64,000 bases of DNA, from positions 18,781 through 82,780 of the IMG/VR virus record IMGVR_UViG_3300033073_000489, one strand, 5' to 3'. The translations under genes were made by a program, and so were the position numbers. This stretch comes from a virus. Its lineage: Duplodnaviria > Caudoviricetes. This document shows, piece after piece, positions 1-64,000 of the stretch. Under the pieces are notes generated by a model. It was given only the letters and a program-made list of their open reading frames with translations, had not been told where the DNA came from and ran no database searches. Position 1 is the stretch's first letter, and every line of letters starts with the position of its first letter.

Positions 1-512
1 TTACGATGATTCTTGACCATGTCATATGGTCCAAACTTTTCAATTTCTTTATAGAAGCTACTTGAAGCTTTTGGATGACAGTAGCCGCATTTAAAATTAC
101 ATTCGTTGCCAAATGATATTTCAATGTATTCGGGATTAATGTTAAAGTCTATATCATTAGACTCGATCTCGGACATACGAGCTTCTGTGTAAATGCTCGC
201 GTTGCGCTCGTGTCTGTCACTTATGTAATCAGGACCTAACGCTTCAATGTTCCAACAATACTGACAACCACTCGGTTGTTCACCGTTCAGCATTGCAATT
301 CTTTGATTCTTTTTCTCTTGAGTATTGTGTAGCGCACTTGGGTTTTCTGCTATTTCACTTAATGGAATTGCGTGTGGCGCTGGATGATAACAACTGTGCG
401 TTTCGCCCGTTTGTAGATAGATTGTTGTATGGTGCCATTTGGCTAGGCAAAAGGTTGGACTTATTTTGTCAGTAACGTCTTTGATTTTAATTATACGTTG
501 TTTGTTCATCAT
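1..512 (-). CDS. Radical SAM protein (5' part; runs off window start)
   Basis: Manual translation from ATG at 512: MMNKQRII...TFCLAKW...GCQYCW...ECNFKCGYC (CxxxCxxC). Not in ORF track because no stop lies in the window. Confidence 0.85.
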   Translation of the reverse strand, partial: MMNKQRIIKIKDVTDKISPTFCLAKWHHTTIYLQTGETHSCYHPAPHAIPLSEIAENPSALHNTQEKKNQRIAMLNGEQPSGCQYCWNIEALGPDYISDRHERNASIYTEARMSEIESNDIDFNINPEYIEISFGNECNFKCGYCHPKASSSFYKEIEKFGPYDMVKNHR

Positions 513-542
513 GTATATAGTCAAACAAAAAGGCCCACAGCC

Positions 543-905
543 TCAACTGTGAACCTCTTTGTATTTTTCCAGTGCCAGCGCTCTTATTTGAGCTAGTCTG
601 TCTGTAATGTGTTTAGGTAGTTCCTCGTCATCATCAAATAAGTTGTATTCAATTTTGACAAGTTCCGGACGACGGTAAGCAACAAAAATATCAATTTCGT
701 CGCCATACTCGTCATCCGAGTCGTCTACATCACTTTGACGCTGGCTTAGTAGCTGGTGCTGCTGCCTTTTCGTCCTTGGCAGGAGCACTTTTTGCAGGCT
801 TTGCTGCCTCTTTAGCAGCTGGGGCTGGAGCACTAGCGGCAGGTTTGGCAGCAGGTGCCTTTTCTTCTTTCTTAGCAGGCTCTGCGGCGAACGCTGTAAC
901 TGCAA
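543..905 (-). CDS. Small acidic hypothetical protein, start uncertain
   Basis: Only the C-terminal ~60 aa (DDSDDEYGDEIDIF...DDDEELP) look protein-like; the upstream part overlaps the 730-942 gene in another frame. Confidence 0.35.
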   Translation of the reverse strand: MQLQRSPQSLLRKKKRHLLPNLPLVLQPQLLKRQQSLQKVLLPRTKRQQHQLLSQRQSDVDDSDDEYGDEIDIFVAYRRPELVKIEYNLFDDDEELPKHITDRLAQIRALALEKYKEVHS

Positions 906-942
906 ATGCTGATGCGATTAAAGTTGCGATAAGTTTGTTCAT
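730..942 (-). CDS. Secreted Ala/Lys/Pro-rich low-complexity protein
   Basis: Start moved to MNKLIAT; signal peptide ending AFA-A followed by APAAKP-type repeats. Confidence 0.75.
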   Translation of the reverse strand: MNKLIATLIASAFAVTAFAAEPAKKEEKAPAAKPAASAPAPAAKEAAKPAKSAPAKDEKAAAPATKPASK

Positions 943-953
943 TTTGTTTTCCT

Positions 954-1247
954 TTAAGGTTGATTTTGAACTAATACCAGTCTGTAGCAATTACAGTTAG
1001 CGTCTAAGATGTTTTCGTAGTGATAACCGTATGGTGCAGGTGGCGGTTGTATACTAGGTGGATTTTGTATTACTACTGGTTGCGGCGGCCTGGTGAGTGC
1101 ATACGTTACTACGCCTCCTATCACAAGCGGCGCAACCCAGCCGTAATGATTGTGATAACCATGATGATGACCATGTCTCGGATTTGCCTGGCTTGTCCCA
1201 CTTATTAGGATCAGACTCGCAAGAGCTATAGTTTGTAGCAGTTTCAT
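954..1247 (-). CDS. Secreted His/Pro-rich small protein
   Basis: Signal peptide, HGHHHGYHNH tract, Pro-rich linker, C-terminal DANCNCYR. Confidence 0.7.
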   Translation of the reverse strand: MKLLQTIALASLILISGTSQANPRHGHHHGYHNHYGWVAPLVIGGVVTYALTRPPQPVVIQNPPSIQPPPAPYGYHYENILDANCNCYRLVLVQNQP

Positions 1248-1306
1248 ACATAATGCCTCCTAGCATATATATACAACGCCTTAGCTAACTATAAAGTTGA
1301 CATAAA

Positions 1307-1882
1307 TTATGATATTTTATGTCCAATTTGCTGATACATGTAGTATTGTGCCGCAAAGGTGATTCTTAAGTTATTACTCACAGGATCAGTTGCTCTATGA
1401 TAGATATTACTAGGGAAAATAACAGCTCGATTCTTCTTATACTCACACCGCATGATTTCAGTAGTCTGATCGTCATCGAAGAACAATAGATCCCCGTCGC
1501 TATCATTTACAAAATAAACAATAGTCCACTGCGATGTATGGTCATGCGAGTCAGCATCATTATCCCTGTGTATGCTAGGGCAATGACCTTTTATTGTTCC
1601 GTTCCACCGTATACCAAAAAAACCAGTAATCTTAACATTGGGAACTGTTCTAGGTATAAGATCTATAGTGAGTGCATCGTTTATGATCTCAGTCATGCCA
1701 ATTCGATCACTCGGATCGTTGTGGTTATTATATGATAGTGTAGCTTCCGTATATGTAGGAGAGTGGACACGTTCGCGAAACTCCCAGGGAATTAACCGTG
1801 CCCGCCTTTCAATATGAGTTTGAAACCATTCCGGAAACGCATTGTCAACTATAAAAACTTTATTAAGGTCTATCATGTCCAC
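1307..1882 (-). CDS. 2OG-Fe(II) oxygenase
   Basis: H-x-D (IHRD), IVYFVN, FPSNIYH and RITFA motifs. Confidence 0.8.
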   Translation of the reverse strand: MDMIDLNKVFIVDNAFPEWFQTHIERRARLIPWEFRERVHSPTYTEATLSYNNHNDPSDRIGMTEIINDALTIDLIPRTVPNVKITGFFGIRWNGTIKGHCPSIHRDNDADSHDHTSQWTIVYFVNDSDGDLLFFDDDQTTEIMRCEYKKNRAVIFPSNIYHRATDPVSNNLRITFAAQYYMYQQIGHKIS

Positions 1883-2712
1883 AATCCATGTCTTACTTTA
1901 ATTAGACGAATCATCATTTCTTCATCTTCTTTTTCGTAAGCGGCTTCTATCTTTTGAAGAAGCTTGTGTGCTTTATCGCCTTGTTTCTTTAGGTCTTTAT
2001 TCTTAGTTTGTGCAAGGCTTAACCAGATTTTACTACCAGTTTCATCTCGGCAAGCATCACAATAAGCAGTCCAGCCACTTGCTTCCATAGGCTCTGGACG
2101 ATTGCGATAAGTCTCAGTCCACCACTTGTAAAGGTCTAGGATTTCTTGCGCTTTGATTGCCTGCGGAGTAAGTTTGCCAAGTTCTTTATGGTCTGGACCA
2201 ACTTCGTCTTCCTTCCAACGTAGATTACGTTGCCATTCAAGGTTGTCAAGGCCGGCTTGAGGACAACGCCATGTGCGCCAGCGGAACCAACCACTAGCCC
2301 AAAAAGGTGCTTTGTATTTTTCTTTTTCATCTTTGTCTGCCCATGCGATATGCCACCATGCTAGTTCAACTTCGACAAAATCCTGTAGCTCATTAAATAG
2401 GCAAGGGAGAAAACGATTTCCTACATCGGTCCAAGTGCCTGGCTTAATATCGCGGGGATTGGCAGTGAGAGCGTGAGTGCGAGTAACCCAACGGTTATTG
2501 ATATAGTATTTTGCGGCATAAATTTTATCCGGAATAAACATAACAATGTTTTGTAGCATGTCTAGCCCTTCTTCGGCAAGCCACCAACGGATAGGATAAT
2601 CTGCCTTGGCACGGGTTTCCCATTCGTGCCAGCCTTCGGCAGTTTTGGCGCCACCCTTGGTAGTGCCACGAATCCAATCTGCAAATGTGCTACAAGTCCA
2701 ATAGTTTCTCAT
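1873..2712 (-). CDS. Hypothetical phage protein (Trp-rich)
   Basis: 279-aa ORF in the operon; no recognisable motif. Confidence 0.75.
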   Translation of the reverse strand: MRNYWTCSTFADWIRGTTKGGAKTAEGWHEWETRAKADYPIRWWLAEEGLDMLQNIVMFIPDKIYAAKYYINNRWVTRTHALTANPRDIKPGTWTDVGNRFLPCLFNELQDFVEVELAWWHIAWADKDEKEKYKAPFWASGWFRWRTWRCPQAGLDNLEWQRNLRWKEDEVGPDHKELGKLTPQAIKAQEILDLYKWWTETYRNRPEPMEASGWTAYCDACRDETGSKIWLSLAQTKNKDLKKQGDKAHKLLQKIEAAYEKEDEEMMIRLIKVRHGLWT

Positions 2713-2834
2713 AATTTATATAACTCACTAAATGATTCAAATGGCAACTTACTCCAAAAGGTCATAGCTTCGTTAAACGTTTCAAACTCTTTTGATCTGC
2801 GTTTGTTCATCCTATAGAAAACTACACGAAACAT
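2709..2834 (-). CDS. Small hypothetical protein (41 aa)
   Basis: MFRVVFYRMNK...ELYKL fills the gap and overlaps both neighbours at start/stop. Confidence 0.55.
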   Translation of the reverse strand: MFRVVFYRMNKRRSKEFETFNEAMTFWSKLPFESFSELYKL

Positions 2835-3523
2835 CAATCTTTCTTTTCACCAAACAGTTGGAGCAAATTAAGGAATAGGTTAATGAAATCCAAATACAAA
2901 GTTAATGCTCCTGTAACTTCGGCAATGCCATCATTTTCAACGCTAACTTCTTCACGGATTTGCTGTGTGTCGTAAGCAGTCAAACCAAGGAAGATGAGAA
3001 TTGCAATGGCACTAATGACCATTTGGAATACTGTGCTACCAATAAAGATATTAATGATAGACGCAATAATCAAAGCAATTAATCCGACAAACAATAGAGA
3101 GCCGAGTCCACTAAGATCTTTCTTAGTAAAGTATCCGTAACCACTCATTACCCCAAACAAAACTGCGCCTGCCATAAACGCACTTACAATACTGCCCATA
3201 TTATAAATTACAAAGATCGTAGCAAAGCTCAAGCCCATGAGCGCGGCAAAACCATGTAGCATTAATTGGGCTCCAAGTTTACTTGGGCCTGCATTGAGAG
3301 CAATAGTGATGCCAAAGATTGCTACTAGCGGTGCAAAGATAACAATCCATTTCATAATACCTGTAAAGAAGAACGCCATTAAGCCGGCATTACTTCCAAC
3401 CTGATAACTAACAAACATTGACACTAGAACCGCTAGCGCCATATGCCCGTAGACTCTACCCATTGCAGAATTAATCTGTTCGGCAGAGCGATACTCGTTT
3501 CCTGTATAAGTTGTTCCAAACAT
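2834..3523 (-). CDS. Bax inhibitor-1/YccA family membrane protein
   Basis: About 7 TM helices, YDTQQI and GALTLYLDFINLFL family motifs. Confidence 0.9.
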   Translation of the reverse strand: MFGTTYTGNEYRSAEQINSAMGRVYGHMALAVLVSMFVSYQVGSNAGLMAFFFTGIMKWIVIFAPLVAIFGITIALNAGPSKLGAQLMLHGFAALMGLSFATIFVIYNMGSIVSAFMAGAVLFGVMSGYGYFTKKDLSGLGSLLFVGLIALIIASIINIFIGSTVFQMVISAIAILIFLGLTAYDTQQIREEVSVENDGIAEVTGALTLYLDFINLFLNLLQLFGEKKD

Positions 3524-3525
3524 AA

Positions 3526-3912
3526 TTACTCCTTAGTAATAAAAGGTTTCAAATCCGGTGCAACCCAACCGGTAGGTTTTAAAACTTTACCATCCTCACG
3601 TTTTCGAACTTTGCCAGTTTCTTTGTCAATTTTAGCAAAGTTAGTCTTCATAACTTCTTTCCAGCCGCCATCACCGTCTGCACCCATAGAGTGAATAGCA
3701 CCGATAGTGACAACTATAATGTCTTCTAATGCATCTAGGATTTCTACAGGATCGCAAGCATCGATTGCTTCTTGTAGTTCCTTACGTTCTTCGTCAATTA
3801 GATCGACGTATAGTTTAAATTGTTCTTGATTCCAACCTTCGACTGTTTGGTCGCAGGCTCGCATAAATTTTTCTTGATCTCGAAACGGGTTTGTCATTTG
3901 TATTTGTTCCAT
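3526..3912 (-). CDS. MazG-like/HisE-like NTP pyrophosphohydrolase
   Basis: EERKEL...EILDALEDII and N..K...RKREDGKVLKP motifs. Confidence 0.8.
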   Translation of the reverse strand: MEQIQMTNPFRDQEKFMRACDQTVEGWNQEQFKLYVDLIDEERKELQEAIDACDPVEILDALEDIIVVTIGAIHSMGADGDGGWKEVMKTNFAKIDKETGKVRKREDGKVLKPTGWVAPDLKPFITKE

Positions 3913-3914
3913 GT

Positions 3915-4100
3915 TTATTCTGGTAGGGGGCTAAATCGTTGGAGGAAACTTTCTTCATAGCAACTATACTCTCTCGGAGGAGATCCAACTTCGTCCCTGT
4001 AATGAACCCAAGTATGCCCATCCTGCTCAATCGTGTGTAGCACTACAAATACTTTTCGATCATATGCACCCCAGCGACTTCCTTCTTTAATTGTTTTCAT
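3915..4100 (-). CDS. Hypothetical protein
   Basis: 61-aa ORF tightly packed in the operon. Confidence 0.6.
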   Translation of the reverse strand: MKTIKEGSRWGAYDRKVFVVLHTIEQDGHTWVHYRDEVGSPPREYSCYEESFLQRFSPLPE

Positions 4101-4345
4101 TTTAACGCATCCATTGTTTGTCGTTTAGCTTCTTCTTTGACTTCTTCTCTGTGAATCGTTTGTAATCCGCGAAACATTTCTTCAACAACATGTATAATAG
4201 CAGCCTTGCCATCATCTGTCAAGTGACTATATTCAGGACTGACTGAACTTTCATGCCAAACTTTTTGATTCTTTGCTAACTCGAGCATCGCCCCATACAA
4301 CATGTCTTTATGCATGGACCGACGAATATCAAATTTTCTCCCCAT
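4097..4345 (-). CDS. Hypothetical protein
   Basis: Start moved to MGRKFDIR (4345); the longer track ORF lies inside the ligase gene. Confidence 0.6.
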   Translation of the reverse strand: MGRKFDIRRSMHKDMLYGAMLELAKNQKVWHESSVSPEYSHLTDDGKAAIIHVVEEMFRGLQTIHREEVKEEAKRQTMDALK

Positions 4346-5657
4346 TCTCAAACCCTCTAAAATGTAAGAACCTCGGAAAGCGTAAAGAATAGCTTCCATC
4401 CTGGTTTTGTGTGATAGCGTCAGCACGGATTTCAACAACTTGACCAATAAGGGTTTCACGACTGCTCCAAAAAGTATCACGGTCGGAATCACTAAAGCCA
4501 GAACCGCAGTTAACTCGAATTGACTTTCCATCATCTTCACCTTCGCATACTAATGCACCTAACTTACCAATGTTCTTGCCGGTGCCTTCTTCTACTGCAA
4601 CAACACTAAGGCTTACTTCAATAAATGGTTTGAGCTTGAGCCAAGCCACACTACGTTTACACTTATAACCTGCATCAACATCTTTGAGCATAATGCCTTC
4701 GTATCCACCGGCAATAGCCTGTGAATTGATTTCCTTATACCTCTTTTGACCTTCGTTAGTGTCAAGGTCAACAAGTTCGTTGCCTACAACTGCTACATTG
4801 GGCATTTCGTCTTTGTATGTTTTATGCCAGTGATACAACATAGCACTACGTTCTTCTTGACCCTTGTCCCATTCGCCTTTTTCAAAATCTGCCAGCGGCA
4901 AGAAGTCAAACAAATGTAGAACAGCATCACCCGATACAACATTGTCTTTACGATGAACTTGCTTCATTAAGTCTTGGAATGAGCTAGACATAACTTCACC
5001 ATCTAGCACAAAGTCAATATTTTTAGTAGTGCCATGCTTTTTAACAACCGCACTAATCTGTTCTGCAATATGGGGGAAGTTTACCAACTCCTTACCGTTT
5101 CGGCTAAACATATCAACCCGGCCATCAGCACGAACAATCGTAATAACGCGAACGCCATCGAGTTTGACTTCAATAAGTTTCTTCCCTGTAACCTTTCCTT
5201 CGTGATTAGCACTATCATGAGCAAGCTGGCAAGTGAAAACAGGAATTGCATATTGTGGCCATTTCTTTTCTACGACTTTATTAACTGTGTTATCGCTGAA
5301 GCCAGCTCGCATATCCTTAATAAGAATGCGTCGATACCATCCATTCCATTCTGCCTTTGTAGCAGTTGACATCATCTGATCAACGGCATCCCTAGCAGAG
5401 TTGCCGGTGAGTTCGCGATTGCGTAGGCGAGTAGCAACATCGTTGAAACAAGCCCAAGATAGGCCAGGGCCATCTTCATCATTTTTTTCCTTAATTTGTT
5501 TGAGACCAAACGTGATCATAGAATCATAGCATAGACGCAAGCCTTTAAAAAATACGTCATTGCCGGCTTCTGCCTGCGCAAGAATGATTTGTTCTTTGTT
5601 CAAACGACTAGGATGATCTTCCAAACTGGAAATAACATACTGGCAGGGATCGCTCAT
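4329..5657 (-). CDS. lig: ATP-dependent DNA ligase
   Basis: Motif I EVKLDGVR, LDGE, EGIMLK, WLKLK, SLRFPRF. Confidence 0.95.
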   Translation of the reverse strand: MSDPCQYVISSLEDHPSRLNKEQIILAQAEAGNDVFFKGLRLCYDSMITFGLKQIKEKNDEDGPGLSWACFNDVATRLRNRELTGNSARDAVDQMMSTATKAEWNGWYRRILIKDMRAGFSDNTVNKVVEKKWPQYAIPVFTCQLAHDSANHEGKVTGKKLIEVKLDGVRVITIVRADGRVDMFSRNGKELVNFPHIAEQISAVVKKHGTTKNIDFVLDGEVMSSSFQDLMKQVHRKDNVVSGDAVLHLFDFLPLADFEKGEWDKGQEERSAMLYHWHKTYKDEMPNVAVVGNELVDLDTNEGQKRYKEINSQAIAGGYEGIMLKDVDAGYKCKRSVAWLKLKPFIEVSLSVVAVEEGTGKNIGKLGALVCEGEDDGKSIRVNCGSGFSDSDRDTFWSSRETLIGQVVEIRADAITQNQDGSYSLRFPRFLHFRGFENGEKI

Positions 5658-5687
5658 GTTTAGACCTTAGTTAATTGTAATGTAACT

Positions 5688-5716
5688 ATTATACAGTCTA
5701 ATTATCAGTATGTCAA
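5688..5716 (-). promoter_or_regulatory. sigma70-type promoter
   Basis: TTGACA-N17-TATAAT directly upstream of the ligase gene. Confidence 0.85.
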
Positions 5717-6433
5717 GTAGTTAGTAGTCTTAAATGGCTTACCAATGTAAGCATATTCTAATTGTTTTAGAATCTTTTGTTTCATTTGGCGAACTTTTGG
5801 ATGATTGTGGTTCCAATCAAATGCAGCCAAATATCTATGATAGGTAGTTTTTTTGTGTCGTTTGGCTTGCATACTGTCCATATATTTTTGGATAGTTCTG
5901 CGATCAGGTCCAAATCGATCAATCATATCACATGCAATGTTGAAACTAAAAGCACCCATTTCATCTCGGTCGCCATAATACTCTTGATCCACACGTTGTT
6001 TATGATAATGGGCTGTGCTTTCGTAACCAGGAATTGGTTTAAAGTTTCTGCTACGATACTGCCTCATGTGGATAACTTCGTGCAAAATAGTATCTGCAAA
6101 AAGCGCACAGAGTCTAGCCCAACGATAGTCAGTTACCTTAATCTTATCATCTAATGGATGGTAGCAAAGTATTACTTCAATAAAACGGGTATAGCCTTTC
6201 CTGTCCAAGTCGCTGTAGTAAGTGCCGCCCATATAAATTAGGCCGCGCTTTTGCGAATAGTCGTTTTGCTTACGAATAACTTTTACGGGCAAATACTGCT
6301 TAATCTGCGCACTTATTAATTTTTGCAGATCCTTAACTGGTAGCTTTTTGCCAACAATATCCCTACCAGCGTTGTATAACACGCTATATAGGTTTTCACG
6401 GGTTAAAAGACTCCAGTTAAAATCTTCACGCAC
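5705..6433 (-). CDS. HExxH metallopeptidase-like hypothetical protein
   Basis: ILHEVIHMRQ plus downstream YYGDRDEMGA. Confidence 0.65.
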   Translation of the reverse strand: MREDFNWSLLTRENLYSVLYNAGRDIVGKKLPVKDLQKLISAQIKQYLPVKVIRKQNDYSQKRGLIYMGGTYYSDLDRKGYTRFIEVILCYHPLDDKIKVTDYRWARLCALFADTILHEVIHMRQYRSRNFKPIPGYESTAHYHKQRVDQEYYGDRDEMGAFSFNIACDMIDRFGPDRRTIQKYMDSMQAKRHKKTTYHRYLAAFDWNHNHPKVRQMKQKILKQLEYAYIGKPFKTTNYLTY

Positions 6434-6484
6434 GATTATCTCCCAACGGGCTCAAAGTATTTAGTAGCCCGCCTAAGAAACAAA

Positions 6485-7105
6485 TTATGGGCGTTTTTCG
6501 ATAACTTTATCCGCTAAACCGTATGCTACCGCTTCTTCCGCACTCAAAAATGTGTCAAATTTCATGGTCTCGAACAGTTCTTCGTAAGTTTTGCCCGCAG
6601 TATTGTGGCGCACGTATAGCTCTGTTAGTCGTTTGTTAATACGGACAGATTCTTCAAAACTACGTTTTGCGTCTTCGAACTGCAAATCCTGCACATGGAC
6701 TGAACCACGGGTTCCGGGTGTTCCAGAACTAACACGGTGAATCATTGTGCGCGATTCAGGCAGGACAAACCGCTTTCCTCTTGCGCCGGCTTGAGCAAGG
6801 AATGAGCCCATACTACAAGCCTGTCCGAGAACGTAAGTTGCGACGTCGGGTTTAATAAACTGCATGGTGTCGTAAATAGCAAGGCCAGCAGTAACGGACC
6901 CACCAGGGCTATTAATAAAGAAGGTAATGTCTTCATTTCCTTGACTCTCCAAAAAGAGCAACTGTGCAACGATCACACTAGAAGTATGCTCATTAACATC
7001 CGTATCTAACATTACAATACGGTCCTTGAGCAAACGACTATAAATGTCGTAAGCTCGTTCACCTTTTGGTTCTGATTCAATGACTGTTGGAATAAGTCGT
7101 GTCAT
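6485..7105 (-). CDS. clpP: ClpP protease proteolytic subunit
   Basis: AYDIYSRLLKDRI, FINSPGGSVTAGLAIYDTMQ, ACSMGS (Ser), MIH (His), FLSAEEAVAYGLAD. Confidence 0.95.
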   Translation of the reverse strand: MTRLIPTVIESEPKGERAYDIYSRLLKDRIVMLDTDVNEHTSSVIVAQLLFLESQGNEDITFFINSPGGSVTAGLAIYDTMQFIKPDVATYVLGQACSMGSFLAQAGARGKRFVLPESRTMIHRVSSGTPGTRGSVHVQDLQFEDAKRSFEESVRINKRLTELYVRHNTAGKTYEELFETMKFDTFLSAEEAVAYGLADKVIEKRP

Positions 7106-7117
7106 TTGTTTCCTTGA

Positions 7118-7657
7118 TTACTCTAGTTCTTTAAAGGCTTCAGTAGAGCGCTTTGCAGCCAACTCTTGAATCCTTTGATTTTCTTTTGCGCGGCGCAATA
7201 CGTTTGCATCACCAGTTGGCAGGGCTAGCAATACATAAGCACGATATTTGTTACCTTCGGTGATGATTTTCTTTTCGGAAACTTCAACACCTGTGATGTC
7301 AACTTCCTTACATGAAGACCGTGACACGGACTCACTAAGGGTAGTTGATTCTGTTTTGTAAGTTTTCATACGCTGGCTAGCAGTTCCGCCTGCAGCCATA
7401 CACAACTTGTCATATGCATCTTGTCGTGCAATTTTAAAAGCCATAGAATAGTCCATAGCAGAGCCTGTTCCTGCAGAATATACTGCACTCTTGCTAGTAG
7501 GAACTTCTAGCATCCATTTAGGTGCTTTGTCAATTACACGCTCAACATAACGTTCTTGACGTTCACGTTCAGCATCTGCACGTTTTGCATACGGATCAGT
7601 AGAACCGCAAGCGGCAAGCATTGCAACAACAGGAATTAGTGTTAGAATCTTTTTCAT
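7118..7657 (-). CDS. Lipoprotein (LPP20-like)
   Basis: Lipobox LAAC; APKWM and AVYSAGTG segments. Confidence 0.7.
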   Translation of the reverse strand: MKKILTLIPVVAMLAACGSTDPYAKRADAERERQERYVERVIDKAPKWMLEVPTSKSAVYSAGTGSAMDYSMAFKIARQDAYDKLCMAAGGTASQRMKTYKTESTTLSESVSRSSCKEVDITGVEVSEKKIITEGNKYRAYVLLALPTGDANVLRRAKENQRIQELAAKRSTEAFKELE

Positions 7658-7779
7658 TATTTTCCACCCATCTTTTCTTTAGTCCAGTCAGCGGCTGACG
7701 AAATGTCTTTGCCTACACCTGACACAGTTGAACATGCGGCCAAGAAACTAGCCAGAATTAAAACTGCAACTATTTTCAT
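7657..7779 (-). CDS. Entericidin EcnA/B-like lipoprotein (40 aa)
   Basis: MKIVAVLILASFLAACSTVSGVGKDISSAADWTKEKMGGK: lipobox plus TVSGVGKDI. Confidence 0.75.
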   Translation of the reverse strand: MKIVAVLILASFLAACSTVSGVGKDISSAADWTKEKMGGK

Positions 7780-7916
7780 TTTGCCATCTCCACAGATTGT
7801 GTTTTAACTGTGTCGACGCCTTTGTCCATAAGTTTAGCAACACCGTTAACTACGCCGGAAAAACCGACTGTAGCAACTGCAATGCCAAAGATGGTGCCTG
7901 CGATAAATGCCTTCAT
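7776..7916 (-). CDS. Small membrane protein (46 aa)
   Basis: MKAFIAGTIFGIAVATVGFSG..., ATGA overlap with next gene. Confidence 0.6.
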   Translation of the reverse strand: MKAFIAGTIFGIAVATVGFSGVVNGVAKLMDKGVDTVKTQSVEMAK

Positions 7917-7948
7917 TGTGTGCCTCTATGTGTGTTGAACATGTGTAT

Positions 7949-7977
7949 ATTATAACTGAACTCAGTTCAATCGTCAA
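7949..7977 (-). promoter_or_regulatory. sigma70-type promoter
   Basis: TTGACG-N17-TATAAT; spacer holds inverted repeat TGAACT-C-AGTTCA. Confidence 0.8.
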
Positions 7978-7994
7978 TACTCAAGTTAGCCAAA

Positions 7995-8852
7995 TTAAAA
8001 AGTGATCATTTTATCTTCGAGCCCTTTAATAAACACTTTGGCTACTTCGACAGCCTTTTCCATTGTATCCGCTGGCTCTCCGTTTACATAACCTCTGCGA
8101 CTTTGGAATTTGGCTTCGTAGCCATTTTGGTCGCAAACTTCCTTAAATGTTTTTCGGAACTCGTCAGTATTGGCTTTACCGGCATGCCAAATTTCAACAA
8201 ATGCGCCCGAAGTCTTATACGGGCAAATAGCAACAGTAAGACCAGTGCCGCCTACGTTAGTTTTACTAACATAGTATTTGGCTACGTTTGTAAAGATTCC
8301 CGGATTGTTATCGTAGATGGATTGACATTGTTCCGAAATGATATTGTCCGATTCAGTGCTAGGGCTAGACCTTCTTACAATTTTCTTATCTTTAGTTTGA
8401 GTTGGGCGGATAAGGGGAATGAATTCGCAGTAAGGATTCTTACCGTTTTCATAAATTACAACGCCCACAAGGGTAATGCGAAGAGGCGTATTTTCGTTAA
8501 GCCAGCGAACAAATCCTTTGATATGTTCATCTGCATCTTCACAAATAAGAACACCATCATCGCATTTTTTATCATACATATAATATGTGATTTTACTTGC
8601 GTGAATAGAATCTAGCCAACCAGAAGCATCCTGGCTTTCAATTACAAGGAATGTATCGCCGTCACGGTCTCGAACAATAAGGTCGACACGTTTGTCGTGG
8701 ACTGTATGTTCCTCTGGCGTAACACTATAATCTTCTTCGTCAAGATCTAACGCATTGAGCAAACGCTTAGATGTTTCTAAATCTGAAGCAATGAATTTGG
8801 TAAAAGGAACCTCACCACCGAACGCAGATTTAATGTCTAATCTTTTTACCAT
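7995..8852 (-). CDS. PD-(D/E)xK nuclease-like protein (DUF4268-type)
   Basis: RVDLIVRD...LVIESQ motif; start moved to MVKRLDIK. Confidence 0.55.
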   Translation of the reverse strand: MVKRLDIKSAFGGEVPFTKFIASDLETSKRLLNALDLDEEDYSVTPEEHTVHDKRVDLIVRDRDGDTFLVIESQDASGWLDSIHASKITYYMYDKKCDDGVLICEDADEHIKGFVRWLNENTPLRITLVGVVIYENGKNPYCEFIPLIRPTQTKDKKIVRRSSPSTESDNIISEQCQSIYDNNPGIFTNVAKYYVSKTNVGGTGLTVAICPYKTSGAFVEIWHAGKANTDEFRKTFKEVCDQNGYEAKFQSRRGYVNGEPADTMEKAVEVAKVFIKGLEDKMITF

Positions 8853-9190
8853 TTGTCTACCACTAACCAATTTGTGTCGCTATTGTCAACTTGACAAATA
8901 ACGCCGTTGTAAACTCGCAACTTACCTTTGACTGTTTGGTTCTCCATGAACAATCTGCAACGACTATTTCGGTAATTGAAATAACCAACATCTACCCGAG
9001 ACTTGTTTACTTCACTTTCCAAAATAACATCGCCCTTTTTGATCTTTGGAAATTCCCCAACGCCCTCTTTGCAAACTGTAAGAGTTTCGTTAGCAACGAT
9101 ACCTTCGCGCTCAATTGATGCAGATGTTTGGCGGCAGTCTGCAAATGCAGAAGTGCAAAGGACTGCAAGAACTACAGTAAGGTATTTCAT
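8846..9190 (-). CDS. Secreted hypothetical protein
   Basis: Signal peptide (SAFA-D), four Cys. Confidence 0.65.
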   Translation of the reverse strand: MKYLTVVLAVLCTSAFADCRQTSASIEREGIVANETLTVCKEGVGEFPKIKKGDVILESEVNKSRVDVGYFNYRNSRCRLFMENQTVKGKLRVYNGVICQVDNSDTNWLVVDKW

Positions 9191-9462
9191 GATTTTTCAC
9201 ACCTGTAGGCATACCACCAGATGGTAGCTTTCAAACGACTATTAAAGATACGATCCTCTTCGCTGAGCATATCGGGATCAGAATGAAACCCCTTTTGAGC
9301 TTGCAAATTGTGTAGCTCGGCAAGTTGTTTATCGGCACGATCACAGCTAACAGGGTAATCGACTAATTGTTGGTAAGTCATTACCTTGGGAGTGTATTCT
9401 TCGCTTTGACGTTCACTGCATCCAGCTAGCACTAGTGCCAGCACAATCAGGGCTCGTTTCAT
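9187..9462 (-). CDS. Lipoprotein
   Basis: Start MKRALIV, lipobox LAGC. Confidence 0.65.
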   Translation of the reverse strand: MKRALIVLALVLAGCSERQSEEYTPKVMTYQQLVDYPVSCDRADKQLAELHNLQAQKGFHSDPDMLSEEDRIFNSRLKATIWWYAYRCEKS

Positions 9463-9905
9463 CCGTGTCTTTCTACAAGTTCCGTTGAAGTTAATTGGGC
9501 AAGTGTTTGAAACTTTTCCCAAGCCATTTTAAGTGTAGGGTTTGCATCGAGCTCTTCACTGGGCAAAACAGTCTCAAGCCAAATGTAGGGCAAGCGGCGA
9601 GGGTGTGCGCCAAATTGGCGAGGCTGATGGAATTTGCCGCTTTCCCACAACTCGATGCTCACTGAACGGAAACGATCTTCGTCTTCGTCTGAGTAGTTTG
9701 CCCATTCAGGGAAACTACTGCTAAAAATGCCACGCAAGGAGTTACCGTCAGACCCGCCACCGTATCCCTGCCAGATACTTTTCCACTGTTTGTCATCGTG
9801 TGGATCGAAATCAGTTCTTGCAATAATTAGCAAAACATCGTCAATGTCCACTTTGCCGTCGATGATATCTCGAACACATCGACTGTAACTGAGCCCGATT
9901 TTCAT
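9459..9905 (-). CDS. Hypothetical phage protein
   Basis: 148-aa ORF in the operon. Confidence 0.7.
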   Translation of the reverse strand: MKIGLSYSRCVRDIIDGKVDIDDVLLIIARTDFDPHDDKQWKSIWQGYGGGSDGNSLRGIFSSSFPEWANYSDEDEDRFRSVSIELWESGKFHQPRQFGAHPRRLPYIWLETVLPSEELDANPTLKMAWEKFQTLAQLTSTELVERHG

Positions 9906-10206
9906 ATTTTTCCTTTAGCGAATAAAGCTCGCGACCACGATCTCTAATTAATGATTTTGCACCAATTGGGTCGTCTTCAAACAGTTTGGCAAACTCTTTA
10001 GCAGTAACACCATCAACTGTTATAGAATAAACTTCAAATGGTTCTCTTTCTTGTGCATGTATTATAGCACGTCTGAACTCTGCGAGCAAGCCAATTGGCT
10101 CGTTTCCTTTGAGTGTTTCCCACATGGCTTTCTTATCGTAGCCCGAAACATCTGCAACCCAATCCAATTTATCGTCAGTCCACTTGACAATAAATGTAGA
10201 TTCCAT
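9841..10206 (-). CDS. Hypothetical protein
   Basis: 121-aa ORF; C-terminus overlaps next gene by 65 nt. Confidence 0.6.
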   Translation of the reverse strand: MESTFIVKWTDDKLDWVADVSGYDKKAMWETLKGNEPIGLLAEFRRAIIHAQEREPFEVYSITVDGVTAKEFAKLFEDDPIGAKSLIRDRGRELYSLKEKYENRAQLQSMCSRYHRRQSGH

Positions 10207-10207
10207 T

Positions 10208-10447
10208 TTATCCCCTTGAGCCCGTTTGGGTTTTGCTTATTTTTGGACCATTGCTAATAAAGTCCATTCCTGCCATTCTTCCCTCGTATACTCGCCCGTT
10301 CCAATTCATTAAGAGCTTGACACTTTTGTTCATAACAACGGTAAGGTTACGACCCTCGTTGAAGGCCATAACCGTTGCTTCCACTTGTCGTTTAGTTGCT
10401 TCTTGAATAACGGTGCAAGTTTCGCTATGTCTCGTCACTGTGCTCAA
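10208..10447 (-). CDS. Hypothetical protein
   Basis: 79-aa ORF in the operon. Confidence 0.65.
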   Translation of the reverse strand: MSTVTRHSETCTVIQEATKRQVEATVMAFNEGRNLTVVMNKSVKLLMNWNGRVYEGRMAGMDFISNGPKISKTQTGSRG

Positions 10448-10748
10448 ATTCTTCTCCGATTGTTATTTTTACATTTTTAATGCTGTCCCATCGAAAACTT
10501 TTCCAATGTTTAGATTCAAGATCGTAAACTGGCATAACATCTTCGTTGACTTTCTTTTCTCGCTTAGGTGTAGCATTTTCAACAACCGGCTCTTGAGGCA
10601 CAAGATCCGAACTGGTAGTGCAAAGCATAACCCGTTCGGTCCCGTCCTTTTTAGTAAAAGCTACAGTAACTTCGCCCATTGCTAACATGCTTCTAAGCCA
10701 TGGCTTAAACTTTGCCATGTCCTTTTCAGTAAAGTTACTGACTATCAT
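10425..10748 (-). CDS. SH3/WYL-like phage protein (DUF2693-type)
   Basis: VTVAFTKKDGTERVMLCT...VYDLE..WKSFRWD pattern. Confidence 0.7.
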   Translation of the reverse strand: MIVSNFTEKDMAKFKPWLRSMLAMGEVTVAFTKKDGTERVMLCTTSSDLVPQEPVVENATPKREKKVNEDVMPVYDLESKHWKSFRWDSIKNVKITIGEEFEHSDET

Positions 10749-10905
10749 GTGCAGCCTCTAGCTCTGAAACACGTTCGGTTAGTCGTGCAACTTCCATTTC
10801 TAGTTGCTCAATATGAGCAGCCACTTGCTCCATAAATTGAGAGGTATTTGCACCAGTAATTCTAAGCATAGTAGGCACGCTCGGTTTCAAGTCTTCGTTA
10901 CTCAT
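10735..10905 (-). CDS. Small coiled-coil protein (56 aa)
   Basis: MSNEDLKP...IEQLEMEVARLTERVSELE fills the gap. Confidence 0.55.
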   Translation of the reverse strand: MSNEDLKPSVPTMLRITGANTSQFMEQVAAHIEQLEMEVARLTERVSELEAAHDSQ

Positions 10906-11760
10906 TTAAATCTCCAAAATTAAGTTAGGGTTCCAGCCGGTTTCCTCGCTGTAACCATCATTTTCGTAACCACGTGGGTTACATACAACTCGTGTCTCAC
11001 CGATCATGTAATCAAACGGATGATGGGTGTGTCCGTGCGTCCACAGTTTAATCTGCGGATGATCTAAAATGAACTCACTCAAATCGCTGTGATATCCACC
11101 GTTCATAAGTGTTTCATGTTTGTAAGATTCATGCACACTTTGGAAGCTAGGACTGTGATGTCCAACAACAACAAATTTCTTGTCATGTTGTTCAGCTAGC
11201 ACACTTCTAAAGTATTGCAAAGTCTTACGGTGACGGACAGTAACATCGATAGCACTCATAGGGGCAAAACTACGTTTGTCATTGCGAATGATTCGGAAGT
11301 CGTTCATCATGCCTTCGATGGCATGCATGGTCAAAGGATCACCTTTGTTCATGTCAGTCCAAAGAGTGCCGCCGATGAATGTTACATCGTCGATTACTTT
11401 AGTGTCGCACTCTAACATATAGATGTTAGGAAATTTGGCACACTCTTCTCTCATGTGTTCGATACTGTCGTAGAACCGACCGTGGTAGAACTCGTGATTG
11501 CCCATGATGTAGATAACATGTGGGAACTGAAACGAACAACGCTTTAGAAAATCACGAAAGCGAGCTACTCTTTGTTGTTTACGACCAAGTGCTTCAAACG
11601 CACCATGCTGGTATGGATTAAAATCAAATGTAGGATGGTCGTGCAGATCTGCGGCAATCATAATATCACCACCGAGGATAAGCACGTCAGCGCCTTCATC
11701 ATTTTTAATATTGATATCCGAAAACTCTAAATGGAGGTCGGATACAAGTTTAATCTTCAT
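10906..11760 (-). CDS. Calcineurin-like metallophosphoesterase
   Basis: SDLH, GGD, GNHE, GHH, HGHTH motifs. Confidence 0.9.
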   Translation of the reverse strand: MKIKLVSDLHLEFSDINIKNDEGADVLILGGDIMIAADLHDHPTFDFNPYQHGAFEALGRKQQRVARFRDFLKRCSFQFPHVIYIMGNHEFYHGRFYDSIEHMREECAKFPNIYMLECDTKVIDDVTFIGGTLWTDMNKGDPLTMHAIEGMMNDFRIIRNDKRSFAPMSAIDVTVRHRKTLQYFRSVLAEQHDKKFVVVGHHSPSFQSVHESYKHETLMNGGYHSDLSEFILDHPQIKLWTHGHTHHPFDYMIGETRVVCNPRGYENDGYSEETGWNPNLILEI

Positions 11761-12313
11761 TTATAAACCTTCTGGCTTTCTCTCTGAGCTTGTCAGGGTC
11801 TTTGTCAAATTCTTCGATTGCGTTTACTAGCGCACGTTCAACTAGTTCATTAAAAGTAATGTCTAGTTCATGTGCCATTTTCATATATTGTAACAGTTCT
11901 TCGTCCGAGAAGTCAACCGGAACTTTAACACGGGTGTCATAGTCTTTATTGTTAACTATAGCATTAATCTTTTCCAAGATATCCTCTGCTACATCCAAAT
12001 CAATGTAGTTGCGTCCGTCCATAGATTCGTAAACATCTACATCATGTTTGGCACATGCTTTCATGTGGGCTTTAACGTAGGCAGGATTAATCCAACGATA
12101 TTCTCTATCATTAATGTAGTCCCAAAGTTCGATAGCATAAACAGTTTGGTCTACGCTGTCGTAGATAGCATGAATGCTGTAAGCGCCACCGTGGCCTTCT
12201 TTTTCGTGGCAATCTAGATAGCGAGCATTTTCGCCGTAGCATTTCCAGCAATACTCACTGCCGGCAGAAATTTTATACTGAATAGCTTCCAAATAATCTT
12301 TTAGAGTAATCAT
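11750..12313 (-). CDS. Hypothetical phage protein
   Basis: 187-aa ORF in the operon. Confidence 0.7.
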   Translation of the reverse strand: MITLKDYLEAIQYKISAGSEYCWKCYGENARYLDCHEKEGHGGAYSIHAIYDSVDQTVYAIELWDYINDREYRWINPAYVKAHMKACAKHDVDVYESMDGRNYIDLDVAEDILEKINAIVNNKDYDTRVKVPVDFSDEELLQYMKMAHELDITFNELVERALVNAIEEFDKDPDKLREKARRFINED

Positions 12314-12747
12314 AGTTCCAAGCCATCCTTTCTTGCTTGTTCTTCGATACGAGCTTGACGCTCCAATTCATGTTGATCGCATAGTGTGCGGACCCATCCG
12401 CCTCCTCTGCGCTTGCCAATACCGCCACATTCTTCACAAGCAATACCTGCCCAGGACTCGGCCATGCTCACTAGTCCGTGAACATAGTCATCCCCGCCTT
12501 GATAGTAAAAACGAAGTCCGCCGAACTTTTCTTTGATCTGTTCTACAACAACTTGTGGACAAACTTCTTCGTTCTTGTTCACATGTTCAATATGTTGCTG
12601 GATGCTGGCGCACAGTCTTTCAAGGATTGGATACCAACCCTTGCCCACAGCAAATCCACCGTATGCCCCAGGAAACATTTTAGGATAGGATTTCTCCATC
12701 CGTTGTGCAAACTTTTCATATTCTATAAATTCTTGATCTTCGTTCAT
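12310..12747 (-). CDS. Hypothetical phage protein with C-terminal Cys cluster
   Basis: QIKEKFGGLRFY and CEECG...TLC pattern. Confidence 0.7.
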   Translation of the reverse strand: MNEDQEFIEYEKFAQRMEKSYPKMFPGAYGGFAVGKGWYPILERLCASIQQHIEHVNKNEEVCPQVVVEQIKEKFGGLRFYYQGGDDYVHGLVSMAESWAGIACEECGGIGKRRGGGWVRTLCDQHELERQARIEEQARKDGLEL

Positions 12748-13451
12748 TGAAATGCCTTTACATAATTTAATCTAGTTACAGGAACATCTTGATGCTTCCA
12801 ATGCGTAGAATGGTCTTTTACTTTGCCTTTTATAATTACGCAGGCCCCCAATTTTAGGTCAACTTTACTCATCCATGAAACCATCATATTGTTGATTATA
12901 GCATCAATATTAAACGCATCAAAGTTCTTTGAACGTTTTGAACTAATAACATCGCAGTCCAAATCTAAAACTTCAGCACCAACAGGAGCCAAGTAGCCAA
13001 TGTCTACAGTCTTAATACGCTTTTCAAATTGAGTCTTTGCATAGTCACGCTTGTATGTGCTAGGCAAACAGGCAATAAACCCAAACTTGTTTAGAGGAAC
13101 ATCTTCTGCATTTAACAGTGAGTTCACTTCTGTTTGAAACTCGTTGTCACCCTGAATAGCAGAAAACATCAACCTCTTATAAAACTTTTGGATTTCAGTT
13201 GCTAACTCTCTATCATCCAAGTTAGTTGAAATTAGCTGTGGCATTGTTTTTGGATCTGCGTAGGTTGTTTTGTCCTCGCCTAAGGCCACGAGCATTAAAG
13301 TTTTATTAGCGTGTTTGTATGCTACGGTTACTCCGTCGCTAGCTGTAACGGCTTCAACGCTTTTGATATAATCTTTATTTGATCGTTGGGCGGCGCAAGC
13401 CAATTCGAGCACCGTTTGCAATGGATAACGATTTACGGCTTCTTTTGCCAT
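12744..13451 (-). CDS. Hypothetical phage protein
   Basis: 235-aa ORF; possible OB-like C-terminus. Confidence 0.7.
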   Translation of the reverse strand: MAKEAVNRYPLQTVLELACAAQRSNKDYIKSVEAVTASDGVTVAYKHANKTLMLVALGEDKTTYADPKTMPQLISTNLDDRELATEIQKFYKRLMFSAIQGDNEFQTEVNSLLNAEDVPLNKFGFIACLPSTYKRDYAKTQFEKRIKTVDIGYLAPVGAEVLDLDCDVISSKRSKNFDAFNIDAIINNMMVSWMSKVDLKLGACVIIKGKVKDHSTHWKHQDVPVTRLNYVKAFQ

Positions 13452-13484
13452 TTTAAGTCCAAGTGGTTAATTTATACTTGTATT

Positions 13485-14150
13485 TTACATGAAAATAGAA
13501 TCTTCGTCAACCTTCATTAATCGAACGTATACTTTTTTGGCTAATTCACGTAGGACTGCACTATTAACATTTTCAAAATGGGATACGTATTCTAATAAAT
13601 TTGGACTAGCGTAATTGCCGCTGACCTTTAATCTGCTAAGGCTAGTAAATTTGGACATATATCTCAACGCCCTGCCTTTGCCCAAACTTCTGCAGAGTTC
13701 GATCGCAATGCTTAATGCATACGCATCAATCTCGTCAGGGTCTCCCAGATATCGATAAATGCTACCGCTACTGTCCCAATAAGTTTTATAGTGGCGTTTT
13801 CTACTTTGCCTTTGGTGTTTAAATTCGTGGACTACTGCATCAAAAATTTGTATTAGCAAGTTACCAACATGAAACTGATCCCATTCTAAATCTTTAGGAA
13901 AGTTGTGATGGATAATAACTTCTATTGCAGTATCTTTATTTTTATCGTCTTCAGGGTCATAATATGCGTTAACATAAAATTCTTCCTGATTCATTCTATT
14001 AGATCTTGCTGATCTAAGTTTTAAATCAATCCCCTGCGTTCTAAACTCTTTGCGAGTTTTAGTTAACAGGTTTTGGAAACTAGTTGTAGGTTTGCAACTG
14101 TCTTTAACTGTCTTGCAGATCTGCGCAACTAGTTCCAATACCGAGTTCAT
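13485..14150 (-). CDS. HExxH metallopeptidase-like protein (resembles 5705-6433)
   Basis: VVHEFKHQRQ and YLGDPDEIDAY. Confidence 0.65.
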   Translation of the reverse strand: MNSVLELVAQICKTVKDSCKPTTSFQNLLTKTRKEFRTQGIDLKLRSARSNRMNQEEFYVNAYYDPEDDKNKDTAIEVIIHHNFPKDLEWDQFHVGNLLIQIFDAVVHEFKHQRQSRKRHYKTYWDSSGSIYRYLGDPDEIDAYALSIAIELCRSLGKGRALRYMSKFTSLSRLKVSGNYASPNLLEYVSHFENVNSAVLRELAKKVYVRLMKVDEDSIFM

Positions 14151-14151
14151 A

Positions 14152-14370
14152 TTATAACCTATAAGTTACTCTGCCCTTTGTTAAGTCGTATGGGCTGACT
14201 TCTACTTTAACGCTATCCCCTAGGATAACTTTAATCTTATGTTGTTTCAACTTACCGCCCATGTAGCATAGTAGCACATGGCTTTGTCCGTCAACTTTTA
14301 CCCTAAACATATTACCCGGAAGGACTTCTTCAACCTTACCGGTTAGTTCAATTAAATCTTGCTTGCTCAT
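14152..14370 (-). CDS. infA: Translation initiation factor IF-1
   Basis: 72 aa; GKVEEVLPGNMFRV, GDSVKVEVSPYDLTKGRVTYR. Confidence 0.95.
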   Translation of the reverse strand: MSKQDLIELTGKVEEVLPGNMFRVKVDGQSHVLLCYMGGKLKQHKIKVILGDSVKVEVSPYDLTKGRVTYRL

Positions 14371-14537
14371 GGTTTAGTAATAATTAGTGCGCCGTTTTCA
14401 ACTGTTATATTCAAAACATCTCCCTCTTTCCATCCCTGAGCTTCGCATATCTCAGGCGGTATTTTTAGCATGACATTATCGGGGTCGCCGTCAATATCTT
14501 CAAACAGTTCCTCAACTGTGTAGGTTAATTTAGTCAT
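14367..14537 (-). CDS. AbrB/MazE/SpoVT-like DNA-binding protein (56 aa)
   Basis: Manual ORF: LKIPPEICEAQGWKEGDVLNITVENGALII. Confidence 0.7.
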   Translation of the reverse strand: MTKLTYTVEELFEDIDGDPDNVMLKIPPEICEAQGWKEGDVLNITVENGALIITKP

Positions 14538-14548
14538 CGTGTATTTAC

Positions 14549-14938
14549 TTAAACAAAATCGTCATCGTAAGGAACTGGAAACCATCCTAGCTTGTCAAGA
14601 TCGTTAAGTATTTCTTCTTTGACTTCGCCCTCGGATGCATAACCTTTTTCGTCCCACCATTCGTTTTCTTTATCGTCATATTCTACATTTCGAATACCAG
14701 AGCAGTAATAGTCCATGTAGTCTTCGCCTGCATTGCGAAGATCTGCAACAATACCGCCGGCACCTCTCCAACTAGCAGACCAATAATTTTCTGCTAGAAT
14801 AGGCCAAGTGTCTCGTTTACACCATTGCATATTACACCATGCCGCATACAAATTTTGGGCATAGCGCCTATCTTCCGCACGAATCTTAGCCATTATTTCA
14901 GGGCAGTTGCGAATGTCTTCAACTAGGTCGTATTTCAT
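14549..14938 (-). CDS. Hypothetical phage protein
   Basis: 129-aa ORF, YAQNLYAA...WSASWRGAG. Confidence 0.7.
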   Translation of the reverse strand: MKYDLVEDIRNCPEIMAKIRAEDRRYAQNLYAAWCNMQWCKRDTWPILAENYWSASWRGAGGIVADLRNAGEDYMDYYCSGIRNVEYDDKENEWWDEKGYASEGEVKEEILNDLDKLGWFPVPYDDDFV

Positions 14939-15252
14939 TAAGGATGCCAGTTTCCGTTAATACAATGGAGTAACTCGTGACCAAGTGTATGTTGATTGGT
15001 AGTTTTGCCAACGATGATAGTGCATTCAGTATCAGTCCAAAAACTACAACCTTGAACTGCATAACCAAATCCGTTATTTCCTACACGTCTACTTTCTCGC
15101 TCGCAGGCTTGCGTAGGATTCTTTTCAAATCTAAAACTTACAGTCATAGTCTTGTTAGGACTTGTAATTCGAACAGGTGTAGTAGGATTATCGTTATATG
15201 CAAAAGCGCACATCGATATACTTGCCAAAACTGCTGAAATCATTGCCTTCAT
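14938..15252 (-). CDS. Secreted HExxH peptidase-like protein
   Basis: Signal peptide; LGHELLHC. Confidence 0.65.
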   Translation of the reverse strand: MKAMISAVLASISMCAFAYNDNPTTPVRITSPNKTMTVSFRFEKNPTQACERESRRVGNNGFGYAVQGCSFWTDTECTIIVGKTTNQHTLGHELLHCINGNWHP

Positions 15253-15278
15253 TGTATGCCTTTCAAAGTTGCCTAAAA

Positions 15279-15377
15279 TGGTGCAGGCGGTAGGATTCGA
15301 ACCTACAAAGGCGCTCTAAGAGCTAGCCCCGTTCCCTCCCCGAAGGGAGGAGGTCTACCAATTCCACTCACGTCTGC
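15279..15377 (-). ncRNA. tRNA-like RNA without a canonical anticodon loop
   Basis: GCAGACG/CGCCUGC-ACCA acceptor, Leu-like D loop, GUAGG-UUCGAAU-CCUAC T arm; the anticodon arm is CUCCC-UUCG-GGGAG. Confidence 0.75.
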
Positions 15378-15383
15378 ATTTGT

Positions 15384-15412
15384 ATTATATAGTTATTTTG
15401 AGTAAAAGTCAA
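15384..15412 (-). promoter_or_regulatory. sigma70-type promoter for the tRNA-like RNA
   Basis: TTGACT-N17-TATAAT, -10 box 6 nt before the RNA 5' end. Confidence 0.75.
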
Positions 15413-15438
15413 CTCAGTTTGGCTCATTTTGATAGAAC

Positions 15439-15446
15439 TATAAATA
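15439..15446 (+). promoter_or_regulatory. T4-type late promoter
   Basis: TATAAATA 22 nt before the first island gene. Confidence 0.6.
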
Positions 15447-15468
15447 CCCATATTATGAGGAATTAACG

Positions 15469-16410
15469 ATGATTAAATTTATTTTGGCTAGTTTTTTATT
15501 TTGCACGACAGCATTGGCATTTGAACCAATTGGAAAGCCAATTACCATTATCACTGGGTTTGCGCCCGGTGCAACCGATCAAGCATTAAAGCCATATACC
15601 GATGCTTTAGCAAATAGTGGATACACGTTTATAATTGAGCGCAGACCCGGTGCCGGTGGAATGATTGCATTAAATCATTTTGCAAATAATTCACCAGCTG
15701 ATGGGTTTACACTATTTGCTACAGCATCGTCGATGTTTACAGTTGCTCCGTTGTTTACACCCGAAACAGTTGCGCATAACGGTGTTATACCTATAACAAC
15801 ATTAAGCGCCGGGCCGATAGTTTTAGTTGCTAGTCGAGATTCATCGATCAAAACGTTTGATGACTTTAAGAAAACAGTCCAACAAAATACTACGCCTCCT
15901 ATCGCAGTCCCTTCATTATTCTTTCAAGCCGGTGCAGAATATATTGCAACTAAGATTAATAAGAATGCAACAATTACAACGGCAATGTATAAATCTGGGC
16001 CAGATGCGTTACGAGATATCGTAGGAGGACATGCACAACTAGGAGTGATACAGTTATCGGTTGTTGCACCTATGCTAACATCTGATAAAATCTCAATCCT
16101 TGCAATTAGCGGAGAAACTAGATTAGATACCTTAACTAATGTTCCAACATTCTCTGAAAAGATTAAAGGTATTAATCCACGAATTGAAGCTAGCTGGGGT
16201 ATTGCATTGCCGTTGGGAACCCCTCCGGAAATTCAAAAATTTTATAATGATTTTTTCTTACAGGTTGCACAACAAGAATCAACTAAGAAAGCCTTGGCAG
16301 TTAATTACATGATTATTCCAAAGAACTACTTAGGAAGGCAAGCATTTGACAAACGTATTGCAGAAGAAACCGAAATGTGGTCGTCGGTGCTGCACAGGAT
16401 TCCAAAATGA
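15469..16410 (+). CDS. Bug/TctC tripartite tricarboxylate transporter substrate-binding protein
   Basis: Signal peptide; KPITIITGFAPGATD, ERRPGAGGMIA, APADG-like segment, WGIALPLGTPPEI. Confidence 0.85.
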   Translation: MIKFILASFLFCTTALAFEPIGKPITIITGFAPGATDQALKPYTDALANSGYTFIIERRPGAGGMIALNHFANNSPADGFTLFATASSMFTVAPLFTPETVAHNGVIPITTLSAGPIVLVASRDSSIKTFDDFKKTVQQNTTPPIAVPSLFFQAGAEYIATKINKNATITTAMYKSGPDALRDIVGGHAQLGVIQLSVVAPMLTSDKISILAISGETRLDTLTNVPTFSEKIKGINPRIEASWGIALPLGTPPEIQKFYNDFFLQVAQQESTKKALAVNYMIIPKNYLGRQAFDKRIAEETEMWSSVLHRIPK

Positions 16411-16592
16411 GTTTTGAGCAAACTAATCCCTCAGACAATTCTGACCAACAGCCGTATGTTGGCCGCGGTCAAAGTGACTGGGCAGGCAGCGGAGTTGTAA
16501 TCTATCGAAAAGAAGATAAAGGTCGGAAACAAGACCCTCAAACAAATATGCCCGGTGGTTTACCTAATATGGAGACCGGAGATGACGACTAA
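16407..16592 (+). CDS. Small acidic disordered protein (61 aa)
   Basis: ATGA overlap with upstream stop; MSFEQTNPSD...METGDDD. Confidence 0.55.
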   Translation: MSFEQTNPSDNSDQQPYVGRGQSDWAGSGVVIYRKEDKGRKQDPQTNMPGGLPNMETGDDD

Positions 16593-17292
16593 GCAGTATC
16601 TTAACGTAGTAGTCGATCAGGAAACAAAAGGTATTCTAACACGATGTTCAACACCAAGTGTTGCAAATGCTGTTGCTAGAGGAATCCCAAACAGCTCAAT
16701 GATGATAATTGAGTTTCCGTTTATGAAGCACGAGATTGTTAATTATCAAACTGACATAAACTTAAATTATAAACTCTTAAGGAAGTTGTATCCCCAACAT
16801 TCTGATGTGATTCCTCTAGACAGCGAAAGCAATGTGTTTGAAGTAGTTGACGATACACCGTCAGGCCGGCCCTTTGATATAATACCGATGGACGCTACAC
16901 CTGCTTGGATTGAACAACGAAAAATTGCAAATTTTAAAGCATTTGCATTTAATGACTTAGAGAACAGATGTGACAGATATCTAGCACGTATAGAAACATT
17001 TAGTCACGATGAACTATTTTATCAATACCTTGCAAAAGAACTTGAGCAAGTAAACGTTGATGATAATTACTATCCGGTAGGAATCACTGAATGGGCTGAA
17101 ATTAACGACATGAGTAATTTTGCAGCATACCAAGAACTTAAGATGAACTACCAGTCTAATGGAATTATTCTTATGCGCATTCATGCAATATGGAATAGAT
17201 ACCAGGACCTGATTAATGGTATAAGCACATATGATGAGTTATGGAAATTAGTATACCAGGTAGAAACAGAGTTAAGGTTTGGTAAGAGATGA
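16582..17292 (+). CDS. Hypothetical island protein
   Basis: Start moved to MTTKQY (GGAG SD). Confidence 0.7.
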   Translation: MTTKQYLNVVVDQETKGILTRCSTPSVANAVARGIPNSSMMIIEFPFMKHEIVNYQTDINLNYKLLRKLYPQHSDVIPLDSESNVFEVVDDTPSGRPFDIIPMDATPAWIEQRKIANFKAFAFNDLENRCDRYLARIETFSHDELFYQYLAKELEQVNVDDNYYPVGITEWAEINDMSNFAAYQELKMNYQSNGIILMRIHAIWNRYQDLINGISTYDELWKLVYQVETELRFGKR

Positions 17293-18374
17293 AATCAGTT
17301 ACTGCAAGTTTAGCATTAGAGCTTAAGGATCTAAGAGCATTAGACATTATTAAAAATTATCCGGATATTGATATCTACAGACAAACACATGTATTGATAG
17401 GACAGTCTTGGATTCTTGATAGGACGCAAACTGTGCAATTACCATTTCGCAGCACAGTATTAGTTGAACATCAATTACCTGACTTTACGCTTATACCTGA
17501 ATACGACTTATTAGATATTTGCCTCAGACGTGCGGCTGAATTGATTAGCACTAATCGTCAGTTATTCTTCTTCTGGTCTGGCGGCATTGATTCTACGCTA
17601 GGATTAGTTAGTTTTTTAAAATTAGGTATCCCATTAGATCAAGTAACTGTAGTATGTAATAATGATAGCATACGAGAAAATTTAAAATTTTATCAGGATC
17701 ACATTCGTGGAAAATTTAAGTTAATATCGTCTGAATTAATGATGCAACAAATGAAGACTACGCAAATTGACGGAATCATTGTAAGTTCAGAACATGGCGA
17801 CTTAATGTATGGTCAAGATTTTGGCCATGCAATGTTTGAGATGTTTGGGACTAACTATTTGCGTGAAAAGCCAACTCGTGAGAATATTACTAAATTTTTT
17901 AGGCAAGGTAAGATGTCTGACCAAGCTGCTAACTGTTGGTATGATTTATATATGGATAGTGCAAAAATGTCGCCTAGACCGATAGACACAACTTATGACT
18001 TTAGCTGGTGGGCCGGGTTTAATTGGAGGTGGCAATGGGCCAAAGAAAAAATTAAAATTAGGACTGCAATTGACCTAGACATTAGAACTTTCTTTTCAAC
18101 GCACGAGTTTCAAAAATGGTCTGTAAATCATACACAGTCAGACATGAAAAATAAACGAGATATTAAAATAGAGTTTAAGAAAATTATATTAGACTATACA
18201 CACGACCAGACATACTTTGACACTAAGATCAAACATCCGTCTGTTACAATGTATTATGGCGGAAATTCTTTTGTAGCAATTGATGAGCAAGGAAAGAAAA
18301 TATCTGCAAACGACTTTACAATATTAGACTATTACCAGAGTGATAATTTTATAGCAAACTGGCTCAAGTCATAG
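17289..18374 (+). CDS. AsnB-like / PP-loop adenylating enzyme
   Basis: FFWSGGIDST PP-loop, SSEHGDLMYG, DFSWW. Confidence 0.75.
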   Translation: MKSVTASLALELKDLRALDIIKNYPDIDIYRQTHVLIGQSWILDRTQTVQLPFRSTVLVEHQLPDFTLIPEYDLLDICLRRAAELISTNRQLFFFWSGGIDSTLGLVSFLKLGIPLDQVTVVCNNDSIRENLKFYQDHIRGKFKLISSELMMQQMKTTQIDGIIVSSEHGDLMYGQDFGHAMFEMFGTNYLREKPTRENITKFFRQGKMSDQAANCWYDLYMDSAKMSPRPIDTTYDFSWWAGFNWRWQWAKEKIKIRTAIDLDIRTFFSTHEFQKWSVNHTQSDMKNKRDIKIEFKKIILDYTHDQTYFDTKIKHPSVTMYYGGNSFVAIDEQGKKISANDFTILDYYQSDNFIANWLKS

Positions 18375-18399
18375 AAAAAGGACCCGAAGGTCCTTTTCT
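18373..18399. terminator. Bidirectional intrinsic terminator
   Basis: AAAAGGACC-CGAA-GGTCCTTTT between convergent genes. Confidence 0.85.
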
Positions 18400-18413
18400 A
18401 TTAGTGTTACTAA

Positions 18414-19439
18414 TTAATCTGCTTTCTTGATTTCTTTAACCAATTGCTCACTACCTGGAACATAATGATATGCTCTAAAGTATTGTTGAGGAGCAGCTTC
18501 TCTTAGAGTAGCTGTTTCTTCTGCAGAAATTTCTTTAATTGTTACACCGTTAGCTACAGCATTGTCTTCGTATGCTTGCGCATCATCTAACGACCACTGA
18601 CGTTCTAACTTAGCAACAACCTTTGCTGCTTTCTTAAACACAGCTTGTTGTTCTGCTGTTAACGAATCAAAGAATGGTCCACCAACTAAGATAGTTGTTA
18701 AGAACATGCTGTGGTTTGTTTTGAGAACATTTTTACCTGCAAAGCGTAGATAAGTAGTTTCAATAGCACCACCTTTAGCTACTTGCTCTGCTGTTTGATC
18801 AATCTTCTGATTCATTCTGCTAGTTGCCTTAGCAGTAAATCTTTCAAAGAATGTGCGAGTCATTGGTGTTGTAGTAATGTCTACAGTCTTTAATGCTTCA
18901 ACACTTTCAATTGGGTGATTAGATCCAACAATGCGATATCCACCTGAGTAAGTAAATGCTAGGCCTTTGACGTTAGTCTTGTCTCCTAGTTCCTTACATA
19001 GTGAATCACCGATTTCACCGTCTAATACTTTGCTAACGTGATCGTGACTGTTAAACAAGAAAGGCAAATCTAAAGTAGCAAACTTATCGTGCAAGTGTCC
19101 GCCGATAACTGTTACTTGTGTTTGGCTTAAATGAATCTTACCGTCGCGCATGCCGTTAAACATTGCAGCCCATTTCTTAGTTACGTCTTTCCATTCAATA
19201 GGAGTAAAGAAGTCACTGTTAGGCAACGACTCGATCCCGTCGACTGTTCCTGGGCGCATTTGAAGTTCTGGAATATCTCCATACTTTTCAATATACTGTT
19301 TCATGGTTAAAATTTCAATCTCAAACTGCCCTGGTAATTCTTTTTCTAGTTCAGCAGCAAATGCTTCTGCTGTTCTAACAAACAAATAGGCAGGTTGGTG
19401 AGCAATTAACCAACGTAGTTTCATAGGTCCTTGAGACAT
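18414..19439 (-). CDS. TRAP DctP-like solute-binding protein, no signal peptide
   Basis: LDLPFLFNSHDH, GLAFTYSGGYR, FDSLTAEQQAVFKKAA. Confidence 0.8.
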   Translation of the reverse strand: MSQGPMKLRWLIAHQPAYLFVRTAEAFAAELEKELPGQFEIEILTMKQYIEKYGDIPELQMRPGTVDGIESLPNSDFFTPIEWKDVTKKWAAMFNGMRDGKIHLSQTQVTVIGGHLHDKFATLDLPFLFNSHDHVSKVLDGEIGDSLCKELGDKTNVKGLAFTYSGGYRIVGSNHPIESVEALKTVDITTTPMTRTFFERFTAKATSRMNQKIDQTAEQVAKGGAIETTYLRFAGKNVLKTNHSMFLTTILVGGPFFDSLTAEQQAVFKKAAKVVAKLERQWSLDDAQAYEDNAVANGVTIKEISAEETATLREAAPQQYFRAYHYVPGSEQLVKEIKKAD

Positions 19440-19451
19440 ATCTGCTCCTAA

Positions 19452-20408
19452 TTAATGTAGTTGAATCTTGCTAACAAGTCCTGGAGTAAAGTAGTCGGCA
19501 TACATGTCGTATACTTGGCTAGTTACTTCCTTAAACTTATTAACTTCATCGCCTGACATAGTTACAACTTCAACACCTTCTGATTCGCATTGTGCTAAAA
19601 TATTTGGAATATCTGCAACTGACTCACGACGCTCTGCGCGAGCTGCATTGAATGCGGCTGTTGCAAAAATTTCTTGAGTTGCTTGATCAAATTGAGACAT
19701 GAAGTCTTTGTTTACAATAATAGAAGTTAAGAACAAGCTGTGTGCTGTGTCGTTAACAACTTTGAAACTCTTGTGCTGATCTAGAGGGAACACACGAACG
19801 TATGTTGACTCACCAGCTTCGATGATACCTTGATCAGCAGCAGCGTTCATCTGCTCTAATTCAATACCTTCAAATGGGACAGCACCTAATAGCTTAAATG
19901 TATCAACTGCTACAGGGCTACGGCTTGTGCGAACTTTCTTGCCTGCCCAAGCAGCAACAGTATCACCACGGAAGTTAGCAGGAACAACACGATAGCCACC
20001 GCTATATGTAAAGCTCATTGCGTGAATGTTACTATTCTTAGAAACACCAGCTAATAGCTCTGCACCAATTTCACCTTCTAAAACGCGATCAGCGTGTGCG
20101 TGATCTTGGAATAGGAATGGTAGATCTAAAGCATGTAGATCTTTATTGTAGTCAGCTAGCCATGTTGTGTAGATGTGGCTCATCTCGATTGTGCCGTCAT
20201 TGATTAGGCCCATCAAGTCATTCTTAGTAATTTTCTTACCATCATTATATTTTGTAGCATAGTCGCTTAGTGACAATACTTCAATATCAAACTTACCACC
20301 AGTTTTTTCGTTCACTTCTTGTGCGAAACGATTTGCTACTTTTAGGAAAAGTCCAATTGGTTCATGGGCGATTACCCAACGAATTTTTGTGCTCATATGA
20401 TTCTCCAT
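19452..20408 (-). CDS. TRAP DctP-like solute-binding protein, no signal peptide
   Basis: LDLPFLFQDHAH, SFTYSGGYR, GKKVRT; paralog of 18414-19439. Confidence 0.85.
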   Translation of the reverse strand: MENHMSTKIRWVIAHEPIGLFLKVANRFAQEVNEKTGGKFDIEVLSLSDYATKYNDGKKITKNDLMGLINDGTIEMSHIYTTWLADYNKDLHALDLPFLFQDHAHADRVLEGEIGAELLAGVSKNSNIHAMSFTYSGGYRVVPANFRGDTVAAWAGKKVRTSRSPVAVDTFKLLGAVPFEGIELEQMNAAADQGIIEAGESTYVRVFPLDQHKSFKVVNDTAHSLFLTSIIVNKDFMSQFDQATQEIFATAAFNAARAERRESVADIPNILAQCESEGVEVVTMSGDEVNKFKEVTSQVYDMYADYFTPGLVSKIQLH

Positions 20409-20446
20409 TTAACGTTAAATTGGGCAGGTCATGACTCTGCTCAAAG

Positions 20447-20454
20447 TATTTATA
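20447..20454 (-). promoter_or_regulatory. T4-type late promoter
   Basis: TATAAATA upstream of the DctP pair. Confidence 0.55.
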
Positions 20455-20707
20455 CTTTTGGAACTTCTAAGCTGTTATCTGCTAGTTTTTTGCCCCAATC
20501 GGCTATGTTCCATGCACGTTCGTGGAAGAAATAAAGTATGCTGTTAACTACTAGGGCAAAGCTAACGACACCTAGACCAACCATCCAGCTACCGCTTGCT
20601 AACCATCCGCCGATGAAATTAGTAATAGTTACTAAGATACGCCAGGTAATGACCTTGGCAACTGAGCGAGGGATGCGCTCTTGGAATTTAGTTTTAATAT
20701 TGAACAT
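20450..20707 (-). CDS. DUF2061 small membrane protein
   Basis: RSVAKVITWR...YFFHERAW signature. Confidence 0.8.
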   Translation of the reverse strand: MFNIKTKFQERIPRSVAKVITWRILVTITNFIGGWLASGSWMVGLGVVSFALVVNSILYFFHERAWNIADWGKKLADNSLEVPKV

Positions 20708-20781
20708 TATGTCTCCTTTGTAATTAAAACTGATTCCTAACCAAAATGCTTTCGTAAAAGCACTTCAGATAAGAATTTCTC

Positions 20782-21666
20782 TTACTTGCTGCTGTTAATT
20801 TTATCTTTATATTTGACTTGTAGAGATTTAACTTGCCCTACAGATCTAGTATAAAACTCTTCAGCAGTGACATTGTCAAACTGCGGCGGGCGCATTGCAG
20901 ATAGATTATAGATCTCTTGCTCGCCTACTTTAGCAGTGGCATTGGTTAAAATCATTGCAATAGCTTTACGTCTTGCTTCTGGCATAGATTTATGTGCAAC
21001 AGTAATATTAAAAACATATGGTGCATCAATTCCTAGTTGTTTTAATGTTTTTACATTGGGTGCTTGTTTTAACCTAGTAGGGCAACTGGCAGCAACCATT
21101 TGAAGTTTAGCGTTTTTCGTCTTTAATGCTTCATAGCTTTCAAACTTGTCAATTACAAATTCAACCCCGTTGTTTCCTGCCATATTGATCAAAGCATCGT
21201 TGTTACTCTTAAACACAATGTATCTAACATCAAACTTATACTTGTCACCTAGTGCTAGGGCAGTTAAGTGTGCAGCATTGCCATAGCCAACTCCCCCGAC
21301 TACAAATTCTTTTTGCCCTTTTAAAGGTTTGTTAGTTACCACTGCCCAACAGGCATCACCGAAAGCGTGTAACGGAATATAGTCTGCTTCGTTTAGCTTA
21401 CCCGACTCTACATTTTCTACGTAAGCGGGGGCAATAATTGCAAGGCTGTTTTCATCTAAACTCTTCACAGCAATAATTTGATTACCACCTGGTTTAAATT
21501 CTACAATAAATTTGTAGATAGATTGACTAGCGTTAGCTTCGTCCACAACCCTGTGTAGTGCAGGAGTAGCACTATGTCCAGGACTGTAGGGGCTATAAAT
21601 TTTAATTGTTTCTGCAAATAGAGAGTTGCTAAAAAGGATCATTAATCCAAGGATAATTTTTTTCAT
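20782..21666 (-). CDS. Bug/TctC-like substrate-binding protein
   Basis: Signal peptide; YSPYSPG, EFKPGGNQIIA, NVKTLKQLGI. Confidence 0.7.
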   Translation of the reverse strand: MKKIILGLMILFSNSLFAETIKIYSPYSPGHSATPALHRVVDEANASQSIYKFIVEFKPGGNQIIAVKSLDENSLAIIAPAYVENVESGKLNEADYIPLHAFGDACWAVVTNKPLKGQKEFVVGGVGYGNAAHLTALALGDKYKFDVRYIVFKSNNDALINMAGNNGVEFVIDKFESYEALKTKNAKLQMVAASCPTRLKQAPNVKTLKQLGIDAPYVFNITVAHKSMPEARRKAIAMILTNATAKVGEQEIYNLSAMRPPQFDNVTAEEFYTRSVGQVKSLQVKYKDKINSSK

Positions 21667-22913
21667 GTATCTGTCCAGTTGATTGAGTAATTAATAATGT
21701 GATGTCTAAAGTATTCTCTTACACTAGGATCTTCCATTGAAAGCATTTCATAATCTTTGCTCAGTGCTAGGTTAGACTGCCACGGAAGAATTGCCTTACC
21801 TTTAATTAGTAAATTGCCTAACGATTCTAATTTAGTTTTAAAATGAAAATACCAATCATTTTTATCATAGTTATGTATGTATTCACGAGCTACGTATTTG
21901 TAAGTCCCCACGGTATTTCTAATCTTACAACCGTTGTTATTATTGGCCATACTCCATAGTTGGTAGTCGGTTCCGTTAAACCAGTTAATTGTAGAATCTA
22001 TACATTCACGTTTAGGCATTTCCATATTGAAATATAATGCACCGCGAACAGAACAGTTTAGATACTTAACATTAAAAATTAACCACCAAAAGAAATCATG
22101 TAATGTATGGACTGGAACTCTTGCAGTATTAATGTTATGGCGATACTTTTCGTATAACAATCTACCAAACTCTAATCCTTCGGGCGTATGATCATATGCC
22201 AAGTGTCTTACAATAATGTCTTTGTAAACACTAAAATGCACTTCGCCGGTTGCTATTTTATATTTTAATGGTCGCAGTCTTTCTCTAGTTTCTGGACTCA
22301 AATGTCTAATATACGCATCGTAGTTGTGATATAGTTCCAACCCAATACTAGTCCCCATAATGCAATCACCTTCGTCAGAAGTAATTGGCATGTATCCTGC
22401 ATTAATGAGATCGTCATACCAATATTTGTGAGAGTCAAGTATTGTAAACTTACCAAAGATATATTTTTCCCACACATAGGGGTTTTCTATAATAACGTGA
22501 ACGCTTGCACATATTACTACAGACTTTAGTTCTTCTGTGGTTAAGTTCTTTAATAGTGCAATTAATACTAGTGTGCTATCCATGCCCCCAGAGTAAAGTA
22601 GTGCAAACTTTTTCCCTGCATTAATTAAGGCTTTAATTTCCAGGGCACGGGCGTCGGTAACTTCTTCGAATGTTTTTTCAAACCTAGGGTTATACTCGGG
22701 CATAGCAAAGTCGGGTATAATTTCTTGCTTCCATGGCAAGCTCCACTCGCTATCATTTCTACTTACAAAACGATTTAACGGAAAACGCCTAGCAATGTCT
22801 AGGTAAAATTTGCCACCGGGTCCTGCCTCTTCTCTAATACTGTTCCAGAAGTCCCACGGTGCAAAGTGATCGCCGCGAATATTATGGAAGTATATAGTAT
22901 CATCTAAATTCAT
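21663..22913 (-). CDS. AsnB-like / PP-loop adenylating enzyme
   Basis: LLYSGGMDST, ITSDEGDCIMG, HDFFWW. Confidence 0.75.
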   Translation of the reverse strand: MNLDDTIYFHNIRGDHFAPWDFWNSIREEAGPGGKFYLDIARRFPLNRFVSRNDSEWSLPWKQEIIPDFAMPEYNPRFEKTFEEVTDARALEIKALINAGKKFALLYSGGMDSTLVLIALLKNLTTEELKSVVICASVHVIIENPYVWEKYIFGKFTILDSHKYWYDDLINAGYMPITSDEGDCIMGTSIGLELYHNYDAYIRHLSPETRERLRPLKYKIATGEVHFSVYKDIIVRHLAYDHTPEGLEFGRLLYEKYRHNINTARVPVHTLHDFFWWLIFNVKYLNCSVRGALYFNMEMPKRECIDSTINWFNGTDYQLWSMANNNNGCKIRNTVGTYKYVAREYIHNYDKNDWYFHFKTKLESLGNLLIKGKAILPWQSNLALSKDYEMLSMEDPSVREYFRHHIINYSINWTDT

Positions 22914-23665
22914 CTTTTTCTAATCAATGGAATTAATATTTTTGCAGAGCTGTCAAACTCCCACCATTTCTCACCAAAGTTGGCAGCACCAGCATTATAA
23001 TGATGATTGTTATGCCAGCCGTGTCCCCATATAAACAATCCAGTAAACCAATTGTTAACTGAGTTATCGTCAGTATTATGATTCCTATATCCCATTGAAG
23101 GCAAATGCCCTACTAGGTTTACTAGGTTATCCTGATGGTGACTTATTAGAATTGCAGGAATTAACATACCTAATGCAAATTGCCAAGAGATTAAAGTAGC
23201 AATAATTATAGTTCCCCAGAATACTTTATTATGGTTTTCGTGTAAGAACATTAGATACGGATCTTTCATAATGTCTCTGGCCGATAGTAAATTTACAGTC
23301 TCTGGATTGATCTTGACCTGCCATGTAATAAACGCACTTAGCTTGCCGTGTATTGGACTGTGAAGGTCTTGCTCTTTATCAGCATATCTATGATGACTTC
23401 CCCTATGTAACGCCACCCAAAACGGCAAACTTCCGTCTGCACTCATGAGTCCTAAGTATGCTAATATCTTAGCAATGATAGGATATGTTTCAAAACTTTT
23501 GTGAGCAAAATATCTATGATAACCAACTGCAACACCGTATCCGCCTATAAGAGTCCATAGAATAAAAATCCCAACAGCGTTTACCCATGTATAGTCTATA
23601 AAAAACAAACTAATAAAAAAAATTGCATGTAGCGGATAACTTACTTCATGTAAATGTTTATTCAT
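22910..23665 (-). CDS. Membrane fatty-acid desaturase (delta9-like)
   Basis: His boxes HRYFAH, HRGSHH, HNNHH; DLHSP. Confidence 0.9.
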   Translation of the reverse strand: MNKHLHEVSYPLHAIFFISLFFIDYTWVNAVGIFILWTLIGGYGVAVGYHRYFAHKSFETYPIIAKILAYLGLMSADGSLPFWVALHRGSHHRYADKEQDLHSPIHGKLSAFITWQVKINPETVNLLSARDIMKDPYLMFLHENHNKVFWGTIIIATLISWQFALGMLIPAILISHHQDNLVNLVGHLPSMGYRNHNTDDNSVNNWFTGLFIWGHGWHNNHHYNAGAANFGEKWWEFDSSAKILIPLIRKR

Positions 23666-24224
23666 TTTTATAACACCACCTCACTGTTTGGTCTACTGGA
23701 AATACAAGCTGATTGACTAGGTTATTTATGAGTATGCTATCTACCCGTTTATTTTTAGGAATAAGGCACATGTCAAAAACTTTATACTTTCTTAATTCTG
23801 CAGAGTGGTCTCGAGTGTTTGCACTAGAAGTAAAGCTAGTCGGTTGCACATAGATAAAATTATGAATATTGTGTGATTCCCAATAAGGTATAGCAGTATC
23901 GTAAAGCGCAGCTATACCATTAGTTGCTGCATCGAATCTAGTATTGCCTTTCTTACACACTACTAGGCTCATATACCATGCAGGTAAAAATAATAGTCGC
24001 TTGGTTACCATAAAAGATATAAGCTCGTGATTATCATCGAAGCAGCCAAATGTTATCACATCCATTGTTAGGATACGTTTAACATCGGAGGCGGACATGC
24101 GGTTCTGCAAAACACGCCTGCTAAATTTATGATGCTCTAAACATAGATTATGAATTTTTTGAAAATCATGATCGTCGCATACTCTTACATACATTCGTTG
24201 ACCCTCTTGGTAAGTTCTTCCCAA
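23658..24224 (-). CDS. GNAT-like hypothetical protein
   Basis: TFGCFDDNHELISFM pattern shared with 32787-33434; fold is inferred. Confidence 0.5.
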   Translation of the reverse strand: MGRTYQEGQRMYVRVCDDHDFQKIHNLCLEHHKFSRRVLQNRMSASDVKRILTMDVITFGCFDDNHELISFMVTKRLLFLPAWYMSLVVCKKGNTRFDAATNGIAALYDTAIPYWESHNIHNFIYVQPTSFTSSANTRDHSAELRKYKVFDMCLIPKNKRVDSILINNLVNQLVFPVDQTVRWCYKNE

Positions 24225-24760
24225 CTTATGCTTGGAACAAAGGTTGCCGAAATAGTTAATCTCGGCAACGTATTTTTACTTACATCTAAGACATGCGGAT
24301 ACTCTGTGCGAACAAACGCACCGGACATTGATAACGTTTCTTGATGTAGCGCAGGTTCTATAATTGGGAGAATAAACGCACCAGAATGGTTGTCAAACGA
24401 TTTAATATCAAAGTCGTCAGGTATAGCATGCCAAGATATAATACCCGGTTCGCCACCGACATAAAAGGCTAGTCGAAAACGGAGAGGCCCCTCAACAGTA
24501 TTCCCATCTATATGATTGCTAGTAACAGTTCCGGGTCTGGCAGTAAATGCATTAATCTTTGCTACTCTCAAACCTAGTTTTCTAGCAAGCTCTGTTAGAT
24601 TTTTTCCAAACTGTGTTTTTAAGATAGTTCTTAAATTTAAATATCCGTGGTATTCTAACTGTTTGGTTGAATCGTGTTCATGGAGCATTGCCTGTATTAA
24701 TGCAACATCTTCTTGAGATGGAGTAAAACTTGTAAAGGGTATTAGGAAGTTTTCTCTCAT
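24185..24760 (-). CDS. 2OG-Fe(II)/cupin oxygenase-like protein
   Basis: NHID, RTEYPHVL, RLTIS. Confidence 0.65.
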   Translation of the reverse strand: MRENFLIPFTSFTPSQEDVALIQAMLHEHDSTKQLEYHGYLNLRTILKTQFGKNLTELARKLGLRVAKINAFTARPGTVTSNHIDGNTVEGPLRFRLAFYVGGEPGIISWHAIPDDFDIKSFDNHSGAFILPIIEPALHQETLSMSGAFVRTEYPHVLDVSKNTLPRLTISATFVPSISWEELTKRVNECM

Positions 24761-26019
24761 CAGTTTGGCCAGTCTATTTGATAGTTAGTAATTTTGTTTC
24801 TAAAGAAGTCTGCAACACCGGGTTCGTCGAAGCACAGCCATTCGTATTTGTTATTAACACCTAGAATATGCCTATCTTGGAATCGCATATTGTGTATCTT
24901 ACCTTTGGTGCGCAAGTTGCTTAACGATTCTAATTTAGTTTTGAAATGAAAATACCATTCATTGTTATCAACATCTTTAATATATTCTCTTGCGGCATAC
25001 TTGTATGTTGCAACAGTATTGCGGATCTTCTGACCATTATTGTTATTGGCCATACTCCATCGCTGATAGTCTGCACCATTAAACCAGTTAATAGTCTGAT
25101 CTATGCATTCCTTAATTTCTAATGAATCGTTAAAGAAAATTGCACCGCGAACAGAGCAGTTCAAATATTTAACGTTAAAAATTAACCACCAAAAGAAATC
25201 ATGTAGTGTATGCACTGGCACATTAGATGTATTTGCGTTATGCACATATTTTTCATATAGCAATCTACCAAATTCTAATCCTTCAGGTGTTTGGTTGTAT
25301 GCCAGATGTTTGACAATAATGTCTTTGTAAACACTAAAATGAACTTCGCCTGTTGCTATCTTATATTTTAATGGTCGCAGTTTTTGTTTAGTTTCGGGAC
25401 TTAGATTATGAATGTAAGCATCATAGTTATGATAAACTTGTAACCCTATGCTAGTCCCCATAATGCAATCGCCTTCGTCGGCAGTAATTGGCATGTATCC
25501 AGCGTTAATAATATCATCATACCAATTGTAGAGTGATTCAATAATAGTAAACTTACCTTGAATATATTTGTTCCATACGTGCGGGTTTTCAAGCATAGCA
25601 TGAACGCTTGTTGAAACAGCAACCGACTTTAATTCTTCTTCAGATAAATTCTTAATTAGAGATAACAATACTAAGGTGCTGTCCATACCGCCCGAATACA
25701 TTACTGCAACCTTTTTGCCCTGCCTTATTAAATCTCTAACATAGAGCGCCCGTTCGTCAGTTACTTCTGCAAATGATTTTGAAAAGTTAGGATCGTATAC
25801 CGGCATTTCAAAACCTGGCATTAATTCTTGATTCCATGGCAATGACCATTCACCTGCTCTAGCAACAAAGCGGCTAGGACTTAGTCGCTTTCCTAGATCA
25901 ATAAAAAACTTTCCACCAGCACTTGATTGCGCTCTTACTTCGTCCCAAAAGGCTACAGGCCCAAAGCGATTTTCGTAGCGAACATTTCCAAAGTATAAGA
26001 TTTCATTTGGTTGTATCAT
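24760..26019 (-). CDS. AsnB-like / PP-loop adenylating enzyme (close paralog of 21663-22913)
   Basis: VMYSGGMDST; start moved to MIQPNE (ATGA overlap). Confidence 0.75.
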   Translation of the reverse strand: MIQPNEILYFGNVRYENRFGPVAFWDEVRAQSSAGGKFFIDLGKRLSPSRFVARAGEWSLPWNQELMPGFEMPVYDPNFSKSFAEVTDERALYVRDLIRQGKKVAVMYSGGMDSTLVLLSLIKNLSEEELKSVAVSTSVHAMLENPHVWNKYIQGKFTIIESLYNWYDDIINAGYMPITADEGDCIMGTSIGLQVYHNYDAYIHNLSPETKQKLRPLKYKIATGEVHFSVYKDIIVKHLAYNQTPEGLEFGRLLYEKYVHNANTSNVPVHTLHDFFWWLIFNVKYLNCSVRGAIFFNDSLEIKECIDQTINWFNGADYQRWSMANNNNGQKIRNTVATYKYAAREYIKDVDNNEWYFHFKTKLESLSNLRTKGKIHNMRFQDRHILGVNNKYEWLCFDEPGVADFFRNKITNYQIDWPN

Positions 26020-26744
26020 GCAGGACCATTCATTGTAAAGTTGTGTTTTTCGTCTATAAGAGTATAATAGTAATCTGCCATCCACCATACTTTGTCATAG
26101 TTTTCTCTCCAGATTGTTTCAATCTTAGATTTAGCTTCTTCAAGTGTTTGACTGAAATATAAAATCTTCTTAATTTCTTGAGTAATTCCGTTTGAAAAAT
26201 CTGACCTATCGGTATACGAGCTAACAGTATCTAACCATTCTTTAGGTAGGAACTCTTGCGCTACAGTATTATTATCGTGGAAGTTTGCGGCTGCGTTACA
26301 CACGCTAGTTGCATACATTGACTTGTGAACATAGTCTGCATATTCTTTAATCTTTGTAAGCATTTCTAAAGGCCTACCAAACTTGTAGTCTGCCGGTAAA
26401 CCTTGATAATCGAGCTGTAGCGGATTATCAATAATTCTTACCATAGGGAGCTGTCCTGCAATCAAGTCTGCAACACCTGCTTTCTTTTGTCTAGTCTTAT
26501 CAAACAACATAAAATGTAAGCAGTTCTCGTTTGTCACTTTGCCGATCGATGCTGGCAAAACATACACCATCGAAGCAATCTTTGATGATAGCACTCTTGC
26601 GGTCTGAAGAGTAGTCCAAAGATCGTATTGATCGATTATCAGCCATCTATCAAAGACTTGACAGTAAATCCCGTAGTTCTTTCGGTTGCCGTCTTTATCA
26701 AAGTAGTAATGATGATATGCTGGCAAATTTGGTCCCCATTCCAT
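26016..26744 (-). CDS. Hypothetical island protein
   Basis: 242-aa ORF coupled to the AsnB-like gene. Confidence 0.7.
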   Translation of the reverse strand: MEWGPNLPAYHHYYFDKDGNRKNYGIYCQVFDRWLIIDQYDLWTTLQTARVLSSKIASMVYVLPASIGKVTNENCLHFMLFDKTRQKKAGVADLIAGQLPMVRIIDNPLQLDYQGLPADYKFGRPLEMLTKIKEYADYVHKSMYATSVCNAAANFHDNNTVAQEFLPKEWLDTVSSYTDRSDFSNGITQEIKKILYFSQTLEEAKSKIETIWRENYDKVWWMADYYYTLIDEKHNFTMNGPA

Positions 26745-26825
26745 TAATTAAAGTCCTATATTATAGGAAATATTTAGTGTGCGATGAATTTCAAGATAAA
26801 TATTGTGACTAAAGGAGTCAAATAT

Positions 26826-27119
26826 ATGACCTATCAACATACAACTATCTTAATTAGACCGGACACTAGTTCGGAATTTTTTACGTTTACCCCTTCTGTC
26901 CAGGCATATGTTAAAGCAACATACGAAGACACAGGCAAGGTTCAAAACGTTTATACAGTTTCCCCAGACGGCCTATCAAAAACTTTACAAAAGACATGGG
27001 TTGATCACGAAGCATCTTTACAGTTTGCACATGATCCTGCACTTCAGGAAGAGTTTGCAAGACGCGATGCATACATGATTGAGCGCGGTCACACTTACAG
27101 ATCATTTCCAACACCCTAA
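26826..27119 (+). CDS. Small hypothetical protein
   Basis: Start moved to MTYQ (AAGGAG SD). Confidence 0.65.
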   Translation: MTYQHTTILIRPDTSSEFFTFTPSVQAYVKATYEDTGKVQNVYTVSPDGLSKTLQKTWVDHEASLQFAHDPALQEEFARRDAYMIERGHTYRSFPTP

Positions 27120-27133
27120 TTTGAAAGGCGAGC

Positions 27134-27961
27134 ATGTTCCAACAGGAAGTATTAGCACATAAATCAGCAATTAAAGATAAGAATTTTGTTGTTCCGGACT
27201 ATATCCTTAACAAAGGCGAAACAAACGTAAATTTGTTTAACAGGCATTGTCCACATAGGATGTATCCTTTAGCAGAACCGGGACAACACGTAGAAAATAT
27301 TCTGTGCGAACTGCACGGATTTGAATGGACTAAATCTGGAATTCCTATCAACAACGATCGAAAGATTGGTTGCGGTAGTGCTAATATTGGTAAGTCTGGA
27401 CTTGTGTTAAAAAACTTTACAGAGCCCAATCATAAATGGGTTGATGTGTTAGCCAGCGAAACTGGCTTAGAATATAGTCACATGTGTAAGGGTGCCAGCA
27501 ACGGCAACTGGTTATTCATGATGGATATTCAAGCAGATTTGTTTCATATTAGAAAAGGCGGTGTCCACCCTGGCCTATCAGAAGAGACAAACTTAGACGA
27601 AGTTACATTAGATCAGGGCGATGGTTGGGTCATACAATACTGCGCAACTGGGTTCTGGCTTGTAATTTATCCATACACTTTTATCGAATGGAGTCCCGGT
27701 TGCCTGGCGATAAACTATGTTACGCCTAACGACCCTGCAAGCGAATTTGGATTTACTTGGAATACACAGTTCTACTATGATCCTGCAACTACCTTAGAAA
27801 AACGTAAACAGTTTGAAACACTAGAAGATGTTTTTAAGGAAGACGTTGGAGCGATCGAAAAGATAAAAGGAAAATTCTTTCCTGTTATGAAATCAGAGAG
27901 TCCACTTGAGGATCACTGTGTTCACTTTGGCCAGTGGTTGTTTCAGAACAGAGTGCGGTAA
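27134..27961 (+). CDS. Rieske [2Fe-2S] oxygenase (ring-hydroxylating alpha-like)
   Basis: CPHR...CELHG Rieske motif; DLFH..GVHP mononuclear-iron His pair; EDVGAIE. Confidence 0.8.
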   Translation: MFQQEVLAHKSAIKDKNFVVPDYILNKGETNVNLFNRHCPHRMYPLAEPGQHVENILCELHGFEWTKSGIPINNDRKIGCGSANIGKSGLVLKNFTEPNHKWVDVLASETGLEYSHMCKGASNGNWLFMMDIQADLFHIRKGGVHPGLSEETNLDEVTLDQGDGWVIQYCATGFWLVIYPYTFIEWSPGCLAINYVTPNDPASEFGFTWNTQFYYDPATTLEKRKQFETLEDVFKEDVGAIEKIKGKFFPVMKSESPLEDHCVHFGQWLFQNRVR

Positions 27962-28865
27962 GTAGCTGCTCTTCTGTATAGATATAAGTGTTAGACCTAA
28001 CTTTAGCAACAATATTTTTTGCACCAAAGTCTAACATAAAGCGAGGCTTTGACATTACCCCTGGGTCTTGTTCCCCTTCAAAGCCTACCATCTTTGGTCT
28101 CACTTCAATACTTGGCCACCACTCTTGATGTATAATTGCCTTACTACTGTTAATTGACAGTTTCCCTGGGATATTGTCGTTAAGCAAGGCCTGAACCATA
28201 GGTAGACGAGTATGTGCTACAATTAGCTCAGGCGAATACTCATACCAGTCAGTAATAGCCGGACGACCTATAGTTTTATGATAAACAGCCCAGTGCTTTG
28301 GCCCTTCTGCTAGTTCAAACACCCACGGATATTTTTTAGTCATATCTCGACTAGTTCTGCGCCAGTAAGATTCCCCACTTCCAAATATAGGAGTTCCATC
28401 TAGATATTCAGTCATCTTCATATGCGGTAACCAACCTGTGCTATTTGCATAGCACTTGGACCAAATATCATACGCTTCTTGTTCAAAGAATTTTTCTAGA
28501 TTAAAATCTATCACTTTAGGAGTAACATTTAATTCTTGACAAATTTTAATAGCACGATCAAACTCTCTATAGTTGTAGTTGTTTTCGTATTTGAAGATGT
28601 AAACATTAATTGGTATTTTTAAATCGTGGTAGATTCGTAAAATAATTTCGCTGTCAATTCCACCGGAGAACAACAGATCTAGATCACCTGAGAATGTATC
28701 GCGAATAAGGGTAGCGTTTGCAGCTAATTCTTCGTAGTAGCTTCTTACAGGGCCGGTTACTATATTTTTAAGTTTAATGTTAAATCTGCTAGTTGGCTTT
28801 AGTTTAGGCCCGTATGGCTCTGCATTATCGTAGTTCCATTCTAACCAATTATCTTTATAAAACAT
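27885..28865 (-). CDS. AsnB-like / PP-loop adenylating enzyme
   Basis: LLFSGGIDSE; start moved to MFYKDNW. Confidence 0.7.
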   Translation of the reverse strand: MFYKDNWLEWNYDNAEPYGPKLKPTSRFNIKLKNIVTGPVRSYYEELAANATLIRDTFSGDLDLLFSGGIDSEIILRIYHDLKIPINVYIFKYENNYNYREFDRAIKICQELNVTPKVIDFNLEKFFEQEAYDIWSKCYANSTGWLPHMKMTEYLDGTPIFGSGESYWRRTSRDMTKKYPWVFELAEGPKHWAVYHKTIGRPAITDWYEYSPELIVAHTRLPMVQALLNDNIPGKLSINSSKAIIHQEWWPSIEVRPKMVGFEGEQDPGVMSKPRFMLDFGAKNIVAKVRSNTYIYTEEQLLTALCSETTTGQSEHSDPQVDSLIS

Positions 28866-28885
28866 GTTTTGTCCTGTAAGTGAGA

Positions 28886-28893
28886 TATTTATA
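28886..28893 (-). promoter_or_regulatory. T4-type late promoter
   Basis: TATAAATA 20 nt before ATG 28865. Confidence 0.6.
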
Positions 28894-28938
28894 GGGCTAG
28901 TTAAAGCTGTAGATAAATACTGAATAAAGGAATTCAAT

Positions 28939-29736
28939 ATGTCAATCACAGCTAGCAAGATTAAATCATTATGGTATCCACGAGAGTGGTTCTTTATTCT
29001 AATGCAATTATTAGCCGCAGGATCGTTTGTGTGGGCATTACTTAATCCTGCAGGATTAGACTATTGGTTGCTGTCCCTATTGGGTTATTTTCTAATCACG
29101 TGTTTAGGCATTACTGTTACATTTCACAGACTGTTAACACATCGCTCTTATGTGCTAGCTAAACCGTTAGAAAGACTGTTTAGTTTCTTTGGCAACATTG
29201 GCTGCACCGGCAGTTCAGTTGGGTGGGTCTTTGTCCACAGGGCTCATCACAAACATGCAGATCAAGCAGGTGACCCGCACAGTCCAGTAACCTTAGGACC
29301 TGTTGGGGCTATAGTTGGTGACTACGGCGGTCCATTTAATAAATGGTTAGTTAAGGATATCATCAACGATCCAGTTCAGCGCTTTATGCACGAATACTAT
29401 ATTGCAATGATCCTTGCTCTGTTAGCAGGATTGTTCATTGTTAATCCGTTAGTTGCAGTATACTTGTTTTTAATTCCAGTATTCTTTAATACGATTGCAT
29501 CACGTTTTAGTAATTGGATTGATCACGATCCTAAGTTTGGAACTCGCCCTGTAGAAACTAAAGATGCTTCACACAACGTTTGGTGGTGGGCATATTTGAC
29601 ATTTGGCGAAGGTTGGCACAACAACCATCACGCACGACCCGGCGATTATCAAATTGGTAAAAAATGGTATCAGTTCGATCCGGGCAGATATGTTATTGAG
29701 TTGTTGATGCTTTTAAAACTAGCACATCCTAGATAA
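28939..29736 (+). CDS. Membrane fatty-acid desaturase
   Basis: HRLLTH, HRAHH, GEGWHNNHH; DPHSP. Confidence 0.9.
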   Translation: MSITASKIKSLWYPREWFFILMQLLAAGSFVWALLNPAGLDYWLLSLLGYFLITCLGITVTFHRLLTHRSYVLAKPLERLFSFFGNIGCTGSSVGWVFVHRAHHKHADQAGDPHSPVTLGPVGAIVGDYGGPFNKWLVKDIINDPVQRFMHEYYIAMILALLAGLFIVNPLVAVYLFLIPVFFNTIASRFSNWIDHDPKFGTRPVETKDASHNVWWWAYLTFGEGWHNNHHARPGDYQIGKKWYQFDPGRYVIELLMLLKLAHPR

Positions 29737-29739
29737 CTA

Positions 29740-30288
29740 ATGCGGTATTTTAAAGAAATTGATATAGATTTTTATGACGAAATTGTTAAGAAATCTATAG
29801 AATATGTATTATCACAACCCTTTGTAACAGAAGAGAAGATAGACAATTTTTTTAAATTAGATTTAAAATCATATTTTAATTATTGTCCAGAAGCCCTTAA
29901 GGCGTTTAGTAAACTAGGCCTTACGCCTATGATGGTTGCAGTTTACTATACTGTTAAAGACGAAGAGAGTCCTATACATATAGACTATCCAACTCCCGAT
30001 TGTAGAATAAACATTCCTTTAATAAACTGCGACAGTTCTGCTACAGTATTTTATGAAGCACCACTTACTACTAAAGAGCAACAAAACAATGGTTTGAATT
30101 TTTATTTGTGCGATGCCGACGCTGCTGTTGAAGTTGCAAGAGTTACTATTAGAAAAGCAACAGTTATTCGTGTTAATAAACCTCACAAGGTTCATATGTT
30201 TAAAAAAGGTGCTCCGCGTATGTGCCTAACTGTTCGATTTGTGCAAGATCCTAAGTTTTTATTAGAAGACGACGATGAGATATTATAA
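29740..30288 (+). CDS. 2OG-Fe(II)/cupin oxygenase-like protein
   Basis: IHID, RINIPL, PHKV, RMCLT. Confidence 0.7.
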   Translation: MRYFKEIDIDFYDEIVKKSIEYVLSQPFVTEEKIDNFFKLDLKSYFNYCPEALKAFSKLGLTPMMVAVYYTVKDEESPIHIDYPTPDCRINIPLINCDSSATVFYEAPLTTKEQQNNGLNFYLCDADAAVEVARVTIRKATVIRVNKPHKVHMFKKGAPRMCLTVRFVQDPKFLLEDDDEIL

Positions 30289-30838
30289 TAAAATTGATTT
30301 AGATAATATAGATATCATTATCGAAAAGAGTCTAAACTATGTAAAACTTCAAACAGATGTTTATCTTAGAAAGAAAGATGCTTCATTCTATTGGCTTAAT
30401 GCATCTGAGTTACTTGAAGCATGTCCGGAAATTAATCAGAGCTTTTCTAAGTTTGGATTAACTTGCAATTATGCTGCGGTGTATATTACCTATAAGAAAT
30501 CAGATGCAACAATACATGTTGACGATTACTATCACAAAGCGAGAATAAACATTCCCCTGTTAAATTGCAAAGGTAGCTTTACAAATTTTTATAGTAATGT
30601 TAAATTTGAGAAAGTGATTAATGAATTTACAAAGTGCCCGTATCTTCGAGTTGTAAATGATGATTACAAGTTAGAGGATCGTGTTGAAATAGACCAAGCA
30701 ACTGTCATTTTAACAAGCGAAGCACATATGGTAGACATGAACATTGCCGAATCTCCTAGGATTGCTCTTACACTAGGATTTGATAAAGATCCAGCGTTCC
30801 TTATTCCACAAGACACTACGGTTATTCGTAGTGAATAA
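30275..30838 (+). CDS. 2OG-Fe(II)/cupin oxygenase-like protein
   Basis: IHVD, RINIPL, AHMV, RIALT; tandem paralog of 29740-30288. Confidence 0.7.
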   Translation: MRYYNKIDLDNIDIIIEKSLNYVKLQTDVYLRKKDASFYWLNASELLEACPEINQSFSKFGLTCNYAAVYITYKKSDATIHVDDYYHKARINIPLLNCKGSFTNFYSNVKFEKVINEFTKCPYLRVVNDDYKLEDRVEIDQATVILTSEAHMVDMNIAESPRIALTLGFDKDPAFLIPQDTTVIRSE

Positions 30839-31430
30839 AGTCAGGGTATCTTGCCTGGCTTTCTTCGATTAACTTTTTATAATAGTCTGTTTTAAAAGAA
30901 CCGTAATAAACAATAAGTTGTTTATGGTGCCCATACCAGAAGTCTGTGCCGTGTTGCGACTTGTTATCCCAATACAACCAAGTATTTGAATCAGGGGGCA
31001 ATCGCTGATACTTTTGTTCTTCATTTACTTTGTAATAAAATGTAGGTTTGAAATTATTATCATAAAGCATTGAGCGAACACTAATTGCTGGAACTGTATG
31101 ATCATTGTGCGGAATAACTGTAGCTAAACTAGACACTACTCGCATTGCTTTAATCTCAACTGGAAACGCATCTAGGTTATTAAACAAGGTTGGAAACAAA
31201 TCTGGACAGTCAACATTTGGTGCAGAATATCCAGTTAGTGCTTCTGTATCGACACCGGGGGCTACATACACATCAAATCCGCGCCATTCTGCTCCAGTCT
31301 CATTATGATTTTTATTAACCTTTGGTATTCGTTTACCTTCAGTTAACCAAAGGCGCCACCAGCGCGGCCAATCTACTGGCTGTATCTTTGGCCATACTAT
31401 CGGAGCTGAAATTATTTTTAAGTCGTCCAT
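30822..31430 (-). CDS. Asp/Asn beta-hydroxylase-like 2OG oxygenase
   Basis: IPHND and SQHG motifs. Confidence 0.55.
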   Translation of the reverse strand: MDDLKIISAPIVWPKIQPVDWPRWWRLWLTEGKRIPKVNKNHNETGAEWRGFDVYVAPGVDTEALTGYSAPNVDCPDLFPTLFNNLDAFPVEIKAMRVVSSLATVIPHNDHTVPAISVRSMLYDNNFKPTFYYKVNEEQKYQRLPPDSNTWLYWDNKSQHGTDFWYGHHKQLIVYYGSFKTDYYKKLIEESQARYPDFIHYE

Positions 31431-31435
31431 GTGGT

Positions 31436-31443
31436 TATAAATA
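31436..31443 (+). promoter_or_regulatory. T4-type late promoter
   Basis: TATAAATA 17 nt before ATG 31461. Confidence 0.6.
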
Positions 31444-31460
31444 GTTGTATATAATTATTT

Positions 31461-32051
31461 ATGACCATGAAAGAACTCTATAAAAATATTGTAATTCCAA
31501 ATTTTGAATCAATTCAACAAGAGCTACTTGCCTGTATTGATCACGATTACAAAGCAGATACAAAACCTCATGCGTTTACTTATAGTGAACAATACATGTC
31601 AGAAAAGTGTCCGCAGTTTATGAGCTGGCTACGTCCAAGGTGCAAACTGCCAATCAGACTCTTAAGATTTTATATAACGCCACCACATCAAAAGCTAGGC
31701 GCACATATAGACGGTGGCGGCAGAAGCCCTGTAGTTCCGTTAGGATTAAACATACCAGTTGCAGGTTCAACAAATACGTTTATGACATGGTATGAGTGTA
31801 AGCCTGAAAATTTACGCACAGACAACCCAGATGGATACTTAGGCGGAGTTCATCCTAAAGATTATACGCAACTAGTTCCGATTGAATCTATTGAAATCAC
31901 TAAACCGTGCTTTACTAATAATTCAATCATGCACGGTGTTGAAAACAAGAGTGACGAATACCGAGTTATGTTTACCGTTCGATGGGTGCTAGATCATTTT
32001 ATTGGAAGAACTATTGAGGACTGTATTAAAACCGAAGGGCTATTTGAATGA
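31461..32051 (+). CDS. 2OG-Fe(II)/cupin oxygenase-like protein
   Basis: AHID, LNIPV, MHGVEN, RVMFT. Confidence 0.7.
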   Translation: MTMKELYKNIVIPNFESIQQELLACIDHDYKADTKPHAFTYSEQYMSEKCPQFMSWLRPRCKLPIRLLRFYITPPHQKLGAHIDGGGRSPVVPLGLNIPVAGSTNTFMTWYECKPENLRTDNPDGYLGGVHPKDYTQLVPIESIEITKPCFTNNSIMHGVENKSDEYRVMFTVRWVLDHFIGRTIEDCIKTEGLFE

Positions 32052-32809
32052 GATATCTAGCAGCTAGTGCCAACACTATTACAAATGTTCAATTATTTAC
32101 AGGCGTTGCTTCTGTTATAGGATTGTTCTTTGCCGACTTTACACTAACAAATATATTAATTACTATTGCGTTCTTTTATATCTATAGTATTTTAGGTATC
32201 AGTATTACGCTACACAGGTATTATACTCACAAGGCGTTTGAATTTAAACATCCTGCTCTTAAATGGTTGTTTACTTTGTTTGCTTTGTTAGCAGGCCGTG
32301 CAAGTATACTAGGTTGGGTATATGTCCACAGACTGCACCATGCTAACACAGATAACGACAAAGATCCGCACTCGCCCCTAACTATTGGATATAAACTATT
32401 TGGGTTTAAACACATAGAAGAAAAGTCAGAGAAGATGAAAATTTTCCTAGTCAAAGATTTAATGACCAAGGAGCACATCTGGATCAATAACTATTACCTA
32501 ACAGTTATTATAAGTTGGATTATACTAATGGGACTAATCAATCCTAGTCTAATTTACTTTACTTGGATCTTACCAGCATTTATCGTTCAGCTTAGTCAAA
32601 ATAATTTTAACTACTTTGCACACAAGAACGGGTATAGGAACTTTGAAACTAAAGACATGAGCACAAATAATGCTTGGTTGTTTCCGTTTATTCTAGGCGA
32701 TGCTTGGCATAACAATCATCACGGTAGACCTGCTGTTTCAACTACAAAAGTAAAATGGTGGGAAATTGATCCAGCTGAATGGATTATTACTTTGGTAAAG
32801 AAGGCTTAG
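32048..32809 (+). CDS. Membrane fatty-acid desaturase
   Basis: HRYYTH, HRLHH, GDAWHNNHH; ends in TAG. Confidence 0.9.
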   Translation: MRYLAASANTITNVQLFTGVASVIGLFFADFTLTNILITIAFFYIYSILGISITLHRYYTHKAFEFKHPALKWLFTLFALLAGRASILGWVYVHRLHHANTDNDKDPHSPLTIGYKLFGFKHIEEKSEKMKIFLVKDLMTKEHIWINNYYLTVIISWIILMGLINPSLIYFTWILPAFIVQLSQNNFNYFAHKNGYRNFETKDMSTNNAWLFPFILGDAWHNNHHGRPAVSTTKVKWWEIDPAEWIITLVKKA

Positions 32810-33434
32810 CCTGTAGTTCTTCTACGGAATATGGGCTAGCGCCTTGCTCTAAAGGACTAACATTATCGTAATCTTTTCTGAACTCGGGGCGCAAACTCCG
32901 GTGTTTGACAGTCATGTCAGTGGGCTTAACTTGTTCACCTAACAGCCTGTAAACAAATCTAGGCTCTGGGATAGTATTTGCTGGAACACGAGCATATGTT
33001 TCTAAGTCATATCTTCCGGTATCTACCCAGGGATTCTTCATCCATTGACGCTGATAAACATGTTCTAGTCGCGATGCTAGTGTGTAAAAGTAGTCCCAAT
33101 ATTTTCTATGTTCTGCAATTTCAAAACAGCCTTTCATTAAGTATCCCATCTCGGGCTTATCAAATGATAGGATATTACTAAATCGATTAGACCATAACGA
33201 TGTAATAGTCCAGATGTTCATGTCGTCTTGTTTTCCAAAACGTAGAGTTGCCCAGCTAATCATCTTATCTTCTTCGTAATACCCAAGGGCCAATGCAATC
33301 GGGCTAGTTGTAAAATAATAGTAGTAGCGTTTGTCTAACTGATCAGATGGTGCTGTTCCGCCGTGACGTGACTTTAACGAAGTCATTTTTATTGCTTCGT
33401 CAAAATCCATTATGTTTAATACTTTTAATCTCAT
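32787..33434 (-). CDS. GNAT-like hypothetical protein
   Basis: Start moved to MRLKV; ALGYYEEDKMISWA resembles 23658-24224. Confidence 0.5.
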   Translation of the reverse strand: MRLKVLNIMDFDEAIKMTSLKSRHGGTAPSDQLDKRYYYYFTTSPIALALGYYEEDKMISWATLRFGKQDDMNIWTITSLWSNRFSNILSFDKPEMGYLMKGCFEIAEHRKYWDYFYTLASRLEHVYQRQWMKNPWVDTGRYDLETYARVPANTIPEPRFVYRLLGEQVKPTDMTVKHRSLRPEFRKDYDNVSPLEQGASPYSVEELQAKPSLPK

Positions 33435-33461
33435 GCCTGCAATCTCATAATAAGTATATGT

Positions 33462-34070
33462 ATGTATATGATCCACGAATATAAACAGTTTGATCAAGAG
33501 CGATTTTTTCATTTTTTAAAAAAAGAACATCTTGATATTAAACACCCTGCACACATTAACATGTGGCATGATGATTGGAAAACTCACAATAATACGCTTC
33601 CTTATCTCTTAGAACAGACTAACAGATTCGTAGAGCCCAAAGGTAATTTTTATATTCTTACAGATAATGATACTATTGTAGGTTGTAGCGGAGTCTATAT
33701 CAGTGACTTCAGTGATAAAGTGGCGATGGCCGGAACTCGATCGTGGATTACTAAAGAATATCGAAATAGGGGATTGCTAAAAGATTATCTCTTACCTGAA
33801 CACAAAGATTGGGCTATTGCAAATAAATGTGAACAAGTTGCACTATGCTTTAATGATTATAACAAGAATTTAATTGAAGTGTTTAATAGAACTCGGCTAG
33901 CGGAACCCGTTAATAGAATAACATCAAGGTCTGATCGTAACTTATTTTATTCAGGTCTTCATCGAGTTCCATTTCGTGTAAACATACAATACACACCTCA
34001 GTGGGTCATCTACGAAACTATTGCACCCGGTGAAAGTTTTAGCTGGGAAACGATTCGTAATCTAGACTAA
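33462..34070 (+). CDS. GNAT acetyltransferase-like protein
   Basis: IVGCSG...WITKEYRNRGL (motif A R-x-x-G). Confidence 0.6.
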   Translation: MYMIHEYKQFDQERFFHFLKKEHLDIKHPAHINMWHDDWKTHNNTLPYLLEQTNRFVEPKGNFYILTDNDTIVGCSGVYISDFSDKVAMAGTRSWITKEYRNRGLLKDYLLPEHKDWAIANKCEQVALCFNDYNKNLIEVFNRTRLAEPVNRITSRSDRNLFYSGLHRVPFRVNIQYTPQWVIYETIAPGESFSWETIRNLD

Positions 34071-34081
34071 GCAGTCAAAAA

Positions 34082-34103
34082 AATAGGACCCGGAGGTCCT
34101 ATT
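34082..34103. terminator. Bidirectional terminator
   Basis: AATAGGACC-CGGA-GGTCCTATT at the island's right border. Confidence 0.8.
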
Positions 34104-34566
34104 ATTCTGCATACCAAATTTCTGTAAAACCTTCGTCTTCGGTTGGCATTTCAAACCCAGCAATCATACTAGCAATAACGTGCTCTGGAATTTCTTTCCC
34201 AGGACGACTCCACAGTCTACGAATCAACTCCTTATGCTCTGGTGTCTTGAACACGACGGCAATATGCTCGTAGTTTGGCAGAGTGTTAAACTTACGCTTA
34301 CGGCTAGCAATAGTTGTTGAAGTTTGATCCCAGATTACATCTAAGTTGTTTGCTTGACAGACCAACGCTTGGTTTGCCATTAACCGAACAGCGATTGGCA
34401 TGTATTCAGTAAACACTTCAGAGTAAGTCTTACCTTGCTCCTTAGCGTATGCTTCTACAAAGTTGTCAGTAGACACTACAGGAATATCCTTAGCCCAGTC
34501 TTGGTTGTTAATCCAAGTAGACTTTCCAGATCCTGGAACACCGACTAATTGATAACACTTTGGCAT
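34102..34566 (-). CDS. P-loop kinase, polynucleotide-kinase-like (AAA_33)
   Basis: GVPGSGKST, WDQT...RK. Confidence 0.8.
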   Translation of the reverse strand: MPKCYQLVGVPGSGKSTWINNQDWAKDIPVVSTDNFVEAYAKEQGKTYSEVFTEYMPIAVRLMANQALVCQANNLDVIWDQTSTTIASRKRKFNTLPNYEHIAVVFKTPEHKELIRRLWSRPGKEIPEHVIASMIAGFEMPTEDEGFTEIWYAE

Positions 34567-34739
34567 TTTTGTAACCTTTCTATTTCATCAGCTGCCTCTT
34601 CCAGCAGGTCTGCTATACGATCTCTTGCACCTTCTTCAACACTCTTACGGCCAGGTATCTGTCGTCTAATCTCCGCCCGTTTGCGCAAACGGAAGACTAG
34701 ACTTTGTTCAGATACTGGCAAGTGACTTTCATCTTTCAT
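34545..34739 (-). CDS. Small hypothetical protein
   Basis: Start MKDES; LVFRLRKRAEIRRQI...DLLEEAADEI. Confidence 0.65.
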   Translation of the reverse strand: MKDESHLPVSEQSLVFRLRKRAEIRRQIPGRKSVEEGARDRIADLLEEAADEIERLQKCQSVIN

Positions 34740-35635
34740 GCTAATTGTTCCCTTACCCATGCTAGACGAGCTTGCTCGTCCATTGCTGTGTATTCTACTA
34801 TGTTAGCACGGATTGCGTCAACCAGTGGATAGTATTCTTCATCTAGATTGTGCTTAATGTCCTTGTTCAAGTCTACTAACTTATCTGTGCGTGGATTGCG
34901 AGCAACCCACTTTGAAGTTAGGTAGTATGGTGACTTGATCTTAGCACTCACACCTTCGTCAGTATAGAATACATAACCTTCATGCTTACATTCCTTAGCC
35001 AACTGTTCCAAACGTGCCATGTTAGTTGTAACACTTTCTGCCCAGAAACAGTTTAGGCTACGAGCAAAGTCCATTAGGATGTATGGGTCATGTAAGATCT
35101 TAGAGCCGAACACGTTTTCGCGCCAGCCTAACAAATACATACCCGACTTTTCTGGAATGATATGTGGATCACTTGGATGCACACATTCAAACATAAAAGT
35201 CACTCCCTTGCACTCTGCGTTGCCTAGTGCCATTTGCCAGTCAGCCCAGCACATATGAGTTAGCATCATTTCTTTTGCCATTGCTACATATGGGCTGTCT
35301 GTGCTACCAGTAGTAGACACTAGGATGTCTCCGTTGTGCCAAGTCATAGCAACCATGAACCCGTTTATCTTACGGAACGCTGTAACCTTAGTATCGCCGG
35401 ATAGCTTTGGAGCTTCCTTTTCAATACCGTAGTTATAGATCTTTGTGAATGGATATGTAACTAGGTTAAAATCCTTGTCCACAATAGACCCACGACATTC
35501 TGCAATGTAGTCGTTCCACAAGTTGTCGTAGAATACCTTCTTCTTATACTTTAATACAAAGAGCCCGTCACTACATTCCTTCATGTTAACCAATCCAGAA
35601 GTAGCAACGTAGTTCTTTAACTCATCCTTAAACAT
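34736..35635 (-). CDS. RNA ligase (T4 Rnl1-like)
   Basis: ECRG, PFTKIYNY, motif I RKINGFM, FECVHP, HEGYV, KIKSPYY. Confidence 0.85.
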   Translation of the reverse strand: MFKDELKNYVATSGLVNMKECSDGLFVLKYKKKVFYDNLWNDYIAECRGSIVDKDFNLVTYPFTKIYNYGIEKEAPKLSGDTKVTAFRKINGFMVAMTWHNGDILVSTTGSTDSPYVAMAKEMMLTHMCWADWQMALGNAECKGVTFMFECVHPSDPHIIPEKSGMYLLGWRENVFGSKILHDPYILMDFARSLNCFWAESVTTNMARLEQLAKECKHEGYVFYTDEGVSAKIKSPYYLTSKWVARNPRTDKLVDLNKDIKHNLDEEYYPLVDAIRANIVEYTAMDEQARLAWVREQLA

Positions 35636-36176
35636 GATGACCCTTAATTTCTTTGTCCTTGATCATACGTATAGCACGATCCAAGCCAATTACAATTTCT
35701 CCAGTTGAGTCCATACCCACATCTAATGCGCGATACTTTTCCAACCCGCTTACACCACCGTGCAAGTGTCCATGAAAATGCAAAGCTCCTCTGTGCATTT
35801 GATCCCACTCAGCGATTGGATAGTGGAACATAACAATCTTGTGACCGTCATACGTCATATCCAAATACTTGTGAACTTCCTTAAATGCATTACGGAAAGT
35901 TACATCCATCAATGTCTTGCGATCGTGGTTACCTTCAATCAAAATCTTTGTGCCGTTCAAACGATTAATCATTCTACCAGCATCGCTACCTGACATGAAC
36001 GCTACATCACCTAAGATGTAAACTGTGTCTTCGGGTTGAACCTTGTGGTTCCATTCCTCAACCATAGCATTATTCATGTAGGTAACATCGTCATTAAAAC
36101 GTGCTCGCGTCTGTGGGCAGAACTTCATAATGTTCTTATGCCCAAAGTGCAAGTCACTTGTAATCCATGTTTTCAT
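35628..36176 (-). CDS. Calcineurin-like phosphoesterase
   Basis: SDLHFGH, LGD, GNHD, HYP, HGHLH, DVG. Confidence 0.9.
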   Translation of the reverse strand: MKTWITSDLHFGHKNIMKFCPQTRARFNDDVTYMNNAMVEEWNHKVQPEDTVYILGDVAFMSGSDAGRMINRLNGTKILIEGNHDRKTLMDVTFRNAFKEVHKYLDMTYDGHKIVMFHYPIAEWDQMHRGALHFHGHLHGGVSGLEKYRALDVGMDSTGEIVIGLDRAIRMIKDKEIKGHHV

Positions 36177-36374
36177 TTATTCACCTACAAATTCTTTTAC
36201 CCATTCAAAATGAGTTTCGCTGGCCTTAACCCACTTAAACTGCTCTCGACGTCTGTTGATCTTGTCGAAGTCAAAGCAAATAAAGATCCAGCCCTTTTCT
36301 TCTGAGAACTGCACAGATTCAGCAACCCGAACAATCTGCACAATCCTGTCCTTAAACTTTGCTACGATCATCAT
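36177..36374 (-). CDS. Hypothetical protein
   Basis: 65-aa ORF in the operon. Confidence 0.6.
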   Translation of the reverse strand: MMIVAKFKDRIVQIVRVAESVQFSEEKGWIFICFDFDKINRRREQFKWVKASETHFEWVKEFVGE

Positions 36375-36383
36375 ACTGGCTCC

Positions 36384-36665
36384 TTACATGGACCAGTAAG
36401 TCTCCGAAGCTGGATTGCAACACCAAGGAGTGTCGCGATCAATTTGGACATCTTTACCGGTCATCAAATTCTTAACTGTTTTCATTGTTGGGAAATATTC
36501 AAAACGATAGCCCAACTTTGCAGGATACAAACTAAACAATTCGGCGCATTCACGCTTCATGCTCGCTTCATCGCGGGCTTGCCAAACTGTAGTAGAAACA
36601 AGACGCTCACCTCGCTTAGTGCGCTTGTCCAATTTGTAGATATACAATGTCCAATCTTGTTTCAT
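36384..36665 (-). CDS. Hypothetical phage protein
   Basis: YKLDKRTKRGER...TPWCCNPASETYWSM. Confidence 0.7.
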   Translation of the reverse strand: MKQDWTLYIYKLDKRTKRGERLVSTTVWQARDEASMKRECAELFSLYPAKLGYRFEYFPTMKTVKNLMTGKDVQIDRDTPWCCNPASETYWSM

Positions 36666-36696
36666 TTCGCTCTCCTATGTGTTTCAGTATATGTAT

Positions 36697-36725
36697 ATTA
36701 TATGCTCAAACGGCTAAGGCGTCAA
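36697..36725 (-). promoter_or_regulatory. sigma70-type promoter of the RNA-repair operon
   Basis: TTGACG-N17-TATAAT. Confidence 0.8.
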
Positions 36726-36754
36726 CCAGAGAGTTGTTGTATTAATACAACACT

Positions 36755-36946
36755 TTACCAATCTTCGACACCGCTAATCTCAATGTTAAACGAGCCCTGT
36801 AGCCCGCCAGCATCAAGTGGAAATGTCATCGTAGTGACGCTTCCAATTCCACTGCTAGAATCTTGGTCTAGTTCAAAAATTTCTACTTCTGGAAACTTAT
36901 CCAAAACTTCTTGAATTTTGTCGATGTCTTTTCTAGTTAAGTGCAT
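36755..36946 (-). CDS. Hypothetical protein
   Basis: 63 aa, DSSSGIGS. Confidence 0.65.
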   Translation of the reverse strand: MHLTRKDIDKIQEVLDKFPEVEIFELDQDSSSGIGSVTTMTFPLDAGGLQGSFNIEISGVEDW

Positions 36947-37413
36947 CAGTCTATACTCCTAAATGTGCGCCAATCATCAAGATTGGGCTTTTCGTTTTCG
37001 TCGTATGTCCAGCCCAATGCCTTCATCATACGATGCTTGACTAACAAGTTAGGGCTACGGAAACGACCAGTATCCTGGAAGCCCATCATGACACCAACTT
37101 CACAAACTGCACCCGAACGGCAGATACCTGCAAAGCAATGAACAACAACGTTCATGTGGTTGTCCTTTGCGTGTTGCAACAGGCGAACTAGCTCGTCGGC
37201 TTGTTCTTGACTGCAACGCATTTCTTCGTCGTCTACGTGATCATTCTTTTCTACATCCAAGAATTCAAAGTTATGAATTTCCTTGAACTTGTGCGCAGGA
37301 GTAGGACGCCAGCTTGCAGGATCAGTAATACTGATCAGCATACTGTTCTCCCCTGCTTCGTGATGGAACCGCTTTGGAATGTCATCAGCGGCGACATTTT
37401 CAATCCATGGCAT
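36946..37413 (-). CDS. Cys-based protein/tyrosine phosphatase-like protein
   Basis: VHCFAGICRS (CX5R). Confidence 0.8.
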   Translation of the reverse strand: MPWIENVAADDIPKRFHHEAGENSMLISITDPASWRPTPAHKFKEIHNFEFLDVEKNDHVDDEEMRCSQEQADELVRLLQHAKDNHMNVVVHCFAGICRSGAVCEVGVMMGFQDTGRFRSPNLLVKHRMMKALGWTYDENEKPNLDDWRTFRSID

Positions 37414-37434
37414 TTACTGCTCCTTTAAAGTTAA

Positions 37435-37463
37435 ATTATACTAGATGTTTTGGACTACGTCAA
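37435..37463 (-). promoter_or_regulatory. sigma70-type promoter
   Basis: TTGACG-N17-TATAAT. Confidence 0.8.
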
Positions 37464-37471
37464 CCTAAAAA

Positions 37472-37493
37472 AATAGCACCCGAAGGTGCTATT
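37472..37493 (-). terminator. Intrinsic terminator after the TROVE-like gene
   Basis: AATAGCACC-UUCG-GGTGCTATT followed by U tract. Confidence 0.85.
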
Positions 37494-37508
37494 AAAAAGT
37501 AATACTTT

Positions 37509-38918
37509 TTAGCTAAGGTCGTAGCGTGGGACCATTACAGTCTTAAGCATGATACCTTCTGGAGTGAATTGGTCCAGATCAGCGGACAGCAAAGCTGTCA
37601 TGATGCTTGGGCTAAATCCGCTAACTAGAGCGGCTCCAGACTTGTCTGACTTAACAGGAACGTTACCGCTACTGTTCAAGTTCCAGAACACAACTTGTGG
37701 TGCGGTATAACCCGCATCAGCATACTTGCGTTCGATCATTTCCATTGCGCTGTCGTCGAAACGAGCGCATTGGTTGAACTGCATGTCTGACAAGATTAGC
37801 AACATCTTTGGCATGTCGCTAGCTGGGACGTTACCCTTAACTGCAACGCTTAGGATCTTGTCCATAGCGGCATGCAAGTTAGTGCTCATTTCCCAGTTGC
37901 TGGTCGACATTTGTTCGACCTTTTGAACAATGTTACCCTTTAGAGTAACAAGTTGTGGCTTGCTAGAGAAAGTCAAGAATGTGTCCTTGAACACGCCCTT
38001 GTTCTTGTCTGCAAGATACAAACCTAGTCCAACCGCTACATCCAAACAACGAACAGTCGAACCTGGAACAGATGTTGTCATCGAACCAGATACGTCAACT
38101 AGAGGCAGGATACTTGCGTCACCTACGTAGTTAGGCAGAGCGTCCCATTGTGCGATCACATGGTCTGTTTCTGTCTTGTTCAGCTTGGTGTAGCTGTGTG
38201 CAATGCCCTTCAACACATCATGTGGGTAGATTGCTGAGGCGTTAACCTTAACAGTCTTATCACCACTTGTCAACTTGGCCACATACTCTGCGAACGCAGG
38301 TGTGTGACGGTTGAATGCCTTCTTGTAGTTGCGAGCAGCCACAGAAGGAACGTGTGAGAAGTTGATGTTATCCCAGTCGTTGGCACACATTTGTGTTTCA
38401 ACAACCTTGGTAAGTGCCACAAGGCTCTTACGATATTGCTTTGGAGTCATTCCAAAGAACGCACGGATTTCCTGTGCGATTTGACCCTTACGAGGAGTCC
38501 ACTTTGCAGCCAAGCCATTACGAGCACGAAGTGCATCGCCTAGCATAGTGTAAGCGGCGCTCTTAAGAGCAGGAGTAGAGAAGACAAAGATGTCGTCCCA
38601 ACGTCCCACTTCAGGCGCCTTCTTTAGCAAAGCCAAAGCGGCGTCTGGGTCACGCTTTTCCAAGTGAACAAGAATGTCACGGAAAAGTTGACGTTCACCC
38701 GCACCACCACGGACATCACGTGCCCATTGTGCGATGCGTAGAGCAACGTCTTGGTTTTCAACATAAGCGGCTGTAAAGTCGCCTACGATGTTCTTACCAC
38801 GGCTTGCGCCAATGTTGTAAAACAGGTCAACTGTAGCCTTGGCTGTTGACTTACGTGCCTTCATACCGTTAGCGGTGCGGGCTTCTTGATTTGCTACTGC
38901 GTTTACAAATGCGTTCAT
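37509..38918 (-). CDS. DUF2828 / TROVE(Ro60)-like protein with vWA domain
   Basis: RDVRGGAGER, WDD, AAKWTPR, vWA MIDAS DVSGSM, ILSDMQF, VFWNL, VSGFS; Ro60 relationship is inferred. Confidence 0.8.
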   Translation of the reverse strand: MNAFVNAVANQEARTANGMKARKSTAKATVDLFYNIGASRGKNIVGDFTAAYVENQDVALRIAQWARDVRGGAGERQLFRDILVHLEKRDPDAALALLKKAPEVGRWDDIFVFSTPALKSAAYTMLGDALRARNGLAAKWTPRKGQIAQEIRAFFGMTPKQYRKSLVALTKVVETQMCANDWDNINFSHVPSVAARNYKKAFNRHTPAFAEYVAKLTSGDKTVKVNASAIYPHDVLKGIAHSYTKLNKTETDHVIAQWDALPNYVGDASILPLVDVSGSMTTSVPGSTVRCLDVAVGLGLYLADKNKGVFKDTFLTFSSKPQLVTLKGNIVQKVEQMSTSNWEMSTNLHAAMDKILSVAVKGNVPASDMPKMLLILSDMQFNQCARFDDSAMEMIERKYADAGYTAPQVVFWNLNSSGNVPVKSDKSGAALVSGFSPSIMTALLSADLDQFTPEGIMLKTVMVPRYDLS

Positions 38919-38931
38919 TTTAATTACCTTT

Positions 38932-38988
38932 CAGAATGTGTTTTTTTTTCGATATGCTTGAAAATTTAAAGTTGCTGTTAACATTCTA
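38932..38988 (-). ncRNA. CAGCAA-scaffold RNA copy A (5' UTR of TROVE-like gene)
   Basis: AGAAUGU-UAA-CAGCAA...ACAUUCUG directly followed by AAAGG SD and AUG. Confidence 0.7.
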
Positions 38989-38997
38989 TGTTTCTAG

Positions 38998-39236
38998 CAG
39001 GATGAGCGGAACAGTTTTTATTTTCTGGTTGGCCCCATCCCCTGTATATTGGTTCAGTTCCCCAACCCTAGCTGTCCTTGTGTCTGCGACAGCGCATATA
39101 TGTCTTTCCATAAGTCAACAGTTCCATTAGCGTTATGGTTTATACATTTCTGTATTGCCACTACAGCCGTTCCACGGGCCGCCGTCTACTGCATGAACGG
39201 TTTCAGTATAAAGTTAAAGTTGCTGTAATCATCCTA
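38998..39236 (-). ncRNA. CAGCAA-scaffold RNA copy B (long, GGA-rich insert)
   Basis: AGGAUGA-UUA-CAGCAA...UCAUCCUG. Confidence 0.75.
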
Positions 39237-39243
39237 TGATTAA

Positions 39244-39408
39244 CAGGATCGTTGTTGACTGCTTTTATTAGACTCAGGCCATCACTCTGAGCTTGTTGGT
39301 CTATTTCAATAGCAACCTTCAACGTCTCCAGGCGAACCTTTTGACTCCAGCCGACTACCATAGGGTCCAACGATCCATAGTAATATGAATGTTGCTGATA
39401 CGATCCTA
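39244..39408 (-). ncRNA. CAGCAA-scaffold RNA copy C
   Basis: AGGAUCGU-AU-CAGCAA...ACGAUCCUG. Confidence 0.75.
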
Positions 39409-39440
39409 AAACTCTCTGCAAGTTGCCTTGCTATGTGTCT

Positions 39441-39469
39441 ATTATAGTATAGATCAAACTGCTTGTCTA
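39441..39469 (-). promoter_or_regulatory. sigma70-type promoter for copies C, B, A and the TROVE-like gene
   Basis: TAGACA-N17-TATAAT. Confidence 0.7.
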
Positions 39470-39493
39470 GCCTTTTGGCTAAACTGAATAAAA

Positions 39494-39607
39494 CAGGATA
39501 CTATTCTTTGACGAATGCTCTACCTAATGAGCTATTTTTCCCTAGCGGAAAAAGATGGAATCGAACCACCTACCTATCGTTTGGATAGTTTTGCTGTGAG
39601 TATCCTA
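39494..39607 (-). ncRNA. CAGCAA-scaffold RNA copy D, YrlA-like permuted tRNA mimic
   Basis: AGGAUACU/AGUAUCCU encloses a hairpin, T arm GGUGG-UUCGAUU-CCAUC, loop-closed acceptor stem UUUUUCC/GGAAAAA and D arm GCUC-AUUAGGUA-GAGC. Confidence 0.85.
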
Positions 39608-39610
39608 AAT

Positions 39611-39685
39611 TGGAGGTCAGGGTAGGGGTCAAACCTACCTGTATCCGGTTTGCAATCGGAAGCATAGTCGCTCTGCCACCTGACC
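39611..39685 (-). tRNA. tRNA-Cys(GCA)
   Basis: Cloverleaf, loop UUGCAAA, U73, CCA encoded. Confidence 0.9.
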
Positions 39686-39691
39686 ATTGCT

Positions 39692-39766
39692 TGGTGGATC
39701 GTGTAGGGATCGAACCTACGACCTACGCCGTGTAAAGGCGGAGCTCTACCGCTGAGCTAACGATCC
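39692..39766 (-). tRNA. tRNA-Val(UAC)
   Basis: Cloverleaf, loop UUUACAC, CCA. Confidence 0.92.
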
Positions 39767-40192
39767 AATATGCTTTACTTCAATCCCGGACTTTTCCAGG
39801 AAATTTATTCCGCTATCATCCCGATAGTGGCTACCAAAAAATACACGAGCAATACCTGACTGATGGATAAGTTTGGCGCACTCAATGCAAGGACTGTGAG
39901 TGACAAATAAATCAGCACCCAAGCCACTATTACTAGACTTTGCCAACTTAGCAATCGCATTAGATTCTGCATGTAATACCTCTGGCTTTGTTTTCAACGA
40001 AGTTGTATCATCAGAATGTTGTATAACATCTTCGCAGTTGTTATCCCAACCGGCTGGCATACCATTGTAGCCATAACTGATGACACAGTCGTCTTTAACA
40101 ATAACGGCTCCGACTTGCAAACGTTTTGCGTGACTTAGCTGAGTCAGGCGTGTAGCCCAATCCATGTATAAGTCTATATACTTTTGCTTCAT
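39746..40192 (-). CDS. dCMP deaminase
   Basis: VGAVIV, GYNG, HAESNAI, SPCIEC. Confidence 0.92.
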   Translation of the reverse strand: MKQKYIDLYMDWATRLTQLSHAKRLQVGAVIVKDDCVISYGYNGMPAGWDNNCEDVIQHSDDTTSLKTKPEVLHAESNAIAKLAKSSNSGLGADLFVTHSPCIECAKLIHQSGIARVFFGSHYRDDSGINFLEKSGIEVKHIGSLAQR

Positions 40193-40419
40193 ACCCGTTT
40201 TAAATACTCTTTACCGACTTTACCAGCTTGGATTTCTTCCAATGCTGTTAGCGCACTATGCACATGTTCACGCTTGTCGCTTTCGCGATGTTGACGTTTA
40301 ATTTCACGTGCCCTAGCAGCCGCAATTAAAACAAGATCAAATCGATTACCGCCTGCGTTTTCTACGCACTTCTCAGTGTCTACATTTGGTCCACGACTTA
40401 AAAATTTTGATTGCAACAT
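40189..40419 (-). CDS. rpoZ: RNA polymerase omega subunit homolog
   Basis: NRFDLVLIAAARAREI...ALEEIQAGK. Confidence 0.85.
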   Translation of the reverse strand: MLQSKFLSRGPNVDTEKCVENAGGNRFDLVLIAAARAREIKRQHRESDKREHVHSALTALEEIQAGKVGKEYLKRV

Positions 40420-40438
40420 ACGCTGTCCTTAATGTTTA

Positions 40439-40467
40439 ATTATATAGCAATGTTTGACAAGTGTCAA
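40439..40467 (-). promoter_or_regulatory. sigma70-type promoter
   Basis: TTGACA-N17-TATAAT upstream of rpoZ. Confidence 0.85.
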
Positions 40468-40476
40468 CATTTAAAT

Positions 40477-40551
40477 TGGTCTCGTAGCCCGGAATCGAAC
40501 CAGGATCTACTCTTTAGGAGAGAGCCGTTCTGTCCATTGAACTACAACGAG
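40477..40551 (-). tRNA. tRNA-Arg(CCU)
   Basis: Loop CUCCUAA, CCA. Confidence 0.9.
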
Positions 40552-40552
40552 C

Positions 40553-40651
40553 TGGTCCCTCTGGCAGGACTCGAACCTGCACACTCAGGCTTATCTGGCC
40601 TGTGCTTTGGCGAGGTATAAGCTCGCGTCTTTACCATTAAGCTACAGAGGG
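40553..40651 (-). tRNA. tRNA-Ile(UAU) with 29-nt extra arm
   Basis: GCGAG-CUUAUAC-CUCGC; extra arm AGGC-CAGAUAA-GCCU. Confidence 0.75.
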
Positions 40652-40655
40652 AAAT

Positions 40656-40733
40656 TGGTCGGGGTGGTGGGATTCGAACTCACGACCCTCTGCTCCCAAA
40701 GCAGATGCGCTAACCAGACTGCGCTACACCCCG
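40656..40733 (-). tRNA. tRNA-Pro(UGG)
   Basis: Loop UUUGGGA, CCA. Confidence 0.93.
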
Positions 40734-40740
40734 AATAAAC

Positions 40741-41334
40741 TTAGACTAGGTTAGGACCACATACCCAACCGACTAGCGTTTTTCTTACCCCTTTAGTTAC
40801 AGGAGTAACGCTGTGCGGTATGTATGATGGAAACAAAACCATCTCACCTTTTTGCAAGTTAGCAGAATACGGCTCTTTGCTAACATGAAATAATAAATCA
40901 CCGCCTTCGAACTCGCTAGGATCATTTAACAATATGCTAAAAGATATCTTGCGATTGAAGCCATTTGTATTTCTTAATTGTGTATCACAATGAATATCGT
41001 AAAACCCAAGATTTGAACTTTCGTAAACCGAGTATTGCAACACTTCGGTATAGTTTAAACTGTATCTAAAATGTGTTGTGTTAACACTTAACACAACGTC
41101 AAATACCTTTGTGTATAATCCAGAAAACACTTCCATGTCATGTAAGAACATAACACTGGACCTACGATAGTCTGTGTCTACAGGGTCGTTATCAGTTCTA
41201 ACTTCCGCCTCTACTAGTTGGTCCGGAAACGCACTCGCGTAATTTTCAATAACTTTGATCTCTTCATCGGACAATACATTTGGGATCTTATAATCCCATC
41301 CGATAATTTGATCAGGTGGTTCGAACCAAATCAT
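40741..41334 (-). CDS. 2OG-Fe(II) oxygenase (PKHD/P4H-like)
   Basis: YDIHCD, RKISFS, FEGGDL, FPSYIPHSVTPV..G.RK.LVGW. Confidence 0.9.
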   Translation of the reverse strand: MIWFEPPDQIIGWDYKIPNVLSDEEIKVIENYASAFPDQLVEAEVRTDNDPVDTDYRRSSVMFLHDMEVFSGLYTKVFDVVLSVNTTHFRYSLNYTEVLQYSVYESSNLGFYDIHCDTQLRNTNGFNRKISFSILLNDPSEFEGGDLLFHVSKEPYSANLQKGEMVLFPSYIPHSVTPVTKGVRKTLVGWVCGPNLV

Positions 41335-41921
41335 AAAGAATCCTTATATATAAATTTAATGTTAAACGATATTGATATACGTGTGTTATCAGTATTGTTC
41401 ATCATAACTGCATGTTCTAAAAACGACGGAAATAACAACAACTTACCTTGTAGCGGTTTATGTGCCACATACTTGTTTAATAGAATTGAACTTGATATAT
41501 GTGCAGACGACGGGGACTTAAATTTAATATCACCATCTTCAACAGTTGATTGATAATAGTAGCAACCAGAGATATCTGAGAATGTATGCGAGTGATAATT
41601 TTGATATCCACCACGATCGGAAAAATTAATCCACGAGTCTGTTATTTTAAAATCAATAACAGGTAGCTTCGGGTTAACTTCTGCAAAATATTGTATCATA
41701 TGATTACGAATTGCTTCTTTAAAGATAGGAGTTTGTTCAACAAAGTTCCTAGGAGCATTATAATCAAATGATGACTTAACAGTATCATCCCACGGATTCT
41801 TTAAACTGTCGATGTCTAATGAACTAATAGCTGTAGCAATTTCTGATTGCACAAGTTTATATTCTTCGTTCTTAACTATATCAGAATAGATTGGAATTGG
41901 AAATAAATTTTCTACAGGCAC
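41331..41921 (-). CDS. Putative 2OG-Fe(II) oxygenase
   Basis: LFPIPI, HSH, ISGCYY, LFPSFLEHAV, RISISFN. Confidence 0.85.
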   Translation of the reverse strand: MPVENLFPIPIYSDIVKNEEYKLVQSEIATAISSLDIDSLKNPWDDTVKSSFDYNAPRNFVEQTPIFKEAIRNHMIQYFAEVNPKLPVIDFKITDSWINFSDRGGYQNYHSHTFSDISGCYYYQSTVEDGDIKFKSPSSAHISSSILLNKYVAHKPLQGKLLLFPSFLEHAVMMNNTDNTRISISFNIKFIYKDSL

Positions 41922-41937
41922 ACTAGTCTCTTTAAAA

Positions 41938-42011
41938 TGGAGCGGGGTAAGAGAATCGAACTCTCAGCATTAGCTTGGAAGGCTAAGGTATTACCACTAT
42001 ACGAACCCCGC
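41938..42011 (-). tRNA. tRNA-Gly(UCC)
   Basis: Loop CUUCCAA, U73. Confidence 0.93.
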
Positions 42012-42014
42012 ATA

Positions 42015-42158
42015 TTATCTTCTTGTCACTTTGCGAATTAAAATTAACCAGTAATATTTAATACCGCGGAATGTTGGCATCCAACTAAAGTCAAAGTTGA
42101 TTCCAACTTCCTTTGGAATGCTGCCATACGCTTTTTGTAATGTTTCATCTGGTTTCAT
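42015..42158 (-). CDS. Small hypothetical protein (47 aa)
   Basis: AAGGA SD; MKPDETLQKAYGSIPKEVG... Confidence 0.55.
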   Translation of the reverse strand: MKPDETLQKAYGSIPKEVGINFDFSWMPTFRGIKYYWLILIRKVTRR

Positions 42159-42174
42159 CAACATTCCTTTTGTT

Positions 42175-42249
42175 TGGTGCCGGTTGTCGGGATTGAACTG
42201 ACGACCTACCGCTTACAAGGCGGTTGCTCTACCACTGAGCTAAACCGGC
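42175..42249 (-). tRNA. tRNA-Thr(UGU)
   Basis: Loop CUUGUAA. Confidence 0.93.
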
Positions 42250-42264
42250 ATAATCTTACTTATA

Positions 42265-42531
42265 TTAAACAGGATTACCGGTTGCGTCTTCTTGATTAGT
42301 CATATACTTTTCAAGTGCTTCTTTATATTGGTCCTCATTTAAACCATGCCAACCGATACACTTACCAGTTGGGCTACGACCGCAACCGCATTTACCAATT
42401 TCGCTTGAATCTTCTTGAACTCTTACTTGCACAGGTTTATCCTTTTTAAAAATTCTATCCCAGTTAGTGTCAAATTCTTTTTGACTGATACTAAAAGGTC
42501 TCGGGCTATCACCCTTACCGCCATCACCCAT
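42265..42531 (-). CDS. CDGSH-type iron-sulfur-binding small protein
   Basis: CGCGRS...KCIGWH matches CxCxxS...CxGxH. Confidence 0.7.
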   Translation of the reverse strand: MGDGGKGDSPRPFSISQKEFDTNWDRIFKKDKPVQVRVQEDSSEIGKCGCGRSPTGKCIGWHGLNEDQYKEALEKYMTNQEDATGNPV

Positions 42532-42552
42532 AAAATCTCCTAACTAATACTT

Positions 42553-42628
42553 TGGTGGAGGTGACAGGACTTGAACCCGCTACCTTCTGAATGCAAATCA
42601 GACGCTCTCCCAGGTGAGCTACACCCCC
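42553..42628 (-). tRNA. tRNA-Ala(UGC)
   Basis: G3:U70, loop UUUGCAU. Confidence 0.93.
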
Positions 42629-42632
42629 AAAT

Positions 42633-42709
42633 TGGTTGCGGAGGCTGGATTCGAACCAGCGATTCTTGGCTTATGAGACCAAGCGGATAGACCACTTCCA
42701 TACACCGCG
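42633..42709 (-). tRNA. tRNA-Met(CAU), initiator-like
   Basis: C1:A72 mismatch, loop CUCAUAA; lacks the three G:C anticodon-stem pairs. Confidence 0.8.
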
Positions 42710-42711
42710 AT

Positions 42712-42992
42712 AATTTTTAGTATGCACATCTCTTTCACCAACGGAGCCTGTCTTATGTGCAGGGCGCGATATACATACTAAAAATGTCTAGCCACTCCCA
42801 CCACAGGAGCCCTAAACTGAGCTGTTACTCTGTCCACACCTTTTTCCATTTAGACGGCTAGTGTTGCCGCCTTTGTGATTTCTCAAGTCGTTCCTAAAGA
42901 GAACCTTGCGGTAGATCCAATGCACCGTGCTGTTCTCGCTTACAGCAATCGCGCACTTTAGTTAACGTAAAAGTGTAAAACGGGGTCTGTTA
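42712..42992 (-). ncRNA. Candidate ~280-nt multi-hairpin ncRNA
   Basis: No ORF; 16-bp stem UUUUUAGUAUGUAUAU/AUGUGCAUACUAAAAA, ACC-GCAA-GGU, GGCGGC/GCCGUC, UGCUGU/ACAGCA. Confidence 0.65.
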
Positions 42993-42993
42993 T

Positions 42994-43167
42994 TTACTCA
43001 GCAGCCTTGCGTTCTGCTTTAGATTTGACAACCACACGCGATGCAAGCTCTGCACCGATCATTGCGTGTTTCCATGCATGTCGATCTTCTGCGTTTCGAA
43101 ATTTTCCTAATGCAAGCATTGTTTTTGTTGGCTTGCTCATTTTGTAAGTTGCTGTTGGTTTTAGCAT
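42994..43167 (-). CDS. Small basic hypothetical protein (57 aa)
   Basis: Manual ORF MLKPTATYKMSKPTKTMLAL...KAAE. Confidence 0.6.
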   Translation of the reverse strand: MLKPTATYKMSKPTKTMLALGKFRNAEDRHAWKHAMIGAELASRVVVKSKAERKAAE

Positions 43168-43177
43168 TTTGGTCCTT

Positions 43178-43185
43178 TATAAATA
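43178..43185 (+). promoter_or_regulatory. T4-type late promoter
   Basis: TATAAATA 5 nt before ATG 43191. Confidence 0.6.
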
Positions 43186-43190
43186 ACGTT

Positions 43191-43994
43191 ATGCTTGATT
43201 ATACATTCCATAGACTGAATCACCGCAATAAAACGGAACAATGGCATCAATCTGATAGAGAAGATCAATATAAGACTGAAAATGTTTTCGGTCCTAATAT
43301 ATATACACCTGAATCATTTGACTATAAATTTAACAGTTACGGTTTTCGCTGTGACGAGTTTGATTTGCCTAGTGATGTGCCTATTGTATTTTTAGGTTGC
43401 AGTTTTACAGAAGGTGAAGGCCTACCAGTTGATAAGACTTGGGCGTATGTTCTACTAGAACACATAAGAAACAAAACTAAAAAGAACATTCCGTTTTGGA
43501 ATCTGGCTATATCTGGCGGAAGCACTGATATTAATGCAGGTGTTCTTGCTAATTTTATTGATCAACTTCGTCCTAGATATGTTTTTTATCTTCGACCACC
43601 GTGGATGCGTAGAGCAATCTTTGTAGAAAAAGATCATCTTCAAAACTGGATCCCTGGCTATCTTGGCTCTCCCCATCCATGGATGCTACCTACACACTTC
43701 ACAGAAACTCTAATCCACGAAGATTTTGCAATACAACAAGCTGATCGCAGTCTAACTATAATTGACTTACTTGCAGAAAGATACAACACTAAAGTCTATC
43801 ACTTTCCGTGGCAATTAGGTGAGTCTGAAAATGCAATACAGCCTTCTATCAATAGATTGAAAAATTTTTACAAATTATCAGTGCCTTGGTTAGAAAATAT
43901 AGATATGGCGCGAGATTCTCTGCATCCCGGACCAGCTACTCACAAAATGGTTGCTGATCGTCTGTGGGAGTTTGATGTGAAACATTTATTTTAA
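43191..43994 (+). CDS. SGNH-like hypothetical protein (lone plus-strand gene in the tRNA array)
   Basis: YKFNSYGFR, FLGCSFTEG (block I), NLAISG, ARDSLHPG (DxxH). Confidence 0.7.
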   Translation: MLDYTFHRLNHRNKTEQWHQSDREDQYKTENVFGPNIYTPESFDYKFNSYGFRCDEFDLPSDVPIVFLGCSFTEGEGLPVDKTWAYVLLEHIRNKTKKNIPFWNLAISGGSTDINAGVLANFIDQLRPRYVFYLRPPWMRRAIFVEKDHLQNWIPGYLGSPHPWMLPTHFTETLIHEDFAIQQADRSLTIIDLLAERYNTKVYHFPWQLGESENAIQPSINRLKNFYKLSVPWLENIDMARDSLHPGPATHKMVADRLWEFDVKHLF

Positions 43995-43995
43995 A

Positions 43996-44072
43996 TGGCT
44001 GGCATACCTGGGCTCGAACCAGGGACCCTTTGATTAACAGTCAAATGCTACTACCAACTGAGCTATATGCCA
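43996..44072 (-). tRNA. tRNA-Asn(GUU)
   Basis: U1-A72, loop CUGUUAA, G73. Confidence 0.92.
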
Positions 44073-44078
44073 ATAACC

Positions 44079-44168
44079 TGGCGGAGTGACTGGGACTTGA
44101 ACCCAGAAGCCTGCTTTCGCAAACCGACGGATTAGCAATCCGCTCCAATACCATTATGGGACCACTCC
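44079..44168 (-). tRNA. tRNA-Ser(GCU)
   Basis: Long extra arm, G73. Confidence 0.92.
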
Positions 44169-44174
44169 AATGTT

Positions 44175-44259
44175 TGGTGCGCCTAGCCGGAATCGAACCA
44201 GCACGCCTTACGGCGGGAGATTTTAAGTCTCCTGTGTCTACCTATTTCACCATAGGCGC
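44175..44259 (-). tRNA. tRNA-Leu(UAA)
   Basis: Loop CUUAAAA, long extra arm, A73. Confidence 0.93.
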
Positions 44260-44265
44260 ATAATC

Positions 44266-44466
44266 TTATATTCTACGCTTTTTCCACGTATAGTCAATAC
44301 CATCTGGGCATTTTCCATCTTCGATAGAGTCCGCACCAAACATACCGACAATTTCCATTCCGTTACCACTTATGGTGACAAAAATTCCTAATTCCTTAGC
44401 ATAAGCCATTGCTTGATCTAAGTTAACGAATTCTGTTTCTTCTTCTTTGTTTATTACTTTATACAT
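44266..44466 (-). CDS. Small hypothetical protein
   Basis: 66 aa, EIVGMFGADSI...YTWKKRR. Confidence 0.65.
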   Translation of the reverse strand: MYKVINKEEETEFVNLDQAMAYAKELGIFVTISGNGMEIVGMFGADSIEDGKCPDGIDYTWKKRRI

Positions 44467-44517
44467 TGTTAATTTTACTTTCTTTTCTCTCTCATCACAA
44501 CAATGACGACATTAATT

Positions 44518-44591
44518 TGGCATCCCGGCAGGGACTCGAACCCCGACCAACAGTTTTGGAGACTGGTATGCTGCCATTACACTACCGAGAT
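44518..44591 (-). tRNA. tRNA-Trp(CCA)
   Basis: Loop CUCCAAA, G73. Confidence 0.9.
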
Positions 44592-44598
44592 ATAAATG

Positions 44599-44740
44599 AA
44601 TTTGTTTACCGCTACACGCTGTCCAAGTCGTGCGCTGAACTTACGCTTTGTAAGTCTGTCACACGCATCAGGTTCATTAGAAAGTGTCTTGGGCGACTCT
44701 CTAATCACATATGGTATCCGTGTGCCCACATAAACAAAAC
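44599..44740 (-). ncRNA. Candidate ~140-nt structured RNA
   Basis: Closing stem UUUGUUUAU/GUAAACAAA; hairpins ACUUAC/GUAAGU and UUAGA/UCUAA. Confidence 0.5.
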
Positions 44741-44816
44741 TGGCGCCCCGTAGGGGTTTCGATCCCCTTACCTCCGCAGTGACAGTGCGGTGCTCTCCCG
44801 ATTGAGCTAACAGAGC
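44741..44816 (-). tRNA. tRNA-Asp(GUC)
   Basis: Loop CUGUCAC, G73; T loop AUCGAAA. Confidence 0.88.
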
Positions 44817-44821
44817 TAATA

Positions 44822-44911
44822 TGGCGGAAACGGTGAGATTCGAACTCACGGAGCATTTCTACTCGGCAGTTTTCAAGACTGCTGCAATAAACCGGACTCT
44901 GCCACATTTCC
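44822..44911 (-). tRNA. tRNA-Ser(UGA)
   Basis: Loop CUUGAAA, long extra arm, G73. Confidence 0.93.
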
Positions 44912-44918
44912 GTGTATT

Positions 44919-45004
44919 TGGTGGAGACGACTGGACTTGAACCAGTAATGCCATAAGGCGGCGGATTTACAGTCCACTGGGGTTACCAATTTTCCTACAT
45001 CTCC
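44919..45004 (-). tRNA. tRNA-Tyr(GUA)
   Basis: Loop CUGUAAA, long extra arm. Confidence 0.92.
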
Positions 45005-45008
45005 ATAT

Positions 45009-45091
45009 TGGTGCCCCAGGACGGACTCGAACCGTCACGCTCGCGCACTGGCTTCTAAGACCAGCGTGTCTACCAATTTCACCACCAGGGC
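45009..45091 (-). tRNA. tRNA-Leu(UAG)
   Basis: Loop CUUAGAA. Confidence 0.93.
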
Positions 45092-45100
45092 ATAAACTTT

Positions 45101-45223
45101 CCATTGTTGAATATTCTGCACTATTTGCCTATTCTCAACAGCTTTACTCGAGTTTACTGTTTATTGAATAAGTTACATAACGCACGATCTAAGCCTCTGA
45201 GCTTACAGAATACTCAACAATGG
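45101..45223 (-). ncRNA. Structured spacer whose 18-bp stem begins with the CCA of tRNA-Glu
   Basis: CCAUUGUUGAGUAUUCUG / CAGAAUAUUCAACAAUGG with two internal hairpins. Confidence 0.65.
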
Positions 45224-45295
45224 AGACCCATAGGAGAATCGAACTCCTCTTGCCAGGATGAAAACCTAGTGTCCTAACCGATAGACGAATGGGTC
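45221..45295 (-). tRNA. tRNA-Glu(UUC)
   Basis: Loop UUUUCAU. Confidence 0.9.
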
Positions 45296-45350
45296 ATTGT
45301 CACTTCAAATTTTTAAGGAACGTTGCTAACAGTTGCTAGCGTATGTATCT

Positions 45351-45379
45351 ATTATATAGCTTAAATGCAGTATTGTCAA
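45351..45379 (-). promoter_or_regulatory. Internal sigma70-type promoter of the tRNA array
   Basis: TTGACA-N17-TATAAT. Confidence 0.85.
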
Positions 45380-45410
45380 CTACTTTTTGGCTAAACTAAC
45401 AAATATATTT

Positions 45411-45484
45411 TGGTGCTCTTAGAAAGAATCGAACTTTCATTACCTCCATACCAAAGAGGCGTTCTACCATTTAACTATAAGAGC
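45411..45484 (-). tRNA. tRNA-Thr(GGU)
   Basis: Loop UUGGUAU. Confidence 0.88.
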
Positions 45485-45488
45485 AAAA

Positions 45489-45597
45489 CAGGATGATGTA
45501 GTATTGCCGGGAATCGAACCCCAATTTCAACTACGGTCCCCAATTGGACGGCCTGGCAGAACAATGGCGCCAAAAAGTGTTTGCTGGATTCATCCTA
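45489..45597 (-). ncRNA. CAGCAA-scaffold RNA copy E (partial tRNA-like insert)
   Basis: AGGAUGA-AUC-CAGCAA...UCAUCCUG; insert has GGG-UUCGAUU-CCC. Confidence 0.75.
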
Positions 45598-45601
45598 AAC
45601 T

Positions 45602-45676
45602 TGGCCGGGCCTGAGAGGATCGAACTCCCACCCTCTGGTTCGAAGCCAGAGATGATATCCATTTCACCAAAGCCCG
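45602..45676 (-). tRNA. tRNA-Arg(UCG)
   Basis: Loop CUUCGAA. Confidence 0.88.
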
Positions 45677-45683
45677 AAATACA

Positions 45684-45761
45684 TGGTGCCCCATCTCTGA
45701 TTCGAACAGAGAGAACTTCTCCTTTTGAGAGAGACGACTTTACCAATTTGTCCAATGGGGC
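45684..45761 (-). tRNA. tRNA-Leu(CAA), short extra arm
   Basis: Loop CUCAAAA; only a 6-nt variable region. Confidence 0.82.
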
Positions 45762-45768
45762 ATTATAG

Positions 45769-45929
45769 GTTTTCGAAGTGCCCAACTATCCTCCTGGGAA
45801 GACTCGCTGGATTGTCTCGAACAGGCAAGTTTAAACAAACCGGCTTCAGTCATACTGTAGTGTCAACACAGTCAACCCCACTGTGCCTAGACTGGCAGGG
45901 ACTCAAACCCATCGTCTAACTTCGAAACT
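45769..45929 (-). ncRNA. Candidate ~160-nt structured RNA with T-arm-like element
   Basis: Closing stem GUUUCGAAGU/ACUUCGAAAAC; GGG-UUUGAGU-CCC; GCACAGU/ACUGUGU. Confidence 0.55.
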
Positions 45930-46018
45930 TGGAGGAGGGATAGTAGAATCGAACTCTAACCGCTTTCGCAGTCCATCTGTTTTCAAGACAGTGCTGGGCC
46001 CAGCCCAGATAACCCTCC
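45930..46018 (-). tRNA. Atypical tRNA-Ser(UGA)
   Basis: Loop CUUGAAA, long extra arm, CUGGG/CCCAG D stem, bulged T stem, U73. Confidence 0.65.
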
Positions 46019-46109
46019 ATAATAAAAACGCACTCGTCACTTTTCACGACGGTGGTGTGCAGTCCTTACAACCTAACTTATAGCTAGGTCAAGTGCGTTT
46101 TTATTATGG
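46017..46109 (-). ncRNA. Structured spacer pairing the upstream tRNA CCA with the downstream tRNA 5' GG
   Basis: CCAUAAUAAAAACGCACU / AGUGCGUUUUUAUUAUGG, perfect 18 bp. Confidence 0.7.
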
Positions 46110-46227
46110 CCCCGCCCCGTGGATTCGAACCACGATCTCGTCCTTGACATGGAATTGTGTATTATGCTGACTGTATCCTTAACAGGATAACCTTTTAATA
46201 CGTGTGCTACCATTACACCAAGGCGGG
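46107..46227 (-). tRNA. 121-nt tRNA-like gene with expanded anticodon domain
   Basis: Normal acceptor, D and T arms, G73-CCA; insert carries UAUCC-UGUUAA-GGAUA and UCC-AUGUCAA-GGA. Confidence 0.7.
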
Positions 46228-46235
46228 TTAAATTG

Positions 46236-46310
46236 TGGTCTCGCCTGCAGGAATCGAACCCACATTCACAGGGTAGAAGCCTATTGTATTTTCCATTATA
46301 CGAAAGCGAG
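46236..46310 (-). tRNA. tRNA-Arg(UCU)
   Basis: Loop CUUCUAC. Confidence 0.88.
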
Positions 46311-46317
46311 AATTGAA

Positions 46318-46512
46318 TTTGTAAGCATTGCGTCCCTCATATCGCAAACATTTTCCCTTGTAATAAAGCCGGCAGGGTCAAGATACGTCATTACAGTTAC
46401 TCATCCAACGCTTCTATATTTGTGCTAGGGTATTGCGCCCCTCGTTGTTTACCTAATCTTTGGCTGGCCAGCTACTCGAGTTGGTGACTTTCACTTACTG
46501 ACACTTACAAAA
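46318..46512 (-). ncRNA. Candidate ~195-nt structured RNA
   Basis: Closing stem UUUGUAAG/CUUACAAA; AGGG-GCGCAAUA-CCCU, UGUAAUGA/UUAUUACA, UUGCG/CGCAA. Confidence 0.55.
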
Positions 46513-46514
46513 CT

Positions 46515-46589
46515 TGGCGCCCGCATATGGAATCGAACCACAATCCCCGGCTTCGTAGACCAGTGTATTATCCATTATACTATGCGGGC
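46515..46589 (-). tRNA. tRNA-Arg(ACG)
   Basis: Loop CUACGAA. Confidence 0.9.
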
Positions 46590-46597
46590 AAATTAAA

Positions 46598-46656
46598 CAG
46601 GATGCATTTACTTTTTTCCGAATAAAAGAAATGTAATGTTTGCTGTTAGCATCCTA
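46598..46656 (-). ncRNA. CAGCAA-scaffold RNA copy F (short)
   Basis: AGGAUGC-UAA-CAGCAA...GCAUCCUG. Confidence 0.75.
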
Positions 46657-46660
46657 AAAC

Positions 46661-46736
46661 TGGGGAGTTATATGAGGATCGAACTCATACTAGCGGAATC
46701 ACAACCCGCGGTGCAGACCACTACACTAATAACTCC
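46661..46736 (-). tRNA. tRNA-His(GUG)
   Basis: G-1:C73, loop UUGUGAU. Confidence 0.92.
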
Positions 46737-46744
46737 ATAGAACT

Positions 46745-46819
46745 TGGTAGTTCCTACTGGTGTCGAACCAGTCACCTCTACAATGTCAATGTAGCGTTCT
46801 ACCGATGAACTAAGGAACT
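46745..46819 (-). tRNA. tRNA-Val(GAC)
   Basis: Loop UUGACAU. Confidence 0.9.
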
Positions 46820-46821
46820 GT

Positions 46822-46899
46822 TGGTGCGGGATAGGAGATTCGAACTCCTTCTTGCTGGGTGGAAGCCAACTGTGCTAGGCCGTTAAACACTAATCACGC
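46822..46899 (-). tRNA. tRNA-Gly(UCC) variant
   Basis: Loop CUUCCAC; A73. Confidence 0.8.
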
Positions 46900-46905
46900 A
46901 TAACT

Positions 46906-46979
46906 TGGTGCGGGGTAAGGGAGTCGAACCCTTGACTAAACGTTGGCAACGTTTGATTTTACCGTTAAACTAACCACGC
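46906..46979 (-). tRNA. tRNA-Gly(GCC)
   Basis: Loop UUGCCAA; A73. Confidence 0.85.
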
Positions 46980-46986
46980 ATTAAAT

Positions 46987-47061
46987 TGGTAGCCATGGAC
47001 AATTTTGAAATGTCGACCCTCGCCTTATCAAGACGATGCTCTTCCTCTGAGCTACACGGCT
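46987..47061 (-). tRNA. tRNA-Ile(GAU) variant
   Basis: Loop UUGAUAA; atypical T arm GACAU-UUCAAAA-UUGUC. Confidence 0.78.
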
Positions 47062-47062
47062 A

Positions 47063-47136
47063 TGGTTCCTCCAACAAGAATTGAACTTGTAATGACCGGT
47101 TATCAGCCGATTGTTATACCATTTAACTATAGAGGA
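47063..47136 (-). tRNA. tRNA-Ile(GAU)
   Basis: Loop CUGAUAA. Confidence 0.88.
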
Positions 47137-47142
47137 ATAATT

Positions 47143-47217
47143 TGGTGGTGAAGGTGAGATTCGAACTCACACCTTGCTCCGTATGAAGGAGGTGCACAAC
47201 CATTATGCTACTTCACC
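47143..47217 (-). tRNA. tRNA-Met/Ile2(CAU)
   Basis: Loop UUCAUAC; identity not resolvable by eye. Confidence 0.82.
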
Positions 47218-47298
47218 ATATGGAAACACACTAGCCTGCAGGACTACTATTAACTCCACGGGTTCGCCGCTGTTAATAGGTAATGTGTTTTCATATGG
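47216..47298 (-). ncRNA. Structured spacer pairing the upstream tRNA CCA with the downstream tRNA 5' GG
   Basis: CCAUAUG-A-AAACACA / UGUGUUU-C-CAUAUGG plus CUAUUAAC/GUUAAUAG hairpin. Confidence 0.65.
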
Positions 47299-47370
47299 TC
47301 GGAGCACGGGGATTCGAACCCCGAACTGGCGGATTAAAAGTCCGCTGTGATACCATTTCACCATACTCCG
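47296..47370 (-). tRNA. tRNA-Lys(UUU)
   Basis: Loop CUUUUAA. Confidence 0.92.
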
Positions 47371-47374
47371 TATA

Positions 47375-47449
47375 TGGTCCCTCCAGACGGATTCGAACCG
47401 TCACCTCATCGGGTAAGAGCCGAGTATGCTACCATAACACCTCGAAGGG
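47375..47449 (-). tRNA. tRNA-Lys(CUU)
   Basis: Loop CUCUUAC. Confidence 0.85.
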
Positions 47450-47543
47450 ATAGCTTGTATTAAAAAGATCTTTAACATCTTACACTCAGTTAAAGAGTTC
47501 TTTAATGTGCCATCCCGGACCAATACGGAGTCTCAGGATGACA

Positions 47544-47567
47544 CTATCGTTTCATTGAACGTTTCAT
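47544..47567 (-). CDS. Micro-ORF MKRSMKR-amber followed by a hairpin
   Basis: GGAG SD 6 nt upstream; ATG AAA CGT TCA ATG AAA CGA TAG, then an 8-bp stem. Confidence 0.4.
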   Translation of the reverse strand: MKRSMKR

Positions 47568-47590
47568 GTCATTCTCCAAAAAAAAAAATG

Positions 47591-47666
47591 TGGTGCCGCC
47601 TCTAGGGATCGAACCTAGTTCCTCGGTGCTTCAAACCGGTGCTATGACCACATCAGCTAAAGCGGC
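47591..47666 (-). tRNA. tRNA-Phe(GAA)
   Basis: Loop UUGAAGC. Confidence 0.85.
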
Positions 47667-47674
47667 AAATAAAA

Positions 47675-47738
47675 CAGGATGTATTTTTACGGTTTAGATT
47701 AAAAGTCTAATGTATAAATTTTTGCTGTTAACATCCTA
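47675..47738 (-). ncRNA. CAGCAA-scaffold RNA copy G carrying a Lys(UUU)-type anticodon stem-loop
   Basis: AGGAUGU-UAA-CAGCAA...UUAGA-CUUUUAA-UCUAA...ACAUCCUG. Confidence 0.8.
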
Positions 47739-47743
47739 AAACT

Positions 47744-47817
47744 TGGTGCTCCATCGAGGAATCGAACCACGATTGCCGGACTACAAAACCGGAGTATTAC
47801 CATTATACTAATAGAGC
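47744..47817 (-). tRNA. tRNA-Thr(UGU) variant
   Basis: Loop UUUGUAG. Confidence 0.85.
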
Positions 47818-47824
47818 ATTAACT

Positions 47825-47902
47825 TGGTCTCCACGGTAGGATTCGAACCTACAGCCTCCTGACTCCAGATCAGGCCGTCTACCAGATTGACATTACGCAG
47901 AG
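47825..47902 (-). tRNA. tRNA-Pro(UGG) variant
   Basis: Loop UCUGGAG (C33). Confidence 0.8.
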
Positions 47903-47909
47903 ATAAACT

Positions 47910-47983
47910 TGGTGCTTCGTAAAGGAATCGAACCTCTATCTACGGTATGTAACACCGTGGCCCTGCCATTAGACGAACGAAGC
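47910..47983 (-). tRNA. tRNA-Val(UAC) variant
   Basis: Loop GUUACAU (G32). Confidence 0.82.
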
Positions 47984-47988
47984 ATATT

Positions 47989-48075
47989 TGGTGGATAGCA
48001 ACAGAATCGAACTGTTACCCTTTTCAGGGTAGACCGGTTTAGCAAACCAGCTCGTTACCATAAACACTACTATCC
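47989..48075 (-). tRNA. tRNA-Ser(GCU) variant
   Basis: Loop UUGCUAA, long extra arm, A73. Confidence 0.78.
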
Positions 48076-48081
48076 ATAACT

Positions 48082-48156
48082 TGGTGGAAGCCGAGGGAAT
48101 CGAACCCTTCTAGACACGATGCTTGCAAGGCAACGCCGTAGCCCACTACTGCCCCC
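48082..48156 (-). tRNA. tRNA-Ala(UGC) variant with reduced D arm
   Basis: G3:U70, D arm GUAG-UGGG-CUAC, loop CUUGCAA. Confidence 0.75.
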
Positions 48157-48162
48157 AAATTT

Positions 48163-48236
48163 TGGCACCCCCACCAGGATTCGAACCTGGAACGACTGAG
48201 TCAAAGTCAGTTGTGTTACCATTACACCATGGAGGA
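48163..48236 (-). tRNA. tRNA-Gln(UUG)
   Basis: Loop CUUUGAC, G73. Confidence 0.88.
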
Positions 48237-48247
48237 ACAGATTAAAA

Positions 48248-48371
48248 CAGGATAGAATTTAACATAGTGCTACCGTTACACCAAACACCGCCTAAGCGAT
48301 GCCGCGGAGTCGAACCGCTCCCTTACTTTTCAAGAGTAGTAGTTGTTATTAATTTTGCTGTTACTATCCTA
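48248..48371 (-). ncRNA. CAGCAA-scaffold RNA copy H, YrlA-like permuted tRNA mimic
   Basis: AGGAUAG/CUAUCCU encloses UACU-CUUGAAA-AGUA, T arm GCGG-UUCGACU-CCGC, closed acceptor GGCAUCGC-UUAG-GCGGUGUU and D arm GUG-UAACGGUAG-CAC. Confidence 0.85.
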
Positions 48372-48382
48372 AAACTTCTTTG

Positions 48383-48458
48383 CTCCGCATTTGAGAATCG
48401 AACTCAACTAACCACTGATTAACAGTCAGGTCCATGCACCTTGCTCGGATTTTGCGGA
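48383..48458 (-). tRNA. tRNA-Asn(GUU) variant without encoded CCA
   Basis: Loop CUGUUAA, G73; leader CUUCUUCGC pairs with trailer GCAAAGAAG. Confidence 0.65.
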
Positions 48459-48537
48459 GCGAAGAAGTCTTTGCATTAGTTTCTATATCCCCCATTGAAA
48501 CTAACAAACATTGAGTGTATTGCTACACTATTTGCCC

Positions 48538-48612
48538 TGGCGCCGTAGACGAGAATCGAACTCGCCTTAGTCGGATAGACAATCCGTTGCCCTCCCAGAG
48601 AACTACTACGGC
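48538..48612 (-). tRNA. tRNA-Asp(GUC) variant
   Basis: Loop UUGUCUA (U37), G73. Confidence 0.8.
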
Positions 48613-48617
48613 ATATA

Positions 48618-48695
48618 TGGTGCAGCCAAAGGACTCGAACCTTTGCGGGAAACTAGTATGCGGCGCACAGGGCGCCTACCCCATTCCATTGCTGC
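48618..48695 (-). ncRNA. Aberrant tRNA-like RNA (acceptor, T arm and CCA; no canonical D or anticodon arm)
   Basis: GCAGC/GCUGC-ACCA, AAAGG-UUCGAGU-CCUUU; internal GGCGC-CCUGU-GCGCC. Confidence 0.6.
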
Positions 48696-48700
48696 AAAAT

Positions 48701-48775
48701 TGGTATCGCGGACGGGAATCGAACCCGCCTCTTTGGCTTGAAGGGCCAAGGACCTACCCAGAAGTCCACCGCGAT
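48701..48775 (-). tRNA. tRNA-Glu(UUC) variant
   Basis: Loop CCUUCAA (C33), A73. Confidence 0.78.
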
Positions 48776-48780
48776 ATAAC

Positions 48781-48857
48781 TGGAACACCGGGTGGGACTC
48801 AAACCCACGGCTTTACGGATTTGCAATCCGCTACATTGGTCGCTCTGTCACCGGTGC
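48781..48857 (-). tRNA. tRNA-Cys(GCA)
   Basis: Loop UUGCAAA, U73. Confidence 0.88.
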
Positions 48858-48864
48858 ATACATA

Positions 48865-48952
48865 TGGTGGAGCCTGATGGAATCGAACCACTTGCCGCCA
48901 CCCCACTTAATAATGGCTACCGGGTTACAGCCGGCAATGGGGAACAAGCTCC
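48865..48952 (-). tRNA. Atypical D-armless tRNA-Tyr(GUA)-like RNA
   Basis: GGAGCUU/AGGCUCC-ACCA, CCGG-CUGUAAC-CCGG, long extra region; D region reduced to ~11 nt. Confidence 0.6.
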
Positions 48953-48960
48953 ATAATCTT

Positions 48961-49166
48961 CACACACTCTTTCGAATGTGTCGTATAAAATAAGCTAGTT
49001 CATCCCGTCAAAGGGGAAACGTTATACGATTCCTAACTTACTTTATACGCTACCTTTTTACGCATTCTAGTTATCGCCTAGAACTTACCATCCGGTAGGC
49101 CGCCCACATTAAGCCGATGTTTATAGTGCCAGCAGGGTCGCGTTCCCTATACACACTTTTTCGAAA
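48961..49166 (-). ncRNA. Candidate ~205-nt structured RNA at the head of the tRNA array
   Basis: Bracketed by UUCGAAARAGUGUGU direct repeats; hairpins UUCUAG/CUAGAA, AGGG/CCCU, UCCC/GGGA. Confidence 0.6.
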
Positions 49167-49170
49167 TCTT

Positions 49171-49208
49171 AAAAAGCAAAAACCCCAGGGTGTTTAGTCC
49201 TGGGGTCC
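49171..49208 (-). terminator. Attenuator terminator upstream of the tRNA array
   Basis: ACCCCAGG-ACUAAACAC-CCUGGGGU-UUUUGCUUUUU. Confidence 0.85.
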
Positions 49209-49231
49209 TTTTGGGTAAAATTGTGTAGTGT

Positions 49232-49381
49232 TTAGTTACACGATCCTCCAATGGACCCCGGGGTAATCCCCTCTGGTGTGCGATCATAAGACAGACTATT
49301 AATCGCTAACCAGCATGAGGGCATAAAGCCTACATGTTTGGCTATCGTATTAAATTGTTGTTGTCTGTTAAACGATTGCAT
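49232..49381 (-). CDS. Putative leader peptide (49 aa)
   Basis: MQSFNRQQQFNTIAKHVGFMPSCWLAINSLSYDRTPEGITPGSIGGSCN; contains CCGGGGUCC, complementary to the terminator 5' arm. Confidence 0.6.
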   Translation of the reverse strand: MQSFNRQQQFNTIAKHVGFMPSCWLAINSLSYDRTPEGITPGSIGGSCN

Positions 49382-49442
49382 TTTGTTTTCTCTTTAAAAT
49401 CCTTGTTTGTTAACAAGCACCATTGCTTGCTAACTAGTCTCT

Positions 49443-49471
49443 ATTGTAGTGCCTTTCGGCACCTATGTCAA
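49443..49471 (-). promoter_or_regulatory. sigma70 promoter P1 of the tRNA operon
   Basis: TTGACA-N17-TACAAT then AGAGACTAGTTAG; spacer hairpin GTGCC-GAAA-GGCAC. Confidence 0.85.
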
Positions 49472-49541
49472 CAACTTTTGGTAAATCTTTTTGTTGTATT
49501 TTTACAACGCTTAGAAGCACCTTGCTTGCTAACATGTCTCT

Positions 49542-49570
49542 ATTGTATAGTTATTTAGTTCCTGTGTCAA
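49542..49570 (-). promoter_or_regulatory. sigma70 promoter P2 of the tRNA operon
   Basis: TTGACA-N17-TACAAT then AGAGACATGTTAG. Confidence 0.85.
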
Positions 49571-49624
49571 CCTGGTTTTGCAAATTTGAGCAAAAAGATT
49601 GTGCTGACTATCTAACTAGTCTCT

Positions 49625-49653
49625 ATTGTATTGTATATAGTCTCTTCTGTCAA
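49625..49653 (-). promoter_or_regulatory. sigma70 promoter P3 of the tRNA operon
   Basis: TTGACA-N17-TACAAT then AGAGACTAGTTAG. Confidence 0.85.
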
Positions 49654-49709
49654 GACCTATGTTGAAATAGGCGAATTTTGTTGTTTTTTGACAACTGTAA
49701 ACTTTTGTT

Positions 49710-50330
49710 TTAAATCCTGCCCGGGTCGGTGAGCGACAGTTGTTCAAACCCCCACGACCGTTCGTTACAGCCGTTGCATTGATTACACCTTCCAATCTCC
49801 TGTGCCGAACAACTATGAGTGATGTAAAACAACGACTCTAGTTGTAACTGAGAACAAAGATCAACAATATGACTTTTATTTAATTTTGAAAGTGGTGCTT
49901 TAAATTTATCAGTCTCGGTGTAAGGGATTGGTTGCCAACCTACCATATGTTGCGGTAATTGTTGAATTAAACCAGTATATGCTCGATCAAATTGTAAGCG
50001 CCATGCATCATGAACACCAGATTTGACTTGTTGTTCTTCGGGCAAGGTGTTATTGCCCACAATTATCGGGTCAATGTATGGAAGGTCAAACATTGATCGA
50101 ACGTGGGCAATAACTGGTTTAGCAAAATGCTTAGACCCTTCTTTTCGCAAAACAGTAAGAGGAACAATGTCGTGAACTCCGCCTACCCGTCTATTTTCTT
50201 CTAATAACAAGTAATATAAAACTGCACTATCTAAGCCACCGCTTATAAAAATTGCAATCTTTAACGGGTCAAATGGCAACTCTAGTTCAAACGTTCTCCG
50301 ATCTGTTTCGCAACCACAAGCCAGTATCAT
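49710..50330 (-). CDS. QueC-like PP-loop ATPase
   Basis: ISGGLDS, APL..LNK, THSC...CNQCNGC. Confidence 0.7.
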   Translation of the reverse strand: MILACGCETDRRTFELELPFDPLKIAIFISGGLDSAVLYYLLLEENRRVGGVHDIVPLTVLRKEGSKHFAKPVIAHVRSMFDLPYIDPIIVGNNTLPEEQQVKSGVHDAWRLQFDRAYTGLIQQLPQHMVGWQPIPYTETDKFKAPLSKLNKSHIVDLCSQLQLESLFYITHSCSAQEIGRCNQCNGCNERSWGFEQLSLTDPGRI

Positions 50331-50335
50331 AGCGT

Positions 50336-50842
50336 TTAACTATTCAACACCTTAGCAACAGAGTTCATTACTGCGGCAATACGTCCAATGTCACGAAGTT
50401 GTTCTACTGTGTAGCCTTCCTTCTTGAGTGTGTCGTAATGGGCTTTCACACAAAAATGACACTTGCCAACAATACTTGCGGCAAGACTAAACGCTTCAAA
50501 GTTTGCCTTAGTAGTTCCGCCATGTGACGCAATAGCATTCATGCGTAACTGTGCTGGCAGGCCCTTTAGTTGTTCATCATCTGCCATTTCAACGTAAGGA
50601 TACCATACATTGTTCTGTGCCATAATGCTAGCGGCAGTCATTGCGGCTTCTGCATAAACTGGCGCATCTGCTAACATAATGCTTAGAACTTTGCCGTTGC
50701 CTGTTGCGGCCAATGCAGCCACAGCACAACCCATAGCAACATCTGGGTCCAGTGTGCTACGCAAAAGGACAGCGTCCAAGTTTAGTTTGGTGTCCTTTGC
50801 GTATTCTGGCAACGCACCTTTAATAGTGTCGTTGAATGCCAT
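50336..50842 (-). CDS. ahpD: Alkyl hydroperoxide reductase AhpD
   Basis: LPEYAKDTKLNL, CHFCVKAH. Confidence 0.9.
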   Translation of the reverse strand: MAFNDTIKGALPEYAKDTKLNLDAVLLRSTLDPDVAMGCAVAALAATGNGKVLSIMLADAPVYAEAAMTAASIMAQNNVWYPYVEMADDEQLKGLPAQLRMNAIASHGGTTKANFEAFSLAASIVGKCHFCVKAHYDTLKKEGYTVEQLRDIGRIAAVMNSVAKVLNS

Positions 50843-51381
50843 TATAGAGTCTCCCCGCCTACTGTGCGGTTACATGCACATAGCTCGCCTGTTTGTAGCG
50901 CATCTAGAACACGAAGTGTTTCTTCTGGGCTACGACCAACGTTCAAGTTGTTAACAGTAACGTGCTGGATAACGTTTTCTGGGTCAACGATGAATGTTGC
51001 GCGAAGTGCGGCACCTGCTGGAGCATAGAATACACCTAGTTGTTCGATCAAGCTCAACTCGCCGCGCTGTGTGTCTGCGAACTGTGTATGTGTAATCTTC
51101 TGTAGGTCTGGGTGTGCTTTTTGCCATGCTACTTTGCAGAACTCATTGTCTGTGCTACCTGTGAGCAATACTGCATCACGGTCAGCAAAGTCGCCTGCTA
51201 GTTTGTCATAGGCTACAATTTCTGTAGGACAAACGAATGTGAAGTCTTTTGGATAGTAAACGATTACTTTCCACTTGCCAGCAAAACTTTCATCGGTAAT
51301 ATCGAAGAAAGCATCTTCTGGTTGTCCTGGCTTAACACCAGTAATTGCGAATTTTTCTAATTTATGTCCAACTGTTTTCAT
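50842..51381 (-). CDS. ahpC: Peroxiredoxin AhpC
   Basis: YPKDFTFVCPTE, VGRSPEETLRVLDALQT. Confidence 0.95.
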   Translation of the reverse strand: MKTVGHKLEKFAITGVKPGQPEDAFFDITDESFAGKWKVIVYYPKDFTFVCPTEIVAYDKLAGDFADRDAVLLTGSTDNEFCKVAWQKAHPDLQKITHTQFADTQRGELSLIEQLGVFYAPAGAALRATFIVDPENVIQHVTVNNLNVGRSPEETLRVLDALQTGELCACNRTVGGETL

Positions 51382-51528
51382 ATCATTCTCCTTTTAGTGT
51401 GTGTTGAAAACTTTAAGAACTGTTTGTTCCATGTTCTTATTGTAATAGTATTTAATAATTAAATCAACGGTTTTTATAGATTTTTTCAATAATTATTTTA
51501 ATAACGCTTATAGGAAAAATCAATAACA

Positions 51529-51550
51529 AAAAGGGCCCGAAGGCCCTTTT
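51529..51550 (-). terminator. Intrinsic terminator
   Basis: AAAAGGGCC-UUCG-GGCCCTTTT. Confidence 0.85.
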
Positions 51551-51564
51551 GAATCTAAGTTTGA

Positions 51565-52017
51565 TTAGAACGAATATTTCAAACCAGCAGTTACAACGTT
51601 ACCGTCGAACGAGCTAACACGGTTCTGACCGTATTGACGATCAACTGACAAAGTTGCCGCTACATTTTTTGCAAGCGGAGCAACTGCGCCAACACCAACT
51701 GTGACAGCCGAACCGTCTTCGCCAGTTTGGTTATTCAAGTAAGCATAGCCAACACGGCCTGTTAGGCTAACTGGACCTGCTTTGAATACCTCACGACTAC
51801 CGACCAATGTAACACGAGTTTGGTCGTTAGCTTCGCGATTGAAGCGGCTAAGACCTGCGGTTACATTGTAAGCGCCAAAGTTCTCACCAACGGTGACACC
51901 ATAACCATAACGGTTTGGATTTGGAGTTGTTTGGTCAACTGCGGTAACGCCTACTTCGATTGCTGAAGCTGCGATTGCGGCTGTTGCCAAGATTGTTGCG
52001 ATTGCAAATTTTTTCAT
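51565..52017 (-). CDS. Outer-membrane beta-barrel protein
   Basis: Signal peptide, alternating beta strands, C-terminal KYSF. Confidence 0.8.
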   Translation of the reverse strand: MKKFAIATILATAAIAASAIEVGVTAVDQTTPNPNRYGYGVTVGENFGAYNVTAGLSRFNREANDQTRVTLVGSREVFKAGPVSLTGRVGYAYLNNQTGEDGSAVTVGVGAVAPLAKNVAATLSVDRQYGQNRVSSFDGNVVTAGLKYSF

Positions 52018-52101
52018 AATACTTCCTTTAAAACATGACTCTGTGTCATTGCGTTATTATATAGTAGTAAAACTACAAGAGCAAGATATTTTCACTCCAA
52101 A

Positions 52102-52674
52102 TTAACTATACTCAAATGGTGTGCTAGGGTGTCCATAGTCTACCTTAATGTCATCGCCTTTAATGTTATCATACTCTGTATAATAAGACTCATTTGGCTT
52201 TACTTCATGCCAGTCATTGTATTTGATTTGAGCTAGCATGACTTCCTTTTTACTCAAGAGATCACAAATAATAAATGTGCTAGAACATCGACCTTGGATA
52301 GTTTTAAATGGGCTATGTTTGTATTCGTTTTGTAACAGTCCTTTATGGATGCCACTACCGGGACGAAACATAATCCGTGTGATGCCCAACTTCTGATTGC
52401 GAAGTCTAAATTTATCGTAGATGGTGAGTTCTGTTAATGTAGCTTCGTTGTCATCGCTAACACGCAGGAGTGCGTTCTTAACTTTGATGCTACCTTTGGT
52501 ATGACTGTTGTCGGGTGTTTCCTTAGTGCTCCAAGGAATGCTACAGTCTACATGATTGACATATAATGTCTCCCCATGAAATTTTAAGACCCACATGGGA
52601 ACAGTTTGGTCTTCTAAGTGTTTTTTATTAAAATGGAACACTACGTCCTTACAAGCATATTCAATCTATTTCAT
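52102..52674 (-). CDS. Conserved-looking phage protein with in-frame TAG at codon 3
   Basis: GGAGA-N6-ATG AAA TAG ATT GAA TAT GCT TGT AAG GAC GTA GTG TTC CAT, in frame with track ORF 52102-52641. Confidence 0.6.
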
Positions 52675-52677
52675 TTT

Positions 52678-52824
52678 TTATCTCCAAGTTTTTTGTGCGA
52701 TCCAATGTTGGATCTCCTGAACCTTCCATGCTAGCCCCCATGGCAACATGAAAGGAATTTTATTTCCATTAGGAGTATACATAGTTTTACCATCGTTGTC
52801 GACGCCCATCAATCCAATAAACAT
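52678..52824 (-). CDS. Small hypothetical protein (48 aa)
   Basis: GGGAGA SD; MFIGLMGVDNDGK...KTWR. Confidence 0.55.
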   Translation of the reverse strand: MFIGLMGVDNDGKTMYTPNGNKIPFMLPWGLAWKVQEIQHWIAQKTWR

Positions 52825-53011
52825 AAGTTTCTCCCTTGTTGGATATTTAGTATAACATCTTATTTAAAATAAGCAAGAACGGCTTTTATCAAAAGTAAGG
52901 CTCCGAATATTGCCATTAAGCAAATTCCCCAAATGATCATTATAGCTTTAATAATTCCGTTATCTGCTAATCTATATAGCCATCGTTGATGTGTTGGTTT
53001 ATCGTGGTGAC

Positions 53012-53794
53012 TCATCTTCCGGTCCATATTTTTGGCTCTGCATCTCTTCTTCTTTGTTCCTCAGTCTTAGGCATCCAACCAGTTCCTAAGTGCGGATATT
53101 TCTGTATACGATCTTCTACCACTAAAGCAAATGCTACTCCAACGGATGATGCAAGGAATAGAGCGCCTACTCCTAATGCAATATCAATATGTATACGGTC
53201 CATACGCTTTCTACGTTTAAGTCTAGCCGCATACTCATCTTTCATTTGTTTGGCAATGAGCACTTCTTGCTCAGCCCCCATTACTTTCATCATCTCAGAT
53301 ACTTCAGTGTATAGTGCGCCTAGCTCTGGAGGACTTTGATAAACCATTAGTTCACGAAGTTCTGTCCCCATTTGCTCTAATTGCTTACGCATTAGAATAC
53401 GTTGCAAGGCACGTTTGCCTATACTAGCATCACCTGTGTAGACTTCGTTATGGGCACGTTTTTCTTCTTCGTTAAAAATAGCAAGACACTTGTAATAGTT
53501 GTCGTAGTATTGACCTAAGTGTTCGCCAATCTCTGCGTAGACGCCAGTTGTTTCTCCAGCGTTAGCTTTTTTGTTAAGTTCAATAACTTCATTCTTTTGT
53601 TTAATAAAGTTATTCTTTTGTTCAACCGTAGGAGGTTTGTCTGGAGGATGCAATTTCTTAAATTGCTCATCCATATCTTTGATGACGTCCTTAACTTCCC
53701 CGGCCGCACCTTTAATATCTCTATATAGTTTACACCCTGCCTTAACTGCTGAAACCGCTCCGTTAGCAAGGGCAAATAGCGTCATTGGATCCAT
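53012..53794 (-). CDS. Coiled-coil membrane-anchored hypothetical protein
   Basis: MDPMTLFALANGAVSAVK N-terminus, helical core, C-terminal TM segment. Confidence 0.7.
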   Translation of the reverse strand: MDPMTLFALANGAVSAVKAGCKLYRDIKGAAGEVKDVIKDMDEQFKKLHPPDKPPTVEQKNNFIKQKNEVIELNKKANAGETTGVYAEIGEHLGQYYDNYYKCLAIFNEEEKRAHNEVYTGDASIGKRALQRILMRKQLEQMGTELRELMVYQSPPELGALYTEVSEMMKVMGAEQEVLIAKQMKDEYAARLKRRKRMDRIHIDIALGVGALFLASSVGVAFALVVEDRIQKYPHLGTGWMPKTEEQRRRDAEPKIWTGR

Positions 53795-53831
53795 TATACC
53801 GCTCCTGGATCATAATACTATTATTTAATAA

Positions 53832-53853
53832 AAAAGGGCCCGAAGGCCCTTTT
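53832..53853 (-). terminator. Intrinsic terminator
   Basis: AAAAGGGCC-UUCG-GGCCCTTTT, same as 51529. Confidence 0.85.
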
Positions 53854-53873
53854 AGGATAGTTAAGTGCGTATA

Positions 53874-54638
53874 TTACGCAAATATTTCTAATGCAGTTCC
53901 GCACTCGACACAAAACTTAGCATGAGCTTTGTTTTGCTTGCCGCAAGTTACACACTTGGGCTTATGCTTAACTGTAACAGGTTTTACTACAGGTTTGTTA
54001 TCACCCAAGTCGCCGACTAGTTTCAACACAATGTTGTGAATAGTAGGATCAAGTGCGCCCATTGTAACTGTAGTGAAGCTCTGTGTTGACTTACTACCGG
54101 GAACAGTAATACCAGTTTCGTTCTTAAAGCTAGCGGCTTGTGCTGATACATTTACACTATTGAGTGTAGCACCGGATGCTGTAACAGAACTATAGGTTGC
54201 GCTCATTGGACCGGCCCAGTCTCCTGTGCTACCGCTAATACCACGAAGGGTAGTATTACTCCACAAAGGTTGGATGACAGGGCGTGAGATCTCAAATTGA
54301 TATTCGATGCGAACAAGGCCATCTTCTAGTTTAATGCCGCGTGGGCCGTCTTCGATTGCCTGTGTGCGTTCAATGAACTTAAATTTGTTACCTTCGGAGA
54401 GATTGCCGTTTTTAATCCAACGCTCTAAGTCGACAGTCCGACCCGGGTCTACAACCAATCCGCCGGGAACGACATTCTCTCCGTCGATAAACACATTTAC
54501 GACAGCACGAACAGTATTGAGGTTTTTGAGTAAGATGCTATATTCGCTTGCAAATGGAATATAGACTGTGTCCTTAAATTCACGTAGGACTTTTCCGTTG
54601 GCTTTTACGCTCGCCACGAGCTTTTGATTATACATCAT
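53874..54638 (-). CDS. Hypothetical protein with C-terminal zinc ribbon
   Basis: EYSILLKN N-domain; CVTCG...FCVECG. Confidence 0.75.
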   Translation of the reverse strand: MMYNQKLVASVKANGKVLREFKDTVYIPFASEYSILLKNLNTVRAVVNVFIDGENVVPGGLVVDPGRTVDLERWIKNGNLSEGNKFKFIERTQAIEDGPRGIKLEDGLVRIEYQFEISRPVIQPLWSNTTLRGISGSTGDWAGPMSATYSSVTASGATLNSVNVSAQAASFKNETGITVPGSKSTQSFTTVTMGALDPTIHNIVLKLVGDLGDNKPVVKPVTVKHKPKCVTCGKQNKAHAKFCVECGTALEIFA

Positions 54639-54723
54639 TTTTCTTCCTTTTTACTGGCTACACTCTAAAGCCATATTAATTTAAAGAGTGTTGGTTGCGG
54701 ACCTTCCGCAAATTTATTTAGTA

Positions 54724-54963
54724 TTACATTAGAGAACCAGGTATAACATTGAACAATGCATCTCCTGCTCTTTGATCAAAAGGAACACCGTTTCCTGCAA
54801 TATATTGTGCATCAGAACGTTCGTTCTGTCCTTGACCGACACCAATGTAGTATTTGAAGTTAGCTTCACCGGTTTGGCGGTATGTATCGCGTTCATGCTC
54901 TTGAACAATCTGCACAATGCCAATACACTCGTTACCTGCAAACCAAATTTGATTAGTAATCAT
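54724..54963 (-). CDS. Hypothetical protein
   Basis: 79 aa, CIGIVQ...KYYIG. Confidence 0.6.
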   Translation of the reverse strand: MITNQIWFAGNECIGIVQIVQEHERDTYRQTGEANFKYYIGVGQGQNERSDAQYIAGNGVPFDQRAGDALFNVIPGSLM

Positions 54964-54976
54964 ATAAAATGTTTAG

Positions 54977-55051
54977 TGGTGCGCTAGACAGGATTCGAAC
55001 CTGCTACACGGCGGTTTAGAGTCGCCTACCCTTCCAACGGGAGACTAGCGC
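54977..55051 (-). tRNA. Amber suppressor tRNA (anticodon CUA)
   Basis: GCGCUAG/CUAGCGC-ACCA, GGCGA-CUCUAAA-CCGCC, canonical T arm. Confidence 0.85.
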
Positions 55052-55058
55052 ACGTTAA

Positions 55059-56030
55059 TTACTTTTGAGCAAAGGGCCAAGCACCTGCTTCAACTTTTGC
55101 TGTTGTATAGCGATAACGTTCGTTGCCGCCATACTTGCGATCGTCTGTGCCTTTTTCAAAGCCTTCGCGGTAGTCACGACGGTCTTTACCAAAGTGGTCA
55201 TCAGTTGCATTGTAGCTACCTTGCCAACCTGCTGAATAGCCTGCATAGAACGGGCTGTTACCCAACTTAGGACCTGCATATACAGGCTTGCTACCGACTG
55301 CTGTAGACTGCACAGGCTTAGTGAACGCATCTTCCGGCTCAACGTTCAGTTCACCGATCACCTCGTAGCGGCAAGCACGACCCTTAGCTTGATTGTAGTC
55401 GCTTGGGATACTGACAACGTCACGTGGGTTAACCTTGACAATAACTGTGCGAGCACCACCGAAGCTAGACAAGTAGCTCATGCCACAGAAGTGCAAACCT
55501 GTTGAACAAGTTTCGTCTTTGTTGTCGTTAACTTCGTGGCGTTCCATCTCAACAACATTACCAACGGAGTTATCCATTGTGCCGCTATGAACGTCAAAGT
55601 AGTTATCACGAACTTTCTTGTATGCCAGGAAGTGGCCGTCTGGAGTAATCGGCAATGCGTTCTTTTCCAAGAAGCCATACAGTTCTGTAACTGCACGGTG
55701 ACTTGGGTTTTGATACAAGTTCTCCATGAAGTTAACCATTGGCTCAATTGGGAAGCCATCTTGCAACATTTGGATCATACGCACCGACAAGCCAGTGTTC
55801 AGTTCCTTACCTTTCCAGAACAACGTTTCACCTTGGATAGACACATTGCCTTGTCCGTAGTTCAACACGACCTTCTTAGGTTCGATAATATCGGGCAAGG
55901 CATCCCAGTCCTCTGCCTTGATTGCGTCCAACACCTTTTGATAAGTGATGTGCGTCTTGCTAACGGTGTGCGATTTATTGCCAATAACGACAACAATGTT
56001 ATTACCTTGAATCAAATATGGGTAAGCCAT
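55059..56030 (-). CDS. rIIB-like protein
   Basis: Start MAYPYL; PITPDGHFLAYKKV, CSTGLHFC, VKVNPRDVVSIPSDY...RACRYEV. Confidence 0.85.
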   Translation of the reverse strand: MAYPYLIQGNNIVVVIGNKSHTVSKTHITYQKVLDAIKAEDWDALPDIIEPKKVVLNYGQGNVSIQGETLFWKGKELNTGLSVRMIQMLQDGFPIEPMVNFMENLYQNPSHRAVTELYGFLEKNALPITPDGHFLAYKKVRDNYFDVHSGTMDNSVGNVVEMERHEVNDNKDETCSTGLHFCGMSYLSSFGGARTVIVKVNPRDVVSIPSDYNQAKGRACRYEVIGELNVEPEDAFTKPVQSTAVGSKPVYAGPKLGNSPFYAGYSAGWQGSYNATDDHFGKDRRDYREGFEKGTDDRKYGGNERYRYTTAKVEAGAWPFAQK

Positions 56031-56031
56031 T

Positions 56032-58203
56032 TTAAATACCTTTCTGTGTGTCAACCATGTTAACATATTCGGCAACTTCTGCGTTAGGGGCACTACGCAA
56101 GTAGGCCAGCAACGGATACCGTTTGTCAATGGTTGCACATTCATCAACAAACTTTTGAACAAAAGCCTCTGGGCTAAAGTTAACGCCGGGGGCATAACGA
56201 TTGCACAAACGCTTCAAACTGTGTTCGCTATAACGAATCTTTTCGTAGCCCTTAAATTGATTAACCAATTTCAAATATGGGCTATTAGGATTAGCAATAG
56301 CGTCAACGATATTAGCAGTATAACTGAGCAAGTTAAAATTGTCAACAGCCTGCATTACCAAACTCATCATTAATTTATGATCAACGACTTTCAATTGGCT
56401 TGCAATGTGAGTTTCAATGTTAACCCAATTCTTCTTGTTCTTGATAGCGTTGATATCGCTCTTACGAACACCGTAGATAGTCTGCTTCAGACCAGTAACA
56501 CCGCACTCCTTCAAATCGTTGTAAAACTCTTTGACATTAGACATGCTGTAGTTACTTTGAACTGTGTAGCCGCTCAAAGGCAAGTAGTAGAAAGTTTCTT
56601 GGTCGCTGAATGTGTCCAGCTTGCCTGCATCTTTCCAAACCATTTCTTTTTCACGATAGTATCCACCGTAGCCACGTTCTTGCATTACCAAGATTGTAAC
56701 GTTCTTGCCCAAGCCAGAATCAACACGATCTTTCTTCAAAAGCGCACTCGCCACATGACGTGTATTTTCAGGTGGGTTAGACAGCATCTTAAAGAATGCC
56801 TTTGTGTTTACAGGCTTAGTCCGGTCATATGCTTCGATAACAAACACTGATTGGCTATATGGGCCGTTAGGATCAGCAACTGTGTTTCTCCAGTGATACT
56901 TAGCACGTTCCAACGCACCAACATTTGTATCGTTTACAACAAAATTAATACCTGCTTGAACAGGAATAACCCAAGAATAAATTGTCTTCACAGGAGTTGT
57001 GGAACGATCGTGTTCAACACACTCTTTCAAAGAAGAACAAGCGGCATTACCGCGGCTCTTTGTAAAGCCACGAATAATCATATTGTATTTGGTCTTCAGC
57101 ATGTCAACATCCAAGTTGAAACGCTTCAAAGCATTATAGCCACCGTGCTTGCCAGGTGCATACAATTCAAACTTAGTGTCCGCAATGTATTTGTTTACTG
57201 CCGCTTGCCACAAGTATGAGTCGCCTTTCTTTTGCAAGAACAACGCACGATCCCACAGGTTAGTGATAGCATCAGCTTCTTTGGCCAACACAGTAGTCAA
57301 AGCAACATTAAGGGCTTCTAGCTTCTTCTTGATAGCAGCCACAGTTTCTGGAATATAGCTCAAGCCTTCACGTGACGCTTGGAAGTCCAATTCGCCAATG
57401 TCAAAGTGCATTTCCAAACCACAGTTCAACAAGTTGCGAACATGCGCCAATGTTTTGTCTGCGTCTGGGATTTGAATAGGGTATGCAATATTGCCCATAA
57501 TAGCTGTGCTACTACGGGCGCCTTTGTAGGAATGCACACCCGGAATAATATTCTTGCTTTCGTATTCAACATCTGCAAATTTAAAATCTGCATTGCCAGA
57601 AATAACAGGGCGCAATGTAAAGTAAGTGTAAACTTGGCGAGCTTCTTGACGGAACTTGTCAAAGTCGTAACGATCGTTGACGCTGAACTTAACTTCAACG
57701 CCAGCAGGCTCATTGGTCGCTTCAGTCATCATTTGTGCAATACTAGGCACACCTTGCTCGTTAATAAAAGCGGTGTAGATGCCTTTTACGCCATCTTTGA
57801 TAGCGGTTACTGTGAAGTTATCCGTGTAAGAAAATGGTGACTTTGAGCCAAGACCAAGAGCACCAATAAAATCATTGCTACCAGTTTTAGTGGATTCAAA
57901 ATAAGTTGTATAAATGTTTGTAACTTGTTCATGAGAAAGGCCTGTGCCATAGTCGCGAATGGAGAACCAAGGTTCCAACGTATTTGGAAGATGGACATCA
58001 AATGGAGTATCTTGTTTGCCTGCGGCAACGTGTGAGTCAACTGCATTACAAGACAGTTCACGAACGATAGCACGGATCTTGTTAGCATACAAGCCCGAAC
58101 TCAAAATGTTAAATGCTTTCGCAGAATTGCGAATACGGAACTCGCCGATTTCACCAACGTTAGAAACAATAGCTTCGTTAACTGGAGCATTGTTGAGAAT
58201 CAT
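56032..58203 (-). CDS. rIIA-like protein (GHKL ATPase N-domain)
   Basis: RELSCNAVDSH, IRDYGTGLS, STK, GALGLGSKS. Confidence 0.88.
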   Translation of the reverse strand: MILNNAPVNEAIVSNVGEIGEFRIRNSAKAFNILSSGLYANKIRAIVRELSCNAVDSHVAAGKQDTPFDVHLPNTLEPWFSIRDYGTGLSHEQVTNIYTTYFESTKTGSNDFIGALGLGSKSPFSYTDNFTVTAIKDGVKGIYTAFINEQGVPSIAQMMTEATNEPAGVEVKFSVNDRYDFDKFRQEARQVYTYFTLRPVISGNADFKFADVEYESKNIIPGVHSYKGARSSTAIMGNIAYPIQIPDADKTLAHVRNLLNCGLEMHFDIGELDFQASREGLSYIPETVAAIKKKLEALNVALTTVLAKEADAITNLWDRALFLQKKGDSYLWQAAVNKYIADTKFELYAPGKHGGYNALKRFNLDVDMLKTKYNMIIRGFTKSRGNAACSSLKECVEHDRSTTPVKTIYSWVIPVQAGINFVVNDTNVGALERAKYHWRNTVADPNGPYSQSVFVIEAYDRTKPVNTKAFFKMLSNPPENTRHVASALLKKDRVDSGLGKNVTILVMQERGYGGYYREKEMVWKDAGKLDTFSDQETFYYLPLSGYTVQSNYSMSNVKEFYNDLKECGVTGLKQTIYGVRKSDINAIKNKKNWVNIETHIASQLKVVDHKLMMSLVMQAVDNFNLLSYTANIVDAIANPNSPYLKLVNQFKGYEKIRYSEHSLKRLCNRYAPGVNFSPEAFVQKFVDECATIDKRYPLLAYLRSAPNAEVAEYVNMVDTQKGI

Positions 58204-58244
58204 TGTAAAGCCTTTCTGTGCCTGTGTGTTTAATTTATGTATAT

Positions 58245-58273
58245 ATTATAGCAAGGATTGAGCAATGTGTCAA
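58245..58273 (-). promoter_or_regulatory. sigma70-type promoter
   Basis: TTGACA-N17-TATAAT. Confidence 0.85.
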
Positions 58274-58668
58274 TCACTAATTGCTCTGCGGAACACCAAT
58301 TCTTGTTTTGCAAACGCATCTTGTTCCCAGGGCTGATCCAAATATTTGGTTTTTTTGGAAAACTGTTTGCCGTTCCAAATTGTTCCTTTTGGGCCCGATT
58401 TAAGAATCCCCTTAGCCATTTGACGAACATGGACCATTTCGTGCGCAAGGGTAATACCCATTGCTTCAATTTTGGCAGGATTAACTACAACCAAATATGT
58501 GTCAATTTCGTCCATGGGTATAGTAACACCCTGGCTATCGATCTTGTCCGTTTTTACAATTAGAAACTTACGGCTGTTTGTAAGTTTGAGCTGTTTAATC
58601 ATAGAAGGCAAAATGGCTTCAAAAAACTTACGTGTCTTTTGGCTACGTGCTTCAACTACAAATTCCAT
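58270..58668 (-). CDS. HExxH metallopeptidase-like protein
   Basis: TLAHEMVHVRQ...YLDQPWEQDA. Confidence 0.75.
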   Translation of the reverse strand: MEFVVEARSQKTRKFFEAILPSMIKQLKLTNSRKFLIVKTDKIDSQGVTIPMDEIDTYLVVVNPAKIEAMGITLAHEMVHVRQMAKGILKSGPKGTIWNGKQFSKKTKYLDQPWEQDAFAKQELVFRRAISD

Positions 58669-58696
58669 TTTGGACTTTCTTTGTTTCTATGTATGT

Positions 58697-58725
58697 ATTA
58701 TACAGTCAAAAGAACAGGGTGTCAA
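58697..58725 (-). promoter_or_regulatory. sigma70-type promoter overlapped by an inverted repeat
   Basis: TTGACA-N17-TATAAT; ACAGGGTG-TCAAG-CACCCTGT at 58714-58734. Confidence 0.85.
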
Positions 58726-58755
58726 GCACCCTGTCTTATTTTGGACTAGCTCTGA

Positions 58756-59847
58756 TCAAAAAGCATCGTAGTAGCTGTAGCTCTTTTCCTTGACCTTGTT
58801 AAGGACCAAAGTAGTGCCGTCCTTGCTTACAAAGACAAACTTACCAGTTTGGCTGTCAATCTTTGTAAGGTCGGCTGGGCTGAAACGAATTCGTTCCCAA
58901 TCCCAATCAAAGTCTCCTTCGTCGTTCTTTTCGTCATCGTAAGATTTGAAGTGAACGCTGACTTGACCTTGGAGTGGGTTACCGCTCCATTCTTGGCTTT
59001 CCAGATCGGTGTCTTCCAGTTCTTCGCCGTCCTTGATCAACTTGATTGTGAACTTGTTGCCTGAATCAAATTCTGGCTTAACGTTCAACATACGCAGAGC
59101 ATCTTCTGGCGATTCGTCGTAACGGTTCATTTCTTCAACAGTTGCTTTCAACATGTCGAAGTTGAACTGTGCAAACAATGCCGCGATTTGGCACAGTTTT
59201 TCAGTGTGCTTCAACAGAGCCGGCTTCAAATTGTCATTACAATATTCTGTAATGAAGTTTGCATCCAAGCCTTTGTAGTCAATCATATAGAACAAGCGAC
59301 CAGGACGATTACGCATGTGTTGGTCAATACGCCACTTGTCGTTGCAAGTCAAGACAAACAACTTCTTGCTTGGGAATACGCCGTCAAGCAAAGTCAATGC
59401 CTGTTCTTGGCTGTCGCTATCATAGACCTTTTCAAACTCGTCAAACAGGACTACGCATGGTTGTTCGATCATCTGCATGAACGCATTAAACTTGTCACCA
59501 ACCCAAGGAGCATTGATAACGATAGTTGGAATTTCCAAACGCTTTGCGGCTTCAATTGCCAAGTTCTTAGCCAGCAATGACTTACCGGAACCTTTTTCAC
59601 CTGCTAGCATAACACCAGTAGATGAGCTACGATCCATGAACGTATTCAAAATACGGTCAGTGTTCTTGTCAAGGTCGCCGTAACGCTTACCCTTAATTTC
59701 AAATGATTCAATGTGTTCAAGATAAAGAGGACCATCCATTGGCATCTCTTTAACTACGTAATTACCTGCGGGCAACTTTTCGTGAAGATCCATAGCTTCT
59801 TTTGTAGAAACTCGGAACGTGTTACCTGACTTCAGAAAATAAGACAT
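58756..59847 (-). CDS. AAA+ ATPase
   Basis: GEKGSGKS, VLFDEFEK, NRPGR. Confidence 0.9.
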   Translation of the reverse strand: MSYFLKSGNTFRVSTKEAMDLHEKLPAGNYVVKEMPMDGPLYLEHIESFEIKGKRYGDLDKNTDRILNTFMDRSSSTGVMLAGEKGSGKSLLAKNLAIEAAKRLEIPTIVINAPWVGDKFNAFMQMIEQPCVVLFDEFEKVYDSDSQEQALTLLDGVFPSKKLFVLTCNDKWRIDQHMRNRPGRLFYMIDYKGLDANFITEYCNDNLKPALLKHTEKLCQIAALFAQFNFDMLKATVEEMNRYDESPEDALRMLNVKPEFDSGNKFTIKLIKDGEELEDTDLESQEWSGNPLQGQVSVHFKSYDDEKNDEGDFDWDWERIRFSPADLTKIDSQTGKFVFVSKDGTTLVLNKVKEKSYSYYDAF

Positions 59848-59885
59848 GAAAAATCCTTAGTGTGTCTTTGTTAATGTATGCGCTA

Positions 59886-59914
59886 ATTATAACAGGGGCT
59901 CAGGCCCCTGTCAA
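59886..59914 (-). promoter_or_regulatory. sigma70-type promoter with palindromic spacer
   Basis: TTGACA-N17-TATAAT; ACAGGGGC-TCAG-GCCCCTGT. Confidence 0.85.
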
Positions 59915-59928
59915 CTGTATTTTACAGT

Positions 59929-61329
59929 TTATTTGCGAGCGTTAGCTCGAACTTGATCGAAAGTAATTTCGTTTACAAGTTTACCATTACGGAAAACTTC
60001 TTGCAATGCAGGAACCCATCCACCGATGCCTTTGTCAGTCCAACCAGTTGGAGCAGTGACACCGCTAGCAAACTCACCACCACTGTTAGTCCAAAGTTGG
60101 ACACGACCAGCTTTTGACTTCTTGCCAGAGTCAGTAACAGGATCTTTTTGCACATCGACCCATTTACCGTTAATTTCCGCACTCGAGCATTTCATTGCAA
60201 ACTTTTGAGTATCGCGATCTACTTGTTGCAGTAGTGCGCCGCCCATACCAAATGCAATGTTATCGGCACTATAGCCATACACTTGGAATGAACCAAGGAT
60301 ACAACGAATAGTGTGTTCGTTAACACCGTCACCTTGGATAAGGCGAACGTTGTTAAGGACCTTGAAGCCTTTGCTGTTAACAGTAGATCCAAACTTTTGG
60401 TCTAAGATTTGAACAAGTTGTCGACATACAACGTCAGGATCCCCAGAGTCTGGACGGATGACAACAGTAGCGCCACTATCAATAACCTTCTGCTTGAGTT
60501 CTTCACCCCAGAGTTTCGAGGCAGCGTTGAAGATATCATAACTATCGCTAACCACTGCAACGATACTACCAGGCTTAGCAAATTGAGCAAGCATATTTTC
60601 ATAGGCTTTTACCTCACCATCACGGCCCCAGCTAGTAATTGTTGAGTGTTCGGCGGCAGGGATAGAAAAGCCGCTAACCCCAGCATCATAGTATTCGCGA
60701 GCATACAGAACACCAGAAATAGTATCACTACCCATGAAGTTAACCAAGTGTGCCGCACCTCCGATAGCCGCTGATTCCAAGCTAGAAACACCACGAGCAC
60801 CGAAATCGTGCAACTTAAAGTCAATAAGGGAAGGGTCACCTGTTTTCTCCAATGCGTCTAAGATAACCTTGCGGATTGTGTAACTCTGTGTTGCCACAGT
60901 AGTTGGATACCACACGGCACGAAGCAAGGCAGTTTCGAGCCAGGTAGTTAGCCAGAAGCATTCTGGATCAGTGTTTTCAATCGTTGCCAGGACTTGCTTG
61001 ACTGGGACAACTGTGCCTTCAGGGACGGCTCTGATAACAACTGGGAGGTATCCAGAGTGCTTGTCAAGAATGTATTGCCATCCTGCTCTGTTGAAAGGCT
61101 CACCGTGTGCGGTAAGGATCTCGTCAGCAATGTCGATATCGGATTGCGTGATAGGATCGAGCAAGTATTCCTTGATAAAGGCCTGTAGTCCGAACATGAC
61201 AGTTTTGTCATATCGACCGCCTCGCGATTCAATGTAAGAATATACACCAGTAGTTCCTGCTGGATATTGTTTGAACATCGACACTTTGTATGAGTCGGTG
61301 TTGAGAATAATGTTTTTTGCTAGTTTCAT
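59929..61329 (-). CDS. nadV: Nicotinamide phosphoribosyltransferase (NAMPT)
   Basis: TDSYKVS, LHDFGARG, PAAEHS, SDSYD, IRPDSGDP, QGDG, FGMGG. Confidence 0.93.
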   Translation of the reverse strand: MKLAKNIILNTDSYKVSMFKQYPAGTTGVYSYIESRGGRYDKTVMFGLQAFIKEYLLDPITQSDIDIADEILTAHGEPFNRAGWQYILDKHSGYLPVVIRAVPEGTVVPVKQVLATIENTDPECFWLTTWLETALLRAVWYPTTVATQSYTIRKVILDALEKTGDPSLIDFKLHDFGARGVSSLESAAIGGAAHLVNFMGSDTISGVLYAREYYDAGVSGFSIPAAEHSTITSWGRDGEVKAYENMLAQFAKPGSIVAVVSDSYDIFNAASKLWGEELKQKVIDSGATVVIRPDSGDPDVVCRQLVQILDQKFGSTVNSKGFKVLNNVRLIQGDGVNEHTIRCILGSFQVYGYSADNIAFGMGGALLQQVDRDTQKFAMKCSSAEINGKWVDVQKDPVTDSGKKSKAGRVQLWTNSGGEFASGVTAPTGWTDKGIGGWVPALQEVFRNGKLVNEITFDQVRANARK

Positions 61330-61352
61330 GATAAACTCCTTATCAGTTAATC

Positions 61353-61376
61353 ACCCGTTGCGTCTATCGCTTGGGC
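61353..61376 (-). promoter_or_regulatory. Leader hairpin motif 1 (CGAUAGACG)
   Basis: GCCC-AA-GCG-AUAGA-CGC-AAC-GGGU upstream of the AAGGAG SD. Confidence 0.65.
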
Positions 61377-61384
61377 TTAGTTAT

Positions 61385-61413
61385 AGTATAACGTCTACAC
61401 CATGTAGCGTCAA
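61385..61413 (-). promoter_or_regulatory. sigma70-type promoter of NAMPT
   Basis: TTGACG-N17-TATACT. Confidence 0.75.
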
Positions 61414-61614
61414 CTATTTCTTACCACGAATGGCATTTAGCTTGTCCAATCGTTCGTAATCTTCTCTGCACTCTTTTGAGCAAAATGCTCCTTGAGTTGG
61501 TTCTTCACAGGCCAAACAGAATCCAGTTTTCTCTGGAACTTTTGCCCTGTTGCGTAACGCTTCTTGAAATAACATTTCGGTTACTTGTTCCGCGTCTTCT
61601 AACATATCTGCCAT
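61414..61614 (-). CDS. TraR/DksA-like C4 zinc-finger protein
   Basis: Start MADMLEDA; CLAC...FCSKEC; ends in TAG. Confidence 0.65.
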   Translation of the reverse strand: MADMLEDAEQVTEMLFQEALRNRAKVPEKTGFCLACEEPTQGAFCSKECREDYERLDKLNAIRGKK

Positions 61615-61624
61615 TTTATTATCC

Positions 61625-62089
61625 TTATTGCCCAAATTCAACTAATGTAACTGAGCCACCTTGAGCTGTCATTTTGGCTGCAAAATCTTCAATCATTGGA
61701 ATGATGCGATTTGGATCTCCTCCAGCTAACCCCATTCCAATCATTGGCAGACCAATTCGATATTTACCAAATCGTTTTGCCAATTTATCTAGGATTATTT
61801 GGAAACTTGTGTATTCAAATACATCCTCGCCTGGATAGCTTGCTGTGTTATATTGGGTGTAGGCGTTGATAACAACTAAACGTCCTGCCATACCAATTGT
61901 ATAGCAACCCAACTTGTTACGATCGCCGGCTAGCGTTTCTTGATCAGCTAGCCATGCATCTGGAAACTGCTCACGAATGCTTTTGGCAATACCACTACCC
62001 ATTACGTTCCAGCAGTTACAGCCTTGAACAATAATGTCAAACTCGTTTGCCTTACCTAGTGCGAGCAAGTCGCCTTTAACTAATTTCAT
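61625..62089 (-). CDS. Macro domain (ADP-ribose binding/hydrolase) protein
   Basis: KGDLL, QGCNC..MGSGIA, INAYTQ, PMIGMGLAGGD. Confidence 0.9.
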   Translation of the reverse strand: MKLVKGDLLALGKANEFDIIVQGCNCWNVMGSGIAKSIREQFPDAWLADQETLAGDRNKLGCYTIGMAGRLVVINAYTQYNTASYPGEDVFEYTSFQIILDKLAKRFGKYRIGLPMIGMGLAGGDPNRIIPMIEDFAAKMTAQGGSVTLVEFGQ

Positions 62090-62090
62090 G

Positions 62091-63128
62091 TTATGATCCT
62101 AAGAAGTGTTGAATAATTTCGTAGTGGTCTTCAAAGCATTCCTCGCTTCTAACTTCAGCGATAGGAACCCACCGTGCTTTTTCTGCGTCATCGCTACCTT
62201 TTACCTTAGGCAACTCACCGTCGGGAAGTTGAATGTAAAAGGCATGCGTAATTATACGTCCTCTAGGACTTCTGTCAATTGCATCGAACACTTTGCTACG
62301 GACAATACTGCCACGAAGCACAGGAGCAGGAACTTTGATCATCGTTTCTTCACGCAACTCACGAATGGCCGCATCTTCAACTGACTTGTCAGTATTAGCG
62401 TTTACATATCCGCCTGGCAATGCCCACAGGCCTCGACCTGGCTCAGCACGGCGCTTGATAAGCAAGATGTGTCCGCTTTGAATCACAACCGCATCGGCAG
62501 TTGAGAAGATTGGCGGGTAGGGCAAACTTGCATATTGTTTCTTGTAAGTTTCCACAAACTCGCGTTCGCGAATGATTTGTTCGTATTCTGGAGTAGATTT
62601 GAATCGTTCAAGGAAATCAAAAGTGCTTTCTGGAACTACGCCTTTAATGAACTTCATGTTGACATCACGCTTGAAGAACAAGTCACGAATGTTAACGGCT
62701 GACAGGAACTCGATAAGTTCTACATCTTCATATCCCCATTGTGGGAACATATCAAGATAGAAACTACTGTCGTCTTTTTTGTGACCGATGATGCCGACCT
62801 TCATATTTTCTTTGGGACCATAATTGTCCCAAGTGTGTTTGGCTACAAGTTGCTGGACGCGAACTGCCCATGCTTGATCGTTGTAGATAGTATCTGTATT
62901 GGCTTCGATGCTGATCTGCATACTAAGACCTGCTGTAGCGGCACGGATCATATCACGGCGCTCGGCAAAAGTAAATGGGTTCTTATAAGTGCGTGGTTGG
63001 CAAGAACTACCAACGACAATAACCAACTTATCGCACAGGGCCGTGGCACGTTTGATAATCTCTAAGTGAGCACTATGAATTGGTTGAAAACGTCCAATGA
63101 GGACGAGGGTATCGTATTTTTTAGACAT
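62091..63128 (-). CDS. nadM: Bifunctional NMN adenylyltransferase / Nudix ADP-ribose hydrolase
   Basis: GRFQPIHSAH, NPFTFAER, LSAVNIR, Nudix GGYV...AAIRELREET, SDDA. Confidence 0.92.
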   Translation of the reverse strand: MSKKYDTLVLIGRFQPIHSAHLEIIKRATALCDKLVIVVGSSCQPRTYKNPFTFAERRDMIRAATAGLSMQISIEANTDTIYNDQAWAVRVQQLVAKHTWDNYGPKENMKVGIIGHKKDDSSFYLDMFPQWGYEDVELIEFLSAVNIRDLFFKRDVNMKFIKGVVPESTFDFLERFKSTPEYEQIIREREFVETYKKQYASLPYPPIFSTADAVVIQSGHILLIKRRAEPGRGLWALPGGYVNANTDKSVEDAAIRELREETMIKVPAPVLRGSIVRSKVFDAIDRSPRGRIITHAFYIQLPDGELPKVKGSDDAEKARWVPIAEVRSEECFEDHYEIIQHFLGS

Positions 63129-63150
63129 TGAAAAATCCTTTCAATAATGT

Positions 63151-63175
63151 CAGCGCCACGTCTATCGTTTTGCTA
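63151..63175 (-). promoter_or_regulatory. Leader hairpin motif 2 (CGAUAGACG)
   Basis: UAGC-AAA-ACG-AUAGA-CGU-GGC-GCUG upstream of the AAAGGA SD. Confidence 0.65.
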
Positions 63176-63219
63176 TATTTTTATTTATGCCTTAAGTATA
63201 ACACTAAGGCATAAACTGG

Positions 63220-63663
63220 TCAAGCTAATTTGGCTCTAATTTCCATGTAGAATTGATGATACTTAGCCATTCGGGCGATGTCTTTTTCAGTTACCCCTTT
63301 GAGTCTACGGATGTCAGTGTTGTGACGCAGATCAGCCATTTTGACACGCATTGCATCTTCACTAGCAAATACGCCTTCCTTATATTCTTCATAAGTTTGG
63401 CCCGGTTGCTTAGTAAGAGCACGGATACCAGTAATAACACGCTCGCTAATACCAGCTTCACGAAGTTCCTTGTAAGTAACCTTAGTGTCTTCAATAACGT
63501 CATGACCTAATGCCATGCACATCAGTTCTTCGTCGTCGGACTTCAAGTAGTGCATAACTTTGAGAGGGTGGAGAATGTAGGGGTTTCCACCTCTGTCAAA
63601 TTGACCGTGGTGTGCATTAGTTACAATAACTAGCATCTTGTCTAACATTTCGCCTTTTCTCAT
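63220..63663 (-). CDS. HD-domain protein, RelA/SpoT hydrolase-like
   Basis: AHHGQFDRGGNPYILHP, ALGHDVIEDT, VKMADLRHN. Confidence 0.85.
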   Translation of the reverse strand: MRKGEMLDKMLVIVTNAHHGQFDRGGNPYILHPLKVMHYLKSDDEELMCMALGHDVIEDTKVTYKELREAGISERVITGIRALTKQPGQTYEEYKEGVFASEDAMRVKMADLRHNTDIRRLKGVTEKDIARMAKYHQFYMEIRAKLA

Positions 63664-63742
63664 TTTGGACTCCTTTTACTACACTTTTAGTATAACATCA
63701 AAGCTATCTTTGTCAACCGGTGTTGTTTTAAAGCCACAAAAG

Positions 63743-63764
63743 AAAAGCGCCCGAAGGCGCTTTC
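63743..63764 (-). terminator. Intrinsic terminator ending the tmRNA coding piece
   Basis: AAAGCGCC-UUCG-GGCGCUUUU. Confidence 0.85.
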
Positions 63765-63982
63765 TGCTATTTTGGGTGACAAGGTATAACTACCTCGCAA
63801 GTGCAGTTTCTTAGGCTGCTAGTTCGAAACGCTCAGCGTTTGCAGCCTTAGCTACGAATGCTGGCACTTCGAAGTGCTTGAATGTAGATGCTGTTGCATT
63901 TACTAGTTTTGCTTGATTTACGGTCATCGCCTACCGTGTTGCCGTCTTCAATATCTACCCCTGTCGAAACCATGGCAGGCCC
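63765..63982 (-). ncRNA. ssrA: tmRNA, 5'/coding piece (probably permuted two-piece gene)
   Basis: 5' GGGCCUGCCAUGGUUUCGACAGGG; UAAAU before resume GCA; tag ORF 63897-63811 ATASTFKHFEVPAFVAKAANAERFELAA. Confidence 0.85.
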
Positions 63983-64000
63983 ATTATAAAACACACTAGA

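Follow-up and report, generated by a model that had tools for sequence, protein, structure and literature searches.

A two-hairpin leader RNA precedes both NAD-salvage units of an uncultured phage and may act as a translational operator

In a window of 64,000 nt from the genome of a giant tailed phage (IMG/VR record IMGVR_UViG_3300033073_000489, positions 18,781 to 82,780), we observed a leader RNA of about 55 nt that heads both NAD-salvage units, namely nadM-Nudix with two small downstream genes and NAMPT/nadV. The comparison of related sequences strongly supports a cis-regulatory RNA common to the two units. Many phages have retained this element, nearly always in front of NAD-salvage genes, and it represents a structured-RNA family of sizeable extent that is missing from Rfam. 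Most likely, it governs how much enzyme is translated. We give about an even chance to the more specific reading that it is a translational operator read via the loop of its first hairpin (P1), by a protein more probably than by a metabolite. NadV and NadM-Nudix reportedly let phages rebuild NAD+ after the action of NAD-depleting defences, among them Thoeris, DSR and other SIR2 systems, and we know of no described phage control of this costly NAD reconstitution pathway. A dedicated and widely conserved RNA control of the two units would provide the first entry to its regulation, and the leader is a compact, readily testable RNA with carriers in culture.

Organization of the two NAD-salvage units

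As presented in Table 1, each unit is preceded by a sigma-70-type promoter on the minus strand. Transcription of the nadM unit is predicted to start at about A63188 and that of nadV at about A61378, so that P1 of nadV would begin at about +2 of the transcript. In the NadM-Nudix protein of the window (345 aa) we found the two expected domains and none further. A megablast comparison of the locus with GenBank phages gave no match, and the clade of this phage is uncultured. The closest cultured NAMPT (59.6% identity) belongs to Ralstonia phage RsoM2USA; the leaders in that phage have different hairpins.

Table 1. Features of the two NAD-salvage units and of their leaders, with positions in the 64,000-nt window
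Feature	Position	Strand	Description
Promoter of the nadM unit, sigma-70 type	63195..63223	-	TTGACC-17-TATACT, TG before the -10; 10/12 matches
P1, nadM leader	63151..63175	-	63175-63151 reads UAGC-AAA-ACG-AUAGA-CGU-GGC-GCUG; UAGC/GCUG outer stem, 3x3 internal loop, ACG/CGU apical stem; in the minimum-energy fold; covaries in relatives
P1 loop AUAGA, nadM leader	63165-63161	-	
P2, nadM leader	63126..63146	-	stem UAUUGAAA / UUUCAAUG; minimum-energy fold and covariation of relatives
SD pentaloop GGAUU of P2, nadM leader	63138-63134	-	AUG 63128-63126 paired in the 3' arm
nadM-Nudix, 345 aa, NMN adenylyltransferase / ADP-ribose pyrophosphatase	62091..63128	-	PF01467 3e-13, PF00293 5e-21
nadM unit, gene 2, 154 aa	61625..62089	-	weak Macro-domain match (E 0.004); PHROG 'phosphatase' phrog_335, 1e-44
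nadM unit, gene 3, 66-aa DksA-like zinc-finger protein	61414..61614	-	phrog_54, 5e-6
Promoter of nadV, sigma-70 type	61385..61413	-	TTGACG-17-TATACT
P1, nadV leader	61353..61376	-	61376-61353 reads GCCC-AA-GCG-AUAGA-CGC-AAC-GGGU; GCCC/GGGU outer stem, 2x3 internal loop, GCG/CGC apical stem; in the minimum-energy fold; covaries in relatives
P1 loop AUAGA, nadV leader	61367-61363	-	
P2, nadV leader	61327..61345	-	stem UGAUAA / UUAUCA; minimum-energy fold and covariation of relatives
SD pentaloop GGAGU of P2, nadV leader	61339-61335	-	A of AUG (61329) is the last paired base
NAMPT / nadV, 466 aa	59929..61329	-	PF04095 2e-62, PF18127 7e-28

The P1 hairpin in the two leaders

The 9-mer CGATAGACG lies on the coding (minus) strand of both leaders, at 61361-61369 for NAMPT/nadV and at 63159-63167 for nadM-Nudix, 35-38 nt 5' of the ATG. 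In agreement with a preliminary description of this DNA, the minus strand reads there as a hairpin with a shared AUAGA core and a different outer stem in each leader, and the distance from the 3' end of P1 to the Shine-Dalgarno (SD) AGGA, which had been put at about 10-12 nt, is 12 nt in both. In the same description, inspection by eye had given no further 9-mer in the window. We observed a third copy at 45279-45287 on the + strand, within the tRNA-Glu gene encoded on the minus strand at 45221-45295. Three copies were found compared to 0.2 expected, and none of 100 shuffles reached three. Since the tRNA-Glu copy is without a flanking stem, it was considered unrelated to the leaders and rejected as part of the element.

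A covariance model (R1) gave 34.3 bits at the nadM leader and 26.2 bits at the nadV leader, the next best match in the 64 kb reaching 11.2 bits. Using RNAfold, the minimum-energy fold of both leaders consisted of P1 and a second hairpin. The folding-energy z-scores of the two leaders were modest (-1.2 and -1.5), and the case for a leader RNA was therefore built on comparative data, not on energy.

Conservation of P1 at the RNA level

We then analyzed P1 in 126 distinct sequences of relatives. The seven nucleotides G-AUAGA-C of the loop were invariant, while nearly all stem positions varied, an arrangement of invariant unpaired bases on a free, covarying stem as expected of a protein-read translational operator. 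Stem pairing was observed in 73.5% of cells compared to 52.8% after shuffling, with a covariation score of 0.45 compared to 0.13 (0.45 was reached by none of 500 shuffles, and slid controls gave at most 0.15). Pair 9-27 was paired in 99% of cases, by CG, AU, UA and GC. Read on the coding strand and counted without selection on pairing, the two apical pairs included 27 cases of G.U and two of A.C. In the fetched loci, 221 occurrences of GATAGAC with flanking pairs lay on the coding strand and a single one on the opposite strand. Because the stem covaries and G.U pairs are confined to the coding strand, P1 behaves as an RNA rather than as a DNA operator. In some relatives (loci L084, L098 and L112), P1 is located between the nadM stop codon and nadV, where a promoter is absent. 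The internal loop of P1 was replaced by full pairing in many relatives.

The motif is therefore present in homologous leaders and covaries there as RNA instead of being conserved as DNA only. The proposal, made in the preliminary description, of a cis-regulatory RNA common to both units is strongly supported by this covariation, by the strand and gene specificity and by the occurrence in cultured phages; of the two forms that it offered, a riboswitch and an operator bound by NadM-Nudix, either may apply.

A second hairpin at the ribosome-binding site

P2 is a weak, AU-rich hairpin 3' of P1, which shows the SD in a GGANN pentaloop and holds the start codon paired. In relatives, P2 pairing was observed in 91.3% of cells compared to 62.6% after shuffling, and its covariation reached 0.664 compared to 0.129; two of its pairs were 100% paired with four Watson-Crick types. 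The spacing from P1 to the AUG was constant across relatives (29-35 nt, and 37 nt in one leader), the AUG was within or at the P2 stem in their leaders, and RNAalifold, unprompted, predicted both P1 and P2. The element thus overlaps or abuts the SD and AUG, as would a translational operator read by a protein, with loop and stem of P2 at these sites and P1 12 nt off the SD. The element as first described, namely P1, stands, but it was incomplete: P1 is half of it, and the covarying hairpin over the SD and AUG had been missed.

P2 was also found on nadV or nadM of RsoM2USA, XacN1, RAS14 and several T4-like phages, in which P1 is absent or different. In addition, some nadV genes retained P2 alone, so that P1 is dispensable at those genes. 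P2 was commoner than any single P1 loop.

Distribution of the element

In the window, P1 or P2 is carried by the nadV and nadM starts only. Four related contigs (229-355 kb) exhibited exactly two strong R1 matches each, both in NAD-salvage leaders. Two of these contigs added a weak R1 match each (L174 and L175, 23 bits), located in an ORF and without P2; these were taken as chance. P1 was present at the unit head in 75 of 79 related nadM loci, with an intervening small ORF in 26 of these. Where the small ORF comes directly after the leader, nadM itself is without a hairpin, and control must therefore run down the operon, by coupling or mRNA fate. In these small ORFs, Pfam domains were absent and the PHROGs matched were all of unknown function, so no candidate reader was recognized among them. 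Five P1-bearing nadV loci were without a nearby nadM; three of these contigs have nadM elsewhere, and the remaining two are fragments (13% and 4% complete).

The AUAGA loop of P1 extends to cultured phages, namely LucasX and RTH11 of Xanthomonas and B23 of Synechococcus. The two-hairpin plan recurs in other clades with P1 loops AGAGA, AGUGA, GGAGA, GGUGA, GUAGU or GCAGU. In genomes with P1 on both leaders, the loop class matched between the nadM and nadV leaders. In the AGAGA/GGAGA clade, the P1 and P2 loops look alike and are both closed by C-G. A scan of genome contigs for bacterial copies recovered only two distant loci, the cyanobacterial one without P1, and R1 over 151 cyanobacterial genomes gave 19 matches, 0 of them within 1.5 kb of nadM or nadV. 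Hairpins with a GATAGAC loop also arise elsewhere in gigabase-scale data.

Comparison with known RNA families

With cmscan (E up to 10), run on positions 59000-64000 and on each leader alone, neither the NAD+-I nor the NAD+-II riboswitch was matched, in line with the preliminary description, in which the leader could not be matched to their consensus. Over both leaders, the Rfam 15 families listed were all spurious, scored far below gathering score and lay for the most part on the opposite strand. The best matches were Yar_1, STnc410, CRISPR-DR26, sau-6072 and SQ1002_RNA on the opposite strand and osmY on the coding strand (9.5 bits, E 4.3). Like the element, NAD+-I (nadA motif) and NAD+-II (pnuC motif) act in cis from the leaders of genes of NAD metabolism, and class II does so at the ribosome-binding site (RBS); the element is however much smaller, of another architecture, and found in phages before other genes (nadV, nadM). 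Full-text literature searches for such an RNA at these phage genes returned nothing relevant.

Proposed mechanism and alternative readings

As a translational operator, the element would work through both hairpins. The variable stem of P1 would display its invariant G-AUAGA-C pentaloop to a trans-acting reader, which, sitting at the 5' border of the region bound by the ribosome, would stabilise or occlude P2, and both units would be turned down, or up, together. The units with an intervening small ORF, the nadV genes with P2 alone and the modest folding-energy z-scores weigh against this reading. At the replicase start of MS2/R17, a small, weak hairpin holds the start codon near the SD, as P2 does, and binding of the coat protein shuts translation. 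The element resembles that operator in its few invariant unpaired bases, offered for recognition on a stem of free sequence. It differs in having no sequence likeness to it, in being made of two hairpins with the P1 loop apart from the RBS hairpin P2, and in preceding genes for metabolic enzymes of a dsDNA phage.

A metabolite could take the place of the protein. In a compact riboswitch of this type, P1 would bind an NAD-pathway metabolite such as NAD+, NMN, nicotinamide, ADP-ribose or PRPP, either by itself or when docked on the loop of P2, and the ligand would alter access to the SD and AUG in P2, the salvage enzymes being made only under NAD destruction. The confinement of the element to NAD-salvage genes fits this reading, as does the RBS in a second hairpin, known from small translational riboswitches. 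One loop is also shared by phages of hosts as distant as Xanthomonas and Synechococcus, which argues against a host-specific protein. The guanidine-II (mini-ykkC) riboswitch consists of twin hairpins with identical ACGR tetraloops, and the look-alike, C-G-closed loops of the AGAGA/GGAGA clade recall it; in both, two tiny hairpins with conserved loops and covarying stems are separated by a short linker, and the RBS is located at the second one. In contrast to guanidine-II, the loops are AUAGA (P1) and GGANN (P2) instead of ACGR, the P1 loop varies by clade, and Rfam gives no match to any riboswitch family. Moreover, the invariant part amounts to about 7 nt in a simple pentaloop, and the full pairing of the P1 internal loop in many relatives indicates that there is no conserved pocket. 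By eye, we recognized no conserved pseudoknot in the leaders of relatives, nor did the loop or the 3' arm of P1 show a conserved alternative or anti-SD pairing, and the loop differs by clade even though a ligand would stay the same. We thus regard a riboswitch as unlikely. The same low probability applies to the broader idea of a tiny new riboswitch class or a ligand-dependent RNA-protein switch sensing ADP-ribose or nicotinamide, which are products of immune NAD destruction, or NAD+. A metabolite-read element would be a new riboswitch class, and ligand sensing would mean that NadV and NadM-Nudix are switched on only once a host NADase defence fires. A quite doubtful reading is that of a processing or stability element, in which a host or phage endoribonuclease would cut the AUAGA loop and set mRNA half-life or timing, or P1 would be a protective 5' stem-loop. 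The predicted position of P1 at about +2 of the nadV transcript favours this reading. In X20, which alone among the runs is recorded as a metatranscriptome, two contigs of relatives, one per site, pass from the coding regions into Illumina adapter within the P1 loop of both leaders. On the sense strand, one contig starts with GACGCAA... (after AUA) and the other with AGACUUU... (after AU), which is 13 and 25 nt past the predicted starts of transcription. These ends hint at processing rather than, or besides, protein binding; they come from one run, with a single contig per site and from relatives instead of this phage, and contigs are no proof of RNA ends, since 5'-end loss and PCR duplicates in library making could mimic them. 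The contigs from sequencing runs all came from mixed relatives, and depth and coverage gaps were not taken as evidence. A plain protective stem-loop, furthermore, needs no invariant loop, and processing leaves the covarying P2 unexplained.

The element might also have no reader at all, P2 being a constitutive initiation structure that displays the SD and adjusts the rate of initiation and P1 an insulator from upstream sequence, both inherited with a mobile nadM-nadV cassette. The spread of P2, wider than that of any P1 loop, is consistent with this, and common descent of the cassette may account for part of the gene specificity. It is nevertheless improbable: seven loop nucleotides are invariant in sequences in which nearly all stem positions have changed, and paralogous leaders of one genome hold the same loop class across clades, which together call for sequence-specific recognition. 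NrtR binds its operator via a winged-helix domain. This Nudix-related repressor, released by ADP-ribose, governs nadM-nadV and prs-nadV operons in bacteria through a 21-bp DNA palindrome with a GT-N7-AC core (PMC2330246). The resemblance to our element is that these salvage genes have a control of their own, in which a sensor protein of Nudix fold takes part, and both P1 sites are at most 30 nt downstream of strong promoters, so that a DNA operator for an NrtR-like transcription factor, or for NadM-Nudix acting on DNA, could be envisaged just 3' of the promoters. Such an operator is, in our view, highly implausible. What is conserved is not the NrtR-type palindrome; the GATAGAC core is asymmetric, and the arms vary freely yet remain complementary. 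The G.U excess and the strand bias reported above are those of a single-stranded RNA, and promoter-less copies exist between genes.

Candidate reader of the P1 loop

For the operator reading, the change of P1 loop between clades is more readily explained by a co-evolving protein than by a metabolite, which would stay fixed, and from the sequence comparisons a protein appears the more likely reader. NadM-Nudix is the leading candidate, because NadM-Nudix and NadV alone always travel with the element. A NadM-Nudix that reads its own leader would confer on a Nudix enzyme an RNA-binding, self-regulating role. The E. coli thrS leader, bound by ThrRS, and the T4/RB69 gene 43 operator are autogenous elements of this kind, read by their own enzymes; like P1, they are leader hairpins with a conserved loop, just 5' of the RBS of the gene of the (here putative) binder. 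In contrast, ThrRS and DNA polymerase bind nucleic acid in their normal work, whereas neither NadM-Nudix nor NadV is known to do so or to bind RNA at all; the element would furthermore govern two separate units.

The presence of hairpins and that of NadM-Nudix were linked in a few phages, a link confounded by common descent since both genes are present in nearly every carrier. In Staphylococcus Kayvirus vB_Sau_191 and Pseudomonas phage PAK_P4, which are without NadM-Nudix, the nadV leader possesses neither hairpin. T4-like phages with NadM-Nudix exhibited a P2-type hairpin, most clearly in Kp_GWPR59 and R11Z and in a looser form in Riv-10.

Structure and conservation of the leader

The leaders of nadM and nadV form a structured, strand-specific and gene-specific RNA that embraces the ribosome-binding site. 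Both leader sequences read as in the preliminary description, which had proposed that their common hairpin (P1, with a G-AUAGA-C loop) is a regulatory RNA. Protein-guided IMG/VR scans yielded 80 nadM loci and 80 nadV loci (75-89% protein identity). As expected under that proposal, the GATAGAC-loop hairpin recurs in homologous leaders and is conserved as RNA. It heads the nadM unit in 75 of the 79 assessable loci, 49 times directly before nadM and 26 times before a small ORF preceding it, and lies directly upstream of nadV in 45/79 loci. In several related loci, P1 follows the nadM stop codon and precedes nadV, and no promoter is present.

In an ungapped alignment of 126 distinct P1 35-mers, selected for the two apical pairs, only seven positions were invariant, namely the loop and its closing pair. 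We observed that 73.5% of cells of the 9-pair stem were paired (52.8% in shuffles), with a covariation score of 0.45 compared to 0.13, which none of 500 shuffles reached; slid controls gave at most 0.15. When the two apical pairs were recounted without selection, the coding strand carried 27 G.U and two A.C, and the opposite-strand GATAGAC occurrences examined for pairing showed none. GATAGAC with flanking pairs was found 221 times on the coding strand versus once on the other. At the sequence level, this pattern of covariation, G.U over A.C and strand bias is characteristic of an RNA helix and not a DNA palindrome.

The second hairpin, P2, is present downstream in every P1-bearing leader. Its stem has 5-8 pairs with an A-U closing pair, its GGANN pentaloop is the Shine-Dalgarno sequence, and the AUG lies within the 3' arm or a few nucleotides from it, 29-35 nt from P1 with a single exception at 37 nt. 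For P2 sequences, taken with no selection on pairing, 91.3% were paired compared to 62.6% in shuffles, covariation was 0.664 compared to 0.129, and two pairs were 100% paired using four Watson-Crick types. Both hairpins were predicted unguided by RNAalifold from 47 diverse full leaders, and the RNAfold minimum-energy fold of both window leaders consists of P1 and P2, with modest z-scores.

Among related nadM units, about one third have a small ORF (108-155 aa) that separates the two-hairpin leader from nadM and takes over the leader. No Pfam domain was found in these ORFs; against PHROGs, three of the four tested matched families of unknown function (phrog_37251, phrog_12218 and phrog_33851) and the fourth matched none.

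Specificity and distribution

Within the window, matches to a covariance model of P1 (R1) were confined to the two leaders, at 34.3 and 26.2 bits, the next match scoring 11.2 bits, and a P2-type hairpin precedes only nadM and nadV in the 64 kb. Applied to four related contigs, 229-355 kb long and one rated 100% complete, R1 detected exactly two strong sites apiece, all NAD-salvage leaders; two extra 23-bit matches in related contigs were rejected, as they lie within ORFs and lack P2. The shared core, initially reported nowhere else in the window, in fact has three copies of CGATAGACG (0.2 expected). The third exact copy, at 45279-45287 (+), was rejected as an element copy, being the complement of part of a tRNA-Glu gene (45221-45295) and lacking the stem. 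Over 151 cyanobacterial genomes, none of the R1 matches adjoined nadM or nadV. A near-identical perfect hairpin, AAACCCCAC-GATAGAC-GTGGGGAA followed by an A-run, was seen in two different cyanobacteria (L321 and L324), away from nadM and nadV, and represents chance or an unrelated repeated element.

The G-AUAGA-C loop precedes both nadM and nadV in Xanthomonas phage LucasX, nadM in RTH11 (G-GUAGA-C on nadV) and nadV in the T4-like Synechococcus phage B23 (A-AUAGA-U on nadM). In other uncultured clades, the two-hairpin plan persists with an altered P1 loop, either AGAGA, AGUGA, GGAGA or GGUGA, C-G closed and accompanied by a C-GGAGA-G P2, or GUAGU or GCAGU ahead of diverged nadM. Where P1 is on both leaders, loop classes match, and no mixture was found within any genome examined. 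In RsoM2USA, XacN1, RAS14 and several T4-like phages, P2 is kept and P1 is different or absent. NadV is encoded by Staphylococcus Kayvirus vB_Sau_191 and Pseudomonas phage PAK_P4, which have neither hairpin and in which a genome-wide search found no NadM-Nudix. Whenever the contig is large, P1-bearing nadV loci without a nearby nadM have nadM elsewhere on it.

Possible mechanism and reader of the P1 loop

The leader would control translation initiation, with the invariant P1 loop presumably read by some factor. The preliminary description had suggested a riboswitch or a NadM-Nudix operator. A riboswitch is possible; the Rfam scan suggested there matched no Rfam 15 family to the leaders, NAD+ riboswitch classes included, at E up to 10. 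Since the loop class changes between clades and the two leaders of a genome stay matched, a co-evolving reader, hence a protein, would fit better than an unchanging metabolite. The great distance between the hosts of LucasX and B23 speaks against a host-specific protein. NadM-Nudix and NadV are the only proteins always accompanying the element, so that one of the two is the obvious candidate for the putative reader, the link of NadM-Nudix resting on a small and phylogenetically confounded sample. Neither protein is known to bind RNA.

NrtR operators are palindromes of 21 bp in DNA, centred on a GT-N7-AC core (PMC2330246). In the leader element, by contrast, the conserved core lacks symmetry and the arms show the behaviour of RNA; identity with an NrtR operator was therefore rejected. 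Our literature search found no description of a two-hairpin leader of NAD-salvage genes.

Genomic context, transcript ends and promoters

The source contig (82.8 kb, IMG/VR) is estimated to be 23% complete and thus comes from a jumbo phage; the window carries 43 tRNA genes and one tmRNA. Within 63741-64000 (minus strand), the window end truncates the tmRNA gene (beta_tmRNA, 66 bits; tmRNA_permuted, 53.9 bits, which exceeds its gathering score), and a strong terminator hairpin (63743-63764) lies immediately upstream of the HD-gene promoter.

Features of the NAD-salvage region and of related loci
Feature	Position	Strand	Detail
HD phosphohydrolase gene	63220-63663	minus	
nadM-Nudix	62091-63128	minus	
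Macro-like or phosphatase protein	61625-62089	minus	154 aa
DksA-like zinc-finger protein	61414-61614	minus	66 aa
NAMPT/nadV	59929-61329	minus	
Sigma-70-type promoter before nadM	63223-63195	minus	TTGACC-17-TATACT
Sigma-70-type promoter before nadV	61413-61385	minus	TTGACG-17-TATACT
HD-gene sigma-70-type promoter	63689-63716	minus	
X20 contig ends in P1 loop	61348-61365 and 63150-63163		window positions
Small ORFs before nadM	L017:2467-2823; L009:2673-2999; L071:2449-2823; L050:2529-2996		related loci

In the only true metatranscriptome run (X20), contigs of relatives continue from nadV and nadM into Illumina adapter. The junction falls inside the AUAGA loop of P1 in each leader, after AUA in one and after AU in the other, at 13 and 25 nt downstream from the predicted starts. 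Read from assembled contigs, which cannot tell processing from library artefact, these ends may represent a discrete RNA 5' end or processing site, or a library artefact.

A hairpin-capable inverted repeat lies within or around the spacer of each of the three sigma-70-type promoters of this region: ACGCTACA-TGG-TGTAGACGT for nadV, ATGCCTTA-N10-TAAGGCAT across the -10 for nadM and CAAAG-ATAG-CTTTG for the HD gene. The arms covary in relatives (L006, L087, L095 and others), e.g. AAGAC-ATGGG-GTCTT and CAGGGGA-GTAAT-TCCCCTG, and the repeat may represent an architecture of promoters in this phage clade. A 12/12 consensus promoter (TTGACA-16-TATAAT, 62251-62278, minus strand) is located within the coding sequence of nadM-Nudix, about 160 nt upstream of the macro-like gene, and may be an internal promoter driving both small downstream genes of the nadM unit. 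A second 12/12 promoter follows the NAMPT stop codon, at 59886-59914.
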